Of a stretch of DNA of 64,000 bases, positions 1 to 64,000 are shown piece by piece. This DNA is from Pecten maximus. Its lineage: Eukaryota. The stretch covers positions 36,642,001 through 36,706,000 of the forward strand of contig NC_047020.1 in NCBI RefSeq assembly GCF_902652985.1. Direction: 5' to 3'. Numbering within the stretch: position 1 is the first letter of the stretch; the number at the start of each line of letters is the position of its first letter. Under the pieces are notes generated by a model. The model had not been told where the DNA came from. It did not search any database and saw nothing but the letters and a program-made list of their open reading frames with translations. A program made the translations under genes and the position numbers.

Positions 1-687
1 AACACACAAGTTTTCACGGTAAGTTGTGCTATGTACCAAAGACAGTGTTGTCTATGAGTACACAATGTTAGGTGTTATTGTTGCCAGTCGGGAAGGAAAT
101 TCTCTCATTTCCCAACTCACAGGGACACGCATAGAATACAAAAAAGTACTAATAATACTACAGCGACTTTAGCATTTGATACAGTCTATATGTATTGGAA
201 CTTCCCTGGAGTACAGCCCATTTTAGACGCTTGTCTTTTTACCAAATTTTTAATCTAGCTCCCAAAACGTCTGAATATGTGTTGTACACACTAAAGAATA
301 TCCAACAAAATGTAGACTATAACAAATTCTCAGGTCCCTGTGCTATTTATGTGGTCCGCGGGGTTAGGGATCAGTCCCGAGTCCCTATATGCCTCGATTC
401 TTTCACGTGACAGCATTAGTTCTCTGACCAGAAGGTCAATGTGAACTCTAATTAAGCTATACACGAAAAGTATTTATGAGCATACACAGGGACGTCTAGT
501 AAGTGATTAGTAGAACAATGAATTGTAAAACCACTAGATTAGAGAGGCGGGAATAATTAGTAAGTTTCCCGAAATAAACTATTTAATAGTTACAGTTTTC
601 GACACTGTCTGGCACACAAGACGAAAGGTCGACTTGTCACAGCGAGATCAAATTAATGTGTTAATACAAATACAGGGCAACTGGCCT

Positions 688-872
688 GGGTGATCAGTTG
701 GCACAGTGATAACACACTTGCCTTTCACCTAGGCGGCCGGGGTTCGATTCCCCGATTGGACGAGACAAAGTATGGGGTCACCTACCCGACCACGTCGGTT
801 CCCCCCCGAGCTTCGATTCGTAATTAATATTAGTTAATAAAACTTGTTTCGCAATAAAACTTGTTTCGCAAT
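688..872 (+). mobile_element. tRNA-derived SINE, partial
   Basis: A-box-like TGGCACAGTGA and B-box GGTTCGATTCCC in a tRNA-like head, then a short body and a duplicated AATAAAACTTGTTTCGC tail. Boundaries approximate. Confidence 0.6.
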
Positions 873-1038
873 TTTTGTAAAACATTGATTTATTCTACAG
901 CGATGTACTGGACACACTACCAATATTGACATTAGGACAAGACGAGTTATTTCCCTTAAAACTGGTTTTCTGACATAACGGAGAACATATTTGATCATAT
1001 TTGATGTTATTTGAACATTTCACCTGGGACGATGTCAG

Positions 1039-1668
1039 TATGGGGCGCCGTTTTACTATTCATTCCCATTTGGTGATATCACCTATTCAAATGAGTGATA
1101 TCACCTATTCGAAAAGGTGATATCACCTATTCGAATGAGTGATATCACCTATTCGAATAAGTGATATCACCTATTCGTTTTATTAAGTGATATCACCCAT
1201 TCGAATAGGTGATATCACTCATTTGAATAGGCGATATCACTTATTGACACGAATAGGTGATATCACCAATTCGAATAGGTTATATCACTTAATGAAACGA
1301 ATAGGTGACATCACCAATTCGAATAGGTGATATCACTCATTCGAATAGGTCACTTATAAAATTTCATAAGTGATATCACCTATTCGTATAGGTGATATCA
1401 CTCATTCGAATAGGTGATATCACTTAAGAATATTTTAAGTGATATCACCTATTCCAATTGGTGATATCACCTATTCGAATGAATGATATCACCTATTCGT
1501 TTCATTAAGTGATATCACCTATTCGAATGGGTGATATCACCTATTCGAACAGGTGATTTCAGTTATTTGAAAAATGAATAGGTGATATCACCTATTCGAA
1601 TAGGTTATATCACTGATTGAATAGGTGATATCACCAAATGGGAATAAATAGTAAAACGGCGCCCCATA
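1039..1668. mobile_element. Non-autonomous DNA transposon (IS3EU-type signature) with internal 22-bp palindromic repeat array
   Basis: TIRs TATGGGGCGCCGTTTTACTATT...AATAGTAAAACGGCGCCCCATA. Exact 6-bp TSD TGTCAG (1033-1038 and 1669-1674). Interior is tandem GGTGATATCACC/TATTCGAATA units in both orientations. Superfamily inferred from TAY..RTA ends plus 6-bp TSD. Confidence 0.85.
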
Positions 1669-1795
1669 TGTCAGTGAAGAAAATTGTTTTGGGTTTATAT
1701 GTCATCAAAATAAAGAAAGATTGATATAGTTTGGTAATCAAACACTGCACATACAGTGTATATCATAAGCCAATTGGTAAAGCATAACCGACGGT

Positions 1796-2318
1796 GACTG
1801 CCCTGCAGGTAGGGCGTAAGAATTGTACCTGCTGCCCCCATTGCATGATCGTAAGAAGCGACTAAATTTGGGATCTTATCTTTTCTCTTCTTTCTTAACA
1901 ACTTTCTTCTTCCTAACGTCTCCCTTGACACTGCCTCACTTTTGGCCTTTAGTCGAGCGTTCGCCGCTGTGATGAAGGTTTTGGGTTCTGTCCCCTAGCC
2001 GAGACCTACCAGAGTCTTTAAAAATGGTAGTTGCTACTCCTGCTTAGCGCTCAGCATATTTGGAGTGGGACGACTGGTTCGCCCGTTGTCAGTATAATGT
2101 GACCGGGTGGGGTGTGCTGCTGGGTGTCTTCGGCGGTATGCTTCAGTGAGATAGCACTATAAATCGGCAAAAGTTCCGGCCTATCACAAGGAGACTTAAC
2201 ACGAACATACCGCAGCCTCCCAAAACACACATACGCACTCAACACACGCATGCATGTCGCACGCACGGGAGGCCGTCCTTAAATGACTTTAGCTGTTAAT
2301 AGGACGTTAAACAAAATA
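1796..2318 (+). mobile_element. SINE (bivalve Meta/Deu-domain type), apparently full length
   Basis: 10-bp TSD AACCGACGGT (1786-1795 and 2319-2328). Central AAAAATGGTAGTTGCTACTCCTGCTTAGCGCTCAGCAT segment resembles conserved SINE central domains. The 3' tail GCTGTTAATAGGACGTTAAACAAAATAAA is also found at 26912-27022. Confidence 0.8.
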
Positions 2319-3571
2319 AACCGACGGTTGTTTCATTAACGTATTTCCATGTTGGAAAGTACAATTTATTCTACATTAATTCCCTTGGCCCAAATATTGA
2401 CCTAGTTATTACAAATCAATAAGTTCGAACTACATTGTATACGCATGTACTTGTGAAGAATATGTGGAGTTCATATTCGCGAACTCGCTACTGATCCTGT
2501 TCAAAGGGGGGTAAGTCGACATAACATTTTGAAGATGTGACGAAACCCAAGACTCGCTACTTATGTCGACACATCACTCGCTGAAAAAAAAGTCAATCAA
2601 TCTGTAAGCCTGGTGATTCGGCACTGAAGCAAGGATTTTTTTAAAATCATTATCTTTATTTGTCCTTTACTTAGGTGATAGGGGTCCGATTTCTCCGGTC
2701 GCTGTCATCGACACGTGCCCGACCATATAGGTTTTCTCCCGTTACCCTGTTATCCTCCCACAGTAATAAGGACCCCTTGGGAAAAAAAACCCCAACAAAA
2801 CAAAAGCAAAAAAACACACAGAAGAAAAAACAAGAGGCCCATGAGCCTTAACTGTATATATCATTACTTTACATCTGTCAGCAGTAAACAAATCCACTCC
2901 GCCACTCCATTCGGAACTTGCGATCGAAAATGTTAAGATCACTGTAAGGCTACAGGAGTTATTTCCCCTTAAATATTAAATGTGAAATTTGAACCACGTA
3001 CCTATTGCATTTCATAACTTGTAATATAAATATAAACTGATGTCTCATTTCTTACAACTTTCTGGGACAGAAACTGTTAAAATCTAACAGCATGATAACG
3101 AATAGGGATTTAAAAAATATCTTAAAATTGCCAGATCATTAAAGACTTCAGAAAATTAGAAGATTTCAAAATTATAAGCAAAGGAATACATACGTGCAGT
3201 TTATAATGCTTTTTACGTACATTGTACATGTATATCTTATATACAGTTAACTTGTTAAAATACACGTAGATCGTTATATTAGACATTCTTTATACATGCA
3301 GGTCTTTGGGGTTGGGTCGTTGGTGGGGATGGGGGATGGTCTTTATTTACTTTGTAATATAATGTTGAGCTTAGGAAGGCTTTACTGCAAAATGTGATTT
3401 AACCTAAAATTTGACTTTTAAGTTCACCAGAATCTTAAACACCACATTCACAATACCAAATATTGACACCCTTTATACAGACATATTATTTAACATGAAC
3501 CTCTGTATATGAACACAACCATATAAACAACTAATACATTGAAATAGGTTAGGCAAAGTATCCAGCAACCT

Positions 3572-3835
3572 CAATACAATAAAATACGGTATAGATACAA
3601 TACCATACAATACCATACAATACAATATGGATACAATATATTACAATACAGTATGGATAAGATACAATAAGGTTACAACAAATTCAATACAATATGTATA
3701 TAATACAATACATTACAATATGGATACCATAGAGTACGTATACAATATGTATGCAATACAATATGAATACAATACGAACACAATATAATATGGATACAAT
3801 ACATAGATAAAATACAATATGGATACTATACAATA
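3572..3835 (+). repeat. (ATACA)n / ATATGGATACA low-complexity repeat, left part
   Basis: Degenerate pentamer repeats that resume after the insertion, at 4978. Confidence 0.85.
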
Positions 3836-3850
3836 CAGTGGCGTAGGAAG

Positions 3851-3884
<34 letters not shown>

Positions 3885-4977
3885 ATTGCCCCCCCCCCCC
3901 CACCACTTTTTACAGTGGGGGGGGGGGGGGGGGGCAAACATATCTTTTTGCCCCCCCACTTTTTGACATCCAAAATCTAAAAAAGGGGAAAAAACACGAA
4001 TTTATATATTCATTTCGATAAATATCTGTATATTTTCGAACCGATAATGTTTTCTTGAAGGCATCGATAAAAACTTTATCTTGTACATCCGGAACATTCC
4101 GACTTTTATACTAGTATATCAATCCTCAGACCTGTTTGTCGGTCGTCTGCACTAGCCTGGTAAGTCAATATTTATATCTTAATACGAAATTTTGCTTAAC
4201 TTCATCACATAGATTCAATAAGTTGATGATAATTTGTGAAGTTAATTGAGTTCATAATGAGAACAAGACAGAAACACAACATGAATAAGAATGCGCGGTT
4301 TCAACGTGAATCGAGTGATACTATTTACCAACAGGTACGGGGAAATACAAAAAAAATCGTCTCGCGCCTACGGCGCTCGCTTTAACACTAAATTACTGCC
4401 ACCCCTTTCGATTGCAGATCCACAGGCGGGCTTTGCCACCCTGGTACCCACTTGGCGGCCCCCAGACCTCTCGCAAAAAGGGAAAAAAATCGGCTCGCGC
4501 CTACGGCGCTCGAATGATCGCTTAATTAATGGACACCCCTTTCGAAAACTCCTGGATCCGCGCCTGATCCCGAATTATTGGAAATGTGCTATATTTCATT
4601 TTCCGTGGAGGGCTTAGACCCCCTTGAACCCCCTATCAGGGCGCTGCCCTGGACCCGCTGGGGGGCCCCTCAGACCCCTCGTTAAAAAAAAATCGCCTCG
4701 CGCCTACGGCGCTCGCATTATTAGTAAATTACTGGACCCCCCGCCCTTTCGAAAATCCTGGCCGGGCCTGGTGATTCATGTTTTGACATAAAAATATATC
4801 CTGATTTGCGTAAATAACTTATTTTGTACTACATAAATTATCAAAATTATCATGGGATGTTGAAATGATAATTATTGGCTAATTTTGCGGAGATGGCATA
4901 CGATTTGTTTAGTGCGTAAAATTTAAGGTTAAAAAAAATTTTGCCCCCACACTTTTTGACGACTTCCTACGCCACTG
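3836..4977. mobile_element. hAT-like MITE with poly-G/poly-C tracts, inserted in the ATACA repeat
   Basis: 15-bp TIR CAGTGGCGTAGGAAG...CTTCCTACGCCACTG. Internal G and C runs and repeated TTGCCCCC..CACTTTTT motifs. Flanks share CAATA, but there is no clean 8-bp TSD. Confidence 0.75.
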
Positions 4978-5570
4978 CAATATGATACAATGCAATATGG
5001 ATAAAATACAATATGGATACATTACAATACAATATTGATACAATACAATATGGATACAATACAATATGGATAATATACCATATGGATACTATACAATACA
5101 ATATTGATACAATATGGATACAATACAATATGGATACAATGCAATATGGATACTATACACTATGGATACAATACAATATTGATACAATACAATATTGATA
5201 CAATACAATACGATATGGATACAATACAATATTGATATAATACAATACAATATGGATACAATACAATATGGATACATTACAATACAATATGGATACATTA
5301 CAATACAATATGGATACAATACTATACGATACAATTCGGATACCATACAATGTGTATACAAGACAATATGGATACAATACAATATGGAAACAATACGATA
5401 CCATACAATATGGATACAAAATAATATAGAAACAACATTATATGGATACAATTCGGACACAATGCAATACGGATACAATACGATACAATTCGGACACAAT
5501 ACAATACGAATACAATACGATACAATTCGGACACAATACAATACGGATACAAACACAATGCAATACAACA
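4978..5570 (+). repeat. (ATACA)n / ATATGGATACA low-complexity repeat, right part
   Basis: Same degenerate repeat. It explains the IQY/YCIV-rich ORFs at 5013-5675. Confidence 0.9.
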
Positions 5571-6330
5571 CATAAGCATGAGGCAAATCAGAACTTTTAT
5601 CGAAGGTTTAGTGTAGACATTTTATGGTATACCAAAATCATTCCAGGTGACGCTGCTCCGTGCTTAGCACTGTAAATGATGCACAGGGAAACAGGTTAAC
5701 TGATATCAGTATGAAATATATATACGTGTAATACGATAGAAACAATTGTTCTGTTAGTTTAGATTTCTTCAGAATTGGAAAATTTTAGATATTATTAGTG
5801 GAGTGTGTCTATTTACTTGATGGAACAGCCGAAGAACAGCATATGATCGAGGTAATTCGTCAAGGCAAAAGTAGCAATTTTAACGTCTTATTGAAAATGA
5901 AGTGACAGAAGACAGTTTCAGTTATATATAACACCATTATAATATTGATATGAGTTTCAGAGTAATTTATCAACAAATAAATAAAAAACTCGAACCTTAC
6001 TTTGATGGAATAAATATGATATTTGTACAGAAAATATGCAAATTACACTAAAACGCTGTCACTGTGCGTCAGTAAATATCACGTGACTGCATAGACAATG
6101 TTAAACAGATTTAGGACGATTCGCTTTTGTCGTATGTTTCCTCGAGTACTTATGTTATGATAACATGCAAAGTTAGTAATTGAGTTATCATAACGAGTTT
6201 AAAATGCATTTATAGGTCCCATAGGGCAGAAACACGCGTGTCAGTGTAAACAAAACGTCTGACATGAATGTAAATGAGGGGAAATGGCTACATATATGTA
6301 TTTAATACCAAGATAGGACAAGTACACAAT

Positions 6331-6411
6331 TTGCCCGAGTTTCCTCTGGCCCTGATACCATGTCTGGTGCACGTGTAGACACGATGTCAAGGCCAAAGGA
6401 AATTCGGGCAA
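6331..6411. repeat. 81-bp imperfect hairpin flanked by direct repeats (mini-element)
   Basis: TTGCCCGAGTTTCCTCTGGCC...GGCCAAAGGAAATTCGGGCAA, with GTACACAAT on both sides (6322-6330, 6412-6420). Confidence 0.6.
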
Positions 6412-6933
6412 GTACACAATATGCTATATATATAAACCATTGGTTGTGGTTCGACGACGTAAAATGCAATTGTTACGAACTTGTCAAGCGGTCGAGTTCC
6501 TGGTTCGACTTGACGGATGTTACTTCATTTGCTCTCCTCCATCCTTCCATCTTATTCCCTATATTTGTACGACGTTTTATGACGTTCAGACTTGTCGTGT
6601 CCCCATTTTCTCGCCGATTCTGTTTTCAGTTACCCGCTACCGCTAATCACTTACCACGGATAACCGTCTGTCATTATTACAATTGTACGTGAACTCGACT
6701 ACGCATGCTCGTATTGACACAATTGAAGTTGTTGGTGGCGATTATTTTTTAAACAGTGTGTTTGATATATTGTATGTAACTGTAACAATATCTGTCACGT
6801 ATATATTGCATATATTTGTACTGATAAACCGTAAGGTTTAAGATAATAAATAAATTAAGTTGAATAACTTCAGGTTATCTTTTGACTCTGAGTGTCGTAT
6901 TACGGTAACGTTTATAACTTTTACTAATTTAGA

Positions 6934-9492
6934 ACAAGAGATCCCAGAGGGATCTTGGCGCCCACCATTGAATGATCTTCATAGGTTCCATGTCAGATTG
7001 ATCTTTTCTCTTTTTTTTCTCCTTCCTCTTACTAATCTGTATGAATTGAGAAACATCCCTCCAGTGCCTTTTAAACAAGGGAACCTTATATATGAAATTT
7101 GAGATTTAGCGATAATGGTTGTCTGTCGACAATGTTTTCAGATTGTTCCGAAAATGCAATACGACGGACAAAGCAGAACCTACATTTACCTACACCTACA
7201 GAAAATTGAGAAAGATCCCTTGAGTACTTTTTCAGAAATAGCGATAACAAACTTCAATGGTCAAAATCCAAGATGGCTGCCTGTCGGCCATGTTGTTTTC
7301 GGATTGGTCCCAAAATGCAATATGCATAACTACAGACCACGGGGAACCTACATATGAAATTTGAGAAAGATCCCTTCAGTACTTTCTCAGAAATAGCGAT
7401 AACAAACTTCAATGGTCAAAATCCAAGATGGCTGCCTGTCGGCCATGTGTTTTTCGGATTGGTCCCAAAATGCAATATACATAACTACAGACCACGGGGA
7501 ACCTACATATGAAATTTGAGAAAGATCCCTTCAGTACTTTCTCAGAAATAGCGATAACAAACTTCAATGGTCAAAATTCAAGATGGCTGCCTGTCGGCCA
7601 TGTTGGTTACGATCCGTCTCAAAATGCAATATACATAACAACAGACCAAGGGTAACCTACATATGAAATTTGAGAAAGATCTCTTCCTTACATTCTCAGA
7701 AATAGCGATAACAAACTTCAATGGTCAAAATCCAAGATGGCTGCCTGTCGGCCATGTGGTTTTCGGATTGGTCCCAAAATGCAATATACATAACTACAGA
7801 CCACGGGGAACCTACATATGAAATTTGAGAAAGATCCCTTCAGTACTTTCTCAGAAATAGCGATAACAAACTTCAATGGTCAAAATTCAAGATGGCTGCC
7901 TGTCGGCCATGTTGGTTACGATCCGTCTCAAAATGCAATATGCATAACAACAGACCAAGGGGAACCTACATATGAAATTTGAGAAAGATCCCTTCAGTAC
8001 TTTCTCAGAAATAGCGATAACAAACTTCAATTGTCAAAATCCAAGATGGCTGCCTGTCGGCCATGTTGGTTACGATCCGTCTCAAAATGCAATATACATA
8101 ACAACAGACCAAGGGTAACCTACATATGAAATTTGAGAAAGATCCTTTCAGCACTTTCTCAGAAATAGCGATAACAAACTTCAATTGTCAAAATCAAAGA
8201 TGGCTGCCTGTCGGCCATATTGTTTTCCGATTGGTTCCAAAATGCAATATGCATAACTACAGACCAAGGGGAACCTACATACGTATGAAATTTGAGAAAG
8301 ATCTCTTCAGTACTTTCTTAGAAATAGCGATAACAAACTTCAATTGTCAAAATACAAGATGGCTGCCTGTCGGCCATATTATTTTCCGATCCGTCTCAAA
8401 ATGCAATATGCATAACAACAGACCAAGGGGAACTTACATATGAAATTTGAGAAAGATCTCTTCAGTACGTTCTCAGAAATAGCGATAACAAACTTCAATT
8501 GTCAAAATCAAGATGGCTGCCTGTCAGCCATGTTGTTTTCCGATCGGTCCCAAAATGCAATATGCATAACTAGGGACCAAGGGTAAACTACATATGAAAT
8601 TTGAGAAAGATCCTTTCAGTACTTTCTCAGAAATAGCGATAACAAACTTCAATTGTCAAAATCAAGATGGCTGCCTGTCAGCCATGTTGTTTTCCGATCG
8701 GTCCCAAAATGCAATATGCATAACTAGGGACCAAGGGTAAACTACATATGAAATTTGAGAAAGATCCTTTCAGTGCTTTCTCAGAAATAGCGATAACAAA
8801 CTTCAATTGTCAAAATCAAGATGGCTGCCTGTCAGCCATGTTGTTTTCCGATCGGTCCCAAAATGCAATATGCATAACTAGGGACCAAGGGTAAACTACA
8901 TATGAAATTTGAGAAAGATCCTTTTAGTACTTTCTCAGAAATAGCGATAACAAACTTCAATTGTCAAAATCCAAGATGGCTGCCTGTCGGCCATGTTGCT
9001 TTCCGATCAGTCCCAAAATGCATTATGCATAACTAGAGACCAAGGGGAACCTACATATGAAATTTCAGAAAGATCCCTTTTGTACTTTCTCGGAAATAGC
9101 GATAACAAACTTCAATGGTCAAAATACAAGATGGCTGCCTGTCGGCCATGTTGCTTTCCGATCAGTCCCAAAATGCATTATGCATAACTAGAGACCAAGG
9201 GGAACCTACATATGAAATTTCAGAAAGATCCCTTTTGTACTTTCTCGGAAATAGCGATAACAAACTTCAATGGTCAAAATACAAGATGGCTGCCTGTCGG
9301 CCATGTTGCTTTCCGATCAGTCCCAAAATGCATTATGCATAACAAGGGACCAAGGGAAACCTACATATGAAATTTGAGAAGGATTCCTTCAGTACTTTCT
9401 CAGAAATAGCGCTATCAAGAATTGTTTACGGACGGACGGACCACGGACGCAAGGCGATTTGAATAGCCCACCATCTGATGGTGGTGGGCTAA
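6934..9492 (-). mobile_element. HINE-like non-autonomous Helentron/Helitron carrying a tandem core array
   Basis: One end is ACAAGAGATCCCAGAGGGATCTTGGCGCCCACC (short palindrome plus sub-terminal IR). The other has a (GGAC)n microsatellite and the hairpin AGCCCACCATCTGATGGTGGTGGGCTAA. Same layout as the + strand element at 56285-56938. Confidence 0.8.
7075..9420 (+). repeat. ~154-155-bp satellite-like tandem array (~15 units) inside the HINE
   Basis: Repeating ATATGAAATTTGAGAAAGATCCCTTCAGTACTTTCTCAGAAATAGCGATAACAAACTTCAA...AAGATGGCTGCCTGTCGGCCATG. Confidence 0.95.
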
Positions 9493-10699
9493 AAATAACA
9501 CATTTCTACAAACCATTATTTTACGGCAAAACCGTATAAGATCTGATTTCAAAATCCACGCCATACAGTGTCAAAGTAAAAAAAAAAATAAACAAAAAAG
9601 TAAGGCTTATAATTGAATAATAAAAAGAAATATGTACATCTTGTACACTAATGTCAAATTTGCCGGTTATCTTTTTTGGAAAAAAAATCTTGTTATAGCT
9701 TAAAATCATTTCACGCTTAATTACTTTATGGCGAAAGTGAATGACGATGAGACAGACTTTGATGAGATATATCGTTCGGTCTGAGTCAGAAATAAACCTA
9801 CTGTATGATACATATTCAGCAACCATTGATCGATATTACGTCTGAGCCAAAAATTAACCTACTGTACAAGCAGACGTACTAACGATGGACAATCTGTTAA
9901 TCCTGGTTACAAATATATTGTTTTTATATTCATGCAGAGTACAACTTCCCTAGTCAGTGTATGAAAACATCAAGAATATGTAATGATATGTAATTTCTAT
10001 TTGGGATCCCATCATTTTTATCTGTTATAAGATAAAAATATGGTGTCTTACAATTACGAAAATCTCATTGTTCCGGTAAGCTTTGTTTTCGCTAGAATCG
10101 CTGACAAAAGTCAACAGGGAAGTACATTTGATGTTCCGTCAGACAGAACAGTCCAAATATTCTAATATACGCACACGAGATTTATATTGAAGGATCAAGC
10201 ACACTGTGAGACTTTGACAATACAAAAAAGTTGAGATAATAAGTTTTACGAAAATATGCATGCATAAACCATACCATTGTATGAGATTTTTTTTTTTTTT
10301 TTTTTGTCTTATGTATTATGGGGATAAAATTCGAGTGAATAATGTGAGGAAGATGGACGTGTAATGGAGCGATTCTTGTCGTATAATATCTGTAATGGCA
10401 CGTAATTGTTCTGCCGAGTCTTCTTAATCACTATTGGATTAGTCAGGTTCCATTTCTCTCTGTTCTGAAGACGTTTATCTTGCTAGTTAATTTGAGCGGG
10501 ATTCTTCCACATATTTCGTAGATAAGGCTCAGGATATTTGAATTAAGGACATGAAAAGTGACGGTCATTTCTCATTAGAACATGTGTTTCTGAGATATGA
10601 CACCAAAGTTGTTGCTAGAGTTTTTGTTTTCGGACACTACTGGCGAACTCTCGCGGGGAATAGATGTAAACCACGCCCGTAACCCTGCTCTCAGGCTCG

Positions 10700-11270
10700 A
10701 AACATAATCACGTGACCTATACGTAGAGAGCCTGAAGTACCAAACATATATTTGACCTAGTGTGACTGAAACATACATCACGTGACATACATAAATGTGC
10801 ATATGGAAAGGCTTGAAAACCGACCACGTGGCATAGAGGGACTGAAATACCTGCAACACTCATCACGTGACCTAAAGAGACACGTGGAAGACCTCGAACA
10901 TGCAGCACGTGACCTAAAGGGACTTAAACATGTATTACGTGACCTACATGTACGTGTGCAAGGCCTGTAACGCCCATCACGTGACCTAAAGGGACTTAAA
11001 CATATATCATGTGACCTACATATGGAAGGCCTGTAACGTCCATCATGTGACCTAAAGGGACTTGGACATACATGTGGAAGGGCTGGAACACCCACCACAC
11101 CTAGAAGAACTGAAACATACATCACGTGACCTACATGTGGAATGCTTTGAACACTCATCACGGGATTGAAACATACATGTGGAAGGACTGGAACACCCAT
11201 CGCGTACAGTTGCCTAGATAGAGTGCATATAAAGAATACATAACCATCACGTGACTTAGAGAGATTGAAA
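10700..11270 (+). repeat. Degenerate ~32/64-bp minisatellite rich in TCACGTGAC
   Basis: Alternating units such as CATCACGTGACCTAAAGGGACTTAAACATA and CATCACGTGACCTACATGTGGAAGG. Confidence 0.75.
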
Positions 11271-11339
11271 CAAGTAATTTACTTAAACGTAAATTTCACA
11301 AAGTTTGTATTAAACCTTATTTTATCACTGAGAGTGAAA

Positions 11340-11456
11340 TGATAATGTAACCGCGTGTGGTGTCCTACTGAATAGCTGAATACCTCAGTGAGATAGAATA
11401 AAGTCGCCATCGGTTCTGCACTATCACAAGGAGATAAACACAAACATACCCCGGCA
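11340..11456 (+). mobile_element. Old, diverged fragment of the SINE family at 1796-2318
   Basis: ATAATGTAACCGCGTGTGGTGT...CTCAGTGAGATAG...CTATCACAAGGAGA...AACATACC aligns by eye with 2094-2212. Confidence 0.6.
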
Positions 11457-13902
11457 TGCAGATATATTGCAATTTTAAGGATCATAACTATAGGTTATTA
11501 AATGTATTTCCTGGGTGTGAATTGAAGTGTATATATGACTTAAAATATATAATAACATCCAATTCCTATTTACAACAGTTATAGCCATGGTGGCACGTTC
11601 TGGTAAGACGCTATAGAAATCAAGGCACTGATATTTGTTACAGTCATAAAAAAACAAGATACTTGGAATAACATTTGCAAGTGTTTTGAACTGTTAACAC
11701 AATTCGTGATAACTTAATTTAATTTCAAAAATAAATCTTACTATAATCGCATCGAACGTTAACAATCACTCATATGTGATGCTCATAGTGAAAATACATA
11801 TATATCTGTTTAAAATAGGTTTATGCTCTAAGAAAATTGTAGTATATTCTGAAACGAGATACATTATCAAAAATATATAACATTTGTTTAACCAAAATTG
11901 AAGTATGATGGTGAGCTATTGGATGGTTGAAGTGTGTTTGAATCTCGTGTCTTTTTGTAATTTGTTAGAAAAAGCCCAATGTGAAAAGGTTCGGATTACT
12001 TTCTTCTGAAACCGGTTTCGAGGCACTTTCTGATAGACGTAAGAGAAGAAAATTACAGCTACTTTTATAAGATGAAACACAGTTTAACACAACGTCTTCA
12101 TTATGTTATTCTACCCTATACAGTTAAAAAAAATAGAAATGATTTTGAAATTCCAAACTACAAAGTTTCTAGTACAAATTCGTCCTTTTTACCCCCAGTT
12201 CTCCGAGCCTATATATAAGCTCTAAATCTGTGCATTTCAATGAGGCTTTCAAAAAAACCATGTACAGATTAAAAAAATATGCAACCTCTAAAGCATTTTG
12301 GAGATTTGGTGATAGGAAAATTAGTAATTGCCTTCGTTTTGATCTTGGGAGGCATTAACCTTTTCACAATCTCAGTGATTTTGATGTAAGTAACATTGTT
12401 TAGAGACGAACAAAAATGTCCATGGACTTAAATATCATGAATTTTAGAAATGTTTATTACTTCTTTAAAATCAGCTACAGATTTTTATATCTTTACTTAA
12501 TGAATTGTAAAATATTGGTATCTTTGGCTCGAAAAACAATTATGAATTTTATTGAACTTTACTTTTCTTTCGCCAAATATTGTAATTTGTACTTGTTTTG
12601 GGAGAGGACGTTGGTAATGTTGTAATTACTAGAAGCCAAACCTCTTGCTCTTCCTAGTGACAATGAAAGAAACACGAGGTGTCACAAGAGTTATTCCCCT
12701 TTGAATATCTAAAGGGCAAGACTCGCTATATATATCACCCAGCCTAAAACAGTCTCGACACTATAGAATATAAATGTTTCATTAAATGTAATAAAAATCG
12801 ATTATACATACACCAGAGAGGATCTTAATCAAGAATTGCACTGTTATTTCCCAGCAGAACTCTGTTGTTGATATCTGTAAAAACGCCTGTGCAATATTAT
12901 TTTTTTGCAGGATGAAAAATTGTCGTGAATAAGCTGTAAGTCATTCAACCTTTTACGTAGCGGATGAAGCACTTTATCTTTATAAAACAAGGAACCGGTG
13001 GTTTTACCTTCCTTCACGGTATCCTAATGTCTGGCTGACTGGAATTGGAAAAAAAAATGCAAAATATTTTATGTGCTCTTTGCTTGATAATTTGCCTTTG
13101 GAGTTGAAAGAAGCATATACGTATGTCGCGTTTAGTTTAAGTTACAGAGAAATTTTTTTCGAGTCATATTGATAATTTTAGAATGTTTAAGCACAATTCA
13201 ATCGTTTAGCACGTTGTTCAGATATCAGCGAAGAAGGTATCTATCGGACACGATTTTTTTCTCTTGAATTTGAAACAAGTATGTGATGTGGACGTCAATC
13301 ATACGAGCTATCTCGGAAACACATTCACAGCAGCAATTGATTCTGAAACAGCTGGCCTGACTGGCCCTGGTTTCTCCACCAAAACAACTCTACCACTAAT
13401 ACTATATATACTGCGGCACATTAAAACATTTCTCAAAATAATGACAGAATTTATAACTCTGCATGTATCCGTTTTGGATGTATATTTGTAAGCGAGTTCC
13501 AATAATGGCACATATTTCAAATTTGGTCTCAACGTTCATTTAAACAATTTAAAAGTATGTCACAATTCAAGAGTACATACCATTCATCTATCCCTAACAT
13601 GCTTAATTCGTGTTGGGTTGTGTTAAAACTGCTATTTAATTAGATGCTATAGCGCTGTGCCAAGGCGCTGTGCTATTTTATTGCCTGTTCGTACTGGAGC
13701 CGTGTTGTGGCGGTAGTCAATGAATGTCCCTCGTAAGTGCTCACATAAAGAGCAATTACTGAGATCGACAATATCGTAAACGAGAAAATAGTACCGAAGG
13801 TTCTGAACTAGGGTGATCGAGTTATCGCGAGGGATACAATCCAGTTTTACGAAGTACTCCGAATACCAATGGTCATTTGGGGTATCAGAATGTATTTTTA
13901 CT

Positions 13903-14054
13903 CACAGGCGCTTGTATATAGAAAATATCACTTTCGATTTTTTTTTTTGATATGACAGCGGTATGTGTAATCTGTGAACCAGATTACACATACCGCTGTC
14001 ATATAAAAAAAAAAAAAAATCGAAAGTGATATTTTCTATATGCAAGCGCCTGTG
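13903..14054. mobile_element. 152-bp foldback MITE with 8-bp TSD (P-element- or hAT-like)
   Basis: Near-perfect ~72-bp arms CACAGGCGCTTG...CAAGCGCCTGTG around a tiny loop. TSD TTTTTACT at 13895-13902 and 14055-14062. Confidence 0.85.
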
Positions 14055-15740
14055 TTTTTACTGGGTGATCAGAAGAGGGGATGGACGAGGTTTATATTGT
14101 ATCGCTTTTTTTAATTCGTATTTTACTAGAAGAAAAATGATATCATAGACATAGATAAGTGAAACGTGATTTCATGAATTTGACCATTTTTCAGATTTCG
14201 AGACCCCCTTCCATTCAATATTTTATGGAAATGGGTTTAAATTCGTTTATAACAATTCAATGGCTTTGGCAGCAAAAAAGAATAATGGAACAGATACATC
14301 TGTATATTACACTGGTCTGCAACGCATTAACAGTCGCTTTAAAAAGTTTAGGGATATTTTACCAACGTCAACAATCTCCGTGTGAGTATGACGTCATCAC
14401 GTTCAGATATGGTCGTATGCCTAATCCCAAACCGAACTGACGTGTATCTGTCAGAAGATGTTGAGATGGTGTCTGCATAAGGAGAAAAGATACCGCGCGA
14501 AAAAATGAGATTAATGAAAGAAATAATAATATACCAATCGTTATAATGCATGTCGTTCTACAACGGTCGGATATATGTTTTACACGTGGGCAATTTTTCG
14601 ACATGGCGAGTGTCCAGCCTTCTCCTTAAAATACACCATTGAGGGGATGTTTCAACCAAATGTTAATCTAGGGCTATTAAGCCTCCAAAGATAATATGTG
14701 TAAGTTGTCTAAAATATAAGTTTACCTTTGAAATTTGTCTCTGGCGTTTTCAATGCATCAAGATTTTTTTTAATTAGATGATGGTAGGTACATTACTGTC
14801 ATGGTCCTTAACATCATTTATTGCATAAGAGTTACCTCCCCTGTCAAACGAGTGATATTCAGTCCGCTACAGTATATTTCTGAAAAAGGCCCAAAGCATT
14901 TTCATGATATATTAATCTTTGTATACGGCCAACTGTACAACATGGCCAGCAACCTGAATATGGTCATAAATGACCGTTTATCTCCCAAGTATTGGCAGCT
15001 CCACTGTCCGGGTTATTTACGACTGCCCCCCCCCCCCCAACCTCCCTTCCTCTTAAATAATACCAGAAATCATTAAAAGAGTAATGAGATATTTGAATAC
15101 ACAGTCCATTAACTAGATGAATAATAATAATAAAAAAAAAACAGACAGGTCATTTGATAGATACAGATATGTACAGGAAAGAATATTTTCTAATCAAATG
15201 TATCATTTTACCGCTATTGGCAAATGTCTGTACTTCAGTATCTGTCAACTATTCCATATGCACATTGCTAAAACCGCTCTAAACCTGACAAATTGTGGCG
15301 AGTGGCAAACCGGGGCAGGTGCCATGGAAATACATGGCTAATGTACATTCAAGATGTCACACCGCTGGCAGCGTATACACAATATGTTACAAAAATGCAA
15401 AACGGCACCCATTATGTAAAGTTATTGTAACACGTACACTAACAAAATTAATGTAAAAATAGACCATTAAATACTAATCGCTAAAAAGACCCAAAACTTT
15501 GTACGAAATATAGATGCTAAGCACGACAGCATTTCTTGCGGGTGCAATTAATTATTTCTTTATTCAATTAAGATTTTAAAGATACAAAGAGAAGCTATAC
15601 TTTTGGAAGGATGTACAGTAGTGTAAAGTACATGTATATAACTTCTGGTTTGATAAAGAATACACAACAGGTAGTTCTTGCTTTCCATCAATCATAATTA
15701 ATCTTTGTCGCCGATATAGCGCCTTTAAAGCGGCATTCAA

Positions 15741-15875
15741 GTGTTGGTCATCTTCAGAGACGGCAGCGATGTAGCGGTTTTAAATCGACATTCCTTCTAG
15801 TTTTGGACATCTTCAGAGACGGCAGCGATGTAGCGGTTTTAAATCGGCATAAAAGTGTTGGACATCATCAGAGAT
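15741..15875 (+). repeat. ~59-bp tandem duplication (about 2.3 copies)
   Basis: CATCTTCAGAGACGGCAGCGATGTAGCGGTTTTAAATCG occurs twice, plus a partial third copy. Confidence 0.8.
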
Positions 15876-16535
15876 GACATTGTTGTCGTTTTATCGTTTC
15901 TTAGAGTTTCAGCTGATTATCGTTGAAAATTTAGTTTCTGACCTAGCAATTGATCAGCAAAGTGTATTCCCATGGTCATGTATGTTTGAGAACTAGACAT
16001 CCAACACTTAACCAAGATTAGGTCGGCGTCAACTTCCTCGAGACAACACACTGACACAAGTTGTCAACGAGATGTAGTTTTGGGGAATAATCTTGTACAG
16101 TTTTACCGTTGTACATGCCATCAACTCCAATGAGTTTATTGACTGTCTAGTCAAGCTGGAATTTCGTGTCAAAATACAATACTTGATCCCCGAAAAACAC
16201 ATGTTCAATTACCTACCTAGTTCTACTCCTTTGCTGGCTAGAGCTATGTATCAAAACCTTAGAGACTGCTTTTTGGAAACTGAATGGTAGACAGCACGAG
16301 AGCATATATTTCCTAATGCCAGAAGATGATGTCAAACAAAACTCTATATTTACATTTGCTCCGCATTTCCCCATTGGCATAATGTTAAGAGGCAGTTGCC
16401 ACCATACGCCTATAACACCCAGTGCCTCAGGCTATAACACCCAGTGGGTCATGTGACATTAAAAGAGGCGGGATTTTTTTGTGTTGGTTTAGTTTTTTTT
16501 CCAAATTTGACGAAAATGGTAAGACAATGTAAATA

Positions 16536-16638
16536 TAAGTATTGAACAGTGGTTTTAATGTTGTAATAGTCGATATGGCAGCATACATCTTGCTGCCATA
16601 TCGACTATAACAACATTAAAACCACTGTTCATTGCTTA
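16536..16638. mobile_element. ~100-bp foldback element with TAAG...CTTA ends
   Basis: TGAACAGTGGTTTTAATGTTGTAATAGTCGATATGGCAGCA-loop-TGCTGCCATATCGACTATAACAACATTAAAACCACTGTTCA. Confidence 0.7.
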
Positions 16639-19600
16639 AATGAAACGCTGAAATTAAGGTAATATGCTGTGGTACCAGTGTTTATAGTTATCAAAAATCT
16701 CGCCTCAATGTCACTAACATCAGCTACTTCAAAAGGGAGTTTCAGTATCTTGAAACGGCGGCAGACATGCTAAGTCAGCTGTAGTCGCAGACTGTCATTA
16801 TTACGTCTATGACATATTCATCGCAAACTATATCATGTTCTATGCAATGTCATAAATCAATATATTGCAGATTATATAGATACAAAATGTTCCCTACATG
16901 TGGGACATATTAAATGTTCTTTATCTATGTACGTTTGTGTTATTTACAGAAATCTTTGAATGTTTAACAGTTCTTTAACTTTCAACGAGACCAGTGCTTA
17001 CACAATTTTTAACTTTTACTTCGCAAGATGACAGGGAATTGAAGCAATTACCTGAGCTCCATAAATTTGGCCATGTCTATTCGAAAAAAAAAGTTTTCCC
17101 TTTTCCCATTTTATACAAATAACTGTCACCAGAACAAAAGAGTGTGCTCCTTTGACCTTCAAGAAATCCTTTTGTCTGAGTGAGGCCCATCTCAGAAACC
17201 AACAAAGACAGGGCGTCTCGACAAGGGGAACCAGCCCTCTATCCTCACCTGCACCCTCCTCTACTCATGATAGAACTATACCGTCGGGGAACCTGTATTT
17301 AAAATACAACGACGTTCATACAGAAACTGACCTGGGTACACCACTGATGAAATTTTGTAACAGTAAAATGTACCTTGCCCACACAATTGATGTTCATACT
17401 AGCAAACTCCCGCTGTCGTAGGCCCTTTCGCTTGGCTAAATCAATTTTACACCAGACGAAACTGGTAGGCCGACCTGTACTCTCACATTTAACGATGGCG
17501 ATGTATATTGGTATCTTTTGTTCTACATAGTACTGTTTAAAAGCTGTTGATATTTTGGCAAGTGTAAACAATAAAGAAACGAATGCTGGTAAATTAGCAT
17601 ATTCATGTTGATATGATCAGAAATTGTGTCAGAAATGTACATTATTGAAATAATATTGCAATTATCAATTACACACAAATAGGACAATCGTACGTAATTA
17701 GAACAGCGGTTTTTTAATTGTGTGTTTTCATCTGCATATTCTTTTTGAAATGGTGTCATGCAATCTTCTGCAAGGTATGCTGATAACCTGTAATGGTTTT
17801 ACGATAAAGCAATTCAATTCCATATTTCACGACATTAAAAACATGGCTTTTGAAGTGAAGTATCAAAAAAGTGTTACAGTATGATAGCAGAACAATTCAA
17901 CTTTTTTGAAGTGTTACGTTACGATTAAAAAATGATACACATGTATATGATTATCTCATCGAAACTATCTGACTGCTTGAAGGTCGTGCTAATTATATCT
18001 GTTGTCCCAGTTTCATGATTCATACTTGACATCTAAATTTGGGATCGGATCTTTTCTTTTGTCTCTCTCGTTAAGCATTGGTATGTATGGGGAAGGCTAT
18101 CGGTTCTGTCCCAATGCCGTCGGATCTTAAATCAAAATTGCGACTTATGCTCAGCACTGAAAGAGATGCACGAGGGTGCAAAAACTTGAACATTCTGGTG
18201 CCAGTGTAATTGGGAAAAACAAGATGTCAGGCCGTCGACATTTGGCTGAAATTGCCATTTAAAGCTGTTCCGACGTGGGCCCCATTCAAGTTACCATCGT
18301 TCTCAAAAGAATTATTTGTGCTAATTCATTGTAGGCTAAACGATATAAAACAATATAACGTGACCGTGCCATTGCACGTGCCATAACGAAACTCCCCCCT
18401 GGTCACATCATTCCGGTATCGGTCAAATCTGTCTAAGTTGAGAATAAAAATGTTAACCTTAAAGAAAAACAGTTTGGCATTCCTTAACATGTCACAGATG
18501 AAGAAAACATTGGGGAAAAAAAGAAATTTTGATAGCAATTTTACATTATACTGTACAACACGGCAGCTGTCCTCCAGTGCATGTAAGGTTAGCGCGAACA
18601 TGGTAGAAACAGTCACAAAAGGAAACTGGATTATCTTTATCCGTCGTGTTATCGTCAGTTCAATTAGAAGTAATGAATCAAGCTAAGTGCTTGGTGTCCC
18701 TTAAGCGAAGGGCAATGAACACGTTCCTAATTACACAGTAAATTATGCTTTTTTGGATTCGACGTTAATGGTCTTTAAACAGCCTAGGTCATACGAAGGC
18801 GCAACTCGAGGGACTCACCTACAGAAAAAGAAACATAGGAAAGAAAGTTAAGAGCGGAAAGGAAAAACAATGATAATGAATGTTGCTTCAAAGACAAAAG
18901 ATGAATTTTGTTACTTTTTAATATTTCTGGTAAAAATGAAAAATACAGAAGAGAATTCCCGAGTCCGGGATAAATTTTCTCTCTTTTTTTTTCTTCTTTG
19001 GACTGGGATCCAGCAGGTCAATGAAATGTTACTTCAGCCTCAAAACCATGTCAAAGTCCCCAGGGACCCGATATTATGTACAAATGCAAGGAAGCTTAGT
19101 TAACACAATGGAAAAATATGGTGGCTGATTTCGGTTATTACTAACAGTCGCATTGGCGCTCCCACCAATGGGACACTGCGAAAACACGACTGAACGAAAA
19201 TGCGACAAAATGAACTCACCAAGGTAACAAATGTACCTACATTAAAATGTAACCAGGGTGACAAGAGTATGTCGCGACGTCGTATAATTTTGTCGTCTCG
19301 CGCGTAAGTCGTGTTATCACGAGTTGACCGAATTCACTAAACACGTGATTCAAAACGTGCAGTTAGCCACGCAATTGGATACAGAAAGTGGCAAAGTCAT
19401 GCATTTACCTCAAGTACGCCAAAGACCTGCGATTCATTACTGCCTGTATAAATTTTGCGTTGAACACGTAACTTGAAACCATAATTATTTCATAAGTGGT
19501 GGTTGTAATCAAGTGTTTGGTATTTGTTTCAACAGGCGCGCGTGCATCATCACTTATTTAGTAATAGAGAAACGGCTGTCATTGAATGGTGTGAAGTAGA

Positions 19601-20329
19601 CTATATAATGATATCAAATTTGAGAAAATATATCCGACACGGCTCCTTCCTAATTTTGAATACCTGAGGGTAGAATTGATAGAGATGTCTCACTAACAGA
19701 ATGAAGTGTACTTAATTGTGAAATTTGTTCAGGCAACGAAGTTACGGCCGTTTCAAGTTGTGATTGAAGTGTATTGTTAAATCACGATAAGAATGTCTAA
19801 AACCATATTCTATGGCGGTACTTCTCAATAAACTATGTCAATGAGCTACAAATCTCGCACCTTAACTGTGTCAAGAGAAAAAGTTAAAATGTTAAAGATT
19901 AGGGAAAAATAATAAAAATAAGATTTATCGTTGTGACGACATGATGAATGGATTAAAGCACAGAAAAAATCTTTTCCGTACTATAAATTGATGTAGTAAG
20001 ATGTTTTGTAAGGAAGTTAGCCGCAGTGTGACGAGGTGTTAAGAGATATTTATAGAATATGTAGCGGAATCTGCCTGTATGCGGACGACTTATGCTTCCT
20101 GAGGAGATAAATTCACATTAGACAGGAGTGGTAATGACAATGTCGTTATCCTATGTTAGCGGAAGTTTAATTAGAATTATGGGTAAAGTAGATACAGAGA
20201 AAACAAGACATAATTGCTACACATATCATCGCAATATTTTAACGACACTTTCTTTTCCAATGAAAGTTATAATCCTTGAACACTTATTTCTTCCTTTCAT
20301 TCTTTCTTATCCACTTTATTAAAGTCGAA

Positions 20330-21530
20330 TTTGTCCTGTCTTTCGTTCAGGTCCACGTTATGAAATACACGTCTTTCGCCTTCATTCTCGTCTCTGTTGT
20401 TTGGATTGTGTCTTTCTGTCTTTCGTTCTTGTCTACATGATAAATCTACCTTTTCTGTCTTTCATTTTGTTCTTCATGATAAATCAACTTTCTGTCTTTC
20501 GTTCTTTTCCACATGATAAATTAACTCTTTCTGTCTTTCGTTCTATTCAATGCGGCGTATAGATTTTTCTTTCTATCGTTCTTTTTCACATCATGATTTG
20601 ACTCTTTCTATCTTTCGTTCTATTTCACGTGATAAATTGACTCTTTTGTTCTATTCCACGCGATAAATTCATCCTGTCTTTCATTCTAGTCTACATGATA
20701 AATTGACTGTATTTCGTTCTATATCACGTGATAGATTGACCTTTTCTGTCTTTCGTTCTATATATCACGTGATAGATTGAGTTTTCTGTCTTTCGTCCTA
20801 CACCATGTATGTCTATATATCACGTGGTATATTGAGCTTATGTCTTTCGTTCTATATATATGTGATAGATTGAGCTTTTCTGTCTTTCGTTCTATATATC
20901 ACGTGATGTATTGAGCATTTCTGTCTTTCGTTCTATATATCCCGTTGGTATATTGAGCTTTTCTGTTTTTCGTTCTATTTATCACGTGATATATTGAGCT
21001 TTTCTGTTTTTCGTTCTATATATCACGTGATAGATTGAGTTTTTCTGTCTTTCGTTCTATGTCTATATATCACGTGGTATATTGAGCTTATGTCTTTCGT
21101 TCTATATATCACGTGATAGATTGAGCTTTTCTGTTTTTCGTTCTATATATCACGTGATATATTGAGCTTTTCTGTTTTTCGTTCTATATATCACGTGATA
21201 TATTGAGTTTTTCTGTCTTTCGTTCTATGTCTATATATCACGTGGTATATTGAGCTTATGTCTTTCGTTCTATATATCACGTGATAGATTGAGCATTTTT
21301 GTCTTTCGTTCTATATATCACGTGGTATATTGAGCTTTTCTGTTTTTCGTTCTATATATCACGTGATAGATTGAGTTTTTCTGTCTTTCGTTCTATGTCT
21401 ATATATCACGTGGTATATTGAGCTTTTCTGTCTTTCGTTCTATATATCACGTGATATATTGAGCTTTTCTGTTTTTCGTTCTATATATCACGTGATATAT
21501 TGAGCTTTTCTGTCTTTCGTTCTATTCCAC
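20330..21530 (+). repeat. ~41-bp minisatellite with CACGTG core
   Basis: Unit TATATATCACGTGATAGATTGAGCTTTTCTGTCTTTCGTTC. Degenerate on the left, homogeneous on the right. Confidence 0.9.
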
Positions 21531-24500
21531 ATTATCAATCGTTCTAAACCACGTGCCAGTCGCTCTATGCTTTTTTTTTTATAGTTTTTCCTAACTTTCT
21601 TTCTCTAGACCACGTCACAAATCATGGACTCGATAACAGTAACAGGTGTCGTCTGAAAAATAAACAAGCATTGACGTCACTATTTACAAGAAGACTGAAA
21701 AAAGAACACACGAGTGTTTCCATGGCGGTAGATAGTTTATAAGATGCCATCATATTGCGCCCCAAGGAATTCGAAGTCTTTGAGAACGACAGTTGAAACG
21801 AGCTACAAGCCAAATGTTACGTCTGAGAAAAGACTCCGTTGCAACTTTCATCGTTAAACTCGCTGAAATATCACCAATAAACGCTACATCAATCCAGGAA
21901 TTCAGGAACACACGTTGCTCGTGAATTTGTAGTTTCTTTTTATTGGTTGGGACTGATTACAAGCAAAGGTATTCACAATGTTGTAATCTATAGCGTGAAT
22001 GCCCAGTTATTCAGTGATTAAGAGCATGTTCTTTAGTTGTTTATGCATGCGTTGGATTTTATATGGTAATATATATAAACCGTGCAATGCTCAGCATAAT
22101 TTTTTGATATTGGAGTTACCTCCCCTTGATTTCACCCATTATTTGATCATTTATCGTATGATATTTACTCATAAGCACTTAAAAAAGTGAAAAAAAAAAA
22201 AAAAAACTTAAGCAAAACATAAATAACGCCTTGCGAAGAAAACACAAACTGACATATGCTATATATAGACACAGGTTTCACATGTTCAGGTATGTATATT
22301 TTCAATTGTTTTGAAATCAGTAACTGTGCAACATTTCCAAAGGGCAATCATGTAACTTTCTAATTATTAGAAGTTATTAATTAGAGTAAACACTTCAAAG
22401 ATAATGCTTTAAACTTGTATACGGTTAAATTAGTGTGTTAAAGACACACAGGAAATCATAACCTTCAAATACAAAATGAAAGATGGATAGAAAAAAGTAA
22501 CAATTGAAATTAAACTGCAGCATAGAACTGGTTTCTTCTAGGACTTATCAGTGATGCTAGGAATGTTAACTGGTGATAACTTATTTGAGTTACCTCCCTT
22601 GCATGACGGAGGGGAAATTAAAGGGCTAAAAGAAATCTGATGATGCGATAGCCCTATAATGAAATACATGTACATTTCATAGTATATTATTGTTGGATTT
22701 CAAAAGAACGTCAAGCAGACACACACTGTGGACTTAAGTTCATCAGTTGTGCTTGCTACCTGTAATATGCACATTTCAAAATAAATTAAAGTTAGAGCAG
22801 AGATAAAATTTTGCATCATAATCTAAGTCATTAAATTTTCACAGATTCAAGCTCCTATTAGGGCGTATGTTACGCACCCATACTTGTCGGGTCGTAGACT
22901 ACACTTGTCATTGTCGGCAATATAGATATTGAGTATATAACATTGTATATATTCGGTCATCTTTCACAATAATATCGTAATAACACTTCTCGGTTAATTT
23001 CTGCATCTATAACATTGGTAGGCCAGGTGTGCGTTGTATTACTACTAAATACTGAATTAAATATTAAAATGTGTTACACACTTGGAGTTTACAATTCCTA
23101 CAAAAAGTATTGCATCACACAAATAAAGCCATTATTGACAAGATTCGCCCACGGCTTTTAAAATCACCGCTTGTTTTATAGGTGTCATATATAATGGAAA
23201 ACTTTTAACGATACTACGGAAGGTGAAACAGGAGACAGAAGGCCCATCATTGAGCATCCTTTAGATGGAACACCAGCTGGTCCTTACGCCCTTTGTTACC
23301 CGGTACGTACTGTAAATCTTAATAAATGATTGGATTAAATAGTCGACACAGATGTGTCATAAATCACAAACTACACGGAGCTCTGACACCCAAGATTGAA
23401 TACTGTCCTTGTAAAAACAAGATTGTATACATACAGCCCGCCATTGTGGTCTGCTTCATTCAGCCATGCGTGACAACGTAATTGAAATCCATGCGCAGCC
23501 ATGTGCATCCTCTGCTCCATTACCCTTCATATAAATGTTTTATCGGCCATTTTGTTCAGATATGGCTAGCATGCGATGGAGATGCTTATCGGTTGTGTTC
23601 CCTTTGACCATCGGTCAGTCACGATCGCCATTGACCCTCGGTTCTTTATTAAAACCTGTTATTACCAGACATTAACTTCTCTATAGCCTGTCATACACTG
23701 GTGTGTCAGAAGAAAACAATTTCTGACATAAAAAATATGGTACACCGCTATATACCTCGGGAAACCGTTGGTAAATGTGAGCTATTGTCTTGTATTTCCA
23801 TATCCATACTGGAAACTAAATGATTTTATTTTACCTGTTTGTAAATACACATTGGGTGTTTGACGCAGGGACCATGCTCAGTTATTTTGATGATATTGTA
23901 TTATACAATATCAATTCATTACGATTTTCCAAAGACCCGTCACTGTTCGCTATTTTCTTTCCAAGTATCTTGTACATATAATATCGCAGCCAGTTACTCC
24001 AGTGTATACATGTACGTTATATACTCGATACATCGGCAAATTGGGTCGCCTGCTTTGCGTATCCAACGAAGAAGTCGACGCGACAGATTGGTAGAGTCGG
24101 TTCTTCGGTTTCAATTAATTATCTATCCACTTCAACTCAAACAGATACAATAAGAAGCTGAAACTTTTGGATAATGTTAATAACATAAAGTATTTAGCTT
24201 CGGGTATTGTATAAGAATATAGCACAGCCTATTCTTGATTTAAATCTGTCTTAATTATGCTTTGTCGGCGCTGTAGTATCTTTAAAAGAAATATCATACA
24301 CGGCATGTCACCATTGCATTAGTTGTTTTGAACAAATATAATTTCTTTTATGTTTTAAAGACGCGAACACTAGGATACCCAACGGTGATGATGGAGGCTT
24401 ATTTCCGGAATGTCACTTCCGGTTTTCCTCAGCTAACAACTCATGACGGACCTCTCACCATATTCCAGTCTTCTATCAAACCTGCATAGGACGAGATTTC

Positions 24501-26019
24501 TATGCAAATCGTCATCAGACTTTGAGAAAAGGTGTTGTAGAGGGCTTTCAGTAATGACCCAGATTTCGTGTCTTAATTATGTGTTAAACACAAAGCCATT
24601 GGCAGCCATTGTTGTCATTAGCTAGATAAACGTAATTGTATTTTCGCAACAACTTCATCCACACACACGTTTCGATGGGCATTGATACACCAGTGTTGCT
24701 GCAGATCGTGAACTGAGCTTTTAAAGCCGCCTGCTGCTTCATTTTCAATTCCGAAAACAAGACTTCGGGTGGTGATGTTACCTTTGTTGCGAAACAACAC
24801 CTTTCTTTCTGAGGAAATACACGCCACAAACACATTGTAAAGGTATGAGTTATTTGAAATTAAGTATCACATCATTACCACATGAGGGGGAAATCTTAGC
24901 TAAAATCAATACAAAATGGCATCCACAGGAAATGATGAGCCATTAAACCAAAAAGATAGTTGTCAGGAAGTCTCATGTCTCCTGTCAAATGTCGAAAACA
25001 AACGTAAATCATGGCGTTGCATCTTCTAATAAAAGTCAGTTATCAGATCATGCAATGCACTTTTGAAATTTAAATCTGCCTACATGTCTACTAAATACAT
25101 ATACCCTACGCTCAGAGTTCGTATCTGAACGTCATTGTGACGTTTTGACATTCAGTGGAATAACATTTGGATGTTTGATGCAAAACCTCACAATACAGGA
25201 TTTCAAGAGTGAAGATTATGTTCTAGTTTCATTGTCTTATTGGGAAATCTTCTGTTTTTCTTGTGTGATATGAAACTTGACGTGTCCCATGCTCTTTGAT
25301 ATTCCTGGGACCTGTAGCTAGGAATCCACTTAAGACTTAAGGTTATTGTTAAACTATTTGTGGATGCTAAGGTTAGTTTCGAATAAAAGCACATATAACC
25401 TTATGGCAAACGTAATCCCTTCATATGATGAACTTAACAAAATGGGTAATTCGAGGTTGTTTTAGTGAAAAGGTAATACAAAGATAACTTTAGTTATTTT
25501 AATGGGTAATTTTCTGTAATTCGAAGTCTTTTTTAGACTGCATTAGTGTCCTTATCCCGAGGGAACTCTAAAACCTAAAATTGTTATAAGATGGCATTTC
25601 TTCTTCATCCGTCTGTCCGCCCTTCCGTCCGCTGTACAGACTTACTTAAACTATGCTGCAATGTTAATTTCTAGCATTTATATCACTTTTAGGTCTCGTG
25701 TGTGGTTAGGAATTCATGTTTTTAAGGTTAATTAATTGATATTGTGATATTCAGTTATAACATTTAGAATTTTTATGGTATATGTGTGGACCGAAAAGTG
25801 GCAAAATGGCAAAAACTACTTCACCTCCACATATCCTTGTATATGTTTGATGATAGGGATTGTTAAGTAGACTTGCTAACCCCGTAGACTTGCCCACCGC
25901 GTGGACTTGCTCACTGCATGTTGGTACAGAGTAATCTGTGAAGTTAGGCAATTTTCAGTTTAGAAAATATCAAGAATATCATTCCGAGGGTTGGGGATTA
26001 CTCTGTCGCAGGGGGTTGG

Positions 26020-27270
26020 CAGAAATATCACGCATTATGGGACCAGCGATATAACACCTTAGGGGGTTGACAGGTTGACAGATATATCACATCCTAGGGG
26101 TTGACAGAGATATAACACCCTAGGGGTTGACAGGTTGACATATATATCACATCCTAGAGGTTGACAGGTATATCACATCCTAGGGGTTGACAGATATATC
26201 AAATCCTAGGGGTTGACAGAGATATAACACCCTAGGGGTTGACAGGCTGACAGATATATCACATCCTAGGGGTTGACAGAGCTATCACACTTTAGGGAGG
26301 GCAGTGATATAACACCCTAGGGGTTGACAGGCTGACAGATATATCACATCCTAGGAGTTGGCAGAGATATAACACCCTAGGGGTTGACAGGTTGACATAT
26401 ATATCATATCCTAGGGGTTGGCAGAGATATCACACTTTAGGGAGGGCAGTGATATAACACCCTAGGGGTTGGCATTAATTTCACAACCTAGAGGTTGGCA
26501 AATATATTACACCTTGGGGAGTTACAGAAATAACACAACTTAAGGGATGACAGAGATATCACACCCTACGGCCGGGTTAAGAGAGATATCACACCCTAGG
26601 GGTTAAGAGAGATATCACACCCTAGGGGTTAACAGACATATCATACCCTAGGTGGTGACAAATATATTACACCTTAGGGAGTTACAGAGATATCACACCC
26701 TAGGAGTTAAGAGAGATATCACACCCTAGGGGTTAACAGATATATCATACCCTAGGTGGTGACAAATATATTCCCTAGGAGGTGACAAAGATACCACACT
26801 TTAAGGATAATAGAGATATCACATCCTGGGGGTTGACAGAGATATCGCACCCTTGGGGATGACAGAGATATCACACCCTAGGGGGTGGCAGAGGTATCAC
26901 ATCCTAGAGGGCACACAGATGCACTCACCACACTCATGCATGTCGTACGCACGGGAGGCCGTCCTTAAATGACCTTAGCTGTTAATAGGACGTTAAACAA
27001 AATAAACCAAACCAAACAAAACCCTAGAGGGTGACAGAGAAATCACACTCTAGGGGTTGAAAGAGAAATCATAGCCTAGGTGTTGACAGATATATCACAC
27101 TGTAGGTGGTGACAGAGATATCACACCCTAAGAAATGACAGAAATATCACAGCCTGGGGTTCACAGAGATATCACACCATAGGGTGACAGAGATATCACA
27201 CCCTAGGTGTTGAGATATATCACATCCTAGGGGATGACAGAGATATCATATCCTAGGTATTGACAGAGAC
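26020..27270 (+). repeat. ~26-27-bp minisatellite
   Basis: Unit GACAGAGATATCACACCCTAGGGGTT containing the CCCTAGGG palindrome, with occasional extra GTTGACAG. Confidence 0.9.
26912..27022 (+). mobile_element. 5'-truncated SINE copy inserted into the minisatellite
   Basis: Matches the 3' ~95 nt of the SINE at 1796-2318, ends in an AAACC-type tail, and has TSD CCTAGAGGG (26903-26911, 27023-27031). Confidence 0.85.
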
Positions 27271-27274
27271 AGGG

Positions 27275-27545
27275 CACATTTGATAAGGTAGATCTGCATG
27301 AAGTTTGCGTTTGATCGGCCCAAGCGAACTTGAGCTATTGCACGGAAATGAATTTTCTGTTTTTAGTAACAGTGACCTTGACCTTCGACCTTCGGGCATG
27401 AAAAGCAAATTCCAAGCAAGCGCTTTTGGTGAGGAAGATCTGCATGAAGTTTGAGTTTTATCGACCAAAGGGAACTTGAGTTATCCCACGGAAACCTCTG
27501 TGCGGACGACGACGCCGAGTGTTACCTATATGTCGCCTGCAAAAA
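27275..27545 (-). mobile_element. HINE-like fragment (partial ~150-bp core repeats plus GAC microsatellite)
   Basis: AGATCTGCATGAAGTTTG...GAACTTGAG occurs twice. Also TGACCTTGACCTT and GGACGACGACGCC. Confidence 0.55.
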
Positions 27546-30500
27546 AACGGCGCTTTTTCGCTTTCTTTGGGATCGAAATACAATTTTAGCGCCATTTTAC
27601 ATTGCCTTTTCGACTCGAAAAGGCAAATATGGCCCTTATCAGCCGCCATACTTATCAAGGGTCGTCATGTTAATCTGACCTTTGTTAGTTTCGACCTCGT
27701 TTTACAAAGTAACAACTAATTAAGCTTATATGTTGCTATTTCCATTTGTTTGAGTCACCTCGTCGTGTGTAGACAACGCCTTCATTTAATTGTACATGTG
27801 GCTGTTGTGAGAGAGCAAAGCATTGGACAACATACTGTCTGTACTTCTCTTGGCTCTGTGTGTCTTCGAATGTCCCATAAATCATTTTTTGTCTTACATG
27901 TCTTTGTCTGAGAACTCGTGTATCCATATATACCGCATGTGCGTATGTTGGTAAAAATCATGCTTTATATTTATAAAACTCTAATTTCAATGAAATATAA
28001 AACGACATAAATTTTTAATGTTACAAGCGTTTATTTGAGTGGTGTATCAGTAGAGGATCTAACACGAGTGTCATTAGGATATGCAATCAATCGAGTTAAA
28101 TAGTTTAATAGGTCACGCGGATGAAAACAATTTTTTATTACATTAACAGGTATGTAAGATTCTATTAAACATATAAATGATGGCAATGCCAAAATATTTC
28201 ACCTTTAAGATGGGGGGAACTTGGGATGTACGTTTATCTTAAGTGAGATAACCGTGTAACGTGACGTCACACTTTTGTTATTTGTCTTAGGATGTATATC
28301 ATATGTGAAAACACACACCAGCTATTCAATGTATGACGTCATTCATTTATAACGCCATAATAGCGTTACCACACGCACCATACCATACCTATACAAAGGG
28401 GTTATGCCATGACAGACCATGTTTGATAAGAAAATATATGATAAGACTTCTCCTAATGTAACGAAGTTACCCGTTGCCTAACGTGAATACATATGTATGT
28501 AGCTGATGAGAGAATGCCATTGGAAATCTAAACAAGCAAACAAGACGCTGGCATTTCATCATAGATGACAATATACTGAGCAAAAATAACGGTGGGTAGT
28601 ATAGGCTATATAACACTTCTAAGATGAATTAATGAACCCAATCCAATATATGTATAACAGTAAATGTGACATTGTCATTGGTGATTCATTATGATATCCC
28701 AGTATTGATATAATTCTCTTAAAAGCTCAAATTTAGAAAGAAATCCATTTCTTGCAACCGAAATAAATCTCTTATATCAATTTTCGAACTTTAACGGTGC
28801 AAGACATCTCAACTCTACCCGACATCGATGCATTTTCCTGTGGTTATTTTTTTCAAAGACATCGACGAGTCCCTTCATCTCGACAGTCCAATTCAGACAT
28901 TCACACCTTGTCATTCGCCTACAGAATCCGATTTACTGATTGGTTACTATAAGCGAGGTGCAGTATTATATATATACATTTCGTAATGAACTCTTATCCA
29001 GACAGAAATGTGTGTGATGCATTATTGCCAGTTATCTCGTTTAGGCTAGATAATGCCAAACGTCACGTTGGCAGACTTACATCTATCATGGACCCCGGAC
29101 GCCCTACATTTTCTAACAGATGACCAAACACTCATCGCACCTGAGGACTCAAGGACGATAATTCCTGGAAAGTGTTATTGGTGTAATATGGAGTCTAGGA
29201 AGGTGAGCATCATCACATCCCGACATCATGAGCCATTACTCACCTCCTGTCACATTTATCATCTCGGGTCCAAGGACGTGAGTTGCCAGCGTGTTTATCA
29301 GATTCTCTTTATACGTTCTGGATAGTCCTAGATAGTCATAAATGTTTTTTCGATAATGATTTGCTCAATAAAATGTATAGTTAGTTTAACGCAGTTTTGA
29401 TAATTCATGAAATGTCATTTTTTTTAAATGTCAAAATCAGCAACATTAAAAACTTGAAATGATATAGGGCATAGAATATCATTCCTTGCCTGGATGACAA
29501 AAGTGTGATTTTTAAAATGATGTGAAACTTGTCGATTGAGAACATTAACGTTGCTCGAAGAATTCCTCAATGTCATTTTCAATTCCCGGGGGTTCTTTCG
29601 AAAACGACATCTTAATTAACTCTACTGCCAAATTACTCTATTAAAAGCGCCTAATTGCTTTTGTATTGTGACATATATTCATCCGTCAAAGGTTCAAGCT
29701 AACATAGTCCCGGTAACTTTAAATCCCACCAATTAGCATCCACTGTATAACTAGCCTGGAATTGGCTTTTGCCATTATCATAAACCTCCCCCAGTCTTTC
29801 CCTTCGGTCAATAACCGATTCCCCACGAGTAGAAATCCTCGTAGAATACATTTAGACAGTGCAATCTCAAGGGTTTATGACTCGAACCACGACCCCATTA
29901 GTGTGAGTATATGTGTACGGGTTTGTTTTCCGAATGCCACCCGCGTAAATCTACACACGCTATTCGAAAAAAGCAAATCCGCCAGTGGACTGTCGACGGT
30001 AAAATGTACTATTGCCGAGATCTTTGACCGGGTTACACAATAGACAAGGACTATTGCCGGTATAGAAACCATTAAGCGCTTAGTCTATAAACCTGCCAGC
30101 AAACCAAGTGTGTTGTTATAGAAACTTCGTCCCTTTTGTAATTGTCTTTTCTATTGGATTTGATGCACTTTAATTTGCAACAAGTAAGACTTTGTTGTAC
30201 TTCTTTTGATCTTTGGTATTTCCCAATTTAATGGAATTACCAAAATGTTCTATGCACGCGTCCTTTTTTTTTATTTGATGTGTCGATTAATTAGATTAAT
30301 CTTTAATTGGTACTGCCCAACTTTGTCCACGTCAACATTCTTAATACTATAGTATCCACGCAAATCAATATTTTATTCACATACAACCCGAAAACATGTT
30401 GCCAATTTTATGCTCTGTTTTCAGGTGTTCTAAGTCTCCCTATTTATTTCCTCTATAGCAGATTTTTACACCACACCACATATTTTGAGGGACATAATTC

Positions 30501-31537
30501 TGATTCAGGGAGCAGATTTGGATGTTTCTAGATCGAACGTGTGACTAGTGGGGAACTTTTTTTTATACAGGTCATTATTTTTGCCGACAATTTAGGAAAA
30601 TAAATTGTTCTCGTGCCCTGCTTTGCGCTTATCGTATACTACATCTTTTATTTCTTTCATAGCATGTCCATATCATAGCATTTTTGGGGTATAGGAATTC
30701 ACTTGCCTACCGCCAACTACCACCAGTGCGTCATATTTCATAAAGTTCGCCCTTTTAATCCCTACAAGACAACATTGCAGAGAGTGACGATAAGGCATAT
30801 GCTGGTTATATAAACATCTCATAATGCTATGTGGTTAAAAAGGGAAAGCTCATCTAACACAACCTATTAAAAATATTCTCGTCGTTGAGTAATTGAATTA
30901 TTAAGCAATTTCAGCTTTCTGGATATAGAAAGACCTAGCAATATATTACGTCTTCCTGAAATCGATATGCTATGTATTATAATTCATTTTGTTTGTCTTT
31001 AACAGTGCAAGAACAGATACGGAACAGGCATTACAGTGTTGACTATCATTCTACAGAGACTAAGGACATTTAACGTGATTATAACTTCTAGATTTCATCA
31101 TCTAAGGTTTTCAACAGAACAAAACAGAAATATAATTTACCCTTATACTACAGTATAGTTTTAAAGGAGAAGATTAATGTACTTGCTGATAATCACCATA
31201 ATTTAGCTGTTAAGAGTGTGTCGCCGATCAAGGTCTCCACACAATACCGTTTCTTTCATTATACGAGCAGTACTCCCAGATCGCGTTACATCCTGTTTCG
31301 CTTCTTTTTCGCAAACGATATGACCTTTCGTCACGATTAAACTCGGCGATATGTTTTTTGAGTAATTATGAGTTTCGGACCAATTTCACAACAATTATGG
31401 CAGCGATGTATTGCAGCGATTAAGACCTGTCGCCCCGGTGTGACTTTTATGCCAAACTGACACCCCTGGTGACATGTTCAAGCAAGCGCAGATCAATTTC
31501 CGGTTATCCCATATGTTATATCATCTTTAGTTGTAAT

Positions 31538-31963
31538 TGTTAAAGGTTAGAAATTATAAAAATGTCCGTGTTAGATTAAATACAGGAATTTAATCTTAAT
31601 GTAACGGTATAGCCAGCAGATGGACTCTGTGTGTAGAAGTGATGCGGAGACAGTCTCCATATATCAATAGATAACCGGTGGGGTCTGTTGACATCTAATT
31701 AGTGTATGCTGGAGAAGTAAGGGGCCTTATCAAATTGATATGGCATGTGCTACGGACCAGTGTACCTCAGAGTTGACCTTCCCAGGACACCAAATTTTTA
31801 TAAGTAATTAATCTGATAGGAACAGTAAAAACAAACGGTAGAGCTAAGTTTGGGCAGTCATAGACGAGGGTTGGCTCGGTTACACACTTTGTACTAAACG
31901 CTAGTAAAGACGACTGTGGAAAACATATATTAATGTGTTGATTGTCGTGGGTGTTGTGTAACA
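31538..31963 (+). repeat. 5' LTR (426 bp)
   Basis: TGTTAAAGG...TGTGTAACA. No difference from the 3' LTR found by eye. Confidence 0.97.
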
Positions 31964-31966
31964 TTT

Positions 31967-31984
31967 TGGTGGCAGCGGTGGGAT
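31967..31984 (+). promoter_or_regulatory. Primer-binding site complementary to the tRNA-Leu 3' end
   Basis: TGGTGGCAGCGGTGGGAT, 3 nt after the LTR. Its reverse complement ATCCCACCGCTGCCACCA is the typical 3' end of animal tRNA-Leu(AAG/TAG). Confidence 0.85.
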
Positions 31985-32151
31985 ATATCTGTCAGACACA
32001 TCTCTGGGATATATTGAACACATTTCTGGGATATATGTATCTTAATTAAGTGTTTTAATTTTGGTATATCAAGAAACTGTTATTGGCTATTATAGCTGTT
32101 TGAGCCAAAGGAGGTCTATGAACTGTATGCAGTAACATATCACAGTGCAGT

Positions 32152-35100
32152 ATGGCAACTGAGGAAAGCCTGATAGAACTAATGACTGGTGAACAGATAG
32201 AGGAACAAGTTGATGAAGAAGTAACTATTATGACAAAGGTTTTAAAAGACAACACTGAAATGAAGGAATTTGAAATGCGAAAAATGGAAATTGAATTAGA
32301 AAAACAACGCTTAGAATTTGAAAAATACAAAATAGACCGGGAATTACAGCATCAATTGCGTCTGAAAGAACTTGAACTTGAACTTAATCGTGGCACAACA
32401 AAAACTGAAGCCACAACGAAAATTCCAGTGAAACTTAAATTACAACCATTTAATCATGACAAAGAAGATGTGCTAACATATTTGGATGAATTTGAGTCGG
32501 TATCCAAGCAAGCAGGATGGGAAGAAGATATCAAAGTCTTACATTTGAAATCCTTACTTGTTGGAGATGCTCGCGAGATTGCTTCTCATTCTAGTAAAAC
32601 ATATGAAGATCTACGGAAGGCCTTAATTACACGATTCAGCAAAAGGAGGTCTGATTATTTCGGAATGTTATCTGGTATCCAAAGAAACCACAATGAAACA
32701 TACCGAGGACTTATGGCACGCATAGATCAATATTTGGCAAGGTTCATCGGAGAGCGTGATACTATTCAGTGTTTTCGAGAAGAGTACTTCTTGAAGGCGT
32801 TGCCAGGAGCACAGTCCCAGTGGATACGTAGAAACCAGGGAACAGGGACGGTGGTAGAGGCTGCAGAGGATTATATAGTACCTCAAAGAGATCAGAATAG
32901 GCGGAGTGCTGGGCATATACCTATGGGATCGGGAGGTACGAATGCCAGTAAAGTGGTTTCACAGGAAATGTCGCGATTTGCTGGCGAGGGCAAGAAGAAT
33001 GTGGTGTGCTTTAAGTGTAAGGCACGGGGCCATATTGCCCGGGACTGTCCGAGTAATAAAAGACAAGGAGGACAAAATCAGGCTTCGTATCTTGTTAGGC
33101 AAACAATTGGGGAGCGACTGATTTGTGTGCCAGGTCTTGCAGACGGACAGGAAATAAGCTTTGTCAAGGATACTGGGGCTGATGTGACATTAATTCGTGA
33201 GGAATTTGTCAAGCCAAGTGCTATCCTTGAAGGACAGTGTATGACGTTATACACGGCGATTGGCCAGCCGTTTCAAGCAAAACGGGCAATCGTGGATCTT
33301 GACCTTCCATGCTTTAAGGGTCATGCTCAAGTTGGTGTCGTGTCGGACTTGGCTGCTGAAGCTTTACTAGGAATGGATATTCTTGACAGGTCAGTTATGG
33401 CAGTGACAAGGGCACAGTCCAAGCAGCAAGAGGCTGAGGAGCATGTCGTGGAGCGTGAAATGGAGGTAACAAAAGTACTACCTCGAAACATTATGGAAGA
33501 AAGATCGGAGGAAAGGCTGGGTGTTGATGAGCTGTCAACGGTCAACTCAGAGGAACTTTCCAAGTTACAGCGAGAGGATGAGTCGCTGAGTAAAATTAAT
33601 GCGAAGTCCTTGTCGTCAGCTGAGGAAGCTGATGAAGATGATGTTGCTTTTTATTGGGAACATGACATTCTAAGGCGAAAGTGGAGGACTGGAGATGGTA
33701 AAACAGCTGGAAAACAGTTGGTACTTCCCAAATCACTGAGACAAGCTGTCATTAAACTTGCCCATGACAGACCTTTAGCAGGACATCTTGGACAAGAGAA
33801 AACTAAGCAAAGAGTCCTACAATCATTTTATTGGCCTGGAATGTTCTCGGATATAAAAAGTTACTGTCAAACGTGTGATGTATGTCAAAAAGTGGCTAGA
33901 CGTGACCACCAGAGAGCTCCAATGGTCATTGTGCCAAGAGTTGGACAGCCATTTTGGAAAATTGCTATGGACATTGTCGGACCGTTACCAATGACAAAAT
34001 CAAGGAATAGGTTCATCCTAACTGTAGTTGACGATGCAACGCGATATCCTGAGGCATTCCCATTACCTAGCATTGAGGCGGAGAGAATTGCTACAAAACT
34101 CATGGAAATGTTCAGCCGTGTAGGTATCCCAAAAGTTATCTTGACAGATCAAGGTACTAATTTCACCAGCAAGTTACTGACGCACCTCTACAGAAACATT
34201 GGGATCAAAGGTATCAAAACAACTCCATACCACCCTCAAACAAATGGCACAGTAGAACGGTTTAACGGTACTCTGAAAGCCATGCTAAAGAAGCTGTGCG
34301 GAGGTAATGTCGAGCAATGGGATGAGTTACTGCCCTATACCCTGTTTGCATACCGTGAAGTCCCACATGAGGAAACTGGATTTTCTCCTTTCGAGCTTCT
34401 GTACGGTTGGCCTGTTCGTGGACCTTTACAAGCACTAGAATCAATCATGACAGGAGAAGGAGACACCCCAAGATCTGTGGTGGACCATATAGTAAACATA
34501 CGAGAAAAACTTCAAGATGTCAGTCAGGTGGTTCAAAATAATTTAGCAGAAAGGAAGGCCAAGGTCAAAGTATGGTACGACAAAAGGGCAACTGAAAGAT
34601 CATTCAGTCCAGGGGATGAAGTTCTTGTTCTACTCCCGACGGAGAACGCCAAGATGCTAGCACACTGGAAAGGACCATATAGAGTGACTGAAAGGGTCAA
34701 CAATGTCAATTACAAGGTCAACGTCGGAGGTCGCAGAGGAATAGTCACGTATCACGTGAACCTGCTTAAACGGTACTACCGTGCTATGTACATAGTTAGC
34801 AGAGTAGAGGGTGACGATGTTGGTCAGGAGGGAAAAATCTTTCATCCAAATGACTCGGAGGAGACAGTTAAGGATGTTAACGTCAACAAAAACGTAGGCA
34901 GTGACAAAGTGATGGAACTGTGGGCGTTGTGTGCTGATTTTGAGGATGTCTTTACGACAAGGCCAGGGAAGGCAACTGTAGTGGAACATGAGATAAAAAC
35001 TACATCAGAGATTCCCATAACACAACGGCCTTATAGGATTCCATACACTCAGCAGGCTGATGTAAAACAACAACTGGATGAGATGGCTGAGCAAGGCCTA

Positions 35101-36263
35101 ATCATACCGTCAAAGAGTCCATGGAGTTCACCAATAGTTTTGGTCAGAAAACGCGATGGAACGATTAGAATTTGTGTGGACTATCGAAAACTGAACAGCA
35201 TTACAGTGTTTGATGCTTACCCAACTCCCCGCATCGATAACATACTTGAGCAGCTGGGAAATGCTAGATATTTGAGCACTTTGGACTTAACTAAGGGTTA
35301 TTGGCAAGTGCCTCTTTCTGAAAATTCCAGAGAAAAATCTGCATTTATAACGCCGTTTGGACTCTACGAGTTCACCGTCATGCCGTTTGGAATGAAAACA
35401 GCTCCAGCAACTTTTGCACGACTCATGACACAACTACTTCAAGGTCTAAGCCATGTTTTGGCTTATTTTGATGACATCATCATACACTCCAACAGCTGGG
35501 AGGAACATATGCAGGATGTTCAGGCTGTGATGGGGCGACTTAGGGAGTATGGCTTCACTATTCGACCAAGTAAGTGTAGTTTGGGGCAGGAAGAAGTAAG
35601 GTGCCTAGGACACCTTGTTGGAGGTGGCAAAATTCAGGCAGATCCGGACAAAATCAAAGCAATGATTGAATTTCCTTTACCTATCACAAAGAAACAGGTA
35701 CGTGGATTTCTAGGGATGACAGGATATTACAGAAAGTTCATCAAAGATTTTGCTGAGCTGGCAGCACCGCTTACCGACCTTACTAAAAAGGGAGCGCCAA
35801 CAAAGGTCATCTGGAATGAACATGCTACCAAGGCTTTCAAAGACCTAAAGTCTAAAATGGTATCAGCACCAGTGCTGTCAATGCCAAACTTTGAGGAGCA
35901 GTTTGTTCTGCAAACAGACGCCAGTGACATCGCTATTGGCGCTGTTTTGACACAAAAGCAAGCAAGTGAAGAACACCCTGTAGCATACCTTAGCCGGAAG
36001 TTACTGCCGAGGGAAAGGAACTATGCCACGATAGAGAAAGAATGCCTGGCCATAGTTTGGGCAATCGAGTCCGTTGCACATTTTGTAAGTGGTACAAACT
36101 TCGTCGTGGAGACCGCCACAATCCATTAGTGTGGTTAAACCAGGTTCGAGACAAGAACCAGCGCCTATTGAGGTGGGCACTAGCTTTACAGCAATACAAC
36201 TTTTGCGTGAGATACCGTAAAGGAAAGGATAATGCCAATGCAGATGGATTATCACGTATTTAG
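32152..36263 (+). CDS. gag-pol: Gag-Pol polyprotein (capsid, CCHC knuckle, protease, integrase, RT, RNase H); 1-nt frameshift at ~36115
   Basis: Zinc knuckle CFKCKARGHIARDC (33007-33048). Protease KDTGAD (~33169). Integrase H-x6-H...CDVC, DIVGP, TDQG, VERFN and WKGPY. RT LDLTKGYWQV, MPFG and YFDD (35464-35475). RNase H TDASD and EKECLA. The 1325-aa ORF ends VETATIH*, while the shifted frame continues HNPLVWL...RLLRWALALQQYNF...NANADGLSRI*. Confidence 0.95.
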
Positions 36264-36295
36264 GACTTGGTTAATTTTCAATTAACTTGGTAAAT

Positions 36296-36497
36296 GCATT
36301 CAAACTGGACAATAAGTGAATTCAAATTGGACAATAAGTGAATTCAAATTGGACAATAAGTGTATTCAAAAGTGGACAATAAGTGAATTCAAATTGGACA
36401 ATAAGTGCATTCAAATTGGACAATAAGTGTATTCAAAAAGTGGACAATAAGTGTATTCAATGTGAACAGTAAGTCTATTTGAGTTGGATATTAAGTA
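36296..36497 (+). repeat. 22-bp tandem array in the retrotransposon 3' UTR
   Basis: Seven good and two degenerate copies of G(A/C/T)ATTCAAATTGGACAATAAGT. Confidence 0.9.
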
Positions 36498-36646
36498 ATT
36501 TTATTATGGATTTATTTGGATTCAGCTTTAAGCGTGAGTATTGTCTACTTCTTCTGTATAATCTTTATAATGTAACCGTGTACCGAGTCAACCTATCAGA
36601 TAGATATCAGTCCTATAAACTTCTCTTGTTATAGAAGTTTATTTTT

Positions 36647-36656
36647 AGGAGGGAGG
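36647..36656 (+). promoter_or_regulatory. Polypurine tract
   Basis: AGGAGGGAGG directly abutting the 3' LTR, preceded by a T run. Confidence 0.9.
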
Positions 36657-37082
36657 TGTTAAAGGTTAGAAATTATAAAAATGTCCGTGTTAGATTAAAT
36701 ACAGGAATTTAATCTTAATGTAACGGTATAGCCAGCAGATGGACTCTGTGTGTAGAAGTGATGCGGAGACAGTCTCCATATATCAATAGATAACCGGTGG
36801 GGTCTGTTGACATCTAATTAGTGTATGCTGGAGAAGTAAGGGGCCTTATCAAATTGATATGGCATGTGCTACGGACCAGTGTACCTCAGAGTTGACCTTC
36901 CCAGGACACCAAATTTTTATAAGTAATTAATCTGATAGGAACAGTAAAAACAAACGGTAGAGCTAAGTTTGGGCAGTCATAGACGAGGGTTGGCTCGGTT
37001 ACACACTTTGTACTAAACGCTAGTAAAGACGACTGTGGAAAACATATATTAATGTGTTGATTGTCGTGGGTGTTGTGTAACA
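36657..37082 (+). repeat. 3' LTR (426 bp)
   Basis: Direct repeat of 31538-31963. Confidence 0.97.
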
Positions 37083-37580
37083 GTAATTAATAAGGAAACT
37101 TGCATCACGCATAATAAAATGAATTTTGCTTTATTACCTTCCTTCTATATATTCGGTTCCTTCTGTAATATATTCTATAGATTAATGTACATGTTCTATA
37201 TCCCTAGCATCAAGATGTGACAAAGAATTTGCAACCGGCCGTGTGATATAATTTAAAGTAGACATCGAAGTACTGCTAGTGGTAAGGCATTCAGGAATTT
37301 CCCCTAAAGGACGAGATTTGTTTGTTACACCCATAACCAACGTCGGAAACCAACAAGATCCTGCTCTTGTCATTTGGGGAGGTATTAAAACGGAAAGGGC
37401 AGAGTCTCGATGGTTTCCGGTGAAGATCTTCACTGAAGGGCAAACATATTTTGCTCTCACTTTCCCCCGACAAGTTACTGCTGGGGATCTCCATAAGTTT
37501 GTAAACAAATATATTGGACAGTAGGTGCATTGCTTAACGATAGCATTACGAAAGATAAAACAAGTCTCATATGATTCATT

Positions 37581-37766
37581 TAAGAAATAATTGTTATTTT
37601 TTGTTGTTCACTGGTGTATGAACGGCATTTTTTGACAGATATTTTAAATGACGCGCATTTTTGACAGATATTTCAACATGACGCGCTGACGCGCGTCATT
37701 TAAAATATCTGTCAAAAAATGCCGTTCATACACCAGTGAACAACAAAAAATAACAATTATTTCTTA
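37581..37766. mobile_element. 186-bp foldback element with TAAG...CTTA ends
   Basis: ~75-bp near-perfect arms TAAGAAATAATTGTTATTTTTTGTTGTTCACTGGTGTATGAACGGC... The loop contains a partial duplication of the arm. Confidence 0.75.
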
Positions 37767-38049
37767 TATTTACATTTCAAAACTATTTTTCAACGTAATC
37801 TTTGAAAAAAATCATAAGAAACAGTATTCTACGTTCGTTATACGTAGTGACGAAACAGCTGAAAGATCGATGTAACAGCGTAACAGATAGTTCCAATTTG
37901 GCGGGAAAGGTCATCAAGGTCATCAAGTACACAAGTACACAAAATATAGTTCCACACAAATTCATTAATTCAATCACGTCACGTTAACATTGTGTTATAT
38001 CTTTAAAGAAATATTTCAACAAGCATTCTCTAACTTGAGGACGTGAAAG

Positions 38050-38400
38050 GGAAATCTCCAACCCTCGGCGTGATGGTCTTGATCGTCTAACCCTCAACAG
38101 AGCCTTCGGTTAGACAAGAAAATCACCCCTCGGGTTGCAGTTTTTTCTGCGACACCCTCAAAGTTGGGGAATGTTCTATTAGTAAAAACAAATAACAGTG
38201 TACAATGTATGTCATACATAGGAATCTTACACATCTGAAATGGAAGACTAATAGAATCTAACATGGGTCTGTTCCGTGGACAGGGATATCTCAACTCGCG
38301 TGTAAGAGTTTGGCCAGTCAGCATGAGGCTTGCCGAGTACTGACCAGCCAAACAATTACACGAGGGTTGAGATATCCTTGTTCACGGAACAGGACCAATG
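38050..38400. mobile_element. Two adjacent imperfect hairpin elements (possibly Crypton-like non-autonomous)
   Basis: 38050-38146: CAACCCTCGG...CCTCGGGTTG. 38262-38400: CATGGGTCTGTTCCGTG...GAGGCTTGCCGAG loop...CACGGAACAGGACCAATG. Family assignment is tentative. Confidence 0.5.
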
Positions 38401-39149
38401 ATTGAATTTGTTCTCACATACTTGCAATCAAACGTAAGTTTTTATGAAAGTTTTTCATCGCGCCATCTTCAATGCTCCTTGGAATGTTCGTCAAAATTGA
38501 TGACGACATCATTTACGACTTGGTTACTCTACTATTAGTGCGTAGCGTCATATAGTGCGTGCCGGCTGTTTCCACATTCGGTCACACGAATCATAATAAA
38601 GGATAACAAGGGACCATATAAGAGAAGACCTCTACCCAAGGAAAAGCACTGATTCCTCTGTGGATACATAAACCAATTATTTGTGGAGTGTATTGCCATA
38701 ATTATGATATTTTCATTTAATCTGCAATGCGCAAAATCAAAGATACTTGAAAATAGCGATTATGATAGCGACTTCCTCGTTTTCATTAAGATTCCTTAAA
38801 CGAATTTTCCGAAACACTTTCTCCAGAGATTTGTTCATTTGCAGCAGACTTTTTGGTGCCACCTAAAGGATGTTCCTAATGCGCTGACTGATTGATTTTA
38901 AAGGTCACTCAGGATCTAAATGAGAATATACAAAAAAAAACTTGTAACGAATGGATGTCATGGAAGCAACATAGCAATTGGGATGGCATACTGTACATCT
39001 AAAATCCATCCTACACCGCAGCTTAATCGACTCACCGACTAACGTACATGAGAAACCCTGGTCAACTATACAAGGTCTCGAACCCCTTCTTCATAGTCTT
39101 AAACTAACTATACAAAGCCACTGGACACTTCTATATAGCACTTAACCTA

Positions 39150-39830
39150 CATTATCTCTAGCCCATTCAACAAAACCTCTAGCCCATTTTACATAACCTC
39201 TAGCCCATTCTACATAACCTCTAGCCCATTATTTATAGTTATGAACCCGTTCTACATAGCATTGAAACCTTTCTACTAATTTCATTACAAACTTATTGAT
39301 AAATCTACTGTTATCCAGTGATTTTTAAGCTGACGCAGGAGGCTGCTTTATTTTGAAATTGCCACGTCCATTATGAAGAACTCGTGAGATCTCGAGCTAT
39401 TTATAGGGTAGCCCCCCCTTTAAATCCATATATAATTGAACCCAGACTTTATTGCCTCGAACCTGTTCTTAATAGCCTAAAACCCATTCTATGTAGCCTC
39501 TAATCCATTCTAAATAGCCTCAAACCTTTTCAATAGTTTCGTACCTATACTACTAAATTTTGTGAATCCACATATCTTCGAAATTATTTTACATAGCCTC
39601 AAACTCATTTTACATAGCCAGGAACCGATTCTACATACTTGAGTAGTCTCGAACCAATTCTACATATTTATTGATGTTACGAGTTTTACGTCCGCCATTA
39701 CGGCCTTAATACCTTCCATGTATCATACTCTACATAGTCTCGAACTCATTCTTAATAGTTTCGAACCAATTCTACATATCATCGAATACATTCTACATAG
39801 TCCCGAACCGAGTGTACTTAGTCTCGAACC
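39150..39830 (+). repeat. Degenerate ~22-bp repeat
   Basis: CTCTAGCCCATTCTACATAAC-like and TCTCGAACCAATTCTACATAG-like units in patches. Confidence 0.6.
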
Positions 39831-42744
39831 AGGTGTGTTATTGTGGTATTAATCGCATTGTTGCCATTACTATTCTAATAGTTTTGTTTTTTTAAGTTTT
39901 ATTTTTTTATTTTTTAGCTTTTTCCAAGATTACCGTAGATTGAACTTTTGCTTCGTGCGAATTAACCAGAGTTTGCCTAAACCATTATAGGAAATTTCAT
40001 TTATTTCTGGATAGATTCAAACTCTTATCAGAGGTAGCATATCAACAGTATGGACTGTTTCCAGAAACGGTTTATATTCCCCAGAGCAATAAATCGGTTT
40101 TTAATACACCGAAAACTTCATTATGATTTTTGTCAAAAAATCTGTTATCGAAAGAATGTTTAATCCTGTACACACCAAACGGTGCAAGAGCTGCGGGAAA
40201 ATATGATGTGTTGTCAATTCCATGCACGCACTGCGTGAAGATACATGTATTTTTGTGTCCCAGTTATGTGATGGATTTTGAATACGAATCAATGCAGTAT
40301 TTTATATCAAAATCAATAAACGGTTTACAAAATATTTCCTAAAGCAAAATTTCTAAAAGACGGGTTTTTGCAGAGTTCCATAGTCATATGACCAATATTC
40401 TCAATGGTAGAAGCATTCCGTACTACGTACCCTCCATTCATATAATTAGCCCCCCAACCCCCAACCCCCAACCCCCCTACCCCACCCCACCCCTCCCCAT
40501 CCCTATCCACCTCTCATCCTCTACACCCTCATCGTGAAACGTGATATCATGCTTCCCTTTAATACATTAATTTCTTTACTTTCTAGAAAGCTGCTAATTC
40601 CTTCTCGGATCATTTCTTCGTCTTTGCAATATTTGTTCCTGTTACTCGTATGCCCATAGAACATGCCATTAGTCTTTGAAAAATAGACATCAGACAATTG
40701 CGACGGCCACAATTTACCATTATTGTCAGTCCTGTTAAACGTAGCATCCATATAGGCCAAAATATCACCACATGAAAGTGATTCAGTTATCTTTACGTTG
40801 CGGATATTGCTGTCTTGAGACCAGACTATTTAATTGTATATTAGCTAAAGTCTACCCATTGTTATATATTCGTAGTTTTGTTCTAATCGCCGACAAATCA
40901 GAGAGAAAGAAACCCATAACAGTCAACAGCGTTGCCAAAAGATCCCTGGAATGGTCAATATACATCAAGAGAATCCATGAATATTTAATGAGCTGGCTGG
41001 TTGATTGTAACCTTTCAGTATAACTGTCTGCTGTTCCTATGTCCAGCCTTACTCCCTGTTGGTTTCGGATGTTAAAGGCTTAAAATGAAGAATTTACAGT
41101 CCACCTTGCTTTCCAGAATGCCGTCCTCGAAAGTCAAGTCGGATGAAACCAAATAAACTATTGTGATTTCCATACAAAAGAGGTATCGATCGTGCAAACT
41201 CTCGCCAAGGATGTGTTTCGTAAACATCAGATCATTGCAGTGTCACCTTGTAATATGATAGTTATTTATGTGTATATCCGGGTTCTAATTTAAGAAGCGT
41301 AAAAATCTGTTAAGGCGTCTATGTATATATTATTCACGAGAAGACTTAAATATATTATAAATAATCTGTTTTCTTAATCAAATATCTTGATTGTTTTCCG
41401 AAAGCCTGATTGCAGGATCCGCCATTAGGTAGAAATGTAACGCAGCTAAAGCTATAGTTTCTTCAAGAAGAAAAATGAAGAAGAAAAGAAGAATCTTGAT
41501 GATAAATTTATTTAAACTTAGTTTAGGTAAGCGCATTAGGAATAAAATAAAAATGCTATTTTCGACCAAAACGCAAAAACAGGATCTTTAAGATTTTGTA
41601 ATTATCCTATTTTATTTAAAATCTGTTTTCATGTTTGCTCTAATATGTCTTGCGAATTGCCGAAGGCACATAAAGTTCTAAAATCATCTGCTTCTTCAAA
41701 TTATCATCAATTTGCTACAATAGATACCAAATATAGCTGGGCGAGCTCTGAAATCGATTAGATTGTCAGTAATAAACTATATTTAGGTTATCCAATTTGA
41801 GAAAAGAATTCAGATATCAATACTGAACGTCAAAATGGGTGCAGATGATATTTATGAGTAAAAAGTGTTAGCCCAAGGTCTTCCACTTCTTTAACATCAA
41901 GTTAACAAAATTCAATCATTTCTGTTTCTGGCCTTCATCATACGTCAACAATTTTTGACTATTAAGAAAAATAAATATGTATTTCTTTTTTACATATCCT
42001 GCACGTCAAGCTGGAATTGGTCTTAAACTACCCAATGATCATTTCGAGAAATATACAAAAGACAATATAACTGTCAGAAAGGAACATATACTAATATATT
42101 TGTCTTAGCAGTAATGAAGGCCTGTCTCTATTCTACCTTCTTTTGGCAACTCAGGCTTGCATATTTCAGGTTGATGAGGTGATTTATTGTATTCGTCTGG
42201 TGATAAATTTAATGAACTGTGAATCTTTTCATGTTCTATTTGTGTCAAGACCGACCAATGAGATTGGCGAAGGCAATATATGCGATCCTGGTATTTTCAT
42301 AAAAGAATTTTGTTTATAGAGCGTATCTTTACAAGACTATCAATAAATACTGGGAACTTGAGCTTGTGAAAGAATACGAAAAACAGTTCTTCATAAAATA
42401 ATCGTTTTCATATCCGTGCTAGAAGCAATATTTCATTGTTGATATATAAAGGCCAAACAATAATTCATCTGTGCATATTGATAATCAATATTAATTTGGA
42501 TAGATGTATCTTCAATTTTGTTTATTTCGATACGTAAACCAAAACAAATCTAACGTTTTGGCGGACTAATACTAATCACGTGGCGGTAATTCACAATAAG
42601 ACACAAATCCTTACGCCCATGTTATGTTATTGACTTGGTTTCCAGACAACACACATACTTACTATATACCTTATAGTTTAATTCATTTTGGCACTACTGT
42701 ATTAATGTCTCGGCTAATGTAGAGTTTGTGTTTCGTAAACCTTT

Positions 42745-43037
42745 GCAGGTCAATGTGCAGGTCAATGTGCAGGTCAATGTGCAGGTCAATGTGCAGGTCA
42801 ATGTGCACGTCAAGGTGCAGGTCAAGGTGCAGGTCAAGGTGCAGGTCAAGGTGCAGGTCAAGGTGCAGGTCAAGGTGCAGGTCAAGGTGCAGGTCAAGGT
42901 GCAGGTCAAGGTTCAGGTCAAGGTGCAGGTCAAGGTGCAGGTCAAGGTGCAGGTCAAGGTGCAGGTCAACTTTGCATGTCAACTTTGCAGGTCAAGGTGC
43001 AGGACAAGCTGCAGGCCAAGGTGCAGGTCATGGTGCA
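42745..43037 (+). repeat. 12-bp minisatellite (GTGCAGGTCAAG)n
   Basis: About 24 units. It explains the VQVK/CRSR/LHLD ORFs. Confidence 0.95.
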
Positions 43038-44467
43038 GTTGGTAAAGTGTAGATACTGTTGTTGGAACTTTCCGGTTACCGATGTTCAATGTAACTTGTT
43101 TTCACGTTTTATTCCATTTTTATAGTGATATTGTTCAGAATATACACTTATAATCTTTCGAAATCCAGTATTTGAATTAAGAAGTCTATTGAATTATAGA
43201 TCATTTGCACCTCCCCATCCAGATTTGACATTATTCGAGTTTTTTTGGTCGTCATCTCTGGTCAACACTTAAGACTCTAAGTATCACAAACGAGTCGTTG
43301 CAGTTATATGTTGAATAGTTTTCAGCTCTACTGTATCTTACACTCAATTTGTTTAGAAATGTAATAATATTGTATGCGTGTTTTGTACAATCTACGACAT
43401 AATGCCACACATAAGCGTAACATTGTATTAATCTTATATATATTTCAATTTCTACTTAAGTTGGACCCAATGAAACTACCAATCGGTTTCATATGTCCAT
43501 GAATTTAACCAGATTAACATCAATCTACCCGTATGAAAAACACCCAACCCAAATGTACATTCGACATGGACCTCAGATTCTGAGAATTTAAGTGCGATTT
43601 TCAACAAAAAAACTGCTAAAATCCCTTATTCCCGCCCGAAGATTGATGCCTAGTTTAGTATAAATATGCCCATTTACAATCAACATCCTGATGCTGTAAA
43701 TCGTACGAGTGGGCAGTGGACTGGGAATAAAACATTCGTGTCAGGTTCCTGTGTGATAGGCGGTCGAAATAACACCTCTATTTGGATCAATGTATGCAAG
43801 GAAGTTCAATCGATCATAAAGAACTATCGGTAAACATTTAGTAAAGAAAGCTTTTAGTTTATGAGTTTCGTAAAGTCACAACCAACTCTGTAACATGTTT
43901 CGTAAAGATGGCTGTTCAGTTTGTATCGAAGCGGGAGACAACTAGAGAACACAGTCTAGTAATTATTCGTTTTCATAATGAATTTTAATGATGCTAGTTT
44001 TTTATATTGTTTTATGGTAAGTGTCTTGCATAATCGCATTTTCGTCTTAGTAGTACTGCTTGGTCATCATCTGATGACTGGCTATTTCTTTTAACATCAA
44101 CCATTAAACTTTCACCAGATTCTAGTAACTGAAGACTTGTAAGATTGTTCAATGCGTGTTAACTGCAATATAAGGATTGAATGTTGCTTTCAATATTTTT
44201 TGTCACAAGACGCAAGAGCAACTCAATTCATCACACCATGAAATCGACCAAAGTAGCATACAATCCTTAAATGCAAAACAGCGGCTTTAAATCGGCGTTT
44301 TGGTGTGCACTATATTTCACGAAGCAGATTACAAAGAAAAGTTAATTCAATAAGGCGTACTAGGTACGAATACATACGAATACATTTAAATATTTTTCCT
44401 GAAAAGATATTTAGAAATGTATAAATATAATATATAATGGGCACAATGTTATAGGACTTCGGAGATG

Positions 44468-44766
44468 TGTTTGTTTGTTGAATTCATCGCCCTGTCAATT
44501 ACCAGGGCCATTTTGAGGCGTGCTCTCCATGTAGTAGCTGGTAGATACATTACTGAACAGGATACGGGAGGCCTGTCGTAAGTCATCTAGAGCAATAAGG
44601 AAAAGTGTTTGTCCAAGGATACAACCACGCCACAACAGCAAAGACCGATCCCTTTCTTAGCTTCTCGAGAAGCATAAAACGCCTGGACAGGGAGTGTCGA
44701 ACAACGTACCTCGGATTTCTGAGGTTGAAAAGCCTGACGTTCTAATCGACTGAGCTACCGCAGCCC
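44468..44766 (-). mobile_element. tRNA-derived CORE-like SINE
   Basis: Minus strand starts GGGCTGCGGTAGCTCAGTCGATTAGA (A box), contains GGTTGTATCCTTGGACAAACACTTT (CORE-like), and ends in an (AAAC)n tail. Homologous to 49589-49828. Confidence 0.75.
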
Positions 44767-47700
44767 ATACTTCTGGGAGAAATCTTATCATCTAGCTGGG
44801 CAGATCACTATGTTTTTTTTTTCTCATTCGATAGTGGAAATAAAAAGATCGTCCTGGTATAAAACAAGTCTATTCCGCCAGTCGGACACTTTTTGGGTGA
44901 TGCTTAGACAACATGTAAGCAGTAACAGCGTGAATAGTAACCGGTGCCCAGCTGTCAAAAATGATCTTTAAAAAATGCGGCATTATTGTCAATTAGAAAC
45001 TGTTAGTGGGGCGACCAAATAATTGGTGGCTAAATTATATTGAAGCTTTAGGTATGTATATCGATCGACTGCATGATTTTATATACATATTAACTTCGTC
45101 CATCTTGTTATAATTGTATATCTACATTTTATTGGAAATGATCAAAACTAATAATTCAGTATTGTATTCCCAATATGTAAAGAAGACTCATTCTTTCAGT
45201 TTTTGTTCGTTCCACATTCGTGAGGTCATTAACACGTAGTCCTGATCATTACAATATAATTTCATGTTTACATTCTGGGTAAATTGCCTACATTATATTA
45301 GAAACGAGCAGATCGAATCACTTAATATTGTGTTCCCCATATGTTAAGTAGATTCATTGTTTCGTGTTTTCCTCCTTTCACAATCCTGAAGTCATTAACA
45401 CGTATCCCTACTCATTACAATATATTGGCGACTGGAAGAGTGAACGGCTTAACCACCATACACTTGACTGACATTACGTCAGGTCACACGTTTTAATGAC
45501 TCGGAAAGAACCTCTTGATTGTCCTAAAGGTACATTTAGCAAGAAATAGAAGCAGATAAAATTTACAATGAATGTAATTAAATTGTTCGCTAATTCGAAG
45601 TTTACATCAGCTTGACGAATTGTACTCTGCTGTAAAATCGGTATGCCAAACAAGACACAGAGAGGAAAGACAACACAAGACACGTGTAGTAGAGGTGTTG
45701 ATATGTTTATTTGTTTGTTTCTTCGTTAATTTGTTATGTTTTTTTTTTTTTTTTTTTGCTTTATGCATGTTTTTGAAAGACATCCGTTCTAATGACATTA
45801 CCCATGGGCCATAATAAGAGTACTCTTCCACTTAATTGTCGCCATGACGACACCTAGCCAATATATTCTACCAGAATGCCTCCCAGCGAAAGCTTCGTAT
45901 CATCACGGCAACCTGTCTTAAATACCCCATCTTGGTCCTGGAGGATTAGTGCATTACCATAACCGAAGAGATGAATGGTAGAGGTCTATGAGGACAATGA
46001 AAAAACAATGGTCGGTTTATCCTGCTGCATGTTGATCATCTTAGGAGATTTAATATCATCCTTGCACAACTGGGGATTTTTCGTCGATGTAATATGCGTT
46101 GGCGTTCTATTTCTGAATCTTTTTTGAGTAGACATTGGGAGAGCCAAGATAAAGACAAGAAAAGAGTCTATGTCCTTGTCAAAGGATGCGAAGTTGGAAA
46201 TTTGGAAGTATAGAGAGATATGTCTGTTTAATTGCGTAAGAAGATGTTCCCCTTGGAACAATTTTAGTAAGATGCAAATGTATCTAGACAAAATTGCCTG
46301 CTGCCTGATAGAAACATTTTGGACAATGATCTTTTTCATTTTTCATTTGTTTTTTGTTTTTGTTTTTTGTTTTAGTTTTTTTAGTGGTAATGTCCTGAAC
46401 GTTTTCCTTATCCGATCCCGAAGACTTTGAGATTTGACCAAGTGTCGTTTATGCCAATAATGCTAAGACATCTGTTATGTAATTTTCCGTATGTTCATCT
46501 TCGATTGCCGTAAAATTACGGCTGCCATGACAACGGGGACTTCATTGTGTGACGTTTCTATTACCTTTGTTATTTTCCTCAGTACGTAACGACTTTTCAT
46601 TTTCACAGCGAAACGAGTCAACAATCTAAAAATATCATCATCAGCTCGTTATTGTCGGAGGTATACTGATTACAAATGGCAGTTATTAATGACATAAACG
46701 CTATTAACATTCAAAGACAATAATTCAAGAATCAAATGAAAGGTTGCTGCATATGCTTCCTACCTTAGCAATTTTGTCAGCGCGGATTTAAAAACATGTA
46801 GTGAAACAACGCTGAATAGCTCATAGCGAAATCAATTATTTCACACGTTCTATATATACCTTAAAGATATTATTTGATCAAAATCGTTCCTAATTAGCAA
46901 ACACAGCCAAAGTAACGAGTGGATGGCATTTTGAAAAAAGAATACTGATATTCTTCAAATATCAAGAAGCATTAAGATCAACCATGCTACAACGAACTAT
47001 CTGGATCCTTGCCTACTCTCCGTTGGCTTCAATCATCTTTAAATTTATTGCCAACTAACAAACACTACTAACAGGCAAGGAAATAGTTTTCCTAACAAGA
47101 TAAACCCCGCTAACAAGAGAAATATTGATACATTTCCCTCAGGATACCAGAGAAATTTGAATCTGAGAATTTAATTGTACGCTCATACTACCTTCATAGT
47201 TCATACCAACTAATATTGTAGATCTATACAAAGTTCCTACGAAAGTACATATTTCGCTTCTATCAATATTTCTATCATTGCCCATTCACAGTTGATTATA
47301 CACTATGATGGATTGTGATGGCTGATGAAGATATTCCCTGGGTGATAGACTCATAGATGAGTAAGAGAAGAGATTTCTATCTCTGTTCACACCTCATTTA
47401 ACAGTCATATATATTTACACTGGAAGGGGTCGGCAAATTAGACAGGAATTTCTCATAAGAAATATTGTCGCCATGTTCAGTGGGTTGTAAAACGCTTAAG
47501 ATGTCAGTTATATTCATTGAAAGGATGTAATGAAGAAAAAATGCCCATCCAATTTGAAAAACAAGACATCAGCTTTAAATATTAGTTTATGAGGAATAGT
47601 AAATAAGAGAAGATTTTATTTAGTACCTCTTAATTTCTTCCCGTGTGCTAAAGGTATCAAATCCGATATTTCAAGGTTGCTCAATTTTCCATATACCTAC

Positions 47701-48294
47701 CCGCCATGATGATAACTATAATTATTGTCATTAACTGACTCAAGGTTTTCCAAAATAATACTTAAGAGCTATTTCAACTACACTCTCTAGCCAGCTGAAA
47801 TGATAGAATTGTCACCCGGCTCTACCGTCATATCTATTTGTCATATTGGACCGTTTTCCTTTCAATTATTCTTGATTAATGGTTTCTTCGTCAACTGAAT
47901 CCGATTGAATTATACAACTAGAAAGCCATGTTACTCTTGAAACGTCTTCCTCTGTGTATTGTTTTTGTTTTATAAAATGTTTATCCATTAATATGGGTTC
48001 AAAACGGCGCCATAGAATTTTACCGCTTTGTAATTCAGTGGCATTGCAAATATTTCCAACATTATCCAAAAGGTAGTGTTTAAAATGTGTGCTATAATGT
48101 GCAATGATAGGTATGAAAACGAAGAATTTACGGTGTCTAGTGAAATTTAAAAAATAATAAAAACAACAAAAACTAAATATTATGTGTTTTATAAACACGG
48201 CAATCATAGGGGATATATGGAACTATTTAACTCATGTTCAAAGTTTGATAACCTCAATTTTTTAATATTTCAGCACAAGTTATAAATACAATTG

Positions 48295-48338
<44 letters not shown>
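48295..48338 (+). repeat. (TAGA)11 microsatellite
   Basis: Perfect tetranucleotide run. Confidence 0.95.
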
Positions 48339-48339
<1 letters not shown>

Positions 48340-49588
48340 TCACCATATTGACTATGAATGCCAACTGAAAGCCGTTCAATTCTTATATTTACCATCTGCG
48401 ATTTTTTTATTTGTCATGCGATTTTTGTTTTGAAATTTTCAAATTAAAATTCCCCGCGCTTTCCAGTAGCTGATATCACTTCCTGTTGGCAGTTCATAGG
48501 CTGGTGAACTCGCAACTGAATTGGTAGGGTTATATAGTGGCAGTGCCATACAATGGTAAATATAATACGATAAACAGCAATATCAACAGGCAATATAAAT
48601 TTGAAACGAATGCAACCGCTATATCAATATTTTTATATGGGATATATGAAAGCTCTCGTTTACGTTTGTACCGAGACTTCTCCATTGACAAAGAGGAATC
48701 ATTTCGATATCCGTATTACCCAGGGCTTACGTTCGCTCCGATTAATCTGTAAATATTTATAAATAAGAAATGTTATTAAAACGTATACGACCTCATGCAG
48801 TGGGATTCACCTTTTGACGTTCTTAAACTAAATACAGAAGTATTTACAAGAAATATAGCCTGTGTATTGAGCCCTTATTATCGTAAATATAAAACTTTAA
48901 TATGTGCACTATTTGGAGCGGAAGGCTTTTGGCACTAATGTGTAATTTGTCCTTCTAAAGTGGTTGACAGTCAATCGCGGCTATCTGTATAGACATGATG
49001 CCCTATTGAACATTTTCATAAAATAGACCCTTTAATATACTGAGAACAGAGTAAGGCTGAAATCAACAACAGACAACATCAATCATAGTCGCTGATACGT
49101 GTTAAAGGTCGCGCATGCGTGATAAAGATCATGGGGACAAATTTTGGTACTCTGTCAGCCGACCAAAGGGGAACACATTCCACAATACAACCCCTTCTAT
49201 ATCCTTAATGTTGAGCTATTCTCTGAATGTCCCGAGGCATGCTACATCAACATACCAATATGTATTTACAGTTTTATAAATCATAAACATCTACGCTGAA
49301 ATTTGATTTTCCTGTATGAATAATTTGCACTGAATGCTTTGATGTCTCTTTGTAAAAAAATTCTTCACGACCTCGTGCACTTTTTTAATATGAACGCAAA
49401 GGGAAGATGTTTTGCATCTTAAAATAATTGAAATCTCAGTTCACCGTATTTGTGAAATTAAATTCAGTAAGACATAGTGACAGTAAGCTGGATTTAAAAT
49501 TCCTTTTTTCATGTCCCTCTAACAGTAAAATTATATGTCCTAATGGTGTCTGTTGAAAAAAAGTGTAAGTCTGTCTCAATAACTGTAA

Positions 49589-49828
49589 GGGCCGCAAAAG
49601 CTGAACCGGTTTAAACGCCGGCGAGGCAGCCATGTAATAGGGCTGGTCTGTGCTGTTGTGGTTGTATCCTTGGACATGACACTTTACCCTTATTGCTCTG
49701 GATGGCATTCGCCAGACCTTTCGTGTATTGATCAGTGAGGTGGCCATCAGCTACTACAGGAGACCCCCCACTCAAAATGACCATGCCAATCCATGCGGCG
49801 ATAAACCCAGCGACTAAACAAAACCAAT
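49589..49828 (+). mobile_element. CORE-like SINE, diverged copy
   Basis: GTGGTTGTATCCTTGGACATGACACTTTACCCTTATTGCTCTGGATG...CAGCTACTACA...CTCAAAATG matches the reverse complement of 44468-44766. Confidence 0.7.
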
Positions 49829-52020
49829 TCATTAACCCTGTTGCAATAACATTACCTTCCGCTTTGCTATATTTCTCTGACTATAGGCAAATCATGGGCG
49901 TGTTGAAAGAAACTGCTGGATTAAAAGATTCAATGAAGATGCGAAAGATTTGCAGTCAGGGGATGAATTAAAACAATTAGATAATACCGACCTAGGTTTT
50001 ATCAACACCATAATTCGACCTCAAAATAACAAACATGACAGGAAAGTGGATTAACATCGAGGCCGATGCAAAGGACTAAATCTTACGTGACATTCCTGGA
50101 TTTGAATAGATTCACATCCGTCGATGTCGCACACAATTTATGCATATTCCATTGTGTTCATAAACCTGCATCTTTCTGAATCCTTCAAATACCATTAGCA
50201 GCAGACGAGAAGATAGTCACCTCATACCATCACACTGTGGGGTGCAGTTGGCAGAATCCGTCTTAAATCACAAGAGGGTTCTTTACAGAATTCGACTTTC
50301 AATGTCATATCTACAAATAAGTCATTCACGTAAAAGAATGGAAAGTTAGCAGTAAATAATGAAGGCCTCTTTCGTAATTTTATCTTATTTCGTAAATCCT
50401 GATCAGCTATGCGGAGTTAATGTAGATTGTGCGTTATCATGATCAGTAAGTTCGATCAATGGGTTCAATAAGTACAGAACATATTCCTGAGTCCATGTGG
50501 AGAGGCGCGCTACAGACAACAGCTGCTGGGCATCTAAAACCCATTAAAATGTTTTTCTTGCGTGATCTGTTGTACAATACCGGTAAAAAAATTCCCTCGA
50601 GTATCGGGGCGTTACTGAAAACAAACCTCGTGTTGTTTCGTGATCAACATTTCACGGATATTATAACGTATGACAACCGGTTCAAAATCATATTTCTATC
50701 AAATACACCGACAGCGAGTAACCTTTTTTCTGAGTGATTCATTGCAGGCAGCAGGTTACATCAGAGTCACTCTTCAGCTAAAAGAGAAACCATTTTTGAA
50801 TTTCCAACAATACAATTCGGTAGGATTTTACGTCACAAAATGGATGGCAGTTTGCATTGATCATTTTCCGTGTCAGACCACGGTGTTATAAACGTTCCTT
50901 AATATACAATGTCATTGGAGATAAGGGAAAGGTTCAGGAAGTTCCTTAATTCCGTAATGCTTCAGAAAGGAATATCAAAAATGGACAAATTTTCTCAAGT
51001 TAAGGAATATTGACGAAACTTGGGTAAAAATAAAACGTAAATTAAAAACACGGTTGATTTTCAACTGAGATCAATATAAAATCTCACAAAATATTGCTAG
51101 TCTAATATTGCTGACTTAAAGCAGACGAATATGAGCACGTGCTGACGGCGTGACTTAACTATAATAAGACAGAATTATACAATAATAGATCAAGGATTCA
51201 TTAACATGAAAAGGCTGTATTAAAGACCTTTTTGGCGTGAATATATACAAGATCACGGCAGAGCAACTTAGTCAAGCAGGTGTCACGTTTCTCTAGCGTG
51301 CAGCACGCAACCGATAAAAGTGTCCTATTCCACGTGTTAAAAAACAACGGTGTCAGTCAAAGGCCTTCTGACAGAGCGGAAAATGTATATATTCCAATTA
51401 AACTATCAAAACAAACATACGAGAAGAAAACGTAATTTGCAAACCTTGAGAACCTTTAAAAGTTCGCTCAGGGGGTCCGAATTATTTTCGAACAAATCGT
51501 ATCGCCTTGACTTAGCCCTAGTCATCAAGTATATTATCGACCAGTGCCCTATATTCTTTGTTTTTATTTTATCTACGTCCTTTACGAGTTCGACTTCAAC
51601 GTCATTACTTTTTCAATACACGTGTGTAATATTGCCTTAAAAGATTTAGAAATATTGAAATATGTATTCATAATCGATTTAAAATAGATTTTATTCAGAT
51701 TTATATATTAGGACATTGACTTGGAAAAGGCACGTTTGAAGCTGTCATTAAAAAATCATCAACTTTTAAAAGTATATATACATGTTCTTGTCATATCTGT
51801 AAGACTTCGCATGAAGTTAAATAAAATTGAGATGTACAAAAACCTTTATAAAGACATCAGACAGGATTCATGTCATTGGCTTTTCTTTAAATTATCCTAT
51901 TATGTATCTCCAGCTTACCATCATTTTCGAGTTGTCAAATCTTAATGAACAGGAATACGTGTAACCCTATCGTCTTCAGAAAACCCCGCCGTATGACTTT
52001 CACAGAGTGGTAAGGTACAC

Positions 52021-52243
52021 TTAGTTTTGTTTTTGGTTTATTTTTGTTTAAGTGTCCAGGGTCATTTAAGGGCATACCTGGTTTCGAGGTGGAGGAAAGC
52101 TGGAGTACCCAGAGAAAAATCACTGGCCTACGGTCAGTACCTGGCAATTAACTGTCCAACGTAGGTTTCGAACTCGCAACCGAGAGGTGGAGGGCTAGTG
52201 ATAAAGTGTCGGGACACCTTAACCACTCGGCCATCGCGACCCC
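52021..52243 (-). mobile_element. tRNA-derived V-domain-like SINE
   Basis: Minus strand GGGGTCGCGATGGCCGAGTGGTTAAGG (A box), GAGTTCGAAACC (B box), TTTTTCTCTGGGTACTCCAGCTTTCCTCCACC and an A-rich tail. 13-bp TSD with 2 mismatches (52008-52020 vs 52244-52256). Confidence 0.8.
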
Positions 52244-53096
52244 TGATAAGGTAAACAGCTAGATATCTGCCTCTAAACTGTTAAACATAATCAAAGTACG
52301 AAATGCTGATGTCGGTATCGAAAATCGATAATATATAAGCAAATACAACAAATATTGATCAATGACGGAAATTTTAATACACGATTCGTGGAAATATTAA
52401 GACATAACAGGAAAAAATGAATTAATTTAGTCCGGAAGATTATATTTTCTTTAGACATGTACAAAATTAGAATAATATACCATGTATTGCTTTTATTCAA
52501 TATTCACCTCAAACGTTCGAGTTTGAATCGTTCAGTCAATATCCCCTTTTGAAATGTCCCTTAGACGTCCAATTTATGTATTAAACCACTCTATAACTGA
52601 ATGTTCAACTGTGAGAAGCCGTTAGGTATTTAAATTTTATTTCAGTGCAAGCTATAAAAACAGCTGTTATAGTCGTGTGCATTATCTGTGCCAATGTCGG
52701 AACGCTCCATAACCCCGTCCAAGTGTATTTGGTGGCTCAGTGTGTCATGTCGACGTCCTCAATATGCAGAAACCGTCCCGCACTAGTCCGGGGCCCTCTC
52801 TTATTTATATTTAACTGCTACAGAGGAGAATCATTTTAAAACGTTAAATCTGAAAGGTCTCTATGACCAGCATGCTTAGCTACAATTCTGAAATCAACAA
52901 CATACCATGACCTTAATTTTCTAGATATCACCCTTAAATTTACTGTACTGTCTTCTAAACAAGACACGAAACATATCTCGTCGTAAAATGTATAAACAAA
53001 ATTAACTTATCTTAAAGTTATCGTGCTAGTACGGAAGCCGAATAGGACCAATGAAAAAAATAGACTTAGTTGGTATCATTAAAAAATAAATAAAAA

Positions 53097-53555
53097 ATCT
53101 CGTATATACGAGTTTCTTTCTCGTATATACGAGATTATTTCTCGTAATAACGAGATTATTTCTCGTATATACGAGTTTATTTCTCGTATATACGAGATTA
53201 TTTCTCGTAATAACGAGATTATTTCTCGTATATACGAGTTTATTTCTCGTAATAACGAGATTATTTCTCGTATATACGAGTTTATTTCTCGTATATACGA
53301 GTTTATTTCTCGTAATAACGAGATTATTTCTCGTATATACGAGTTTATTTCTCGTAATAACGAGATTATTTCTCGTATATACGAGTTTATTTCTCGTATA
53401 TACGAGATTATTTCTCGTATATACGAGTTTATTTCTCGTATATACGAGATTTTTTCTCGTATATACGAGATTATTTCTCGTATATACGAGTATATACGGG
53501 ATTATTTCTCGTATATACGAGTTTCTTTCTCGTATATATGCGAGTTTATTTCTCG
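53097..53555 (+). repeat. 21-bp subterminal tandem array with palindrome CTCGTATATACGAG (~21 units)
   Basis: Unit TTATTTCTCGTATATACGAGA, with variant CTCGTAATAACGAG. Confidence 0.95.
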
Positions 53556-53664
53556 TGTAGAATTTTTTCTTGTTTTTTCGAGTTTTTTTTTCTTGTTTTT
53601 TCGAGATTTTTTTTCTTGTTACGACAATCGCACGGTTTTCGGCACGTAATGGTAAAGGCTGAGA

Positions 53665-53736
53665 ATGACGGAAGACTCGTTTTACGATTATGTGGACTCG
53701 CTTGGGGTTGCAAGTGATATATTACGGGATCAGAAG
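53665..53736 (+). CDS. Exon 1 of SAM-Ubl-HECT E3 ligase gene (MTEDSFYDYVDSLGVASDILRDQK)
   Basis: ATG at 53665, 24 open codons, consensus donor AAG|GTAAGT at 53737. It joins in phase 0 to 60927 to give ...LRDQK|IDQYVIQLMSEEEMKKYIPLHGDRMKI, a SAM-domain pattern. Confidence 0.7.
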
Positions 53737-54164
53737 GTAAGTGATTATGTACATAGGCCTATTTTATTTTCCTTCTAATGAATAGGTCTAGTGAAATGTC
53801 ACATGCGGATCATGAGTGATGTAAATGATATAATCATGTAGCTAGGCCTACATCCCGTCATCCCCGAAATGGCGGCGGACCTACACGCTTCAAATGATAT
53901 ATGATGCAGCTACTTTTTATTACTGATTGATTGCCCTCAAAATTCGAAATAAGAAGCACCGAGATATATCTCCGAAAACTGTTAGCACTCGTGTAAACAT
54001 TATCCACGTGTGTGGCGATGTTATTGTATGGCGACGTTAGTCGCTAACTTGAAATGTGTATGTTCAATATACATGTGTGACAATGACAATTGTTTTATTC
54101 TCAGTGAACCTAAATTTTATACGTTCACGCGACTTCCGACAGATGGATAATAATAATAATAATA

Positions 54165-56137
54165 ACTAGATTTGATCAGGATCAAAGCACGAGATTTCCA
54201 GCTAGGAAAAGATCGCAGACATGCGTTCGTTCTGACGGACGCTTTTGTACGTTTTACCTACGATTTCTATTCGTTTTCTCTTCGCTTCCCTTCTTTAACT
54301 GATCATTTGACTTTTAACCGTACCTGTAACTATTTTTTTCATCTCATATGAAAGAGCATGGACCACTGAGAAGGAGAGTGTAAATATTTTGGTAATCGGA
54401 TAAAAAATTACGGAGATATGGCACTTTGAAAAGTTAAAAGTTTTTCCCGCCAAAATTCAAAATTCAGGCAAAAATGCTTCTCTTCCGTCATCTATACACC
54501 TATAGACTTGATTTTTGGCACAACAATAGCATATGCGAGTGGCTACAAAACTTATTACTTTTCATTGACCTTGACCTTCATTCAAGGTCAAATAAAAAAA
54601 ATCAAAATTTGAAAAAAATCTTTCTATCGTTTTTTCCCTTAAACTATCAGTGCATCTTGTAGTTCATAGACAGGACATACTTTTCTCTCTAACATGCATG
54701 TCAATGTCCCAGAACGAGTTCAAATCGAGGTAAAACTTTTAAAATTCAAAATGAGGTTTTTTTTAATTACATTTTAAAGTGCGTGATTGATGAAGATGAA
54801 CTGTGCAAGTTTTATGGTCGTGCGATGAAAAATGAAGAAGAAATGGCACTTTGAAAATTTTTCGTTTTCCCGCCATAATTCAAATTGATATTTAGCACAG
54901 TGATAGCTTGTACGAAGGGCTACAAACTTGGTTACTTTTCATTTATCTTGACCTTCGTTCAAGGTCACAGAGGTCAAATAATCAAAAATCAAAATTTTCA
55001 AATTCTTTTAATTTTTTTATTTTGATTCTCTTTAGAAGAAAATGCTCTTATGAAGATGTATGCAACGTTTCAAGGTCAAATCATCAAAAAAAACAACAAC
55101 AAAAAAACCCGAAGATAAAAGTATGGTATACACGATACACAGCAAGGTATACACGGTACTGGATGCACGATATTTTTGCGGGATACATAATATACGATAC
55201 AGTAAACACAAAACACGGTACGGTATACACGATACTTTTTACGAAATACACGGTATTTGGTACGAGCTGCACGGTACGGTATGCATGATACATGATACAC
55301 GATACACTGTATGGTATACACGATACTTGGTACGAGATACACAGTACAGTATACACAATACACGGTACGGGAGAGACGATACACTGTATGGAATACAAGA
55401 TATACGGTTCAGTTAACACGATAAAAGGTACGAGACACACGATTCACTGTTATACGGTATACATGGTACGGGATACACGATACACGGTACGGGATAGATG
55501 ATACATGTTACTGTATACATGATACAATACGGGATACACGATACATGGAACGGGATACACAGTACAGTAAACACGATACAAGGTACGAGATACACGATTC
55601 ACGGTACAGTAAACACGATACAAGGTACGAGGTACACGATTCACGGTACAGTAAACACGATACAAGGTACGAGGTACACGATTCACGAAGGTCAAATGAT
55701 ACAAAATAAAAAAAAATCAAATTATCTTTAAAACGGTTTATTTTCATTGTATATGAAAGAAAACGTTATTTTGAAGGTGTTTGCAGCGTTTGAAAGTCAA
55801 ATCATCAAATATAACTCGGAAAAAAAACCTTTGGAAAACATTTTCTCGCCAACATTAAATATTATCCTCAATCTACGCTTAAAATGTTTTCTTCCAATAT
55901 TCTGATACCTATAGACTTGATGATTAGCACATCTATAGCATGAATGTTTAACCTTGACCAACGATTTTTATGATCAAGGACACGGTTCAAAATCAAATGA
56001 CGGTTTAAGAAGTGAAACGAAGAGAAAACGAAGAGAAAACGTAGGTAGAACGTACAAAAGCGTTCGTCAGAATGATAAAATGTCTGCGATTATTTCCTAG
56101 ATGGAAATCCAGTGTTTTGATCTTGATCAAATCTAGT
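54165..56137. mobile_element. ~2-kb element with ~130-bp imperfect TIRs and an internal GATACACGGTAC-type repeat array (55125-55690)
   Basis: ACTAGATTTGATCAGGATCAAAGCAC...GTGTTTTGATCTTGATCAAATCTAGT. Inner TIR parts GCTTTTGTACGTT / AACGTACAAAAGC. Recurrent TTGACCTTCATTCAAGGTCA motif. Confidence 0.75.
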
Positions 56138-56284
56138 ATATATATGCTATTATTTGTGTTCCAAAGAAATTATCGGCGGATTCTTATAACAACAACTGTC
56201 GGTAATAAAAAGTAATGTTTTACTTACATCAGGTAATTTCCTACGGCATGTATATCAGGTAGAAACAGTCACCGTTGCCTATTA

Positions 56285-56938
56285 TTAGCTCACCTGCCCG
56301 AAGGGCAAGTGAGCTTCTGCCGTGGTGCTGAGTCCGTCGTCCGTCAATCCGTCGGTCCGTCTGGCGTCATTTTTTTCATTCAAACAACTTCTTCCCAATA
56401 ACCAAGAGGCCCAGGGACTTGATATTGGACCTGTAGCATACGGGTGTGAAGGACTACAAAGTTTGTTCAAAGAAATAACCTTGACCTTCATTCAAGGTCA
56501 CATGGGTCAAAAAGGCTATAATCTTCCAACGACTTCTCAATAACAAAGAGGCCCAGGGACTTGATATTGGGCCTGTAGCATGCTGAGAGGCCCACGGACT
56601 TGATATTGGGCCTGTAGCATGCTGAGATGTAGGGCTACCAAGTTTGTTCAAATAAATAACCCTGACCTTCATTCATGTTCACAGGGGTGAAACCAGCATA
56701 AATCTGTAAACAATTATTTTGCGATAGCCAACAGTCTCTGAAACCTGATATTATAGACAAATATTATGCTGGAATGAAGGACTAGAAAATTTATTGATAT
56801 GAAAAAGTAAGCATACACTGATATTTGAAAAAAAGAGGTAATCAGCATAGTAAAAAATCTATGTGTAGAAATGACCTCAATCAACGTCAAAGTTGGTGTA
56901 GAGCCAGGTGAGCGATACAGGCCCAGTGGGCCTCTTGT
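56285..56938 (+). mobile_element. HINE-like non-autonomous Helentron/Helitron
   Basis: 5' TTAGCTCACCTGCCCGAAGGGCAAGTGAGCT hairpin, (CCGT)n microsatellite, partial core repeats, and 3' CAGGTGAGCGA...AGGCCCAGTGGGCCTCTTGT. Confidence 0.85.
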
Positions 56939-56947
56939 ATCTTTTAA

Positions 56948-59367
56948 AGTGTACCCTGAACGTAAAGCGATAATCGAATATGTTATTCTTTGTAAACACA
57001 AAGAAGAATGTCGCAAACCGCATCAAAATCGGTTGGCCGAGTGCCGAGATATCGCACATCGAAGTATGGTGGCCAGTAGCATAGAGGACAGTGCGAACAG
57101 TAGCAGCACAAACATGTCTGAATACGATCTGGACATGAGATTTTAGGTTGTTGAATTTGGCGAAAATTGCCGACAAGAAGTCGGAATCCAACAATATAAG
57201 TTTAAGTTTAAAAAAAAAATTGTGAAATTGACTCTGAAATCTGAAATCTGATTAACACAGACTGGTGTAATAATCGGTCAATCACCAATAAATGTATATT
57301 AGTTATGTGTTTACCATTTCTTACTCATTACCAAAGAAAGGAACACAGCATCAACATTTTTATATAAAATAATGTGCCATTTCATTCGCAAATTAATATT
57401 CAAATAAACATACCAACAATACAACAGTTCTGGATACTCTGGTTTGTGAGAACAGACGAACACACATACAGTAAATTCATGCGTTATATTCTATACAAAA
57501 CCTGCTTCTAGTCATGAAGGACACTTAATTCAGAAAGTAATATATTATAATCATCATGATCTACAATAGACTAAATCTCTCCCGTATGAATATCAGTGTT
57601 GAAGTCTACAACAAACTTCTACATATACAGATTGTATCCCTTATTTTACATGCCATGGTCTCAGGGATTAAGGACGATTAAATGCTTGAGAAAGATATAA
57701 TTTATATACGATCGTTGTCAGTGAAATTATATAAAAGTGATTCGCAACAATTATAATATAATTGATACTTTCTGTACGGGTATAAAGCATACAGAGTAGC
57801 TACTTATTAAAACCATCATTTTAGCTCCTATTTTTATGATAAAAAACCTACAAATTATTTCATTGTGACTAATCATAATTAATACTAAAACTTATAAACT
57901 CGCAATGATTTTCGTGTATGATTTTTTTTTCAAATTTTATGTATTTTTTGCTATTTTTTTTTATTGTGTCATTATTGTGAAGTGATCCAGATCCTTGTGG
58001 TTTTGCTTTCCATTCGTGTCGCAAGTCATATCTTCACTTAAAAAGGGACTTCTTAACAGATGTATAAACATGTTCGGAGAATTACAAATTCTCAAGTTTG
58101 AATGGGATAGTATACCGCTAAACAATTACCAGGTGTGAAATTACGGTCCACAAGCTCGTCACACCTGTCTCTGCACCGCAGGTGTCTGTGATTTCTGGTG
58201 TTCTAATCGGCACACGCCGATAATTGCTTGTGAGTTCACGCGTTTGGTTTCTGTGCACTTCAAAAAAGTTCCGAAGACATGCTTTTACAGGTTGTACATA
58301 AATTGAGCTTGAATTTTATTAAGAATTGCGTTTATACTATAGGGAATACATTTTCAAGTTGTTGAAATCAAACACATTATTTTTGGAATTCAGTGAGTTT
58401 CGTTTTCCTTACAAACGAAAAAAAAATCGTATCTCAAAGGTTTGTCTATAGAGTAATTAACCAAAGTTACCTCATTTATATATATATATATACCCATGAT
58501 GTTGAAAAATTACTTTATGAATCTTGTCTGGGAGTTACTGATCTTTCATGGACACGTTTTATCAATTGCGGACAATTACCCAAAAAATCACAAATAACGG
58601 TATCATTGCTGTTTTGGCTAATAAAAAATTCAAAATGATTAGCATTTATTTCACATCTTGTATGAATTGCATTTTAAACTTGTATTACTAGAAGTATTAT
58701 AACCGAAATCAATACTGGTACATTTGTATGTAACAAACCGGTCATGCCCTCATAATAAACGGCCCGTTATTCAAATGTCATACATGTTACCAGAGACATA
58801 TATACAGTATCTGATGTTACAACGACCCGTTAAAATAAAAAAAAAATTAAATATACATGTTATATACGACCTGTTATAAAAGAAAATAAATAAGATGATA
58901 CACGTTGTATTTGGCCCGTTATAATAGAAAATTAGTAAGATGTTACATGTTGTACATGTATATGGCTCGTTATGAGAGAAAATTAGTGAGATGCTACATG
59001 TTATATATGGCCCGTTTAAAAAGAAAATTATATGTCCCTGGTTTCGGTAGCACTTGTTATTAACTAATTCACCAATATAACCCAGGGAGTTTATTTAGCA
59101 CTTTCATTTTTGTTGTCTTATTCGCATTAATTACAGGCACGTGTTCACATTTGTTTCTATATATTTCCTATAAGGCGGCTCCGATCGTGTTCAACCTGTG
59201 ACGTCACAGGTCAGAGGTCACCAAAACGAGGTATTCAGGTGTGTTTTCGAGAAAAATCGCAATTACTCGGTAATGGGTCGGCCGATTTTGATACAGTTTT
59301 CTGCATTCTGGTTTATTAATCAATACCAATAACATATTTAAATATATTTTTTCGTTCAGGGTACACT
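56948..59367. mobile_element. Kolobok-like non-autonomous DNA transposon (2.4 kb)
   Basis: 15-bp TIR AGTGTACCCTGAACG...CGTTCAGGGTACACT, with further imperfect sub-terminal IR (CATCAAAATCGG / CCGATTTTGAT). TTAA on both flanks (56944-56947, 59368-59371). No credible ORF. Confidence 0.8.
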
Positions 59368-59575
59368 TTAACAGCTGAAATATATAATAGCGTAATTACT
59401 GCCGAAGTGTTCTGGGTACGACTGTAATGTTCAGCGCTGTTTATTAAATCGGATAACACCTTAACTCAGTAGCAGTAACATTTTATACGCACATACGCAG
59501 CCCAACTTCCTGCGGCGGAGGTATGAAACGGGTCCCATTGCCGTCTATAATAACAATGTTCCCGGTGAAACTTCC

Positions 59576-59885
59576 TACGGGAGTGTATTAGGGCCACTAG
59601 AAAAATAAAATGTCGTACGTACGACTTACTATGTTGTACGTACGATTTACTATGTTGTACGTACGACTTACTATGTTGTACGTACGACTTACTATGTTGT
59701 ACGTACGACATACTATGTTGTACGTACGACTTACTATGTTGTACGTACGATTTACTATGTTGTACGTACGACTTACTATGTTGTACGTACGACTTACTTT
59801 GTTGTACGTACGACATACTATGTTGTACGTACGACTTACTATGTTGTACGTACGACTTTTAAAATCATATCGTACTACGACATAG
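59576..59885 (+). mobile_element. One end of an IS3EU-type element with a 21-bp palindromic array (~12 units)
   Basis: Terminus-like TACGGGAGTGTATTAGGGCCACT followed by (TATGTTGTACGTACGACTTAC)n. Partner TIR and TSD not found. Confidence 0.6.
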
Positions 59886-59901
59886 TAAGAGTCTCCATTT
59901 C

Positions 59902-60420
59902 TATGGGGCGGCTTGTCACTATTAATTAACAAAACTAGATATCCATAACTGAAATCAATAAATGAATTATGGACATCAATGATTAATCTCGAATATCAAT
60001 AATTGAATTATGCCTATGGATATCAGTGATTAATTTTGAATATCAATAATTGAATTATGGATATCAATAACTGAATTATGCCTATGGATATCAGTGATTA
60101 ATTTTGGATATCTATAAGTAATCGAATTATGGATATCAATGAATGAATTATAGATATCCATAATTCCAATTTTGGATTTGTGTAAATTTGAAACAATTCA
60201 AGATGTCGCAAATTTTTAACTTTGGATATCCAGAAATGAATTATACATATATCAATAATTCGAATTATGGATATCCAAAAGTCGAATTACGGATATCCGA
60301 AAATACATGAAATTATTGATATCCAATTTTTTTTATTTATGATATGAATTCGAATTATCGATATCCAAAATTCAAATCATGGATGTCTAGTTTTGTTTAA
60401 GTTTTGTATGGTGTCCCATA
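59902..60420. mobile_element. Non-autonomous IS3EU-type element with 6-bp TSD
   Basis: Ends TATGGG...CCCATA, exact TSD CATTTC (59896-59901, 60421-60426), inner IR AACAAAACTAGATATCCAT / ATGGATGTCTAGTTTTGTT, and internal ~21-bp GAATTATGGATATC repeats in both orientations. Confidence 0.8.
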
Positions 60421-60784
60421 CATTTCACATGGTTTCTCTTCTTGAACACGCATGTGATGCACTTATTAAAGAATTAATTGGATAACTACATGTACTATTA
60501 ATATTTTTAAGACGTGTAAGAGTATATACTTGACGAAACTTTGATACACATATCCCTCTATTCCACGTTACGCGGCGTAATTTACTGTACATCGCCGTAG
60601 AGCGTAATACCGCGTAACAGTGCTGTAATACACCGTAATATACACGTATCTCCCCGTAAATGTTTACGCCGTCTTACTGGACGGCTTTTCGCGAAAGTGG
60701 GACTGAGCCATAATGTACAGGTGTTACCCACCTTAAGATTTATGATGCCCGAACCGAACCTATACTTACGGGTATGTTATGAGA

Positions 60785-60886
60785 ATATCACCGATGTTAT
60801 CTTGATATCACCGATATTATCTTGATATCATCGATATTATCTTGATATCACCGATATCATCTTGATATCACCGATATTATCTTGAT
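60785..60886 (+). repeat. 20-bp tandem repeat (~5 units)
   Basis: GATATCACCGATATTATCTT repeated just upstream of the splice acceptor. Confidence 0.85.
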
Positions 60887-60926
60887 GATTGTATCTTCTA
60901 AATCGATGTGTCTTATTTGATTTCAG

Positions 60927-62713
60927 ATTGACCAATATGTCATACAACTGATGTCCGAAGAGGAAATGAAAAAATACATACCGTTGCACGGAGACAGAAT
61001 GAAAATCCGAAGGTACATAAGAAATCAGGACAAACATAAAAATATGGGATTGTCCAGGCAAGGGGAGCTAATTTCGAAGTTAAGATCAAAACTTGAAAAT
61101 AGATTGTCCCCAGAAAATTCTGCTTGCGCAGAAGTGCTCGCACTAGACATTTGACAGGAAATGACCATGCTATGAAGACCAATCGACTGATCGAAATCGG
61201 CTGGATCCACATTAGTGGTACGACACGCACTCAGATAAGAACAAAGCAAGGCGGTGGAACGAGGAAGGTTACAGTTACAAAATCAGCTACTAAAAAGGAC
61301 ATCCATGACCTAGCAGTGGGATTGTTCTTTCCAGACGGGGTTTCCTCCAAGGGAAGTAAGTCTGACTTCACGTTTGACGTCTCTGATTATCAAGAGGCAC
61401 CATTTGAAGACCATGTAACAGTGGGGGAGTTGTACACTGCTACAAAGTTGAACATTCTGAGATTTTATTTGACATCAACTGCCAAAGATACAGATGATGA
61501 TTCACTGCCGGATTTGGAAGGCGATTTGTCGGCTCTAAAAGATATCGAAACATTTAATGATGAACCCATGGATACAACATGCACCAACATGATAGCGGAG
61601 GCTGCAACAACGGCAGGTATTTTGAATGCGATTGATATAATGGAGGATATCGAAATAGACCCAAATATAAATGATAGAAATGAAGAATTAAACGACACTC
61701 TACTTTCCGAAATACTTCCGTCCACTGAACAAACTCTGCGTCTGCATCGCGGACATATCCTTAAAGACCTGAACCTTGCAATCAAGAATGTGGATCCATT
61801 TCGAGATATCATAACTGTTCAAATTGTTCTCCCGAATGGAATTATTGAGGTAGCGGAAGATGCAGGGGGAGTTACAAGGGATGCCCTAACAGAATATTGG
61901 GAAACATTTTATGAACAAAATACAATGGGTGGCGATTTCAAAGTTCCTTGTATCCGTCATGACTATGGCACAGACGAATGGACTTCAGTCTCCAAGGTCA
62001 TTGTATTCGGTTGGAAATCTGTAGGATATTTCCCTATAAGGTTGTCTCTTCCTTTTGTGGAAAGTTGCATGTTTGGGAAACACACAGCAGATCTCAAAAC
62101 GGAGTTTTTAAAAACATTACCAAAGGCTGACAGTGATGTTCTGAAAGGCTCAATGTCCAATTTCCAAGCAGTTTCGTTAGATGACCTGACGGATGTCCTC
62201 GACACACATGATGTTAAGACAATTCCGAACCCAGGAAACATTGAACGCCTTGTGAGTGAGATCGCACACAAGGAACTTATTCAAGCTGGCATGTTTATTA
62301 TCAACTGTTGGCATCCAGTGATGAAGCATATGAAGATGATCACTCATGAACGGTTGGTAATCATGTATGACCAACTGGTCCCATCACCAAGACGCGTGGC
62401 GCAGCTATTTAAATTCCCGGAACACATGGCTCAGGAAGAGTTAACCACCGCAAACCACATGAAGCGCTTTGTCAGGGAACTAGATCACGGCAACCTCGGG
62501 AACTTTCTACGATTCTGTACAGGATCAGACATTCTCTTATGCAAACACATACAAGTCAATTTCGTAGTCAATGAAGGTCTCGGGAGGCGACCAGTAGCAC
62601 ACACATGTTCCTGTATGTTGGAATTGCCAAAAAAATACGAGTCATATCCTGTTTTCAGATCAGAATTCCTAACGATTCTGAAAGCTGGTGTTTGGGTAAT
62701 GGACATAATATAA
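60927..62713 (+). CDS. Exon 2 of SAM-Ubl-HECT E3 ubiquitin ligase-like gene (G2E3-like HECT); frame break at ~61103-61151
   Basis: Acceptor TTTGATTTCAG|ATT at 60926/7, followed by the rest of the SAM domain. Then IEIGWIH...GGGTRKV...LFFPDG (ubiquitin-like fold by inference) and an acidic linker. HECT N-lobe LRLHRGHI...EVAEDAGGVTRD. HECT C-lobe FLRFCTGSD...RRPVAHTCSCMLELP with catalytic Cys at 62606-62608. Confidence 0.85.
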
Positions 62714-63625
62714 ACAAATACTCATACTTACATTGTGTACCAATATCTAGCTATTTTCAGCGGGGCTTATGTCATTGCCCTGGTATTCCTTAGCTATCAG
62801 TGATATTCATGTTCAATGGTGTTAATGACATCTTTAAAATATATACCGTCGAATTGGCACAATTTGTATCATATAGTTTCACATCTAATGGTACATGTCG
62901 TCACAAAAGAGTGCTGGATTTTGCATAGAACATCTTTGAGACCCAGTACTATAGTTTTTAAAATGACATGTACTTTTTTTTTTTAATTTAGTAGGGAACA
63001 GATGGTTCTCATAATATCTGTCGTGTTTAGTTCGTGTTCTTTAAAAACGATTGATAGTTAGTCCCGCGAATTTTAAATTTGAATATAACATTGCAATATG
63101 TGAGTTAGTGATACACATAACATGCATGGCAAATGCTTTCATAATCGTATGCCAATTATCTTAAGCATCTTATTAATCTTTTTATAGGTATTACACTGTT
63201 CATTTAAAACTTCTGGTTGAGCCACAATAAGCAGTGGTTAAAAACAATTGGATAAAATGGACTGTCAACGGTTCCTAATCGGTGACCTGTACATGCTTCT
63301 ATAGACTTGTCGTTATTGATTAAAAGCTAACTATATCATTTGTCTATGTCTTCTTATCTGTTTCAATCCTCATACTTTGTCAAAACATTTGGCCAAGCAC
63401 AAAATGAACATATTTCGATACACAAATCCCGCATACATCTGTTTGTGCAGTATGGAATGTATACACAATTCAATAATATAATGTCACGACCAGCATTTGT
63501 GAGAATAAAATCTATTGCATAGCACAATGATACGAGTACAAGATTCTATTTACCACAGGATAAAAGCGATGATCTCAATGTATTTCCCTATATTTAAGTC
63601 ACTTGCTCAGTTTAGCTTCGCTGAG

Positions 63626-64000
63626 TACGGAAGCGTATAGTGACCCCCCGAAACCAACTTATAAATGATTAAATATTAGTTTGTTATGACGTATGACCTA
63701 CTTAAAAGTTGTCTTCACGACTTTTATATAATTTTTAATCACACTAGCGACTGAAATGAAGCTTCTATATCATGATCTCGTTTTCATTACATCAGTTAAG
63801 TTGTCATGTGACATAATTTGTGTCAATTTTGTGACTACCGAATTTCCGACAGAAAAATCATTATCGTATCACAATATTCATCAAATAACCCGGTTTGACA
63901 ACTTGTAGAGTAATATCACGTTAAAACGGCTTAACCATTTAATTAAACCAAATGCTATGTTACAAAAATGGCTGTCAGACTCCAGTCGTTTTAACTTGAT
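63626..64000 (+). mobile_element. Possible left terminus of another IS3EU-type element
   Basis: TACGGAAGCGTATAGTGACC shares its first 9 nt with the terminus at 53030. The rest runs off the window. Confidence 0.35.

Follow-up and report, generated by a model that had tools for sequence, protein, structure and literature searches.

Does the gene for a predicted HECT E3 ubiquitin ligase near the end of a 64,000-nucleotide stretch of the Pecten maximus genome (contig NC_047020.1, positions 36,642,001 to 36,706,000; the window) belong to the host or to a transposon, and what would a transposon do with it? The initial annotation had assembled the gene by joining a 72-nt exon to a distant acceptor and had placed it in a putative DNA transposon with a right end beyond the window.

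The ligase gene lies in a complete IS3EU/GingerRoot transposon

Extension of the contig past the window end confirmed that the gene sits inside a complete 13,723-bp IS3EU/GingerRoot DNA transposon, locus L031 (extended coordinates are the contig position minus 36,642,000). The right end was found at extended 66752 and is followed directly by TGCTAG (extended 66753-66758), the exact repeat of the target site duplication (TSD) at 53024-53029 on the plus strand, as had been predicted; the anticipated DDE transposase gene was likewise found, convergent with the ligase gene. The unique part of the left terminal inverted repeat (TIR; 53030-53097, plus strand) starts with the TA terminus and matches the right end, the two ends of the element showing identity over 104 bp with TACGG..CCGTA (TA..TA) termini. 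It is followed by a subterminal array of 21-bp period with a palindromic core (53098-53556; 18.7 copies, 90% match) that likely serves as transposase binding sites and promoter region, and the right array and TIR occupy extended 66274-66752, ∼2.7 kb beyond the window. Exact matches to the 17-nt terminus number 124 across the genome, against 0 for a control pattern, and a perfect 6-bp TSD is present in 13 of 20 end pairs fetched from relatives but in 0 of 380 cross-pairs. The spacer between the two genes runs from 62714 to the window end at 64000 and onward; it contains a small nested inverted-repeat element with IS3EU-type ends (left half at 63626-64000, end at extended 64359), which has no matching TSD and also occurs in non-autonomous derivatives at 80-85% identity.

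The transposase gene lies on the minus strand, with exon 1 (extended 65400-66194) encoding an HTH and the DDE core (D128, D187 and E228) and exon 2 (extended 64569-64895) adding 108 codons. Its Pfam profile is rva_4 plus HTH, the zinc-binding domain (HHCC) being absent in the profile search, and by hand count 85 of 115 core residues are identical to Repbase IS3EU-1_CGi_2p. The last 13 codons of exon 1 and the splice donor have been lost through a deletion of ∼200 bp, and the ligase gene is frameshifted; the window copy is non-autonomous and yields neither protein in full. A second copy (C816) with both lesions is present elsewhere in the genome, and the element has therefore moved with outside help. 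C816 was also considered as a second haplotype, a candidate rejected on its right flank, which diverges from the TIR on.

Structure of the ligase gene

Exon 1 (53665-53736, plus strand) comprises 24 codons from the ATG at 53665 to a terminal AAG followed by the donor GTAAGT, and encodes the first two helices of a SAM domain. A 7,190-nt phase-0 intron with nested repeats (53737-60926) separates it from exon 2 (60927-62713, plus strand), which encodes the rest of the SAM domain, a basic helix, a ubiquitin-like domain, an acidic linker and the HECT domain. The initial annotation was accurate in the 72-nt exon, the donor at 53736, the acceptor ending at 60926, the in-phase join and the resulting N-terminus. 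When the paralogue C18 is spliced in the same way, with removal of a 5,812-nt intron, the product equals the annotated P0006 residue for residue, and the C18 and C3 families have equivalent first exons, of 28 and 22 codons, behind their left arrays. Neither expression nor a spliced contig was seen for the window copy among the aligned contigs, which may be DNA; the exons were aligned to separate references, where a splice would appear only as a loose end, and no loose end was observed. One contig crosses the donor unspliced, and one does so at the acceptor.

The exon-2 frame meets a stop at 61152-61154, whereas the frame of the HECT domain stays open between 61103 and 62713, and so the frameshift falls within 61103-61151. 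The proposed length of ∼619 residues with one base restored is correct for a one-base loss; however, a larger deletion of 3n+1 bases fits as well, because the linker of the window copy is shorter than in its homologues (alignment without the mis-spliced C3 row). Other origins of the frameshift were rejected. Twenty-one candidate GT-AG introns would restore the frame, but the paralogues are coding there, and two contigs from two studies cross the region without gap or joint. An assembly error is contradicted by C816 and by these two contigs, which carry the same lesion, and inspection by eye revealed no slippery heptamer for programmed slippage. The intact PVAHTC motif was borne out at 62591-62608, with the Cys codon of the catalytic position at 62606-62608, and the HECT domain scores above the Pfam cut-off (E 9.5e-6).

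Predicted folds of the ligase

Evidence for the folds comes from a structure model of the intact paralogue rather than of the window copy. The C-terminus of the model is a two-lobed HECT fold with both lobes mostly above a pLDDT of 90; its best match in a wide structural search is UBR5 (VIA Z 22.8, rmsd 4.0, 316 aligned), and Foldseek returns HUWE1 (E 4e-12). The sequence is very divergent (11-23% identity to solved HECT domains), Pfam HECT being found in 48 of 48 relatives at a threshold of E up to 1. All 97 of the 97 homologues keep the Cys at the catalytic position, which lines up with the catalytic motif of UBE3C and HUWE1. Strong conservation extends to the WVMDI tail, with Met rather than Phe at −4 in 92, and Trp at −6 in 93, of the 97.

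At the N-terminus, five helices are modelled at residues 2-66, mostly with pLDDT above 90, and match the SAM domains of tankyrase and BICC1 (Z 7.5-7.8 over 61-62 of 63 residues; tankyrase Z 7.8, rmsd 2.3, 61 of 63). Profile searches with the same positions have among their results the SAM chains of USH1G, ANKS4B and tankyrase (best E 0.05), only 3 of the 48 relatives reach SAM_3 (best E 0.03), and the window's own exon-2 piece has no Pfam SAM call. Comparison of the ligase N-terminus with that of P0243, a distant-family ligase with Pfam SAM_1 above the cut-off, indicates homology, with an HHalign value of 91.8%. Each of these lines is modest alone, and a predicted SAM fold is supported at the family level. 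Residues 115-220 form a ubiquitin-like domain with Z 8-9.8 to many beta-grasp domains (best rmsd 2.3, 80 aligned) and TM 0.52-0.64 in rows 5-10 of the Atlas structure search; leads from the Atlas feature searches were all under 0.9. The SAM/ubiquitin-like/HECT architecture that had been proposed is supported as a set of folds of the family.

Gene pairing and selection across families

The ligase gene is multi-copy, with 38 loci in the genome. At 19 of these a transposase gene faces the ligase within 20 kb and at 1 a transposase lies upstream, where ∼0.002 are expected per locus; among metagenome loci a facing transposase occurs in 23 of 31 (with at least 2 kb of downstream flank) against 1 of 15 upstream. 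The layout is kept in three further families with different TIRs, C18 (13,466 bp, with TSD), C10 (13,979 bp, with TSD) and C3. The 21-bp period of the arrays also recurs in other families, with a different array sequence. A Mantel test on 19 pairs, uncorrected for shared hosts, shows co-divergence of ligase and transposase (r 0.43, 0 of 10,000 permutations), and pS of 0.75-0.86 against pN of 0.32-0.50 in 10 of 10 pairs shows purifying selection on the HECT domain.

Could the ligase nonetheless be a captured host gene, a passive passenger like the fragments of genes that GingerRoot elements of plants carry? Capture of host fragments by such elements is described in part of PMC6839031, 19 of the 38 loci have no linked transposase in the match lists, and the ligase gene of the window copy is broken. 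However, most of the loci that lack a linked transposase are short pieces riddled with stops or sit on short contigs, no closer host parent was found among 50 genome matches, and whole genes occupy the same place and orientation in families with ligases only ∼30-45% identical to that of the window. Together with selection and co-divergence, this largely refutes capture, which we consider very improbable. The identity of the element and the cargo status of the ligase gene, as first proposed, are close to certain given the TIR, TSD, transposase and a pairing repeated in unrelated families. The recurrence of this pair of genes in related transposons makes it likely that the ligase functions as a component of the element. 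It may still be dispensable, since in a recently spread family (∼13 copies; 99.6% between the two that were compared) the transposase is intact and a ligase search found none, although the same search missed the distant P0243. In a quick tree of the loci gathered here, ligase labels required 13 changes, with 76-77 of 500 shuffles as low; this label test was set aside as uninformative, because 7 'ligase-free' rows have ligase matches below the cut on coverage and a distant ligase is present in L079.

Proposed function and alternatives

We propose a two-gene transposon, of which the window copy is a non-autonomous member, whose second gene encodes a predicted SAM/ubiquitin-like/HECT E3 ligase likely acting on its own transposase complex (probability roughly 0.5). 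Each end array would drive one gene inward, so that both proteins are made together; the transposase would bind the 21-bp palindromic arrays, and the SAM and ubiquitin-like domains would recruit the ligase to it. The HECT Cys would then ubiquitinate the transposase, such that the complex is cleared after insertion or transposase levels are capped. That the transposase complex is the main target has slightly less than even odds. A hint of docking comes from the sequences of the distant 15,372-bp L079 family, in which the ligase (P0243) has Pfam SAM_1 and HECT above the cut-off and the first 81 residues of the transposase retrieve SAM-domain proteins in 9 of 10 match rows (best E 0.09). Such SAM-like transposase N-termini were found in only 2 database proteins, and their profile comparison with the SAM of the window-family ligase is weak (1.9%). 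Nine metagenome transposases linked to the window's ligase family have no Pfam SAM and none visible; because the transposase of the window clade has no SAM, a SAM-SAM link cannot apply to that clade as it stands.

Retention of SAM where the transposase has none would suit a different target, namely host silencing: the SAM and ubiquitin-like domains may join SAM polymers of the host or complexes of Polycomb type, whose silencing factors would be ubiquitinated and the element kept open. Polyhomeotic-type proteins polymerise via SAM, and RAWUL is the top row for the ubiquitin-like domain, with four Polycomb RAWUL entries (5fr6, 2na1, 3gs2 and 5jh5) among the top matches, yet USP11, ATG12 and further beta-grasp folds follow within ∼1 Z. 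Matches to the SAM domain come from tankyrase, BICC1, USH1G and ANKS4B and not from Polycomb proteins. According to part of PMC12730594, fungal IS3EU elements contain TET/JBP genes that are believed to reverse silencing by methylation. On balance we regard counter-silencing as unlikely.

The −4 position is Met where Rsp5 has Phe, which Rsp5 HECT ligation requires (PMC3738095, in part), and the related HECT domain of G2E3 is reported as non-functional (PMC3673628, in part). Along with the divergence of the HECT sequence, these observations would fit a non-catalytic protein, a structural second subunit in which HECT acts as a scaffold or as an E2/ubiquitin sponge. Against this stand the invariant Cys, the conserved tail and the confidently modelled lobes, and in the same account of Rsp5 an aromatic residue elsewhere rescues the loss of −4 Phe. 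We hold a non-catalytic role to be improbable, and consider it quite probable that the ligase is catalytically active in intact families.

Implications and relation to known systems

The window copy is dead and its value is mainly that of a pointer. We tentatively suggest, at somewhat under even odds, that many IS3EU transposons of animals work as two-component machines with their own HECT ligase, SAM-docked on the transposase or, via SAM and a RAWUL-like mimic, on host Polycomb-type silencers. Much of the uncharacterised, divergent HECT gene set annotated in bivalves, fish, frogs and beetles would then consist of transposon genes, a class of mobile E3 ligases whose Met/Trp tail is unusual, and many 'uncharacterised HECT' genes of aquatic animals would be re-labelled as mobile. 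A ligase kept under selection across widely diverged families points to a level of transposon control, or of conflict with the host, that is as yet undescribed, for which C18 with P0006 and the L079 family with P0243 offer intact pairs for direct test.

A second protein or ligase module also travels with the DDE transposase in Harbinger and in RAG1, with its RING ligase; the transposase superfamilies and partner folds there differ from those here. By sequence the element belongs to the known IS3EU superfamily, is closest to Repbase IS3EU-1_CGi of the Pacific oyster, and shares the TA..TA termini, 6-bp TSD and integrase-like DDE transposase without HHCC given for IS3EU in parts of PMC10045372 and PMC6839031. 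The portions of these papers available to us, including the supplement of the former, make no mention of HECT or ubiquitin, and a search of the available literature found no publication on HECT-ligase cargo of IS3EU. Two oyster transposases bear the suffix _2p, however, which suggests that Repbase lists a first protein as well. Fungal IS3EU elements with alpha-kinase and TET/JBP genes are alike in that a standing accessory enzyme gene lies opposite in orientation to the transposase; the parts of PMC12730594 and its supplement that we consulted mention no HECT, whereas the cargo here is a SAM/ubiquitin-like/HECT protein. Among cellular enzymes, the class IV HECT ligases (UBR5, G2E3 and GL-Metazoa), in an account whose consulted part never mentions transposons (PMC3673628), differ in the PHD/RING fingers of G2E3 and the UBR box, which the ligase of the window family lacks, and are alike in a highly divergent HECT domain, UBR5 being the best structural match in the wide search.

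Structure and classification of the window element

Across the 918-Mb genome, in which the window spans G000:C6:36642001-36706000, the 17-nt terminus at position 53030 has 124 matches, 66 of them forward and 58 reverse (control, 0), one of the reverse matches lying 2.7 kb beyond the window end. The right end and the TGCTAG target-site duplication (TSD) predicted in the initial annotation are both present, so that the element measures 13,723 bp with TGCTAG on either side. Its two ends are identical over 104 bp, and each carries a palindromic array in which a 21-bp unit recurs about 19 times. The 100 terminus matches listed contain about 33 apparent end pairs, of which 20 were fetched; these are non-autonomous elements between 0.2 and 7 kb long, and 13 of them have a perfect 6-bp TSD, versus 0/380 cross-pairs. 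The expected DDE transposase was located as a two-exon gene at the right end, facing the ligase, and its core is identical by hand count at 85/115 positions to Repbase IS3EU-1_CGi_2p (PMC10045372 supplement). By termini, TSD and transposase, the element fits the IS3EU/GingerRoot definition given in PMC10045372. In nine or more families the subterminal arrays share the 21-bp period, equal to two helical turns, with palindromic cores that differ in sequence; the arrays probably serve as phased binding sites for the transposase.

The ligase gene and its lesions

Re-reading of all coordinates showed the claimed ATG at 53665 and the 72-nt exon ending AAG/GTAAGT to be correct, and the sequence bears out the in-phase join to an acceptor ending at 60926. 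Exon 2 contains a frameshift between 61103 and 61151, downstream of which the frame is open to 62713, holds PVAHTC and gives the Pfam match above cut-off that the claimed HECT domain called for. As the same frameshift occurs in C816, a second copy that is 98% identical with a different right flank, and contigs of two studies cross the region without a gap, the frameshift is real. A deletion of some 200 bp, shared by C816 and absent from L061, has also removed the last 13 codons of transposase exon 1 and its donor. The window copy is thus dead twice, and the presence of the same two lesions at two sites leads us to infer at least one move of the already broken element with transposase supplied from elsewhere. 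The window element is genuine, belongs to a known superfamily, is broken in both genes and carries a standing ligase gene.

No spliced contig was seen for the window copy in runs that are only presumed to be RNA, and unspliced read-through is represented by one contig over the donor and one over the acceptor. In C18 elements, exon 1 lies next after the left array, a 5,812-nt intron interrupts the gene at the same codon as in the window ligase, and the spliced product is identical to the annotated, scallop-labelled protein P0006, which makes the host a bivalve. The C3 family has a short exon matching ligase exon 1, and the C10 family has the same acceptor, with no coding exon 1 found beside its array. 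In 44 database homologues 18–40 residues precede the splice point, and several homologues start with intron-like text immediately ahead of it. Such sequences are consistent with a conserved intron position, and the splice is sound at the family level.

The intron itself harbours a nested element (54165–56137), which has inverted arms of 135 nt (86%) and a 7/21-bp array inside, as well as a solo end of another IS3EU family (59576–59858). The TAC terminus of this solo end resembles that of the C3 family and leads into an array in which a 21-bp unit occurs 12 times; a partner for it was not seen. Elsewhere in the genome, the deletion derivative L215 (G000:C12:2107518-2109918), 2.4 kb long, retains ligase exon 1, the splice donor of which was lost by a 10-bp deletion. 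The window further contains a Gypsy-type LTR retrotransposon (31538–37082). Its two 426-bp LTRs are identical, and its frame of 1,335 codons has integrase ahead of reverse transcriptase, the order of the Gmr1 group. At 7201–9418, a 155-bp unit is repeated 14 times in tandem (93% match).

Pairing of ligase and transposase

That the ligase is transposon cargo, with paralogues sharing the arrays, is upheld by the C18, C10 and C3 families, in which the 21-bp arrays persist and the two genes again face each other; the C18 (13,466 bp) and C10 (13,979 bp) elements are complete with their own TIRs and TSD, and the C3 element has matching ends. From 50 ligase matches 38 loci were retained, the other 12 being further pieces of the same loci, and a transposase faces the ligase within 20 kb in 19 of the 38 and lies upstream in one, as counted with 32 of 145 transposase matches picked by eye (top matches or those near a ligase match). 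In metagenome data, 31 of 80 ligase loci extend 2 kb or more downstream of the gene; a convergent transposase is present in 23 of the 31, and an upstream one in 1/15. Ligase and transposase distances correlate over 19 pairs (r 0.43; 0/10,000 permutations; shared hosts uncorrected), and in 10/10 pairs among five ligases synonymous sites are saturated and replacement sites are not. The search gave 189 ligase homologues, the names among the 120 listed covering bivalves, acorn worm, many fish, frogs and beetle. The pairing is family-wide.

No ligase was detected within 8–18 kb in a 12-row transposase clade, which includes a recently spread family and one with tyrosine-recombinase remnants. These absences are weak because the ligase profile also missed P0243, the ligase of a distant family; some IS3EU families seem to manage without one. 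The recently spread family (L068:184 onward, L069:147 onward; about 10 kb, about 13 matches) has an intact, intronless transposase and two copies that are 99.6% identical; a search for a second gene in it found none, nor was its right end located. Complete copies with TSDs at L075:3033-9844 (6.8 kb) and L100:97-7231 (7.1 kb), in which no ligase was found, contain broken DUF3504/tyrosine-recombinase frames oriented as the transposase, which are either cargo or an old nested insertion.

Folds and possible targets of the ligase

The claimed SAM and HECT domains agree with the folds of P0006, the intact C18 paralogue, modelled from 97 sequences (mean pLDDT 84.8). In the model, five helices at 2–66 are followed by a basic helix, a beta-grasp domain (112–218) and a disordered linker, and residues 305–633 form a domain of two lobes. 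Wide structural searches matched the HECT part to UBR5 (Z 22.8) and the SAM part across 61/63 residues (Z 7.8), and the ubiquitin-like part to a Polycomb ULD complex (Z 9.8), nearly tied with other beta-grasp domains. An independent model of the N-terminus concurs. Support for SAM from sequence comparison is modest (PDB profile matches, best E 0.05; Pfam SAM_3 in 3/48).

The distant family (C8:44146225-44161596; L223, L079) is complete at 15,372 bp with a perfect TSD. Its multi-exon ligase P0243, laid out as SAM, ubiquitin-like, zinc-finger and HECT, matches Pfam SAM_1 and HECT above cut-off and, over the SAM and ubiquitin-like region, shares homology with the window family (HHalign 91.8%). 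The L079-family transposase is an open frame with a SAM-like start, for which 9/10 PDB matches are SAM-domain proteins (best E 0.09). A SAM on the ligase and a SAM-like segment on the transposase suggest that, in this family, the two may dock. The window-clade transposase is without SAM, and SAM-bearing transposases look rare (2 database matches to the SAM-like N-termini).

We would give a probability of roughly 45% to the transposase complex being the ligase's target, and consider host silencing factors a rather unlikely target. A role that does not involve catalysis appears improbable. The cysteine at the catalytic position is invariant (97/97). The −4 residue is Met in 92/97, where Rsp5 requires Phe (PMC3738095), and the related HECT of G2E3 is described as inactive in PMC3673628. 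Given this combination, the predicted ligase is only likely to be catalytically active.

Relation to known IS3EU elements

A literature search of titles and abstract openings gave no paper that connects a HECT gene with IS3EU or GingerRoot, and term searches of PMC10045372, PMC6839031 and PMC12730594 with supplements, as far as their searchable text extends, gave no such link. The oyster names IS3EU-1_CGi_2p and IS3EU-4_CGi_2p imply that Repbase has a first protein annotated in these elements, and Repbase Reports or the Kojima 2019 review may already name it. The superfamily itself is known, and for a standing ligase gene within it no printed description was found. In fungi, IS3EU elements bring along TET/JBP genes and an alpha-kinase gene in opposed orientation (PMC12730594), so that enzymes in an accessory role are familiar from such elements; the opposed arrangement there resembles that of ligase and transposase here, whereas the cargo is alpha-kinase and TET/JBP rather than a ubiquitin ligase.
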